A stretch of DNA of 37,659 nucleotides, from positions 1 to 37,659 of the forward strand of contig LT635939.1 in assembly GCA_900128565.1 (NCBI GenBank). Reading direction: 5' to 3'. The translations under genes were made by a program, and so were the position numbers. This DNA comes from Stramenopiles sp. TOSAG23-6 (taxonomy: Eukaryota). Positions 1 to 37,659 of this stretch are shown here, one piece after another; the first letter of the stretch is position 1, and each line of letters begins with the position of its first letter. The notes under the pieces are model-generated. The model worked only from the letters and a program-made list of their open reading frames with translations. It did not search any database and was not told where the DNA came from.

Positions 1-77
1 GATTTTTTTTTCGTACGAAATTTTGTACCTAACGAATTTTTTTTGAAATATTTTTCCAAAATCTATAATTGCTGTAG

Positions 78-1045
78 ATGCAATTAATGGTACAAAAGTT
101 GAGGCTACCGCACCATCAAATATTTTGATTCCAGCTGTCTCTACCTCTCAAAAAGATACTTTTAGTTATCAAAATTGTCCTATAGAAGAAGCACACTTGA
201 AAAACACAAAAAATACTTTACAAACGAAATCTAGTCTACAATCAAAAGTTGAAAATGGTAAGGAAAACATAAAAAATAGTAAAAATGGTAAAGAAAATGT
301 CGTTGACGAAGAAAACACAAAAAATAATAAAAATGTAAAGGAAATAGAATGTTTTAATAAAAATGTAAAGGAAAGAGAATGTTTTAATAAAAATGTAAAG
401 GAATTAGAATGTGTTCCGGCCATCAGTGAACTTTTCAAACAACAACATCAGTGGTTATTAAATCAATCAAAAAAGGAAAATCAAAATTCATTAGGTACGG
501 AATTTAATGTAAATTCAATTTCGAATATACTTCTAAAGCATTCACCACTTGGTTGTGTTCCAATATTTACAGTACGTTGTAACACTATTGGAAGTATTAC
601 CTGGCGTTCTGTCGATTTAACAGGTTTGTTCCAAAATTGTTTTTTGTTGAAAGATGATGAGAAAAGACAAAAACGTGCCAAAGAAATTCTGTCATTAGTT
701 ATTCAAATTGATTATGATGTAAAAACTAGGAAGCCTTTTGTATCTGTCTTTGAAAATGATAACTTTTCCGAAAATAAAATTACTTGGTATGAAAAAAAAA
801 ATAACGAAATGTCTAATTTTATCAAAACAAAACAACATATTAAAAAAGCAATCGCAAAACCACTCATTGGAAATGGTTTAAATTGCGCTGCAGAAATTAC
901 ACTTTGGGGTATTTTCCCACGTAAAAGTGTCAGTGTAGACACATGGGAAGATCGAATTCGAAAAAGAACAGAAAAAATGGGTGCAAAGTTTCTTTTTTAT
1001 AATCAAAGTCGAGGTCATTGGGGTTTTTTAGTTGAACACTTTTAA
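78..1045 (+). CDS. Nup98/Nup145N-type nucleoporin autopeptidase (peptidase S59) domain protein; probably the last exon of a gene starting outside the window
   Basis: The translation shows the ordered autopeptidase motifs FTV-x4-IGSITW-x2-VDLTGL, KPLIGNGLNCAAEITL and RIRKRTEKMGAKFLFYNQSRGHWGFLVEHF*. The frame is open from 47 with no early ATG. TACCTAAC (26-33), a T-rich tract and an AG at 76-77 suggest a splice acceptor. No FG/GLFG repeats are visible. Confidence 0.85.
325..412 (+). repeat. 30-nt tandem repeat x3 encoding NKNVKE(I/R/L)ECF
   Basis: aaatgtaaagga..agaatgt starts at 331, 361 and 391. Confidence 0.95.
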
Positions 1046-1393
1046 AAAAAAATTGGAAAAATGAAACTGTTAAAAAATTGAATTCTTTTTTTTTCTTAGT
1101 CTACTTACTATACTATTATTTATTCTATCCCGTCTTGTTTTTCGATAATATCCACTTTAGAAAATATTATTCATACAATCAGTAGTGCTACCGTACGCTG
1201 GTATTATAGTATATGCTATAGAGTGTATATGTTATAACTATTTGGCAGAACATCTACGTACATCTGCACTACAGTGTCTTGCATATAGAATATCAAAGAA
1301 AAAACAAATTAACTGTGTACGTGTGAAATTTTATTTCGTCATGGATACCACAGTACCTGTTATATAGTGTAAGATAACTTCGTACAAAAAAGA

Positions 1394-2365
1394 ATGCCCA
1401 CATCAATGTCTCGTGTAGAGCAAGCTCGTGCTTTGTTTGCTGAAGGACTCATCACAAAAAGGGAATTAGATAAAGTGGTCTTGAATGATTCTACAAAGAA
1501 AAATATTGCCCCAAAACTGGTTGAAAATGAGAAATCTTCAACACAGATTNTTCGTCTGCCAAGAACAACTTTAAATAGTTCAGTGGCTTGTGTAAACACG
1601 ATTCAGTCAAATCCAAGTCATCCAATACACTTATCCTTTGGATTCGAAGATGTTGGTTCAATTTTAGAAATTTATCGAAGTAGAGTAGGTCAATATGTAC
1701 GAGCACGTATTATTGATTGGGATAGTGAAGCTCGTTTACATCGATTACAATATTTAAATAGTCCTTCCAAGTCTTGGTTATCACTTTGGAAACATCGGTA
1801 TAATGTAATAAGTCAAGGTAATCTTATCGATGGCAGAAAACTGAAAATGACAGAAAGTGCACTTATTCGAAAACGTGGAAAGCTAAAGGTCGCAAAGCGA
1901 CTTTTAAATACGATGAATTCAGAAAAAAGAGCTTTATATGGAAGTAATGTGGTCAATTCACGCTTTGGTATTGTTGAGAAAACTTTTACTCCAACAAAAG
2001 AAAGGCCGTTTCAAATTATACGACAAACACATAGAAAAAATACAAAAAATAGAAAACATACAAAAATTAGAAAACATACAACAAATACAAAACATACAAA
2101 AAATGTTGATAAAAATAGAAAAAAAATGATGAAAAAAAATGATGAAATGGAAAGTATTTTTTTATTACACCAGAATGAATCGGACCAGACGAAAATGAGT
2201 ACAAAACTTGATTATGGAAGTAAAAACGTGAATGACGAGTTGCAAAATATTAATGTTGATAAAGTTCATAGTAGAGATATTTTATCTGTGACAAGAAATA
2301 TCGAATATGCAAGTAATGATGACGTAAATGAATTACTAGCTACCCTAAACCTAAACACGAAATAA
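1394..2365 (+). CDS. Hypothetical protein with N-terminal SHOCT-like helix and a Tudor-like domain
   Basis: 323-aa ATG..TAA ORF. ARALFAEGLITKRELD resembles the SHOCT pattern (GxITxxE). VGSILEIY..QYVRARIIDWD...LHRLQY....SWLSL resembles a Tudor-like beta-barrel. Confidence 0.6.
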   Translation: MPTSMSRVEQARALFAEGLITKRELDKVVLNDSTKKNIAPKLVENEKSSTQIXRLPRTTLNSSVACVNTIQSNPSHPIHLSFGFEDVGSILEIYRSRVGQYVRARIIDWDSEARLHRLQYLNSPSKSWLSLWKHRYNVISQGNLIDGRKLKMTESALIRKRGKLKVAKRLLNTMNSEKRALYGSNVVNSRFGIVEKTFTPTKERPFQIIRQTHRKNTKNRKHTKIRKHTTNTKHTKNVDKNRKKMMKKNDEMESIFLLHQNESDQTKMSTKLDYGSKNVNDELQNINVDKVHSRDILSVTRNIEYASNDDVNELLATLNLNTK

Positions 2366-2609
2366 CGCTTTTTTGGCGGTGAGCTGACTTGCAATATATT
2401 GGCCACACACACACACACTTGTAAAGCATGACTCTAACAAAATATAATACGTCACTTCTTATAAATTAAGCTTAAATAAAGTGGCGACGTGAGACTACAT
2501 TGTGAGTATATATAGAATATAAAGCTATTATAGAGCGTATTGTAGTTGGCATACTCCTAGATACTTTTAGTTATTTATTTGTTATAAGCTATTTTGTATT
2601 AATATTCGG

Positions 2610-4272
2610 ATGTCTTCCTCTGTAGTCGTAAAGCTTTATCGAACTGCACTTCGAACTGCACGCAGGTTTGATTTACAGCCAGCATTCAAGGCATTGCTAG
2701 GAGTCCATTCAGAAGAGTGTCTACAAAATGAAATGTCAGAATTTCTACGCGGGGCTTCATATTATCTTCCTAGCAATTGTGACGGAAAGAAGGACACTTT
2801 AAACTCTTCATTGTATGAGAAGGTTCGCGTTGTATTTAGACGTGAAAGTCATAGTACAGATAATTATACTACAGATTTACCTAATGGTACTGACCTGGAT
2901 CTTTATCGAATCTTTGCATTTTTGCGTATTATTAACGCTGCGAAAGAAGTTGGTGAAAATGCAGGTTTAACTTTCAATAAAACTATCAGGACTGACACAT
3001 CAATCGTAAGTGAATTGAACAATATTAAAGACGATAATAATGGTAATATAAACAAGTCATATTATAAGTTAGATGTTACCGCTGCTAAACAAATGAAACA
3101 TCAGAATAATAAGCAATATTTCACTCCAGGAACTCTATTAGTTTCTCATCCAAATTCACAATATGCACCATTTGCAAAGTCTGTTGTTCTTTTGATGCAA
3201 CATGATGAAACAGGTGCTTCTGGATTTATATTAAATGGTGAAAATTCATCAAAAAGTTGTGCAGATTATTTGAAAGAGTCTGTCGAGAAACGTTCAGATG
3301 AAGAAAAAAAAAGTAATTTTTTTGAGAACAAATCTGAAAATGATCAACCATCTGATACTATTGAACGTTTTCGTGATGTTATCAAAAACAATGATAGAGT
3401 AAAAGTATCAAAAGCAATGAAAGCAGTAATGATGCAACATATAAATATGAAGTCATCTGATATAAAAACAACTCTAGAAAAAGAAAATTGTATTGATGAG
3501 AGTAAAACAAAAAATCAAAATGTTGAAAGTGTTGAATCTCCAACTGACTCTGTATTGAAAAAAACGAATTCTTTGCTGGAAAAAACTTTTCCTACTCTAG
3601 GTGGCCCAGTTCCAACGCCACATCCTGGAAATATTACAACTTTACAAACATATTTTGATGATTGTGTGACAACAGAAAAAAATGGTACTAAAGTATTTTC
3701 ACCTAACCCTAACCCTAATGATGATGATACAACAGAAAAAAAGGATACCATAGTATTTTCACCTTCATTTGTGAAACATTTTAATAAAAGTGTTGAAAAT
3801 AATTCAAAATGTCCTTCTGTGTATATGGGTGGTGAATTTTATACAATTGCAAGTAGTTTTGCTAGAAATGAGTCAAATAAATGGAGAACTTTTACAGGCT
3901 ATAGTAGCTGGAAACCAATGCAACTAGAACACGAAATATTTGATGGTTGTTGGATACCATGTGAGTTGAATGATTATTCTGCTTTACTTGATGTCATATT
4001 TGACGAAAACATTTTAGAATACAAAAAAACAGATAAAAAAGTAAAAAATACAAAACATATAAAGAAACATTGTGATATAGATGTTACAGAAAAGAGAAAG
4101 ATGTTGTGGACGACACTACTCACTGAGCTTGGTGGTGAATATCAACATTTTGCAAAGTTACATAATTTAGAATTTCATCACTTTGACTTTTATAGCAGTG
4201 GTGGTGATAATTCATGGTATGAGTATGAAGATATACTGGAAGAATGGGAAGGAGAATTTGATGATGATGATA

Positions 4273-4308
<36 letters not shown>

Positions 4309-4328
4309 GTAATGTCAAAGTCGCTTAA
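2610..4328 (+). CDS. DUF179 (YqgE/AlgH, UPF0301) family protein with N-terminal LYR-like motif and acidic tail
   Basis: Motifs PGTLLVSHP, FAKSVVLLMQHDETGASGFILN, GGPV, FTGYSSWKPMQLEHEIFDGCW and WTTLLTELGGEY occur in DUF179 order. The N-terminus reads VVKLYRTALRTARRF. Confidence 0.88.
4260..4307 (+). repeat. (GAT)n microsatellite encoding poly-Asp
   Basis: Seen directly; one AAT interruption. Confidence 0.95.
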
Positions 4329-4619
4329 TATAATACAGTATGAAAAAAATTCTTTTGAAAAATAAAAAAAAAAGAAACATTATTTTCAAAATTCTAATTT
4401 CAAAAATTTCAAAACCGAAAAATCGTATCCAAACGGATCTCTCTCTCAACCTACTATAGCAGCAGTACAGTGTCTAAGAACACATAATATTGAAGTTGAA
4501 TACACACAACACTCTTATTTTTTTATAAATTCTACAATCATTGCATTGTAAAACACCACATATAGAGATTCTTGAGTGCTAAAATTATTGCAGAAGTATC
4601 TCAAATAAACCTATAGACC

Positions 4620-7600
4620 ATGGAGAAAAGTGTTTTCAAATGTGCTCTTCTAGACAAAACTCAACCTATTTTTAAAGAGTTGCTTTTAGTTGGACGTCCA
4701 AATGTTGGAAACTTTTCAATGTATGCAGAATATCTACAAAAAATATGGGAGACGCGATATTTGACAAATAATGGCCCAAATGTACGCCAGTTGGAAAGTG
4801 TTCTTTCAAACATGCTTGGAGTGAAGAATGTTGTTTTAGTTTCAAACGGCACAGTAGGATTGGAAGTCGTTTTGCGTACTTTTAACTTCCCCCGTGGTGC
4901 GGAAGTAATAGTTCCATCATTTACATTTGTAGCAACGGCACAAGCATGTACTAATGCAGGNTTNANCNTTNGTTTTTNGTGATATNGATCCAAGAACACA
5001 CTGCTTAGACGCAACAAAACTTCGAGGGTTAATTACCCAACAGACTGTAGCAGTTGTCCCTGTACATGTATGGGGGAATGTTTGTGATGTGACTGCTGTT
5101 CGCAATGTATGTAATGAAGCTATTTTAGCGCGGAATATTGACAGAAACAGATGTCCTGATAATGATACAAAAAATATAGACAATGAAAATCACAAAAAAA
5201 TAAAAAGTATAAGAATTATTTACGATGCGGCACACGCTTTTGGTTGTGGTTTGCGTGATGATAAGGGTAAAACTATTCGTGTAGGTAACTTCGGTGATGC
5301 GGAAGTATTCTCATTTCATGCTACAAAGTTTTATAATTCAATTGAAGGTGGTGCAATAGTCACAAATAATAACGAAATTGCTGAAAACTGCCGATTATTT
5401 CGAAATTTTGCCTTTTCAGGATATGATCAAGTAATAGGACCGGGTACTAATGGTAAAATGAGTGAAGTCCATGCTGCAGCTGGTTTAACCAACTTACATA
5501 ATTTATCAACAGTTTTACATGCAAATTTGAGAAATTATGAAGTGTATTCTTCACGAATAGCAAATATAAAAGGATTACTTTTATTTTCACTCGAAGAAAA
5601 TACAAAAAATACAAAATTTCAGAAACACTTTTGCTCCAGTGTATTTTCACAAAAATCTAAAAAATCTAAAAGTTTAAATGCAATATCATTACCTAATGAA
5701 TTACTCAATAATTATCAATACATTGTAGCGCGTGTAGACCCTTTACAATTTGGATTAGATAGAGATGATATAGTGAAATTATTACATGCTGAAAATTGTT
5801 TGGCACGAAAATATTTCTTTCCAGGAGTGCATAAATTTAAAACATATTTAAAAATTGATCCATTTGCTGATAAAAGACTTTTTCATACAAATGAATTGTC
5901 ACAAAATGTCATAACATTTCCTACAGGAACTTCTGTTACTTCAAATGAAATTCATAAGTTGTGTGACTTTTTACAATGTTTACAACGAAATTCAATAACA
6001 GTAAAAGCTCAGTTAAATAAAATTAAAGAACTTTCTACTAATCACAGTACGAAAGTTAAACAAAGTGTAAATTCAATTGAAAAAGATGCAGTTCTAAGTA
6101 GATTATTAAAAACACAAGTAAATCTTTCAACTACGCAGTGCAATATTGAAGAAGACACGGAATTTGAAAATGATAATAATAGTAAGACTATGAACAACAA
6201 TAATACTACAAATGATAATAAAATTGTAGTATATAATATTTTAGTGTTTCCGTGTGGATCTGGAATTGGTCTGGAAATAATTGATGCTTTGTATGGATGT
6301 AAAAATGTTAATGTAATAGGAGCGACATCTACGTGTACTTCACATCATGGATCGCTAGTTCTTAAAAAGGTGTACGAAAATTTACCATTTCTTACAAAAA
6401 AAAAAAGAGCTTGCAGACGCCATTGAAAATATCATTATTGAATCTCAAATTGATTTTATTTTTCCTGCATATGACGTACGTTTTCATCATTCATTTAAAT
6501 TTGTTTTTTTCCTAGATAATTCAATGGTTTCTTACCTAACAATTTTTTTTTGTGTCATATTTTTCATTCTACATGATGCAATTAACTTTTTAGTTGAAAA
6601 TAGGGCAAAATTTAAGAAATTAGGTTGTGATATTTTAGCACCATCGTTAGAAACATGTGATATCTGTAGATCCAAAAAAAAAACTTATCTTTATTTTTCA
6701 AAACATGAGGAAGAAAAAGTGATAACACCAAATGTGTTTGATGTCAGTGATTTAGTAAATGATCCAACATATTCAAGTAACTTTTTGTATCCTTTATTTG
6801 TGAAACCATCAAAGGGTCAAGGAAGCCAAGGTGCAAAAGCAGTGTATAATGATACACAATTGCGAGTTCATTGTAATAATATTAATGAACCTATTGTGAT
6901 GGAAATGTTACCTGGTCCTGAGTATACAGTCGATTGTTTTTCTTGTGCATCATCTGGACTTGTTATAGCATTGCCAAGAAAAAGAATGCGGATCCGAGGG
7001 GGTATTAGTGTTGCTACATCACCGCTTCTTGTACATAATGATAAACAAAAAAATGAAAAGGAAAGTATTTTGTTAAATGAGCAAATTCAAGAAATGGCAA
7101 GTTTCATACATAATGAATTAAAAATGAGAGGAGCTTGGTTTTTTCAAGTAAAACTAAGAAATAATGGTACGGCCGTACTACTTGAGATTGCTCCTCGAAT
7201 TGCCGGGGCAATGTGTTTAAGTCGTGCTAGAGGGGTGAATATGCCTTTGTTAACGATTTATGAAAGACTAGGTCAAAATGTACAATTACTTTTAAATGAA
7301 ACCTCAAACAATCAAGATACAAAATCAGTAATACCTTATGGATGCGGTCGTGGATTAATTGAGATAAGTAGACTTGACAAGGCATACATTAATAGATTTA
7401 CAGTACGTTTATTTAGTGACAGAATAAATGTAAAAAATCAAAATAATCAATCAGCTTTGAGTAGTGTAGCTTATATACCTGATGATAATGAAATTATTAG
7501 CACTTCTATCGGTGCAATTTATGTTGATTTTGATGATACTTTGAACCTAAGAGGAGAATTAAATACAAAATTAATACGAATTTTGTATCAAGGTATAAAT

Positions 7601-7936
7601 TATAATGCTCGTATTGTTTTAGTGACACGACATGGGCGTTCCTTACAGGACAAAACTGCCGCAAGAGCATCTCTTCGTCAAAAACTTGGTCGATTTCGTA
7701 TGACACAAATATTTGATACAATTATACATATTTTAGATGACACGAAGAAGAGTGTTTTTATCGAAAATGATTTGAAAAAATATTCAAAGGATATTTCTAA
7801 AGATTTCGTTTTCGAATGGACATCTATATTTATTGATGATTCATTTGTTGAAAGAAAAGATGTAAGAGATGCGCTTGGTATTCCAGTTTTTGGTATGGGT
7901 CAACTTGATGTTTTGTTAAATGATAAAAATTGGTAA
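4620..7936 (+). CDS. Fusion protein: DegT/DnrJ/EryC1/StrS (DesI/VioA-like) NDP-4-keto-6-deoxysugar aminotransferase + ATP-grasp ligase + HAD-like domain (~1,070-1,100 aa after joining three ORFs)
   Basis: Aminotransferase motifs: LLVGRPN, LTNNGP, EVIVPSFTFVAT, VPVHVWG, IIYDAAHAFG, VFSFHATK (PLP Lys codon 5326-5328), EGGAIVT, GTNGKMSE. The same frame continues through an Asn-rich linker into NILVFPCGSGIGLEI (~6235). After a +1 shift at A11 it reads IDFIFPAYD|DAI, YPLFVKPSKGQGSQG, EMLPGPEYTVD and LLEIAPRIAG (ATP-grasp), then IYVDFDDTL, LVTRH and IFIDDSFVER (HAD). The frame break at 4961-4986 lies within Ns. Confidence 0.85.
6476..6574 (+). other. Putative 99-nt intron (GTACGT donor, TACCTAAC branch-like site, pyrimidine tract, ends AT not AG)
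   Basis: T-rich segment inside an A-rich coding strand. Removing it restores FPAYD-DAINFL. It is in frame and stop-free. Confidence 0.65.
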
Positions 7937-8050
7937 ATTGTGATAAAATTAAAGTTTGTTGATTTAATATTTTTTTTATATATAAAATTATACATAATTC
8001 ATTTAGTTCGTGTTGTATCAAATATTTACTATGTACTAGTAAATATCTTC

Positions 8051-11000
8051 TTACGTAATTTTCATTTTTTTTAATCTGTCAAACTCTAACCTCCACTTTT
8101 CATTATGAATCACACGAGTATCCACCCAATCGTTGAAACCAGAGTCTTCCTCATCCATTACATCACATAATTGTAATAAAACACGAGGTTTCAGCATCGT
8201 TTTATTACTATTGTTACATTCTATTTTATTCGCATTCATCAGGTGTAATATATATGAAAGTAATTTATACTGTTTTTTACTATACATATTATCCTCATTA
8301 GTAGTAGTAGTAGTGCAAGCTAATTTTTCACCATCACTTGCTATTGCATGATCATTTGATAGACCTGCTTCATTCATAAATACACTCAAACGATTCATTT
8401 TCCTATTCTTATATTCTTTTTGTAAAAAATCAATTGATGTAAAGTCATAGACATCACAATCATTCAATTGATAAAGACTATCATCACCATTATCATCATT
8501 ATCATCATTGACATCATTCAATAACACGTGTAATAATGCATTCCAAGATAAAGCTGACGGAGAAATATGACACAAATACAAATAAGAAAATATTTCTATT
8601 GCATAACGAGAGCATTGAGCATTATATATCATTAACGTGAACATTTCACTTGTTGCATTACCATTTTTTACCAATTCGAAAAAAAAAGTATGGGCAAATT
8701 TTCTACCCCACCCATTAGACCCAGCTACATGCAATAATTCACTTATTTTTTTCGTACGATTTTTTTGTAATAAAATTAAGGTCGATGATAAAACTGGTTC
8801 ATGATGTAAATCAAGTATCCTTCTATTTCTATCATCTACAATAAATTTTGTAGAAGACAGTACAGATGGATCAATAGAAGTATATTTTTCTAATCTCAAA
8901 GCTACAGCAGTTGCTTTCTCATACTCCCCCCATAAACAAAAATTATGTATTATTGTATTGTATGTCATACAATCGTATATCGAATATTTTGTTAATAACC
9001 TATACAGTCGTCGAATGTCACGATCTAAAAAACACGAATTCGCCATTATTTGACATAAAATTGAGTTACATTCATTATTTTTTACCATTCGATCAAAGAA
9101 TTTCCAAGCCTCTTTTCGTGCATAAAAGTCAGTTGATGTAGTATGACTTGCACCTTGTAAATCACTACTACCGAGTAATACGGACAGTTTTGTGCTCTGC
9201 CATACGAGAATATCATCCTTTGTATTTCGTGTCTTTCGTATATTTCGTATATTTTTATTTTGTTTTGTACTAACATTAAGTATACCAAACATTTCCTTAA
9301 TATAATAATCATAATTATGTATATTTTCCATATTTGTAATCTCCTCTTTCATAATTCCGGTATTATCATTACCAATATTATCATTACCAACAGTACTATT
9401 TTTTNCTANTTTNTTNTTTTNTTTTCCTCATCAAAAAAAGATTGAAAATTGCGATATCCATCACGTAGACATGTTTGTTCCACTGCATCCAATAATAAAT
9501 CATGTACTAGATATTCACTTGGTATATTTTTTTCACAATGAAAAAATAATTGTATTGCAATCTTTCCAGAGGGAGAGGTTTCAATTATATCAATAACATC
9601 ATCAAATACATTGTTTTCACTTTTTTCGTGTTTTTTATATGAAATAGTAGAGTTTAACATTGCACTATAATATTGAAAAATTTGATTTTGAATTTGTTGA
9701 ATATATTTTGGTGTACTTCTCGTTTTCATTAAATCATGCCCTGTTGTACCTAATATACCTAGTAATTCATTTATTAATATTTTTCTATAATAATTCATCG
9801 AATTTGGTATATATTGCAATTGTATCGCGGCATCTAAATATTTACTATTTTCAAAATTGGAAAATGTATTATTTTCGGAAAAAATAGGGTTGATCGTATT
9901 TTGTTGATATTCTTTGGCAGTTTTGTATCTACCTTCAAAATACATTCTCATTAAAACAGTTGCAAAAAATCTTGCATCATTTTGTATAGTAGGTATTCTT
10001 TTTTGCAGTTTTTGTAATATATTAGATGCTTGCAATGAAGTAATACATGCATTTGTATGAAGCATATTATAATATATATCATTATTATTACTATTATTAT
10101 TACCATAAGTAGTATTTTGCGTATTTAAAATCAGAAATTTTTCAAATAAATTCCATAATCGAAATTGATATTTTAATCGATTTGACCAACATCCTTCGAT
10201 GTGATCATAGTTACCAGGTATCCATTCCTTCGAAGAAGGTAAACTATTGCTATACTCACTCCAACGTGGATATACACTTTTTTCTAATAATTTCTGTACG
10301 GCTGAATTTCTCAACTTATTAATTTCAATACTTTGCATTTTTACATTCTTTTCAGGTTCACAAATATTTAATAAATAATCTGTATATGAATTTGGTATAG
10401 CAGCCATATTCTGACCAACAACAAAAGCACCTGATAGATCCCCATTAACAATTAATAATTCTAATAAATAGTTATAGACTTCAGTCGATAGAAATGATCC
10501 ACGTTCAGACACGAAATATTGTATGTTTTTTTGTGTTGATTCGAAATCATGTAACAAAGCTTTTAAACGGTAGTGAAGAATTGTTGCAGAAACATCAAAA
10601 TTCAGTTGAGTGGATCGATTCATATTTGATATAGGCTGCATTAAATGTGAATGGTCATAAAACATATTTTCAGCTTCAACACAACTTAAGCCGGAAAATT
10701 GAATATTTTCTGTATGAGATGAATACAAATCACGAAATCTCCTTTTTTTTGTGTTCGATAAAAATTGACAAAAACCCTTTGACATATACAAAATCTTATT
10801 TTTCTTATTTTCTACAGGATTATGTAAAAATTGCAAAAGAAATTGCATTCTCTCCATCGATATCTGTTGACGCATTTGTACTTGTGGCATATTTCGTCTT
10901 CGATTTTGTTTTTGTGTCATATTTCGTGTTTTATCTTGTACTCGCTTTTGTATATTCAAAATAGCTCTTTCCACATCAATGACTTTATTAGTATTCATTG

Positions 11001-12411
11001 CATGCATTATAGTATTACAAGCATGAATATATTCACCACGAATAAGACATTCTTCAATAAACCAACGATTTGAACTATTATTTGTAAAAGTCAATATTTT
11101 AGACACAATGGATTCATTGTGTTTTTTTAATTGTTTTTGTCTTTTCAATGTTTTTTGTTTTTTCAAGTGTTTTTGTTTTATTAAGTTTTTTTCACATAAA
11201 GTACTTTTTAGATTTTCTTGATTCATCACTATATGTTGTGTAATATCATTTATATTACTATATGTACTTAGTACCAAATTAGAGTGTATCTCATTCACAA
11301 CATTACTCGTGTTTTGTAAATGGTTAAATACATGTTTTGTACGAAATATTTCGTGTTTGGAGGTAGGTAGACATTTTTTATAGTTAGTACTATTTACCAA
11401 GTACATTAATCTATCTGTTTGAGTTGTTTCATTTACAATATTTTGAGAGATCTTTTGAATACCATCATCATACATTTGTTTTAACTCATCAAAATTACCA
11501 TTATTGTATAATAATGAAGCTAAAATTTTTTTACCGTGTAAATCTAACTGTAAACCATTTGTATTTGTAGTTATATTTGCTACTTGAAGTGACTGTAAAG
11601 CAGATTCTTTAGCACACAAAGTCATCATCGCAGTACATAATTTACTATCTATAATTCTATTCATTTTGTTTCGTTTTGCATCTTTTTTTCTATATTCTTG
11701 TTGTGTATCAAGTGCAAGTAAAGAATAATACAAATCAAGCGATTGATTCTTTCGACCTGTTTCGTATAAATCATGTATACGCTTCCGTCTTAACTCAGCA
11801 ACAAAGCCTTTATTCGATAATGCATATAAGCAAGATCTTATCCATTTTGTTCCTGATGTATATTTCTGAAATATTTGTGGTGACCCGTTCAAAAATATAG
11901 GAGAGTTTTTAGAATAGTCTTTTGTTTGTTTCAATTCTTTTACGAGCTTCGCTGCTATATTTTTCTCTCCTTCAATGACACAGTGGACAATTGACTCCAA
12001 ATAGCATTGGGAACTTATATCTATTGATCTATCTTTCATATGTTGAAGTATATTTAAAGCATCGGATGCACTGTCACAGTGTTGTAGTATAATAGCACAC
12101 TCATCAACTGACACTTGACCACTGATGATTGTTTCCAAGACTTCACCATGAACTTTCAAAAACGCATGCCTATCATATTTAGTATCACCCTGTTCAATTA
12201 TATTTTGCACCCGAATAGCTGATGGAGACATTCGACGACATCTCCATATAGGCAGGGATGATTGTGTATGAGTACTAAACCTTTTACCAACCAACAAACA
12301 TCCTTGTGTCACTACTCGTTTAGTTGCTGAATATCGTTGAGAAAATACTGGAAAAACTGAAGAAGTGTGAAACACAGAGTGTGCAGATGTTTTCAATATC
12401 CATTGAGACAT
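8051..12411 (-). CDS. Degenerate PPR-like helical-repeat protein, probably mitochondrial (~1,450 aa; ORFs 9406-12411 and 8051-9352 joined across an N-rich patch)
   Basis: The first ~70 aa are Ser/Arg-rich with no acidic residues, like a presequence. PPR-like motifs: SSQCYLESIVHCVIEGEKNIAAKLVKEL, STEVYNYLLELLIVNGDLSGAFVV, YDCMTYNTIIHNFCLWGEYEKATAV, PSALSWNALL. The break coincides with Ns at 9405-9421, and the downstream frame is open upstream of its ATG (NSTVGNDNIGNDNTGIM). Confidence 0.65.
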
Positions 12412-12698
12412 AGCAATATTCTACACAGGTAAAAGCCTGGCGTATATCATCAAATAAAACACCATCGATGGAACTATTTAGTTTGTGTTGTTTGTGTGTT
12501 ACTCAAATTCAGAGTTTCTAAACGTATAACACTACAACGACGACGACACGTGTGTGTAGCATCGGAAAAACACGAAATCTAACTCTAAAAAAATTTGAAT
12601 TCGAAAATTTTTTTTTGATGTGTGCTCCTCTCCGACTCCGACTCCGAGAGTGTAAAAAAGTTCTCTTTTCTTCCCGCGCTCTTTTACCAAATAAGGAA

Positions 12699-15269
12699 AT
12701 GACGAAACAAAGTACACAATTAGATGATACTATTCGCTTTGGAAAAATATCATCACTTTGGGGTGATATTAAACAGGACAAAGATAGTGTCGTTCTTCAA
12801 GTGGTGAGTCTTCATCGATTCCTACAAGACGACAGATTTGAAGCCCGAACCGGCAGAGTAGTAAGTGAAGAAGATAGCGATGGCTACGATATTGTTCTTA
12901 GTGATGGTATTTCGAAGACAAAATGTCTCTTGAATCCATCGTTGAATAATTTGGTTCATTCTGGTGCACTTCAAAAGCACTACTTTATTACAGTTGGAAA
13001 ACGTTCACTTCACTATGATGAATTAAGTAGTGATTTATCTTATCTTATTATCGATGAAATCATAAAACTACAGTATGATACTTGTGTCCGGTTTGCCCAA
13101 CACAATAATTTTCAAAGAAATCAAACCAATGATGAAAACTCTAAAAATATGAATAAACCAAATAGTTGCAGTACAGCAATTTCTCAATCAAGTAAAACTA
13201 ATGACAAAGGTTTAAACGTTTCAAAATATATCAAATGGTTCAAGACTGATGAAAAACTAATTACAAAACCACTAATACCAGATCGTCCATATTACCTTCA
13301 CTTACATTGCAATACTGTTGAGCTTACTCAACGGGAACACCAATTCAATCCTGAAAAATTATTTTTACGTTCGTCTCAAGTAAAAAAAGTTGCAAGTGGT
13401 GGTATAGAAGAAAGGCTACTTGAAGCTGCTAGAAATGGTAAAGGAAGAGGTTTCACATGTAAACCTATTTTTGGTGTCATTCAACGTAAAGGTTCTATCG
13501 TGCATTATGGTGATGTCACGAAACATCATGCTTTTCCTTTTTTTTGCAAACTTTGGATTTCGGATTTTCGTGTTGATAAAACTGAAGCTCATCGTACGAT
13601 TCAAGTTAATTTATGGGGAAGACTTTGTCTTGAGTATCATGCCTCACTTTTTGAAGGTGATTGTATTATGTTGACTGGTTGGACAACGAGAACCTATAGG
13701 CAAACTGGAAATTTAGAAATTCATTTAAATAGTCGAAACTGTAGTCGGTTTCGTTTAGAAAACTCTGACCCAAATTGTGAAAAAAGACAACCAGGAAGAC
13801 TTTATTTATTATCAACACGACCACGCTCAAGAGCAAAAGTCAGAGCTATCGATGATCGAGGTGGAGATCAATTACTGCGTAGATTAGAGAATAGAGGTAA
13901 TGTACGAAAATTAGTACGAGATTCAAAAATGTGTAATAGTTTGTACATTTCAACATTATGTAATAAGGAATTTTTTCATTTTATCGGAGTTTTACGTTTT
14001 GTTGGTGATATTTCACGTTTTAAATTTCAAAATGGATTCAAATTATTTCGGTGGATAAAATTAAGGGATTTTCACTCAACTAGAGAAATTTCTATACTTG
14101 TGCAAAATACTTCACAAATTCAAGTATTTTCCTCTTTACGTGTTGGAGCAGTTTTTTTCATGAGTAATCTTCAGAGTCGTGTGAATAGAAAAAACGGTGA
14201 TGGTGATTTCCGTAATGAAGTGATGAGTTGTATGGCACATACCTCAGAATATACTGAAATGTGTTTAATATCTAATTGGAATGAATGTCGACGCGTCGCA
14301 TTTCCTGGTTCACTTTACCCAAGTCTTTTGACAAAGCTGCCTGAATATGGAGATAATCTTCGTTGTTCATCTAAAATAAACCCGAAGCAATCTAAGGGTA
14401 GCACTGATAATACTACAAAGGATAAAAATGATTTTTCTACTATACAAAATGATTCGGCTGGTTTTATTGTAATGAAGACATTTTATAGTTGGATAGTACA
14501 ACAACAAAAATATCCGCAAATGAAGATTATTTCGTGTGTAAAGAGTAAAACTTCGTCAATTGGTGGACAATTTTTATCCTTTGGTAGATATATACATAAT
14601 GATGATGATGATGATGATGATGAAAATACTACTGATAATGAATTGTTAGATCAATATAAACAAGAAATGTGGAGAAACCATTTTTCATTACCGGGTACTT
14701 TACAAGAATTATATTCAATGTGGTGTTTTGGAAAACCTGAATTTATTCCATTAGATGATCTTAATATGCACAAAGAAAAGCTACATATTAATGAATGCAA
14801 ATATTTCGTCTGCAAGGTAGTATGTAATGGTTTTCAAGTATTGAGTTCATCACAACAGAAAAAAAAATCAAAAAAAAAAAGAAAACGAAGTGATGAAAAA
14901 AATACACGGAATGAGTATACGATAAAAATGGAAGTAGTACCTATCAATGATACAATTCATGACAATAAGAATAATATTTTATTAAATGTTGTATATAACC
15001 AAATCGCTACTGCACGAAAAAACTTACACTCAGATCTTCGTAAAACTGATAAATCCTTTATGCCCCGTGGTATTATAAGTACTGTATTACCACCGGATAG
15101 CCTATCATTGAAAGAGTGGCAAGAGGTAAGTTTAGCAGCTACACAGGATAGTTCTATTTCGTTACTGAATGACTACACTCGAAATTTAAAATTGAAAATA
15201 TTGATTGAATGTTTTCGGTTATCATCGGATGAGTGTTGTTCTACAGCCATTGCTGCATATAATATATAA
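12699..15269 (+). CDS. RADX: RADX-like (RPA1-related) multi-OB-fold ssDNA-binding protein
   Basis: Three blocks match RADX OB folds as I recall them, in order: YDIVLSDGISKTKCLLNPSLNNLV; PIFGVIQRKGSIVHYG..PFFCKLWISD..VNLWGRLCLEYHASLFEG..LEIHLNSRN; FHFIGVLRFVG..FRWIKLRD..NTSQ. ATG 12699 is preferred over the upstream GTG. Confidence 0.75.
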   Translation: MTKQSTQLDDTIRFGKISSLWGDIKQDKDSVVLQVVSLHRFLQDDRFEARTGRVVSEEDSDGYDIVLSDGISKTKCLLNPSLNNLVHSGALQKHYFITVGKRSLHYDELSSDLSYLIIDEIIKLQYDTCVRFAQHNNFQRNQTNDENSKNMNKPNSCSTAISQSSKTNDKGLNVSKYIKWFKTDEKLITKPLIPDRPYYLHLHCNTVELTQREHQFNPEKLFLRSSQVKKVASGGIEERLLEAARNGKGRGFTCKPIFGVIQRKGSIVHYGDVTKHHAFPFFCKLWISDFRVDKTEAHRTIQVNLWGRLCLEYHASLFEGDCIMLTGWTTRTYRQTGNLEIHLNSRNCSRFRLENSDPNCEKRQPGRLYLLSTRPRSRAKVRAIDDRGGDQLLRRLENRGNVRKLVRDSKMCNSLYISTLCNKEFFHFIGVLRFVGDISRFKFQNGFKLFRWIKLRDFHSTREISILVQNTSQIQVFSSLRVGAVFFMSNLQSRVNRKNGDGDFRNEVMSCMAHTSEYTEMCLISNWNECRRVAFPGSLYPSLLTKLPEYGDNLRCSSKINPKQSKGSTDNTTKDKNDFSTIQNDSAGFIVMKTFYSWIVQQQKYPQMKIISCVKSKTSSIGGQFLSFGRYIHNDDDDDDDENTTDNELLDQYKQEMWRNHFSLPGTLQELYSMWCFGKPEFIPLDDLNMHKEKLHINECKYFVCKVVCNGFQVLSSSQQKKKSKKKRKRSDEKNTRNEYTIKMEVVPINDTIHDNKNNILLNVVYNQIATARKNLHSDLRKTDKSFMPRGIISTVLPPDSLSLKEWQEVSLAATQDSSISLLNDYTRNLKLKILIECFRLSSDECCSTAIAAYNI

Positions 15270-15397
15270 TAAGTGTTGTATACTATATAAGTATATATTG
15301 TATATATTCAAATGTATAATTTGATTGATATATAGCTTGTAATGAAAGAAATTTATGAGTGTTATAATACTATTCAATAAAATATGATATAGTAGAT

Positions 15398-17929
15398 TTA
15401 TTTTTTTTCTAAAAGTATATCGGAATTATTTACAATGTTTTTAATAAACTGTTTTGCATTGAGTTTTTTAGAGATTGCCGAAGGTGGCTGTTTGGTAGAA
15501 AGATTTGTATAATGTACCTCATCAGAGCTTTGAACTATATTTTTTATAAACTTTTTTGCATCATTCTTCTGTTTGCGTACTATCTGTTCATGATCAATGT
15601 GTTTAGAGTTTTCATGGGTTTTATGTGCACTATCTTTATATTTTATACTCGATGATGTATTATTTTTATGTGTCTTACCTTCTGTGAGATTCATAGCAGC
15701 TTCTTTCCGTCTTTTTGTTATTGCTTCATGTTCAATTTTTAGTTTTTCTCTTTTTTCGATTATTTTCTGCAATTCTCTTTGATGCGATGCATCATTTTTC
15801 ATTGTTTCCTTCTTATTGTGTACTGCAGATAGTAGTACAGCTTCGTGGTCTTGTTGTGCTTTGCGTATTAGAGCCTCGTTTTCTTTTTCTATTTTTTTCA
15901 TTGCTATATCGTGGTTTGATTTTGCTCTGCGTGCTACTAGTATGTTATCTTCTTTCAATTTTTTTTCATTGGATACAGTTTCTTTATAATCAATATGCAT
16001 CAATTCACTCAAACTTTGTTTATGTTTTTGTGATGATGAGTAATTTAAACGTGTATTGGTAACTTCTTTCGTTTCTTTTGTTGTAGCTTCTTTCGCCAGT
16101 GTTGCATTGGATGCAGTATCTTTATAACCAATATGCATCAATTCACTCAAACTTTGTTTATGTTTTTGTGATGATGAATAATTTAAACGTGTATTAGTAA
16201 CTTCTGTTGTTTCTTTCGTTCTAGCTTCTTTCGCCAGTGTTGCATTGGATACAGTATCTTTATAACCAATATGCATCAATTCACTCAAACTTTGTTTATG
16301 TTTTTGTGATGATGAATAATTTAAACGTGTATTAGTAACTTCTGTTGTTTCTTTCGTTCTAGCTTGTTTCATGTGATTTATCTTCGTAACTTCAATAACA
16401 GCTTGTGTAGAAATTGCTTCTGCCTCCGCCGCGCTCTTCTCTGCTAATTTAGCTTGTTTCATTGCATTAATCTTTGCAGCGTCAACAAAAACTTGTTTTG
16501 CGATTGCTTTTGCCTCCCCAGCTCTATTGGCTGCTAATTCAGCTTGTTTTATTGCATTAATCTTTGCAACATCAATGACAGCTTGTTTTGCGATTGCTTT
16601 TGCCTCCGTAGCTCTGTTGGCTACTAATTTAGCTTGTTTTATTACATTTGTCTTTGCAACATCAATGACAGCTTGTTTTGCGATTGCTTTTGCCTCCGCA
16701 GCTCTATTGGCTGCTAATTTAGCTTGTTTTAGTGCTTTATGTATTCTTTCTATTACTAGCAAACCCTCAGTTGCATGCTTTACTTTTAGTTTTACCTTTT
16801 CCTTTTTAAGGATGTTCCAACCATACTTTGCATTTTTGATAATTTCTTCTCTGCACTTCATTATACACACCCATTTTCGTTGTCTACTTTTAGTAAATTT
16901 AGTTTTATGTTGCCACGAAGAATTTTTGTTATTTATGGTATGAAAATTAATACCATAGTACCATTTATCATCATCATTATTCTTATTATTATCAAAATCA
17001 ATACTATTATGATATAAGGTCTTCCAGCAACATTCCCAATTCACAGTGTGAAAAATACTCTCATTACTAAAAATATCTAATGGTGAGTGATCAGCTTTGC
17101 GCCACCCATTAATATCAACTTGCATGATATGTGGAGGCTCATTACGACTTGTATTCTTTTCATTTGTTTTGTGCCATAAATAACGATTCGTAGATTTATC
17201 AAAAATCCATTTCTGATTTTCAAAAACGACGAAAAATTTTGATTTTTCAGGTAATAATTTTGTCAATGATTCTGGCAAATAATTCATCGCTTCAATAATA
17301 TTTGCTTTTGTTCCTTCATTTTCCCACCATGGTAGATGTTTAAGGCGTTCATAATATTTACTATTGAGAAAAGACAATCGCTGGATTGCAGGTAGTAAAA
17401 TTTTCCTAGAGTGGCCTATTTTTATTCCCAAAGTAGTCATTTCACTTTCATTGAGACCATCAAGACTTTCAAGTGTATGATAACCTGCTTCATACAAATG
17501 GTTGATATATGGATCCATACGTAAACGACGCATCCACAATATCACTTCTCCGTCAATAGGTTTAACCCTAACCCGAGTTTGTGGAATATATTTGTTTTTT
17601 GTGAAGTTTTCATTATTTCTTTTTACATCGGGCAAATTTTCGGGAGCATGATTTTTATACCCTATATTATTATTGGAAAACCAAAATCCAGTGTCTTTTG
17701 AAAACCATAAATGTTTCTTCTGTAATACCCTAGGATACTTACAACTATATTTGATATGTCCAACATTTCGTTCAAGTAAACTTTCAATGTTAACACCGTC
17801 AAGTGTATCTTTTCTGCAATTTTGGTGCAATCTTTTCTTACCTAGATTATTCATATTATCGTATTTGATTATATCTGACAATAAATGTACAAAGATATTA
17901 TATCTATGACAACTTCTAGTATTATACAC
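15398..17929 (-). CDS. SAM-domain protein with WW-like and dysferlin (DysF)-like segments, tandem repeats and coiled coil
   Basis: SAM: VILWMRRLRMDPYINHLYEAGYHTLESLDGLNESEMTTLGIKIGHSRKIL. WW-like: WIFDKSTNRYLWHK..NTSRNEPP. DysF-like: DKWYYGINF...SRQRKWV. The start ATG is uncertain. Confidence 0.7.
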   Translation of the reverse strand: MYNTRSCHRYNIFVHLLSDIIKYDNMNNLGKKRLHQNCRKDTLDGVNIESLLERNVGHIKYSCKYPRVLQKKHLWFSKDTGFWFSNNNIGYKNHAPENLPDVKRNNENFTKNKYIPQTRVRVKPIDGEVILWMRRLRMDPYINHLYEAGYHTLESLDGLNESEMTTLGIKIGHSRKILLPAIQRLSFLNSKYYERLKHLPWWENEGTKANIIEAMNYLPESLTKLLPEKSKFFVVFENQKWIFDKSTNRYLWHKTNEKNTSRNEPPHIMQVDINGWRKADHSPLDIFSNESIFHTVNWECCWKTLYHNSIDFDNNKNNDDDKWYYGINFHTINNKNSSWQHKTKFTKSRQRKWVCIMKCREEIIKNAKYGWNILKKEKVKLKVKHATEGLLVIERIHKALKQAKLAANRAAEAKAIAKQAVIDVAKTNVIKQAKLVANRATEAKAIAKQAVIDVAKINAIKQAELAANRAGEAKAIAKQVFVDAAKINAMKQAKLAEKSAAEAEAISTQAVIEVTKINHMKQARTKETTEVTNTRLNYSSSQKHKQSLSELMHIGYKDTVSNATLAKEARTKETTEVTNTRLNYSSSQKHKQSLSELMHIGYKDTASNATLAKEATTKETKEVTNTRLNYSSSQKHKQSLSELMHIDYKETVSNEKKLKEDNILVARRAKSNHDIAMKKIEKENEALIRKAQQDHEAVLLSAVHNKKETMKNDASHQRELQKIIEKREKLKIEHEAITKRRKEAAMNLTEGKTHKNNTSSSIKYKDSAHKTHENSKHIDHEQIVRKQKNDAKKFIKNIVQSSDEVHYTNLSTKQPPSAISKKLNAKQFIKNIVNNSDILLEKK
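15967..16365 (-). repeat. 138-nt tandem repeat x~3 (46 aa: KEARTKETTEVTNTRLNYSSSQKHKQSLSELMHIGYKDTVSNATLA)
   Basis: tatgtttttgtgatgatga recurs at 16021, 16159 and 16297. Confidence 0.95.
16361..16730 (-). repeat. 90-nt tandem repeat x4 (30 aa Ala/Lys-rich: KQAKLAANRAAEAKAIAKQAVIDVAKxNxI)
   Basis: cgattgcttttgcctcc recurs at 16501, 16591 and 16681, with a diverged copy near 16411. Confidence 0.95.
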
Positions 17930-18305
17930 TATTCAAGTACATTGTTGAAGTATCCCAGAGCTCGAGTTAATTCTTCGCCAACACTGTCGTGCTTTCACTT
18001 TTTTTTATGGAAGCGTAATTAGGTATGAAGACGATTCTTTCAGAAAATCTTTCACTGTTTAAAAGCTGGTCTTTATTCCCATACAAGCTTATTTCTACAT
18101 TAAACTTTGCTTTTTCATTTATCAATGAAAACGCCTCCCCAACAAGATCTTTAGAAGAAGAAAAAACGAAAAAGGAAAAACGAAGGCAAGTTCCAAGGGA
18201 AACCGTCAAACGCGAAGGATCTCTGAAATCTCAAATCTCAAAATTCGAATTTTTGGATACGCTCTTTTTTTCATCCAACGGTATAAATAAAGGGTTACTA
18301 ATATA

Positions 18306-19841
18306 ATGGTTTACTTGAGGTATTTAAGAATATATGTATTATTCACTTTACAAATTCGATGTAGTTGTATACGCTTAAGCGATACTGGTAAAGTCATTGA
18401 CGCATCAGCGAAGCCATATAGTAGCGTTACTATTGATTTAGACATTTCAGCTCAAAANACAAATGAAGAAAGCAAGTGTCCGCGTAGTCTTAGCAGCAAG
18501 AAACGAAGACAATGTCTGCAGAAATTGAGACGGCGGGGGGATGTAAAAACATCAAAAGACGATGAGCATCGTGAAGGTCAATCATCAAAAGTGAAGAAAG
18601 GGAAAAAGCGTAAAAAAATCGAAGGCGAAAGTAACGACGACGATGATGAAGATCACAAACTCAAGAGACACAAAAAATTAAAAAACGAGGATGGTAAGAG
18701 TGAAGAAACCGAAGACGAAAGCCCCGACGATGACATCCAAGACCAAAAACATAAACATAAGAGGCATAAGTCAAGAAAAAAAAGGAGTGGCAAAAAGCGT
18801 AAAGAGTCCGAAGACAAAAGTACCAACGATGGCGTTGAAGGCCAACAACACAAACACAAGAGACATAATTCATTAAATAACAAGAGTGGTGAAATGGGCG
18901 AAGAACATGAAGACGAAATTAATGGAGATGATGGGATTCCAAAAGACATTGATGTCAATACGGGTGATAAAGAACTAGATGATGAGCTAAAAATGGTGCA
19001 GCGAATGGATACAAAGTTCAAAAAGGTAAATGCAACTGCGACAGGTTTGAGAGAGAATCTAATAAAAAGATTAGAGAAGTTGTTGATAGAGGCTAAAGAA
19101 AAGGTTGAAACATTAAAGAACATGTTAAATGCTGCAAAAAAAAACCATGAAGCTAAAGAAGGGGATACAAAACAAGAAGAAACTAAAAAAGATACACAAC
19201 CAAAAAAAAATAATAGAGATACAAACCAAGAAGAAACTAGAAAAGATAGAAAATCAAAAGCAACTAAGAGTGGGAAAACACAAGAAGAAGATAAAACAGA
19301 TGAAAAAAAAGAAAAACTTGATAACGAAAAAGAAAACGATAGTGAAGTGGGAAAACAAGATACAAAAGCTAATTGCGAATCAGTGAAAAGTCTTTTATCT
19401 AAAGCCAATGAAACAATTAGTACACTAGAAAGCAAAATAAGACAGTTTCAAACTGATAAATGGTCGTCAGATCATCTAAATCAATATGACGGTCTGAAGG
19501 CTTGTCGGAAAGAACTCGAGATTGAGCGTAAGTTGAAAATTGACTTCGGAAAAGCCACACAGTCAACTCAAATAGAAAATATGAAAAAGGAAAATGAGTT
19601 GCATCAGCAAATAAAGCAACTAAAGCAACGCCTGGCATCAGATACGAAAGACGCACGGCAAGCACCACGGGAAGATGAAACTTATAACCGCAGTGAGTAC
19701 AATAGGGTACCTTATCCTAGCCCTATAACAACAACCAGTGGNGGGGGGGGGAGCACATTATACAGCCACAGTGAGTACAATAGGGCACCTTATCCTAACC
19801 CTATAACAACAACCAGTGATGGGGAAAAAAGCACAGTATAA
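18306..19841 (+). CDS. Hypothetical highly charged coiled-coil protein with possible signal peptide
   Basis: 511-aa ORF. Hydrophobic N-terminus YLRIYVLFTLQIRCSC, K/E/D/H-rich body, heptad-like segments. Confidence 0.65.
   Translation: MVYLRYLRIYVLFTLQIRCSCIRLSDTGKVIDASAKPYSSVTIDLDISAQXTNEESKCPRSLSSKKRRQCLQKLRRRGDVKTSKDDEHREGQSSKVKKGKKRKKIEGESNDDDDEDHKLKRHKKLKNEDGKSEETEDESPDDDIQDQKHKHKRHKSRKKRSGKKRKESEDKSTNDGVEGQQHKHKRHNSLNNKSGEMGEEHEDEINGDDGIPKDIDVNTGDKELDDELKMVQRMDTKFKKVNATATGLRENLIKRLEKLLIEAKEKVETLKNMLNAAKKNHEAKEGDTKQEETKKDTQPKKNNRDTNQEETRKDRKSKATKSGKTQEEDKTDEKKEKLDNEKENDSEVGKQDTKANCESVKSLLSKANETISTLESKIRQFQTDKWSSDHLNQYDGLKACRKELEIERKLKIDFGKATQSTQIENMKKENELHQQIKQLKQRLASDTKDARQAPREDETYNRSEYNRVPYPSPITTTSXGGGSTLYSHSEYNRAPYPNPITTTSDGEKSTV
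19683..19838 (+). repeat. 78-nt tandem repeat x2 (Y..SEYNRxPYPxPITTTS.G..ST)
   Basis: cagtgagtacaataggg.accttatccta.ccctataacaacaaccagtg occurs twice, 78 nt apart. Confidence 0.9.
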
Positions 19842-19933
19842 AATATAAAAAAAGTTATGAAAAGTTTATTTCTATCAAGAGCAACTGAGTATAATCAGAT
19901 TACTGGTTATTTGTACTACGAACGTACTTGTAC

Positions 19934-20182
19934 CTACATGGTACGGTTACCTGGAAGTCTGTTATCACCATTCCGAATTGGGTTACATCCTTGAAATTTT
20001 AAATACTCTTTCGTCTCAGCTGCCCACTCACTGGATATGGTTCTTGGTAATTTTGCTTTTGCACGAGCAGATCCCCATAAAAGGAATGAAATGCCACTAA
20101 AGATACCAACACCAGCAAATGCTGCCTTTTTCGGTCCCAACTGTTTTGCGTGGTTTCGTATAGTTCTCATGAATAAAACCAT
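19934..20182 (-). CDS. Cytochrome c oxidase subunit IV-family (COX4/yeast Cox5-like) small membrane protein
   Basis: A single TM helix (AAFAGVGIFSGISFLLWG) is followed by LPRTISSEWAAETKEYLKFQGCNPI, which matches the COX4 C-terminal PxTxxxEW....Y......NP pattern. 82 aa from ATG 20182. An upstream exon is possible (acceptor-like caaatAG just 5'). Confidence 0.7.
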   Translation of the reverse strand: MVLFMRTIRNHAKQLGPKKAAFAGVGIFSGISFLLWGSARAKAKLPRTISSEWAAETKEYLKFQGCNPIRNGDNRLPGNRTM

Positions 20183-21054
20183 CGTATGTCGCTCTATTTG
20201 GGGTGTTATGATGAAAAAATGAGAAAAATAAGTCATTATTGTTATGATTTACACAAATATGGGGGGTATTGATATAGTCAAATGGATACACGTATATTGA
20301 AGTTAACTGGGAAAGAACGTGGTCCTTGAAAAAGACCGAAACATCAAGAATACTGTTGAATACAGAAACACAACCAAAACATTTGAGAATGTACTCAATT
20401 GCTATGATCTAGAACAAAAAATGAGTACTGATACAATAATTTAAGTTACTGGGATATTTAAAAACAATTGTAAGATAAACATTACTCACTATTTACACAA
20501 TGTAATCGTACTATTCTAAAATCCACGTCGTCCGATGTACTACTGTACTCTTTCTTTTACCTCCCGAGTCGATAGAGACTCGAGTCGAGTCGAGTCGCAC
20601 TATTTTTTTTGCGCCTGGTATGATACCCGGTAATCTATCACAGAGATTAATATCGCAAGTGTTCACTCGAACGTACCACTCGAGTTGTATTCTATTCATT
20701 CTATTGTATTGCGCAAAATAAATTGAGCATTATCTTGAGGAGTCCTGTAATTTAATTATAATTACTTGTACCATCTAATTTATTCCTTGGCAAAAGAAAC
20801 ACGAAATATCAGGTTAATTTCCGCGTAACACGAAATCCAGTGTTTTTAGTTGCGCGCATGCCATTCTACGATTAGATTAGATTTAGATTCGAAAGATCTT
20901 CTTCTTTTACTTTTTCGAAATTCTTGTATTCATCGAGTAGTTATTGAGTATGTATTTTTTATAATATACTCTTGATGATCTATTTGATTGAAGTAATATT
21001 TATGTATCTATCGAACAGAATACTAAGAGCAATATATGTGTGAATTGGAAATAA

Positions 21055-21912
21055 ATGAGTTCTGTAGTTTCACACGTAATTGTACACAGTGACGGTGCTA
21101 AACAGTCTACTTTAATTGATGGTAGACTTGTTATAAAAGAATGTGATGGAACAGTAACAACACGGCTACCATGTGGAAGTCAAACCACATCTTATCCCGA
21201 TGGTACATTAACTCATATGACAAACTCTGGCGAAGCAATTATTCAAATTGAACCACGCGATGGTCCTATAATAGTGGAACTTTGGCAAAACGTTCATATT
21301 CAAATAAGCAATTGTATCATCCGTGAAAATAATCCTTTAGTTTTTATATCGCATTTTCTCTTGTGCTTTGAATTTGCTGTCATGGAAAATATGGAATATT
21401 ACATAATGCTGCCAAATGGAAAAGTTGTAATTGGGGATTTCAAGAAAGAAAAAATAGAAAATGATAAATTTAACTCAAGAATATCGCAAGAAATCAATAG
21501 CACCACATTTCCTTGTTTGGATAAAGCATATACTACGCAAATAAATATGTTTGATAGAATAGCAAAGGAGATATATCAAATATCAAAAGATATTATAAAT
21601 GTGTGGACCCTAAATCAAAAATCTGCTATTTATATTTCTCAGGCCCTGAAAAATATAGTCAAAAAAATAGAAATCCTTTTATCTGATTCTAAAAATGCGA
21701 TGTTATGTGATTTTTCTCAGCAAAATATAAAACAAAAAACTCAAAAAATACTAAAACGTAGCATCTATTATGCAAATATTGCACTGTTAAATGCCAAAAA
21801 AAGTAAAACATCAAGCTTGCAAGTTTATTCACTCAATAAGGCATATCAAATATTACAAAAAGAATATGCTTTTATAAAGTGGATGGATTACACAAAAAAA
21901 CAAAACGACTAA
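21055..21912 (+). CDS. Hypothetical protein; N-terminal DG/PxG beta-hairpin repeats reminiscent of TCP10-C/G-box
   Basis: 285-aa ATG..TAA ORF. HSDG..LIDG..ECDG..LPCG..YPDG..TNSG recur at a 9-residue period. Confidence 0.55.
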   Translation: MSSVVSHVIVHSDGAKQSTLIDGRLVIKECDGTVTTRLPCGSQTTSYPDGTLTHMTNSGEAIIQIEPRDGPIIVELWQNVHIQISNCIIRENNPLVFISHFLLCFEFAVMENMEYYIMLPNGKVVIGDFKKEKIENDKFNSRISQEINSTTFPCLDKAYTTQINMFDRIAKEIYQISKDIINVWTLNQKSAIYISQALKNIVKKIEILLSDSKNAMLCDFSQQNIKQKTQKILKRSIYYANIALLNAKKSKTSSLQVYSLNKAYQILQKEYAFIKWMDYTKKQND

Positions 21913-21987
21913 ATTCTTTGATTAAAATGCTTTTATAAAGTGGATGGATTACACAAAAAAACAAAACGACTAAATTCTTTGATTAAA
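21866..21987. repeat. Perfect 61-bp tandem duplication
   Basis: atgcttttataaagtggatggattacacaaaaaaacaaaacgactaaattctttgattaaa starts at 21866 and at 21927. Confidence 0.95.
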
Positions 21988-24900
21988 AAATATTCCAAAT
22001 TGGTTTTCCTGTATTTTCGTCGGATCCAGCAAATGTATGATATAATTGGACAAATTCTATTGGTGTTGGTGTTATGACTAAATTAAGTGATTCTACAATT
22101 TTTTTGAAATTATCAAATGAATTGTTTCCAAAACTGCCTCTCTTCGTGGTAGGATTTGGCTTTTTGTTGTCTGGTACACGCCCGACACTTTTTACATTCA
22201 TTGAATGTTTTTCAGGATAAAAATTCATTTTTGATCTAGCTTTTGATTTGAGTATTTGACATTGAGCAAAACTATTTACGGGGGCGATTTCGTTAATCAT
22301 ATTTTGAATATATTGTAGATTTTTTATACACTCTGAAATTGATGCAGCAGTTGATATGAATTGTACAGCTAATTTATCAATTTCTTCTCGATCGGCTTTC
22401 AAAAATTGTTCAAGTTGAGAGATACTCATAAAATTGCATAAATTAAAAACAATAGTATTTGTATCAATTGCATTAAATAGATACCGCATGAGGTCAATTT
22501 CAAATTCTTGTAACTCAATCTCAGTATTATTAGCATTATTGTTAATTATTGAAACGCATGTGTTAAACGGTATCACTAAATTTATACATTCAGGGTGACG
22601 TGCAAGCTTATTAATAAAAACATTAGTACTATATTTCGTACTTATTATACTCGTCAATGATTTATGTAACCAATGTAATTTAGATAATGGAATTTGTCTC
22701 GTAACATTTCGTAGAGTCTTTTCTCCTTTTACATCTCCACTATTTCCAATATCAAATTCTGTCTTTATTGGACTTTCAGTTTTTGTTAAAGAAGGCTTCA
22801 ATGAAATTGGTGAAATTTTCCATTGTAATATTGCACCATCAGACCAACCAGTTGTGATTGCAGTGCTACTAGATTTTTTTCTATTATTTGAAATATATGA
22901 GTCCATACTCGAAATTGAAGCAATTCCACTCCCGTGGCCGTAGTGATAATTAGAAATACTAATATTTCTTGCAGGTGTTTTAAAAATACGTAACAAAGGA
23001 GTTTTATCACCAACTAATAAACATTTACCATAATGTGATATTTGTAGGCAAACCTGTCGCTTTTGTTGTAATTGTGATTCTTGAGATATTGTGGGAATTA
23101 TTGCTTCTCCTGTACTCAAATGAACACTTGTAACAGGTTTAGCTAAAACAGATGAACTTGAACTTCGTCTTTGTGTTGTGAAAGATTGATTTGATGAAGA
23201 TTTCACATTCTTGCGTAAATTATTCTGTGTCGTGTTTAAATAAGCTTTCAGTATGGCACTCACTGAAGTATCAGTCAGACAATGCCAGCCATCCCATTTA
23301 CTATTAATTGCCGTACTTTGACTTGTTCTAAACATACCATCTTCAGTTGTTGTTGAAGGTGGTTTCGATAGAGCAGAAAAATTTGTTTGTTCATTATTTT
23401 TACTACTTTTACTAAATTTAGTCAATTTAACGATTTTGGATTGCTTTGTACCTTTTGTATTTTTTGTACTTTTTGTATTTTTTGCATTTTTTGTATTCCT
23501 TGCATCATAGTTTTCAAATACTAGATTATCATCATTTCTATCACTCACAATTTGATAATATTTCGTATTTTGTGTTTCATCTTCAGTGCGTAACCATTGA
23601 CTATCTTCACTCCAATCTATTGCAGTCAATATTTTATTATTCATTGTAGTAGAAACATCCACTTCATCCTCATGAATAATTATATTAGTAGTAGGTTTAT
23701 TTCTTGGATGTTCTTCTTTTAATTGAATCGTTTTTTGATCATATTTACCACCACATTGAACAACGTTAATATAACTAGATGATGCAATTGCTAAATATTT
23801 TCCATTCGGTGAATATTGTACTAAATTCACATTATTTTGTCGTGTTGTGCTTAATGAAGGAGGTGGGATCGTTTTTCTGTTTTTCTTCAATTGTGAATCT
23901 GAAATTCTATTTTGAATATTACTATACGATGCAACAAAGGGTAATGTACAAATAATTTCTAATTGTAAAGCGTTATTTCCACTGCCAAATGCCACTATCC
24001 CTGTTATACCATTTTCCATTCCAATAGCAAACTCGTGGCCATCTTTATGAAAATCAGCACATACTACACTTTCCGGTACAATTAATGAACCTATAGGTAA
24101 TCCTTTAGTTGATGTATTCCACAGTACAACATGTGCTTCTTCGCCTCCCGTGATAAAATATGGATATTTTGGATGCGTAGCCAAAGCAGGTGAACTGCCA
24201 CAATGACCATATGCTACTGTTGATGTTAATGTATTATGACCACTTGTATTCACATGATGAATACCTAAGATATTTGATACTATACATAACTCGCCATGTT
24301 GACCAGGTGCAGAATTCCAACGTAATTGTATTGGGAAGGGATCACATGACGATGATGCTGAGAAGCGATGTCTTTGCAAATAGTTTAATGTGGGTTTAAA
24401 AACACGAATTATTTCTAAAAATACTTTTGGTGTGTTTGTGTTTGACACGTTATTATTTTCAGTATTTTCATTGTTTCCGGTAGTTGTAGGTAATAGTATA
24501 TTTAATTTCCATAACTTTACGTAATTCTCGATACAACTTGTTGCAAGTAATTTACTTGTACCGTGTGTTAATGTTTTACAATCTCCTCCAGCATTTGTAT
24601 ATAAATTATTTATATCACGTATAAACGATATTGCAGTGATATAAGAACTATGAGCAGATTTCATAGTATATAAAGGTACAGGTTGTTCAATAGAATTACT
24701 CATGCTTGTTCCTGTATTTAATGTTGTAAAATTAATATACCCAGGATTACTATCTGCTACACAGGGAGGTAGCCAGATACTTATACCACCCGTATTTGAA
24801 GCACTAGCAATCCAATATGTACATATATCTTGTGTTATATTTCGCATATTTCGTGATCCATCTGGGGAATATATTTCAGTATCATAATCATATGCTTGAA

Positions 24901-27900
24901 TAGGACAAATTGTTACACATGAGGCATTTTTTTGCAATACTCCTATGTTACGATTTCGATATCGACCATGCGCTATTCCATCATTTGTTGCATCATGAGT
25001 ATTTTCATTAGTAGTGTTATCAGTTGTTGCATTATTATAATTTTTGCTTGTAGTGTTCATCACAAAATCTAAAATTGATAACTTATTATTTGTAGTATTA
25101 TTCATCGAATTTAAATTATATAAAACCCAAGGTGTGATTCCTGATATAGCTGATCCTTTTGTAGTTGATGTTTGCATTGTCTGTTGCTGTTGCTGTTGTT
25201 GCTGTGATGTTGTCCCATCTGTAGGATCTACGCCCGTCGATAAATGTGTGGAGTGTGATGAATTTCGTATTTCTGTACTCCAAAAACTAATCTCACAAGG
25301 TTGTGTGTGATGATTTTGTCTATGATATGCATACGAATTCGTCTTAAATGCCTCGTCTTTTTGAGTGTAGCAATTCGCTACAATACCAATTTGTGCATTA
25401 TTATTAATAGTACCATTCATGGTAGTAGAGGACAGGCCATTATTATATGTAAATGAACGAGAGTTCCAAGATGTAATGTAAATATCTTTTACCCTGCCAC
25501 AATTTTTATGTGATGCAATGGCTAATAATTTTCCGCTCCGCCATTGCCACAGAGCTATATCACCTGAAATTCCACCAGACGCAAGCATTTCGCCATCAGA
25601 AGAACTAAATGCTAATGCAGATATTTCCATGGGATGATGATGCAGCACTTGAAGCGTAACAGGTTTATTTTCTGAGCTGTTTGAGCATTTCCATATCACA
25701 ATTGATGCGGATGCTTCAACACCACGAGTATCTTTTCGACATCGATAACCGCTCGCTACAATTCCACCTGTGGAATCAACTGCTATTGCTGTGACTGGTG
25801 TTGTTGCATTAGCATGAAAATATCTTTGATAATCTGATCCAAAGTTTTTTGTGCCTTGAATAACATGTGTAGCACCAACAGCAAATAATAGCTCACCTGT
25901 AGCTATAGGAATTGCGTTTGGTATTGTGTTGCCATATGCCCATTCTAAAGTCATAGATTGATCAAGATTTACATTTTGTGTATTTTGTGTATTTTGTATA
26001 GTTTTTGTATTCTGTGTATAAACGCTCAAATTATTAGAATTACGATTGTTGATTGTTCTTCGCCATGATTTATCTCTGTTTTTCTGTGGAAGCATTAATA
26101 ATTTGTTCATATTTTTTCTTCCAACACTTATTGAAGAGACTTTGAACAAATGACCATCATTATCAATAGTACCATCTATACTTGTTGTAGTTGTAGTACT
26201 CTGTAAAACATTTTGCTTTTTGTTTTTCCGACGAATTTGATACAATCCATCATTTAGTGATGGCAATATAGAGTATTTATTTGGCTCAACTCCAGTAACA
26301 ACATTAGCATGACATTCTGCCCATGTTTGCTTGAATGTTGTTGGGTAAGAAACATACGTTGCATCTGAGAAACCTTGATCCAGCCTATCAATATTTGTCA
26401 GAATATTTGAAGAAGGCATGAACCAATTTGAAGATCCACACTCAAATATATAAGGTGATAATGGTAAACCTTTCGGTACATTTAATAAACCTGATCTTGT
26501 GTCAATAGTACGCCCAACTATTTCCGATCTCGCAAAATTTGGAGTAGTGCACGTTCTTGGTGATGAATATACAACTAATGCAGGTTTTTTCTTTTTTCTT
26601 TTCGTTTTTTTCATTTTTGTGTCTTCTGTACTTTCGACATTTTCTAAATTTTTATTACTTTTTGTAGTTTTCGTATTTGTTTTACTTTTTGCATTAGAAT
26701 TGAAAGTATGAGCAGGTTGGTATTTTAGTAATTTTCTTCCCCATGTTCCTACATTTACATTATCATTTGTATCCTCCTTTGTGTTTTTTTCAAGTATATT
26801 TTTCATCACAGTATAGTCATCTATCAACTGACCCTTAAATAATTTTTGGTTACTTTGAGTTTTTAGTACACTATTCTTTACAATGTCATCATCCATTGAT
26901 CGACTTTGTTGTTGGGCATTACGTAACTCAGTTTGCATTTTCTTATGCTGCATTAAAGCTTTTTGCAATTCTACTTCTGCTTTCTCCACATTCTCTTTTG
27001 AATCTTGCCGCTTTTTGATACAAGAATTCAAATATTTTTGAGGATCTTTTTCATCACTTTTATCTTCATTTTTCCATTTTTCATTCACTTTATCAAAAGT
27101 TTCAGAGGCATTTTCAAACTCTTTTTCGCATTGCTTCAGACGTTTCAAGCCACTCTTTTTTTGCTTTTGTAAATCATGTAATACTTCTTTCTCGCGTTTA
27201 CTTTGCTTTTGCTCATCACCATCATTAAGCGTGTCAGATTCACCCATAGTACTGTGTATTTTTTCATCAATTTCAGTCATGAAATCACGTGCTTTTTGTA
27301 ATGCTACATCCGCTGTCTTTACAGCCAATTCCGAGGCTTCCATTTCGTGCTTAATTTTCATTTGTTTTGTATTTTTAGATACATATAAAGCAACAGCTGT
27401 ACGTGCTTCAGCTTCATCACGCAAAGCTTTTACTTGTACTGACTGTGCATCAAATAGCTTTTGTTGAAAAATGCGACAATCTTCAGCAAGTTTGCGTTCA
27501 TCACTTGCAATACGCATTTCTTTATCATGTGCCGTCATTTTCGCTTGTAATCGACTTTCTGTAGCATTCGCTTCATTCAAATTTCGTTGCACTTGACTCA
27601 TTTTCAAGTTCACTGACATTTGTGTGAGGGTAGTTGGATCTTTTTCCAATTTCGTATTTTTCATATTTGCATGTGACAAAGTAAAATCTAAACCACCACC
27701 AATTGCACATAATCTCTCTTGTTTTGCTTCTTCGTGTGCTTTACTCGCAATAACACGAGCATCTTCTACACTGGCATTTACAGCTTCAAGCTTACTTTGT
27801 ATTTCTTGTATTGATGCTTCATCACTTCCTTTACGTTTTGTGTTTGCTAAACTTTCTGCCAAACTTTCAGCTTGCTCGACAAGCTCCTCAAGTTTTGATG

Positions 27901-29689
27901 CAGTCAATACAGCATTTCGTTGTAGTATCGCGCGTGTAGCTGCAGCGTCTGCATATTCTTTGGCCAAAGAGGCACTTTGTGTAGCCGCTACATGCTTTTG
28001 ACGAAGTGACAGTAATGTAGTTTCTCTTACAACTGCTTCATCTCCATGCTCTTCGCCATGGGATTCTCTCCATTCTTTTTTTGCCTCGGCTGCTTCATTG
28101 GCAAGACGTTTTGCATCTTCATTTAACTTAGTAGATTCTCTCTCCGCATCCACCCATGACTTTGATTCTTGCGTCAATAATAATAACCGATTTATGTCGT
28201 TTTTTAGTATATCGTGTTTTTGAGCCATTCTTTTGATAGTATCTGGAGAAGTTGTCTCATTGTTTTTAGCTTCAAAAAGTTTTTCTTTACAAACTTTACA
28301 TTCGTTTTGTAACTTCGATAAGTGCATGTTATGCTTTGCATATAATCGCTCAGCAGCAACACTATTTACTGTTGTGCTGCTTAGTTTATTCGTTTCCTTT
28401 TTGTTGTCGTTCTTTTCATTTTGCTTGAATTGCTTTTTCTTTGTTGTTATATGATGACGCTCTGCTTTTAAGTGCATTACAGCTTCATCATAATTTCGTT
28501 TTGCTTCAACGTATTCTTCCTGTGCAATATTGTTTGCTTTTGATAACTCTGCAATTTTTTCTGGTGATTCAACCCCATGCGCAATATGCCATTTACACTT
28601 TGCTTTTGCTGCAATGATCGATTTCTGTTTAACATTATAAAAACACGATATCGATTTTGCTTCGGCATCGCCACGCGCAAATGAATCTTTCGCAGTCTGT
28701 AGAGTATTTTGATATTGAATATGGCATTTCTTCATGTCATTTTCCAAAGCAATAATATCATTTCCTCCTTCTTCATCTGCTTCTTTCGCTTTATTTATCT
28801 TGGATTTCGTGTCTTCCTGTGCCGCTGTAAACACATTTATAGCATTGACTAACATTGTACTTGCTTTTATTGCGTCTCTTTGAGCTTGAACACTTATATT
28901 CGAATCTTCATACTGTTCTTGGGCCACTTGACTTTTTTTTTTTATTGAACTTCGTTTCATCCCAAGATCATCAAGTTCTTTGGTATTTGTGTCATCTTTC
29001 ACAATTTCCTTCCATTTTTTTTCAATACTCTCCTTGTCTTTTTGTAATTGCTTGAATACCTTTAATTTTGCTTCTTGTTCAAGTAAACATAATAAAAGAC
29101 CTTTAGATGATTTCACCGTTTGCTCAAGGCATCGTAATTCAGTAAAAATATCATTTTTACTTCCAACTTTTTGTTGTTTTCGTTGAGATTCATAAGAAAC
29201 TGAACATGTTGTCAATTGTGTACGCGCATCAACAATTTCCTTACTTTCACTTTCATCTGATGGAAGTTTTAATAAATCGAGAATGTTGCTTTCATTAGTG
29301 TAATCACCTTCCCAAAACTCTTTCCAGCTCTTCTTTGACTGATGAGAGGAATGATGGTGCTTACGATGGTGGCCGTGTTTTGAGTGATGGCCATGTTTTG
29401 AGTGATGGCCATGTTTTGAGTCATGGTGATCATCAGCATTTGCTTCAACCTTCTCTTTCGATTCATCTTTCGATTCTGCATTCTCTTTTGCTTTCTCTCT
29501 CGCTTTCACGTCTTCTTTCATCTTCGTTTCTTCTTTCGCTTCCGTTTCTTCTTTTGCTTCTTTTACTTTCGCCCGAGATTCTTCTTTCCTTTCGACTTCA
29601 GCTGCCGTTTCCTCCATTTGTGCAGCTTCATCCGCCGATTTCTCTCCAACATTTTCATTTACATTTTCGTCGTTATTTGCATCTGCCAT
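21983..29689 (-). CDS. EML (echinoderm microtubule-associated protein-like) WD40 protein with ~950-aa N-terminal coiled coil
   Basis: 2,568-aa uninterrupted ORF. EML-type motifs in order: LEWAYG (HELP-like), GELLFAVG..QRYF, ALAFS..GEMLASGG..IALWQWRSG, GH...ALATHP..FITGGE..VVLWN, ADFHKDGHEFAIGMENG, VQYSPNGKYLAIAS, TAIDWSEDSQWLRT, TTGWSDGAILQWK. Confidence 0.8.
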   Translation of the reverse strand: MADANNDENVNENVGEKSADEAAQMEETAAEVERKEESRAKVKEAKEETEAKEETKMKEDVKAREKAKENAESKDESKEKVEANADDHHDSKHGHHSKHGHHSKHGHHRKHHHSSHQSKKSWKEFWEGDYTNESNILDLLKLPSDESESKEIVDARTQLTTCSVSYESQRKQQKVGSKNDIFTELRCLEQTVKSSKGLLLCLLEQEAKLKVFKQLQKDKESIEKKWKEIVKDDTNTKELDDLGMKRSSIKKKSQVAQEQYEDSNISVQAQRDAIKASTMLVNAINVFTAAQEDTKSKINKAKEADEEGGNDIIALENDMKKCHIQYQNTLQTAKDSFARGDAEAKSISCFYNVKQKSIIAAKAKCKWHIAHGVESPEKIAELSKANNIAQEEYVEAKRNYDEAVMHLKAERHHITTKKKQFKQNEKNDNKKETNKLSSTTVNSVAAERLYAKHNMHLSKLQNECKVCKEKLFEAKNNETTSPDTIKRMAQKHDILKNDINRLLLLTQESKSWVDAERESTKLNEDAKRLANEAAEAKKEWRESHGEEHGDEAVVRETTLLSLRQKHVAATQSASLAKEYADAAATRAILQRNAVLTASKLEELVEQAESLAESLANTKRKGSDEASIQEIQSKLEAVNASVEDARVIASKAHEEAKQERLCAIGGGLDFTLSHANMKNTKLEKDPTTLTQMSVNLKMSQVQRNLNEANATESRLQAKMTAHDKEMRIASDERKLAEDCRIFQQKLFDAQSVQVKALRDEAEARTAVALYVSKNTKQMKIKHEMEASELAVKTADVALQKARDFMTEIDEKIHSTMGESDTLNDGDEQKQSKREKEVLHDLQKQKKSGLKRLKQCEKEFENASETFDKVNEKWKNEDKSDEKDPQKYLNSCIKKRQDSKENVEKAEVELQKALMQHKKMQTELRNAQQQSRSMDDDIVKNSVLKTQSNQKLFKGQLIDDYTVMKNILEKNTKEDTNDNVNVGTWGRKLLKYQPAHTFNSNAKSKTNTKTTKSNKNLENVESTEDTKMKKTKRKKKKPALVVYSSPRTCTTPNFARSEIVGRTIDTRSGLLNVPKGLPLSPYIFECGSSNWFMPSSNILTNIDRLDQGFSDATYVSYPTTFKQTWAECHANVVTGVEPNKYSILPSLNDGLYQIRRKNKKQNVLQSTTTTTSIDGTIDNDGHLFKVSSISVGRKNMNKLLMLPQKNRDKSWRRTINNRNSNNLSVYTQNTKTIQNTQNTQNVNLDQSMTLEWAYGNTIPNAIPIATGELLFAVGATHVIQGTKNFGSDYQRYFHANATTPVTAIAVDSTGGIVASGYRCRKDTRGVEASASIVIWKCSNSSENKPVTLQVLHHHPMEISALAFSSSDGEMLASGGISGDIALWQWRSGKLLAIASHKNCGRVKDIYITSWNSRSFTYNNGLSSTTMNGTINNNAQIGIVANCYTQKDEAFKTNSYAYHRQNHHTQPCEISFWSTEIRNSSHSTHLSTGVDPTDGTTSQQQQQQQQTMQTSTTKGSAISGITPWVLYNLNSMNNTTNNKLSILDFVMNTTSKNYNNATTDNTTNENTHDATNDGIAHGRYRNRNIGVLQKNASCVTICPIQAYDYDTEIYSPDGSRNMRNITQDICTYWIASASNTGGISIWLPPCVADSNPGYINFTTLNTGTSMSNSIEQPVPLYTMKSAHSSYITAISFIRDINNLYTNAGGDCKTLTHGTSKLLATSCIENYVKLWKLNILLPTTTGNNENTENNNVSNTNTPKVFLEIIRVFKPTLNYLQRHRFSASSSCDPFPIQLRWNSAPGQHGELCIVSNILGIHHVNTSGHNTLTSTVAYGHCGSSPALATHPKYPYFITGGEEAHVVLWNTSTKGLPIGSLIVPESVVCADFHKDGHEFAIGMENGITGIVAFGSGNNALQLEIICTLPFVASYSNIQNRISDSQLKKNRKTIPPPSLSTTRQNNVNLVQYSPNGKYLAIASSSYINVVQCGGKYDQKTIQLKEEHPRNKPTTNIIIHEDEVDVSTTMNNKILTAIDWSEDSQWLRTEDETQNTKYYQIVSDRNDDNLVFENYDARNTKNAKNTKSTKNTKGTKQSKIVKLTKFSKSSKNNEQTNFSALSKPPSTTTEDGMFRTSQSTAINSKWDGWHCLTDTSVSAILKAYLNTTQNNLRKNVKSSSNQSFTTQRRSSSSSVLAKPVTSVHLSTGEAIIPTISQESQLQQKRQVCLQISHYGKCLLVGDKTPLLRIFKTPARNISISNYHYGHGSGIASISSMDSYISNNRKKSSSTAITTGWSDGAILQWKISPISLKPSLTKTESPIKTEFDIGNSGDVKGEKTLRNVTRQIPLSKLHWLHKSLTSIISTKYSTNVFINKLARHPECINLVIPFNTCVSIINNNANNTEIELQEFEIDLMRYLFNAIDTNTIVFNLCNFMSISQLEQFLKADREEIDKLAVQFISTAASISECIKNLQYIQNMINEIAPVNSFAQCQILKSKARSKMNFYPEKHSMNVKSVGRVPDNKKPNPTTKRGSFGNNSFDNFKKIVESLNLVITPTPIEFVQLYHTFAGSDENTGKPIWNIF
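29355..29430 (-). repeat. 18-nt repeat encoding His-rich (HHSKHG)n tract
   Basis: tgttttgagtgatggcca units give HHDSKHGHHSKHGHHSKHGHHRKHHH. Confidence 0.9.
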
Positions 29690-29982
29690 CTTTGAATGAT
29701 TTATTGTTATTCAAAGATATTTGCGTGAAAATCTTTTATTAGTAACGACACACACAAAAAAAACAAAAGAATTCAGTAACCGAAAATCTCCGAGTTGGGT
29801 ACCCGGGACCCTTTGATGCTTCGAAAATATACGGTTACAAAAATAATATTAAAAAAGGATTGCTTCCCTCCCTTCCATCATGACTAATAATAAAATGAAC
29901 AACTGAAATGACGCTGGAATAAGCATCTTAGGAATAAGCATTCGTATGACTATTTAGCACAATAGTACAATATAGATAAATC
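29690..29982. promoter_or_regulatory. Probable bidirectional promoter between two giant divergent genes
   Basis: 293 bp lie between the opposing ATGs. The spacer has a GC-rich palindromic core (ctccgagttgggtacccgggaccc, ~29788-29811) and a direct repeat of ggaataagcat (x2). Confidence 0.6.
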
Positions 29983-32900
29983 ATGGATTGGGACTCACGA
30001 GTACCATTGTCACAAGAAATGCCGGAATACAAAGCTGTTGATGACCCATTCTGTCCACTTGCCAAAAGTCGTAGGTATCAGAAAGCAACTTATAGGTTTC
30101 AGAAGAAACTTTTACGGGACCAAAAGAGTGCAAAGCGAAGACGGATATCGCAAAAAAGGGAAAGAAAACGTGGCGATCCTTTATTTCAACGTCGACCTCG
30201 ATCAAAATCCCTTACAAAAATGAAAAAAATGAAAAAAAAAACGCTTCATAGACAATACGAAAAGGGTGTAGTTTTGGCTAGTATGCGTCCAATGTCTCCA
30301 CCAAATGTTTCTGCTCGTCCAATGAGTCCAAGACCAGTCATTGGCCAAGCAGATGGCGAAGGAATACCTTTAAAAAGTACAAATTGGGAAAAAGGTGGAG
30401 TTACATTTGCTTCTCCAACAAATATTGCACCTAATTCAGAGAGTGGTGACGGTTCTTACGAATTAGAAATACTTAAGTGTATCCTACTTAGAGAAGGTTA
30501 TTTACACCGTATATCAGATATATGTAAAAGGGAGAATACATTAGAGCCAAAGCAGATGTTTGGTCGATTAATTGATTTATTAGATCTTTTACGGCAATCA
30601 TCAGTCGAAACTGTCGAGGCGATTTCTACTTGGAAACATTCTTTTGATCGGCCAAAATCATTTTTATGGAATGGAATTAATTATCTATTAAAGATGCCAT
30701 CAGATACGTCTTATTTAGATAAATATGAACCATTACGAAAATGGCTTGGATTTTCTCTTTCAAGAAATCCATTTATAATGCCAGTGCGTCTCGATAAAAG
30801 AGTTAAAACGCCAAAACGTAGAACACCTGCACAACGTTTAAGAGATGGTAAGCGAACAATTAATACAGATGAAATGGATGCTGAATTGAGAGATGTTGGT
30901 CTTTCAAGTGTTCTAGAAATGTATGGTGGGCAACATGAGGAGAGGGGAGGAGATTTACACTCAAAAAAAGATAGTTTTTTAGAAATTGGTACAGGTGCTT
31001 TACATATCGAAATGTCAAGAAAAGCAAAAAATTTGTTACCTGGTGGCACGAAACTGTCTGATCATTCTCGAATAGGAGATCCGTATAAAAGTAAACATAC
31101 AAAATCAAGTCGTGGAAGTATAATTGCTGCAAATGCGTCTACCATTACAATGAAAATGATGCCTACTCAAATTGGAGATTTTGATCTCGAACGAATTCGA
31201 TACTGTGAAAAAGTTATTTTAGCAGAAGAATCTACTCATGGCAGGTATGTACTAAATAAATATGGAAAATATGTACCAGAAGTCCTAGAGACTCGACGCG
31301 AAGCTGTAGGTTTAGGGTTTGGTGCATCAACAATGTTGAATGGTGATGATGCAAGAAATGCTGCACTAAAAGCAATGTCAGAATTTACAATCGATACTGC
31401 TAATAATAATAATAATAACAAAAATATCGATGATAATCATAAAACAAAAAGCATAAACATCAAAAGTACACAAGCAGGTCGTAGAAGAGCACAAAAGGAA
31501 GGAGGTTTACTTTTCCCCCTAGCTAGTAAACAATCTATTGGTCGCCAACAAAAACCTAATAGCCATTCTCGTCCTGCCCGCCAAGATGCGGAAATAAGGC
31601 GTATGTCTAATGACATTAGTGAAATGGCAAATAATTTACGAATGATGCAATATGACATTGAAAAAGAAGAAAAAGAGATTAAAGCAACAGAAGCTAGTTT
31701 AATTGCATCTTCACAAGAATCAGGAGATATCGATAATACAGAAAAGATCAATACTTCACAATTGCAAAACTCGATGTCAACATTACGCGGGGGTAGTGAT
31801 CATCGACGATTTCATAGAAGAATTCAAGAATTAACTGTAAGAAAAAAGGAGTATCAGAGACATAAACTTGAATTAAAGGAGAGACAACGAAAATTAAATA
31901 AAGCAAAAGAACTGCGACACTCTCAACGAAGTAAGGAGAAAAAGCATCAAGATGAAGTTCATGCCAAAAAAATTGAAAATAAAAAATTGGAAGGCGAAGA
32001 AATGGAAACGACTGTTATTGAAGATTATACAATGGATGAAAAAGCTGCGATTATATTGCAACGTATCGCAAGGGGTAAATTATCGAAATTGTTTACAAAT
32101 AGACGAAGAATACAATTTAATAGGTGTGCTTTATTTATTCAACAGGGATTCCGTGCGAAAAATGCACGAAAAAGTTTAGCGACGAATAAAGTAGAGAGAA
32201 TTGCGGCGACAAAAGTTCAACGTACAATAAGAGGGTTTTTAGATCGAATTGTGACACGAAAGATGAGGGATTCCAGGCGCAAGGAAAATGCGGCAACATT
32301 AATGCAAAATTCATTTCGATTTAGTCAAGGGAAAAAACGGACAAATTTACGTCGTAAATTAGTGGAAGCAAAAAAAGCAGCCGTTCGGGTAACTGAGGTA
32401 ATATTGCCGTTTGATTTAAATGAATTATTGGATATTAAACCTCCAGCGCCTGTACCAGTATTACATTTAATGAGATCAGTAATGATGCTGATGTCAATTC
32501 CGACAAAGAAAGATATTGAAGATGTTGTAAATATTGAAAAAAAGAAAAAAAAGAAAAGAATAAAAAGTTCAGAAAAGTCGACAGGTTTACAAGTGAGGGA
32601 ATTATCTTGGGGAAAATGTGTCAATTTTGGTAAAAAGGAATATTTTATTGAATCTTTGCGATCAATGGCAGTTGATGCGTATCAAGAAACTTTATTACTC
32701 TCATCAGCTATGATTCGGCAAGTCAGCATTTATTTTTTAGATCCAAAATTTACCCCGGTAGAAATTTCAAAAATCGAGTCAGGTGGTTATGCAGCAAGAT
32801 TATTGTTAGTTTGGGTACAGAGCTTAGTCACCGTTCATAATATGTTGAATCATTTTACTTCATGGGAAAATAGACGCCCATCAAAATGTTTATATATACT

Positions 32901-35900
32901 ACATAATAATAGTACAAATGTTGAGGGAAAAGAATCAAATGACGAAGAAAATGAACAAGTTGTATTGAAAAAGAAATATTTGAGTTCTAATAGGTATGTT
33001 CCAGATTTTGCCATTCCACACCCCATAGCACGTCCACGACCTGTTATTGTTGCTGCAGCGCGTGAAACACCGACACAATGTAAAGAACTTTTACTTGCAA
33101 ATTTATTGACCGCATTACCCGGTACGTTTGTACGGATTGACGTAGTACCTATCAATGTTGGGGTAGTGCAAAATGCATTTGATGTTGGTAATTCAGTAGT
33201 TCTAGATGTTCATATAGGACAAGGTGCAGCAGCAAGAAAAGCTTTCATTGAACAATTTCAAACGCTACGTGATACTTTGCATCCAAGACCAATGTGTATC
33301 TTATTACAAGGGCACCGCCTTAATAGAAATGGGGGTAGCGACGCAACTTTGGGAGTTGCCCCAGAATTACAAAATAGAATGCCAGATTATACTATTAAGA
33401 AACTTCTAGAAAGAGCTGCAGAATCATTATATTGCCTTGGTAGGGATGGTAATTATGAAATATTGAAGAATTTAAGTGGTATGCAGCGACCACCCAATGT
33501 AGGTACTGTGCTATTGATGGAAGCCTTAATTATTTTATTTTCACCACACCATGGATTTAAATCACCTAATAGAAGTGTGAGTATGGTAACATGGCCTGCA
33601 TCACAAAAATTATTAGCTTTTCCGGAACAATTATTTCGACGTCTTCGTGAATGTGAGATAGATTCAATCCCACAACGTAATTTACGTGTACTTCGACAAT
33701 ATATTTCTCACAGTCGATGGCCGACAAGAGATGATGTGTATGCTGGTGATTTAGGGCCTATTGCTCGATTACTCGATTGGGTTGAAACTGTTATAAAATA
33801 TGCTGGTGCATTAGAAGGGGAAGGTGGCAAAGCCCCAAAGATATTAAAAGGTGATGGTTTATTTTCATCAACAGTTGTTGTTACTGACGAAATGCCAAAT
33901 AATCGATTATTTACTGCATTGCTTTGGCCTGTATTACGAGATTTGAAAGTATACGCACAGGCTAGAAAGATACAGCAACGGCATACAGTATGTTCAGTAT
34001 TTTTTGAATCAAAAACATTGTTCTTTTTTGTGTATGTACCTGAATTAGGACACAGGTATCATACTTCTCTTCCTGTAGCATGGATTGAAGGATCACTAGC
34101 ACCAAATTCAGTAGAGACTTTAAGTGATCCAAGACCTGCGCCAGAAACAACGGTACAATTGTATCAGAGATTAGCAGAATTATTACGATTTGATCGATTT
34201 ACTGGCAAACTATTGATTAGCAGAAAATTAGCACGATTAAAACGTGAAAGTATACGCATTGGGCGCCATTTAATTACTTTAACAGTTAGTGAATTAAGTT
34301 TTGGACATTTAGTGATACAAGGGTATGAACCAGAAACATCGAAACTATTTTCATTGAATATTGGACCTGAAGAGTGTGAACAAATTGAAGCCGATGCTGA
34401 TGAATATGAATTGAAAGAGATTCAATCTAAAGATTCACGAAAAATAATGCACTGTTTGATGGATCGATTATATTTTAGACGTGGTCGTCTACGGATTCGA
34501 TACAATGGTGGCAGCGGTAAGAAAATATTTGAAAAGGGCATTCAAGTCAACAATAATACTGTAATTTGTACCATATTTGCATCGCATTGGGGATTGCGAA
34601 TCAAAACATATTTACCGCATACTTCTGATACCTATGTTTTTAGATTGAGCACTAGAGAGCAACTAGAATTATTGGGAACAATTTCGCAGTCACAACAATC
34701 TATTTGGGTGCGTAAATTGATTGGTTTAATACAAATTAAAGGAGGCGAAATCATGATGAATCGGCGATTATACAGTGAAGTTGTTAAAGTGAATTCTACA
34801 TACTTGACAATAGAAGCACATGTTTTGGGCTTCGATGGTGGTCTGACAATTAGCTGCTACAAGAATGATAATAGTGGTAAGTTTGTTTTACCAATTGTAG
34901 ATAGTGATATTATAGAACTTGTACAATCTAAAGTAGAGGTAACTGATGGCAAAGATATTTGGCCAAGACCTGATGATCGATTGGCCCGAGATAAAGTAAT
35001 TCGTGCATTATTCCATAGTGTACAATGGCAATTGATGGATTATAGTGTTGTACCCCCAGTAGACATTGAAGAAGGGCATATTCTAATGCTAGGTAAGGAT
35101 CCACAAAATCCAATTTCATCTGCGAGGGAAGAGATACAATTTGAAGATGTTGCAGGATTGTCAATTGCAGATACGATAACGCGAGGTAAGCGTAGTAAAA
35201 GTAGAAGATCATCTCCAAGATTGAAATCAAAATCACCAAGATTGAAATTAAAATCACCAAGATTGAAATCAAAATCACCAAGATTGAAATCAAAACAGCA
35301 AATGAAAGAAATTGAACAAGAAATTGAAAAGCCAAATGAAAATGATACTAGTACCGTGGATAATATGAAGACTAATGTGAAGTATAAAAATAAAGAACTC
35401 GCACTTCGTGAGGAAGAAAAAAAGTTAGCAAAGTTAGGCGTTGATGCTTCTCGTCACGGGCGGTTATTAATAGCAAAAGTTACACGTAAAGGTGGTCGTT
35501 TACTAACTTTATCGGTGTACGATGATGAATCAAAATTCAAAACAGACATTCGTATAGTAGCTTATGATGCATCATTGAGTGTTGGTGCAGTTTGTTATTT
35601 AAAATGGGATGAGGTAGAACTTGCTGTTGGGCAACGTTTTGATTTATTATCCTCTGAAAAAAGAATTGAAATGGCTAAATATTTAGTCAATGAGAGAGTC
35701 AGAGTACTACCAATAGCTGTTGCCCAGGAGGAGGATATAGGCAAATTACGAATTGGTAAACATGTACATGACAATGATTTTGTAATACGTATAAGCGAGT
35801 GCCGCCGATACACACACGATCGTGTTACTCCATTGCGCAGTGTATTGAAAAATTTACTAAAACCTAGTGAATCTCTAATCCTAGATAGACGTTTTCCTAC

Positions 35901-37563
35901 TGCTATAAAATTGAGTAGTAGATCACTAAAGGTGGAAGCTGTGTCGACTGATAAGAAAACACTACGAAAAAAAATTATTTTTATTACTTCGTTTTATTCT
36001 ATAACTGATTTTTATATACGATTACTCGTATATGATCCGAATGTTTCACGAAAAGCAGATCTTTTACTGAATAAGAAAGAGTTGTTGAAGGAGTGTAAAT
36101 CGAATAATATTGTTGTACCTAAAACATCAGAAGGTGATGAATTGACTTTAACAGTAGTTCATTCATTATTAGATGCACTTTTTCCAAGAGTTAAATTGAT
36201 TATTAATCAAAATATGATTGATAATCTTGAGAATATTCATGATGATGATGATGTAGCTTATATGAAAATTGTTTTAAAAGAAAAAATTAGCAAATCTGAA
36301 TTAGCGGTATTAAAAGCTCAATCCTTACCACGCAAGGAAATACTTCAGGTAGGAATTACAGTACCTATTGATGGTCAGTATCTTCCAGTGATTGCACAGA
36401 TCGAGGAAGAAATTGTTCATAAAAATGGTGAAAATGTTGATGATGAAAATAAAGTAGGCAAAATATTCATTACATTGTATGAACCTGCTACATCTGCAAC
36501 ATCAGAACTATTATTAGAACCTGATGCGTATCATGCATTACTCTCATGTGAAGCACTATCTCATTATAAACCTATTTCATTACCTACAGACTCACTAGTA
36601 GATGGCGATGACACAAAATACTTGTACATTTTAAGTGAGCTTAAACTTACTCGAAATCCTCAATTTACATTGTCTTTATCAAAAGTGGCTCAAACATGTA
36701 TATCATTAAGGCAAACATTTGATAGTGTGAAAACAGCAGCAATAACTACGAACAATGAAAACAACGACAAAAAAAAAGATGTGATAAATATTGGTGAATT
36801 TAGACAATTGGTACATAAAATGAAATGGGACATTAGTGTTGAGGAATGTATCGAACTGCTTAGTAAAGCAGATTTAATTAATACTGAGGTTGATGAACTC
36901 ACATTTACTTTTGCCAATTTCGAATTTATTAGTCAAGAACGAATTGAATATCGTGCAGAGCGTATGGAAATGGAAGTAGCTATGACAAAAAGAAGGAAAA
37001 GTGTTGCTGAACCACCTTACAGTGAACTACCTGACAAACCTGGATGGCTTGCTCCCCGCTTTTTTTTACGATTAGATCAGTCTAGCCTTCGGAAAGGTTG
37101 CAAATCTTTTAGAGATGAAGAAGCGCTAGTTTTGTTACAAGGTACAATTAATGATTCAAATATCCTCCATTCTGAGGATTCAAAAACTATTGATAATTTA
37201 TGTGTTTGTGGTATAACAAAAGAAAATGTTCGCGAGAATGAACATTTTTGGCATGCTATTTTGAGCACGGGAAAGCACTATTTTTTATCGGAATATGCAT
37301 TTGAAGACAGGTTTGTGGATTCCAGTGAGAAATTATTAAAAGAGCATTTTGTGCTGTGTAATTTAGAAGAAGTAAAGAAATACGCTACTACTGTGAAAAG
37401 TAGCAAAAGTGATAATAAGAATGAATATCGTTGTAGGATTACTGGAACAGACCTGTGTGATTGGAATGAATGCAATACAATTTATCATGCATTCATGGCT
37501 GGAGATCGGTCATATTTATTGTGTAAACGTGCATTTGAAGAGAAATTTTTTGAAGAAAAATAA
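29983..37563 (+). CDS. Giant IQ-motif protein with two dynein-stalk microtubule-binding-like domains, ~7 beta-rich repeats and an EF-hand-like segment; probably flagellar/cytoskeletal
   Basis: 2,526-aa uninterrupted ORF. IQ motifs: LQRIARG, IQQGFRA, VQRTIRG, MQNSFRF (~32044-32337). MTBD-like blocks: DLNELLDIKPPAPVPV..LSWGKC..LLVWV and LKNLSGMQRPP..LLMEALIILF..VTWPASQKLL..LFRRL..IDSIP..LLDWV. EF-hand-like: INIGEFRQLV..ISVEECIELL. Confidence 0.75.
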   Translation: MDWDSRVPLSQEMPEYKAVDDPFCPLAKSRRYQKATYRFQKKLLRDQKSAKRRRISQKRERKRGDPLFQRRPRSKSLTKMKKMKKKTLHRQYEKGVVLASMRPMSPPNVSARPMSPRPVIGQADGEGIPLKSTNWEKGGVTFASPTNIAPNSESGDGSYELEILKCILLREGYLHRISDICKRENTLEPKQMFGRLIDLLDLLRQSSVETVEAISTWKHSFDRPKSFLWNGINYLLKMPSDTSYLDKYEPLRKWLGFSLSRNPFIMPVRLDKRVKTPKRRTPAQRLRDGKRTINTDEMDAELRDVGLSSVLEMYGGQHEERGGDLHSKKDSFLEIGTGALHIEMSRKAKNLLPGGTKLSDHSRIGDPYKSKHTKSSRGSIIAANASTITMKMMPTQIGDFDLERIRYCEKVILAEESTHGRYVLNKYGKYVPEVLETRREAVGLGFGASTMLNGDDARNAALKAMSEFTIDTANNNNNNKNIDDNHKTKSINIKSTQAGRRRAQKEGGLLFPLASKQSIGRQQKPNSHSRPARQDAEIRRMSNDISEMANNLRMMQYDIEKEEKEIKATEASLIASSQESGDIDNTEKINTSQLQNSMSTLRGGSDHRRFHRRIQELTVRKKEYQRHKLELKERQRKLNKAKELRHSQRSKEKKHQDEVHAKKIENKKLEGEEMETTVIEDYTMDEKAAIILQRIARGKLSKLFTNRRRIQFNRCALFIQQGFRAKNARKSLATNKVERIAATKVQRTIRGFLDRIVTRKMRDSRRKENAATLMQNSFRFSQGKKRTNLRRKLVEAKKAAVRVTEVILPFDLNELLDIKPPAPVPVLHLMRSVMMLMSIPTKKDIEDVVNIEKKKKKKRIKSSEKSTGLQVRELSWGKCVNFGKKEYFIESLRSMAVDAYQETLLLSSAMIRQVSIYFLDPKFTPVEISKIESGGYAARLLLVWVQSLVTVHNMLNHFTSWENRRPSKCLYILHNNSTNVEGKESNDEENEQVVLKKKYLSSNRYVPDFAIPHPIARPRPVIVAAARETPTQCKELLLANLLTALPGTFVRIDVVPINVGVVQNAFDVGNSVVLDVHIGQGAAARKAFIEQFQTLRDTLHPRPMCILLQGHRLNRNGGSDATLGVAPELQNRMPDYTIKKLLERAAESLYCLGRDGNYEILKNLSGMQRPPNVGTVLLMEALIILFSPHHGFKSPNRSVSMVTWPASQKLLAFPEQLFRRLRECEIDSIPQRNLRVLRQYISHSRWPTRDDVYAGDLGPIARLLDWVETVIKYAGALEGEGGKAPKILKGDGLFSSTVVVTDEMPNNRLFTALLWPVLRDLKVYAQARKIQQRHTVCSVFFESKTLFFFVYVPELGHRYHTSLPVAWIEGSLAPNSVETLSDPRPAPETTVQLYQRLAELLRFDRFTGKLLISRKLARLKRESIRIGRHLITLTVSELSFGHLVIQGYEPETSKLFSLNIGPEECEQIEADADEYELKEIQSKDSRKIMHCLMDRLYFRRGRLRIRYNGGSGKKIFEKGIQVNNNTVICTIFASHWGLRIKTYLPHTSDTYVFRLSTREQLELLGTISQSQQSIWVRKLIGLIQIKGGEIMMNRRLYSEVVKVNSTYLTIEAHVLGFDGGLTISCYKNDNSGKFVLPIVDSDIIELVQSKVEVTDGKDIWPRPDDRLARDKVIRALFHSVQWQLMDYSVVPPVDIEEGHILMLGKDPQNPISSAREEIQFEDVAGLSIADTITRGKRSKSRRSSPRLKSKSPRLKLKSPRLKSKSPRLKSKQQMKEIEQEIEKPNENDTSTVDNMKTNVKYKNKELALREEEKKLAKLGVDASRHGRLLIAKVTRKGGRLLTLSVYDDESKFKTDIRIVAYDASLSVGAVCYLKWDEVELAVGQRFDLLSSEKRIEMAKYLVNERVRVLPIAVAQEEDIGKLRIGKHVHDNDFVIRISECRRYTHDRVTPLRSVLKNLLKPSESLILDRRFPTAIKLSSRSLKVEAVSTDKKTLRKKIIFITSFYSITDFYIRLLVYDPNVSRKADLLLNKKELLKECKSNNIVVPKTSEGDELTLTVVHSLLDALFPRVKLIINQNMIDNLENIHDDDDVAYMKIVLKEKISKSELAVLKAQSLPRKEILQVGITVPIDGQYLPVIAQIEEEIVHKNGENVDDENKVGKIFITLYEPATSATSELLLEPDAYHALLSCEALSHYKPISLPTDSLVDGDDTKYLYILSELKLTRNPQFTLSLSKVAQTCISLRQTFDSVKTAAITTNNENNDKKKDVINIGEFRQLVHKMKWDISVEECIELLSKADLINTEVDELTFTFANFEFISQERIEYRAERMEMEVAMTKRRKSVAEPPYSELPDKPGWLAPRFFLRLDQSSLRKGCKSFRDEEALVLLQGTINDSNILHSEDSKTIDNLCVCGITKENVRENEHFWHAILSTGKHYFLSEYAFEDRFVDSSEKLLKEHFVLCNLEEVKKYATTVKSSKSDNKNEYRCRITGTDLCDWNECNTIYHAFMAGDRSYLLCKRAFEEKFFEEK
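35212..35295 (+). repeat. 21-nt tandem repeat x4 encoding SPRLK(S/L)K
   Basis: Four tc(t/a)ccaagattgaaat(c/t)aaaa units. Confidence 0.95.
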
Positions 37564-37659
37564 AAAAAAAGTTTTCTTTTTTTTTTTATTTTCAAACGCA
37601 AACGAACGCAAACCTGCTCTTTTTTTTTTTTTTTTTTTTGACTAGTAGTAGTCACGAGT

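Follow-up and report, generated by a model that had tools for sequence, protein, structure and literature searches.

A candidate tri-domain fusion of a DegT-family aminotransferase with an ATP-grasp ligase and a HAD-fold domain in a marine protist

Does a protist contig carry a single gene that welds a bacterial-type aminotransferase to an ATP-grasp ligase, and, if so, where did its parts come from and what might they do together? The window analysed here, a 37,659-nucleotide stretch from Stramenopiles sp. TOSAG23-6 (assembly GCA_900128565.1, contig LT635939.1), encodes at 4620-7936 on the + strand a DegT aminotransferase followed, after a low-complexity linker, by an ATP-grasp ligase and a cap-less HAD-fold domain. 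A preliminary description had read the region as a DesI-like PLP aminotransferase continuing in one frame through a linker into an ATP-grasp module and ending in a HAD domain with DFDDT and FIDD motifs, and each of these elements was recovered by the searches described below. The assembled gene is interrupted at three places (4961-4986, 6396-6406 and 6476-6574); its three open reading frames most likely constitute one gene of ~1104 codons, with a predicted product of ~1104 residues, or 1071 without a 99-nt insert. None of the domains contains a stop codon. Past a stop at 4614-4616, the earliest in-frame start is the ATG at 4620, and no signal-like leader was seen at the aminotransferase N-terminus that begins there. 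The features of the gene are, in order:

4620..4958, + strand: N-terminal part of the aminotransferase (frame 0; PF01041 65 bits, TIGR04427 72 bits)
4961..4986, + strand: patch containing 7 N, with a frame change from 0 to 1
4987..5990, + strand: main part of the aminotransferase (frame 1; PF01041 162.5 bits, TIGR04427 237 bits, PDB 2po3 at E 6e-45)
5991..6219, + strand: low-complexity linker rich in Asn, Thr and Lys, in the same open frame as the aminotransferase
6220..6395, + strand: pre-ATP-grasp N-terminal subdomain, KIVVYNILVFPCGSGIGLEI..LPFLT (frame 1; aligns to stand-alone ATP-grasp-HAD proteins)
6396..6406, + strand: run of 11 A, frame 1 to 2 in the assembly (10 A in independent contigs)
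6407..6475, + strand: end of the pre-ATP-grasp subdomain, ELADAIENIIIESQIDFIFPAYD (frame 2; homologue alignment)
6476..6574, + strand: T-rich in-frame insert of 99 nt encoding 33 hydrophobic residues, missing from homologues
6575..7501, + strand: ATP-grasp core and inter-domain stretch with window-only insertions (PF15632 73.7 bits, Foldseek)
7502..7936, + strand: cap-less HAD-fold domain (model pLDDT 91.1), with the stop codon at 7934-7936

The aminotransferase is readily recognised in both of its pieces. PF01041 (DegT/DnrJ/EryC1/StrS; cut-off 19.8 bits) matched 4620-4958 and 4987-6423, the best NCBIfam model was TIGR04427 (DesI), and the best solved structure, 2po3, is likewise a DesI enzyme. 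LLVGRPNVGN in the N-terminal part aligns with LHVGRPNIG of bacterial relatives. The SFHxxK motif of this family carries the Schiff-base lysine; here the PLP lysine codon lies at 5326-5328 within SFHATK, and 57 alignment columns, S109-K114 among them, are identical in all 17 sequences including the window. The two pieces score 72 and 237 bits against the DesI model, short of its 650-bit equivalog cut-off, and bacterial relatives adjoining an ATP-grasp gene also fall below it (493-546 bits); no other family exceeds 232 bits with the aminotransferase and its bacterial counterparts. Because of these sub-threshold scores, we treat DesI as the best-matching family and not as an equivalog, and assign no substrate; the earlier attribution of a DesI/VioA viosamine activity is accordingly not established.

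The join between aminotransferase and ligase lies within a single open reading frame. Uninterrupted by stops, ORF 4954..6426 takes in the aminotransferase C-terminus, the linker and the ATP-grasp N-terminus; its frame stays open for 1437 nt, from the end of the aminotransferase across the linker to about residue 58 of the ATP-grasp protein. Neither a start codon context nor an intergenic gap was found between the two parts, and the linker, probably of host type, has no counterpart among the aligned bacterial proteins. Positions 6220..6395 align with residues 1 to ~60 of the stand-alone ATP-grasp-HAD proteins P0001-P0030.

The ligase module scores 73.7 bits against PF15632 (cut-off 29.1) and contains the core motifs FVKPSKGQGSQG, LPGPEYTVDCF, WFFQVK and LLEIAPRIAG. 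Five Pfam ATP-grasp families match the window at E up to 0.01 (ATPgrasp_Ter, ATP-grasp_3, Dala_Dala_lig_C, ATP-grasp_4 and CPSase_L_D2), and Foldseek retrieved biotin carboxylase, pyruvate carboxylase, carbamoyl-phosphate synthetase and 2pn1 at E 2e-13 to 1e-12. The window falls below the 390-bit cut-off of NF009405 (PRK12767, 'carbamoyl phosphate synthase-like protein') with 102.6 bits, and bacterial homologues also miss PRK12767-type equivalogs (75 bits for the one on L059; 124 bits, against a cut-off of 218, for the one on L004). In the alignment of 21 ATP-grasp-HAD sequences, 39 columns are identical in every member, the window included.

The identity of the C-terminal domain was suggested by motif and fold. 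The catalytic motifs of HAD enzymes are DxDxT (motif I), a Lys (motif III) and DD (motif IV). The domain carries D-F-D-D-T, within YVDFDDT, at 7526-7540 and F-I-D-D-S at 7829-7843, with a conserved TR and a conserved K (KKS) past motif I; D374, D377, K448, D477 and D478 are invariant in the 21 sequences, and D376 and T378 nearly so. Pfam is silent, with no HAD family at E up to 10 on the C-terminal 154 residues or on three bacterial counterparts, and the sole PDB match of a 39-sequence profile of the domain was weak (2zg6, E 0.94). The structural model (pLDDT 91.1) placed the domain more clearly: the 50 VIA-align 2 matches listed all belong to the HAD superfamily (Z 11.1-13.4, rmsd 2.3-3.7 over 116-129 residues), and the top Foldseek matches were MDP-1, the T4 Pnkp phosphatase and GmhB. 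On the strength of this model, the domain is predicted to be a cap-less HAD phosphatase domain.

The two breaks in the assembled frame were compared with independent metagenome and metatranscriptome contigs and with relatives. The poly-A break at 6396-6406 disappears, through one A fewer, in the sole covering DNA contig (run X2, depth 3.8 of 3.8) and in the sole covering RNA contig (run X6, 9.4 of 9.4); this comparison rests on X2 and X6, since X3 and X5 do not reach 6396. The frame change in the N patch would be accounted for best if the T run at 4973-4977 were one T too long: read in frame 0 to ..VRF, with one T skipped, the patch yields AGLxVRFxDIDPRTHC, equal in length to AGLKVRFADCTTDTHC of the nearest relative, P0154. 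The best explanation of both breaks is thus homopolymer-length error in the assembly and not mutation.

The third interruption is of another kind. The 99-nt insert sits exactly between FPAYD and DAINFLVEN and is missing from all 20 homologues in the ATP-grasp-HAD alignment; it is real DNA, as independent contigs (run X2, records 5 and 6) span both its ends. An open frame across 99 nt would be expected by chance ~17% of the time. In the model, pLDDT is 90 for residues 1-20, at the end of the preceding subdomain (6407..6475), and below 50 over residues 23-54, the insert region. The segment had been called intron-like, and it does begin with a GT (GTACGT) and contains TACCTAAC, but it ends in ..CTACAT with no AG. 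No GT-AG intron removes it precisely, and the sole in-frame pair, 6480..6593, would take out the conserved DAINFLV. It may be an intron whose 3' end is unusual, or else an insertion that has been retained; it might also belong to a dispersed, introner-like element that ends non-canonically on its 3' side.

In two poly(A) metatranscriptome runs, contigs match 5035-5654, 6294-6445 and 6987-7245, with DNA carry-over possible; none of these RNA contigs spans the insert or the linker. Five of the eight contigs compared with the gene are at least 99% alike to it. Metagenome contigs differ from it at 14 single bases, of which 5 are synonymous and 9 are not, with two of these in the insert; the differences say nothing clear on selection. 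Independent contigs of four runs leave 6209-6293 uncovered, so the aminotransferase/ATP-grasp join rests on the window's assembly and its open frame.

The genomic setting is eukaryotic. The preliminary description had noted eukaryotic neighbours and Asn/Lys-rich insertions, and both were recovered. The genes around it encode a Nup98 autopeptidase and PPR, RPA-like, SAM domain, EML propeller and Tcp10 proteins. Asn/Lys-rich insertions occur only in the window in both the aminotransferase and the ATP-grasp-HAD alignments; two window-only insertions lie in the main part of the aminotransferase, at about 5131-5215 and 5590-5700. GC content in the gene (0.30-0.32) is like that of the flanks. These data are best explained by a nuclear gene of an AT-rich marine eukaryote.

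We then turned to prokaryotic relatives. The ATP-grasp and HAD domains had been thought to occur as separate bacterial genes; they proved to be already one protein of ~420-435 amino acids in bacteria, archaea and giant-virus contigs. Because this pair is pre-fused in prokaryotes, the eukaryote-specific event is the aminotransferase/ATP-grasp join only. A representative search for the ATP-grasp-HAD protein returned 2060 matches, and there are at least 566 relatives, as 566 of 600 pattern matches examined in species-representative genomes encode one. Prokaryotic members such as WP_094556918.1 (Synechococcus sp. 1G10) are homologous to 6220-7936 at 38-47% identity and share its domain order and invariant residues; they stand alone, whereas the window version is fused to an aminotransferase. 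We found no characterised member, the names being only 'ATP-grasp domain-containing' or 'carbamoyl phosphate synthase-like', and the aminotransferase-ATP-grasp fusion was absent from 202 loci, from the best 150 of the 2060 matches and from protein searches.

Genes for the two halves are frequent neighbours in prokaryotes. Of 80 genome loci, 66 have a DegT-like ORF less than 10 kb from the ATP-grasp-HAD gene, as do 61 of 80 metagenome loci. In 37 of the 80 genome loci this ORF is adjacent (<300 bp, same strand): it precedes the ATP-grasp-HAD gene in 20, follows it in 16 and overlaps it in 1. Clusters around the pair contain Wzm/Wzt or TagH exporters, GT2 glycosyltransferases and methyltransferases. 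RmlA and RmlB without RmlC/RmlD accompany the pair at 7 of the 80 loci, among them Bacillus pumilus, where both pass NCBIfam cut-offs; within 10 kb, 65 of the 80 loci have no Rml gene. RmlA and RmlB beside the pair would supply dTDP-4-keto-6-deoxyglucose. In separate trees, the window's ATP-grasp falls in a 35-row clade (SH-aLRT 99) that takes in 8 of the 9 loci with a DesI-like neighbour, and its aminotransferase in a 36-row clade (100) made up of 19 ATP-grasp-neighbouring aminotransferases, 16 database top matches and the window. Both halves of the gene thus fall in the co-occurring subfamilies. Of the earlier proposal that adjacent operon genes had been acquired and fused, bacterial ancestry and adjacency stand, but the ATP-grasp-HAD part would have arrived pre-fused.

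We consider it likely that 4620-7936 forms a single genuine and functional fused gene whose ancestry is bacterial. Its source would be two adjacent genes of prokaryotic surface-glycan clusters (O-antigen, teichoic acid), encoding a DegT aminotransferase and a pre-fused ATP-grasp-HAD protein, which after horizontal transfer would have come to share one reading frame. The aminotransferase would convert an NDP-4-keto-6-deoxyhexose to its 4-amino sugar, the ATP-grasp domain would activate a carboxylate as an acyl phosphate and form an amide with the sugar amine, and the HAD domain would remove a phosphate ester from one of the partners; fusion may channel the intermediate between modules. This scheme is a reasonable inference, drawn by analogy with biochemical precedents, and the specific sequence of amination, N-acylation and dephosphorylation has in our estimate close to an even chance. 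The account as a whole, comprising fused tri-domain gene, origin from operon neighbours, proposed chemistry and homopolymer errors, we judge somewhat more likely to be right than wrong. That the product goes to a surface glycan is pure conjecture. N-acylated 4-amino-4,6-dideoxyhexose-type residues decorate or cap bacterial O-antigens and teichoic acids.

Three published systems resemble parts of this scheme. The first two steps have a parallel in Bacillus cereus ATCC 14579, where, according to PMC11626204, Pat is an aminotransferase that makes a UDP-4-amino-4,6-dideoxy sugar and the ATP-grasp enzyme Pyl then ligates 2-oxoglutarate to the amine, giving UDP-yelosamine; this pathway work is that of Hwang et al. 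2014, cited in PMC8987622. As described there, the two genes lie together in a glycan operon and the chemistry is that proposed for the window's first two modules, but Pat and Pyl are separate proteins whereas the window's modules are fused. All three activities are described in series in Campylobacter jejuni NCTC 11168, where the aminotransferase Cj1437 converts dihydroxyacetone phosphate to (S)-serinol phosphate, followed by Cj1438C, an ATP-grasp amidoligase, and Cj1435, a HAD phosphatase (PMC11800397, PMC11800379). By these accounts the same three activities produce an amide decoration on a surface polysaccharide and the phosphate comes off after amide formation; by contrast, the amide there links a small phosphorylated amino alcohol to glucuronate that is already part of the polymer, Cj1438C is TupA-like and fused to a GT2 glycosyltransferase, and the phosphatase is a separate protein. 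For Pyl, we know of no HAD domain.

The architectural precedent is MviM-WecE of the marine protist Karenia brevis, for which Nosenko and Bhattacharya (2007; PMC2064935) describe acquisition of a bacterial DegT-family aminotransferase and its operon neighbour as one polypeptide. Like the window, this is a DegT aminotransferase fused to an operon neighbour in a marine protist, and the Karenia gene is reported to have a short spacer, host-adapted GC and one paralogue that gained a hydrophobic N-terminus. As reported, the partner differs (a GFO/IDH/MocA dehydrogenase upstream of the aminotransferase in Karenia, ATP-grasp-HAD downstream in the window), as do the aminotransferase subfamily (WecE/desosamine-like versus DesI-like) and the hosts, and the long low-complexity linker and 99-nt insert set the window apart. 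Since such transfer and fusion of a DegT aminotransferase with its neighbour in protists was already published, the event is less unusual than first thought and not a new principle.

Is the gene instead broken, or not one gene at all? The former would make it a decaying transfer relic, inactivated by two frameshifts and the 99-nt insertion, and the frame breaks at 4961-4986 and 6396-6406, the interruption at 6476-6574 and the 9 protein-altering differences out of 14 fit such decay. However, the 6396-6406 frameshift is missing from independent DNA and RNA contigs, that at 4961-4986 lies in a 7-N patch and fits a one-base homopolymer error, the domains lack stop codons, the insert keeps the reading frame, 39 and 57 alignment columns remain identical with the window included, and matching contigs occur in poly(A) RNA libraries; we give a pseudogene only a small chance. 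A very small chance attaches to two genes, or to a chimeric assembly join in an amplified sample, with the aminotransferase and ATP-grasp-HAD as separate products. The uncovered stretch at 6209-6293 would allow it, two eukaryote-like relatives, P0001 and L121, stand alone and carry a hydrophobic leader, and the P0002 contig has no aminotransferase in the 540 nt upstream; against these stand the 1437-nt open frame over the join, the uniform composition over the region and a gene order, aminotransferase upstream, that matches 20 of 37 adjacent bacterial pairs.

Granted one functional fused gene, its chemistry and its route of arrival could still differ from those we favour. The same architecture might perform chemistry of the C. 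jejuni HS:2 capsule type, in which a phosphorylated amine made from a keto-phosphate is joined to a carboxylate (e.g. a uronic acid in a glycan) and then dephosphorylated. Only in C. jejuni did we find a characterised system described with all three activities acting one after another, and there the phosphatase has a clear function; moreover, the bacterial HAD domain is permanently fused to the ligase, and most loci lack a nearby Rml gene. Yet the DesI model fits far better than any other family, RmlA and RmlB accompany the pair at the 7 loci noted above, and Cj1438C is described as a TupA-like ATP-grasp, a family not among the five found on the window. We regard HS:2-type chemistry as unlikely. 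Delivery by a giant virus, rather than directly by a bacterium, appears decidedly unlikely. The ATP-grasp-HAD protein is encoded on 42 viral contigs, several of them named giant-virus MAGs, and P0003, from the same clade as the window, has an Rpb2 C-terminus and a TylF methyltransferase as neighbours on its compact contig. But 33 full-length viral homologues score 110-173 bits against the window and 9 partial or weak ones lower, versus 170-203 bits for bacterial proteins. The window's 8-row ATP-grasp-HAD clade (SH-aLRT 97 or 92 in two trees) has a Synechococcus protein as sister and contains none of the 19 viral proteins included, L162 lying just outside on an unsupported branch. A virus would not have delivered the pair, because a DegT-like ORF lies within 8 kb at only 2 of the 42 viral loci; the aminotransferase L136 of Mimivirus matches very weakly (E 1e-4).

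Taken singly, none of the three modules is out of the ordinary. Fusion and gene neighbourhood together constitute Rosetta-stone evidence that ATP-grasp-HAD and the DesI-like aminotransferase share an intermediate: because the fusion is natural and the neighbourhood strong, we infer that both act on the same one. A very widespread, generically named family thereby acquires a testable hypothesis, namely that it N-acylates an NDP-4-amino sugar at the expense of ATP and that a phosphate is then removed, and, if true, the fusion would reveal the function of ATP-grasp-HAD proteins in hundreds of prokaryotic species and giant viruses. The boldest version, in which a free-living marine eukaryote makes an N-acylated 4-amino-4,6-dideoxyhexose with one channelled tri-functional enzyme, for its own surface or a secondary metabolite, and the family is an amino-sugar N-acyl ligase with built-in phosphatase, is tentative and on balance rather doubtful. 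The gene would be a second, independent case of a marine protist welding a segment of an amino-sugar operon into one gene, and such protists may display bacterial-like sugars. ATP-grasp-HAD also occurs in another fusion: in P0003 and P0010 it is joined to a C-terminal methyltransferase.

Translation with table 11 divides the gene into three open reading frames on the forward strand, listed here with a patch of ambiguous bases and a T-rich insert:

4620–4982, + strand: ORF 1, first piece of the aminotransferase
4954–6426, + strand: ORF 2, aminotransferase, linker and start of the ATP-grasp protein
6524–7936, + strand: ORF 3, ATP-grasp core and C-terminal domain
4961–4986, + strand: N patch with 7 N, where the frame moves from 0 to 1
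6476–6574, + strand: insert of 99 nt, T-rich, lying precisely between FPAYD and DAINFLVEN

The DegT/DnrJ/EryC1 family (PF01041) scores 65 and 162.5 bits on ORFs 1 and 2 (Pfam cut-off 19.8); the top NCBIfam model for the aminotransferase pieces is the DesI equivalog TIGR04427 (72 and 237 bits), and the closest solved structure is likewise DesI (2po3, E 6e-45). ORF 2 stays open past the end of the aminotransferase, through ~75 Asn/Thr/Lys-rich residues and into KIVVYNILVFPCGSGIGLEIIDAL, a stretch that aligns with residues 1 to ~60 of stand-alone ATP-grasp proteins. The ATP-grasp core matches PF15632 (73.7 bits versus a cut-off of 29.1) and PDB chain 2pn1 (E 3.5e-5), and the C-terminal domain of ORF 3 carries YVDFDDT and FIDDS. 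The neighbouring genes are plainly eukaryotic (Nup98 autopeptidase, AlgH-like, PPR, RPA-like, SAM domain, EML-type propeller and Tcp10), and the GC content of the gene, 0.30–0.32, matches its surroundings. No tRNA gene was found in the window, and an Atlas search with the RPA-like neighbour narrowed the taxon no further than 'Eukaryota'.

We compared window positions 4987–8050 with public contigs of four runs. A run of 11 A at 6396–6406 moves the reading from frame 1 to frame 2; the sole DNA contig that covers it (run X2, depth 3.8 of 3.8) and the sole covering RNA contig (run X6, a poly(A) metatranscriptome, depth 9.4 of 9.4) both have one A fewer, and dropping one base at this point joins ...LPFLTKKK to ELADAIENIIIESQIDFIFPAYD. 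Because one A is absent from both covering contigs and its removal restores the frame, we attribute this break to an assembly error or a rare variant. At the N patch, frame 0 is readable to ...AGLxVRF and, minus one T of the run at 4973–4977, continues as AGLxVRFxDIDPRTHC, which equals AGLKVRFADCTTDTHC of P0154, the closest aminotransferase, in length and register; from this match we infer that the break would be repaired by skipping one T. Once both are corrected, the coding sequence is 1104 codons long, and taking out the insert would leave 1071. Isolated N and N patches are also seen at 1550, at 9405–9421 (the end of a 1001-aa minus-strand ORF), at 18458 and at 19742, giving 15 N in total in the window. 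The assembly is thus of locally low quality, and other apparent frame breaks in the window may for this reason be artefacts too.

The domains themselves appear well preserved: 39 columns are identical in all 21 aligned ATP-grasp-HAD sequences, the window included, 57 columns are identical in 17 of 17 aligned aminotransferases, including SFHATK with the PLP lysine, and there are no stop codons inside the domains. Pieces of both halves (5035–5654, 6294–6445 and 6987–7245) have matches among the contigs from two poly(A) metatranscriptome runs, and five of the eight matching contigs are at least 99% alike; these are short contigs, for which DNA carry-over is possible. Parts of the gene left uncovered in the four runs are evidence of nothing, and since 6209–6293, just before the start of the ATP-grasp protein, is covered by none of them, the join between aminotransferase and ATP-grasp rests on the window assembly and its uninterrupted frame. 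Metagenome contigs differ from the gene at 14 single bases, 5 synonymous and 9 not, a number and depth too low for interpretation.

The identity of the C-terminal domain emerged from its predicted fold. No Pfam HAD family matched this domain or three bacterial counterparts at E up to 10, and searching the PDB with a 39-sequence profile of the domain recovered only 2zg6, marginally (E 0.94). Modelled alone with that alignment, the domain reached a pLDDT of 91.1; the best Foldseek matches of the model were MDP-1, the 3'-phosphatase of T4 Pnkp, the phosphatase domain of soluble epoxide hydrolase and GmhB, and all 50 rows listed by VIA-align 2 belonged to the HAD superfamily (Z 11.1–13.4), among them the phosphatase domains of the polysaccharide-synthesis multienzymes 7shg and 8a0c. 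The DxDxT motif, a conserved Lys and the DD motif are invariant across the aligned family. Judged from the modelled fold together with these invariant residues, the C-terminal domain is a cap-less HAD phosphatase-type domain. In a larger model, the ATP-grasp portion resembles biotin carboxylase, carbamoyl-phosphate synthetase and 2pn1.

The remaining interruption is the 99-nt insert, at whose position all 20 homologues in the ATP-grasp-HAD alignment read ..AYDDAI.FL.. without it. Independent DNA contigs (records 5 and 6 of run X2) cross both of its ends, and the insert is therefore real DNA; no RNA contig crossing it was found in the four runs compared. It is in frame and stop-free; about one control in six is stop-free too (3461 of 20000 shuffles, 741 of 4494 intergenic windows of 99 nt), and the open frame of the insert is accordingly not significant. 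In the structure model it forms the main disordered segment, with a predicted pLDDT below 50 over residues 23–54. The insert starts with GTACGT and holds TACCTAAC, both intron-like; it ends in ..CTACAT, and the first AG after TACCTAAC (6592–6593) would take out the conserved DAINFLV. The insert may be spliced by way of atypical signals, or else it may be translated and form a hydrophobic loop.

There is no second copy of the insert in the window. Many other contigs from two seawater DNA runs match only 6476–6511 (36 nt) and 6533–6565 (33 nt), matches that are short, T-rich and only ~90% alike. These contigs diverge exactly at 6476, the first base of the insert, with 7 and 6 loose ends whose consensus again contains TACCTAAC, and summed depth over the matching stretches is about ten-fold higher (42 versus ~4). 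The insert may be a dispersed, introner-like element, which we offer as a lead only; it is a curiosity, especially given this hint of sharing.

An exhaustive HMMER search of 1.84 billion representative proteins with the ATP-grasp-HAD half returned 2060 matches with E no higher than 0.001, of which 260 reach 1e-30 or better. The best 150 of the 2060 are 290–778 aa long, mostly 420–440 aa, and most match in two stretches; these lengths and match patterns mark ATP-grasp plus HAD as an established two-domain protein, and replace the view of the preliminary description that the two are separate bacterial genes. The family is named only 'ATP-grasp domain-containing protein' or 'carbamoyl-phosphate synthase large subunit', and is widespread: at least 566 relatives are encoded in a set of one genome per prokaryotic species, where 600 pattern matches were checked. 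Among plasmids there were 16 weak matches, of which one on a Cupriavidus metallidurans megaplasmid scored best, and E. coli genomes and phage records contained no ATP-grasp-HAD homologue.

We examined the neighbours of the family at the best 80 genome loci, 80 metagenome loci and 42 viral loci. At 66 of the 80 best genome loci a DegT-like ORF is no more than 10 kb away, and 61 of the 80 metagenome loci have one. At 37 of the 80 genome loci it directly neighbours the ATP-grasp-HAD gene, on the same strand and less than 300 bp away (20 times upstream, 16 times downstream and once with an overlap), in line with the earlier suggestion that the bacterial homologues are adjacent genes. At nine genome loci the aminotransferase scores at least 200 bits against that of the window, and these enzymes are DesI-like, with 493–546 bits on TIGR04427, below its cut-off of 650. 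The clusters around them encode Wzm/Wzt-type ABC-2 exporters, GT2 glycosyltransferases, TylF-type and class-I methyltransferases, RmlC and WbuX.

In Bacillus pumilus the gene order is RmlA, RmlB, TarF-like transferase, ATP-grasp-HAD, aminotransferase, GT2 and TagH, with RmlA and RmlB both above the NCBIfam cut-offs. This cluster (locus L004, 5760–16710) is of the wall-teichoic-acid type, with two TarF-like glycerophosphotransferases and no RmlC or RmlD; B. pumilus is a culturable organism that carries the bacterial pair. Among the 80 genome loci, 12 have an RmlB-like gene within 10 kb, 7 have RmlA and RmlB without RmlC or RmlD, and 65 have no Rml genes nearby.

At the best 80 genome loci the two halves always occupy separate ORFs, and none of the 80 metagenome or 42 viral loci holds both in one stop-to-stop ORF. 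The ATP-grasp-HAD query for longer proteins returned nothing at 892–2545 aa. A query made of the aminotransferase, the linker and the piece preceding the ATP-grasp listed 30 long DegT proteins, none of them with an ATP-grasp family; they are joined instead to GT2, methyltransferase, TPR-GT41 and, once, an AMP-binding acyl-activating enzyme. Within the sets searched, the aminotransferase–ATP-grasp fusion was thus not found elsewhere. Proteins P0274–P0303 are long DesI-like DegT fusions with other tailoring modules, and the AMP-binding fusion P0281 (971 aa) represents another 'aminate then acylate' architecture. A different fusion of the cassette, ATP-grasp-HAD with a C-terminal class-I SAM methyltransferase, occurs in the metagenome proteins P0003 and P0010. 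Ahead of P0003 (locus L082, 2657–4585) lie the C-terminal end of an RNA polymerase subunit of Rpb2 type and a methyltransferase of TylF type; at loci L059 and L020, aminotransferase, ATP-grasp-HAD and methyltransferase follow in this order as separate, overlapping genes.

As the preliminary description had proposed, we built separate trees of the two halves (87 ATP-grasp-HAD proteins, by quick maximum likelihood, and 81 aminotransferases). The window's ATP-grasp groups with the metagenome proteins P0001, P0002, P0003, P0007, P0009 and P0010 (SH-aLRT 97), within a 35-row clade (99) that holds eight of the nine loci with a DesI-like neighbour. The window's aminotransferase is the sister of P0154 (99), in a clade of 36 rows (100) made up of 19 neighbours of ATP-grasp-HAD genes, 16 database top matches and the window. 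Both halves thus come from the co-occurring subfamilies, as joint transfer of an adjacent pair predicts. No single donor was identified in the two trees; among named proteins, one from Synechococcus branches closest, as sister to the window's ATP-grasp clade (SH-aLRT 92).

Some members of this clade, such as locus L121, look eukaryotic, and another, P0003, does not, lying on a compact contig beside the Rpb2 C-terminus and TylF methyltransferase. L121 (12–1954 of a metagenome contig, GC 0.54) is a close relative of P0001 with a hydrophobic N-terminal leader and no aminotransferase. Its HAD domain is split between the conserved K and FIDDS by ~300 nt that change frame and are intron-like, which suggests that a second eukaryote carries ATP-grasp-HAD. 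The 42 viral contigs, several of them named giant-virus MAGs, also encode ATP-grasp-HAD, with lower scores (loci include L163, L168–L170, L172, L176, L179 and L191). None of the 19 viral proteins in the tree falls in the window's 8-row clade, L162 branching just outside it without support. Only 2 of the 42 viral loci have a DegT-like ORF within 8 kb, in contrast to prokaryotes.

Two published pathways frame the chemistry that we envisage. The aminotransferase Pat and the ATP-grasp enzyme Pyl of Bacillus cereus are reported to make UDP-yelosamine, Pyl ligating 2-oxoglutarate to a UDP-4-amino sugar (PMC11626204). In Campylobacter jejuni HS:2 (PMC11800397, PMC11800379), serinol phosphate arises from dihydroxyacetone phosphate by transamination through Cj1437 and is joined to glucuronate as an amide by Cj1438C, an ATP-grasp domain, after which the HAD phosphatase Cj1435 takes off the phosphate. 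If the gene is real, a scheme of amination, amide formation and dephosphorylation has close to an even chance of being correct: the aminotransferase would convert an NDP-4-keto-6-deoxyhexose to a 4-amino sugar, this would form an amide with a carboxylate, the carboxylate or its partner bearing a phosphate ester, and dephosphorylation would follow once the amide had formed. The main rival, a Campylobacter-type variant of the chemistry modelled on Cj1437, Cj1438C and Cj1435, seems unlikely. We favour the NDP-4-keto-6-deoxyhexose scheme because DesI is by far the nearest family to the aminotransferase of the window and because, in part of the bacterial loci, RmlA and RmlB are the only nearby sugar-nucleotide genes. 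A literature search found nothing that joins ATP-grasp with viosamine.

A precedent for the fusion comes from mviM and wecE, which are operon neighbours 9–89 bp apart in proteobacteria and in Karenia brevis encode a single MviM-WecE protein, with 10 residues as spacer and a GC content like that of the host, WecE homologues being present also in jakobids and a heterolobosean (Nosenko and Bhattacharya, 2007; PMC2064935). The K. brevis gene reflects the same kind of event as the window gene, which differs in its aminotransferase subfamily, its different and more complex partner and its host; given this precedent, we regard the window gene as a variation on a published type of event. What the fusion adds is a tie between an anonymous, very common prokaryotic ATP-grasp-HAD family and amino-sugar tailoring. 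The upstream gene (window 2610–4328) encodes an AlgH-like (DUF179) domain within a long Asn/Lys-rich protein that ends in an Asp run, and is another case of a bacterial-type family embedded in a host-style protein.
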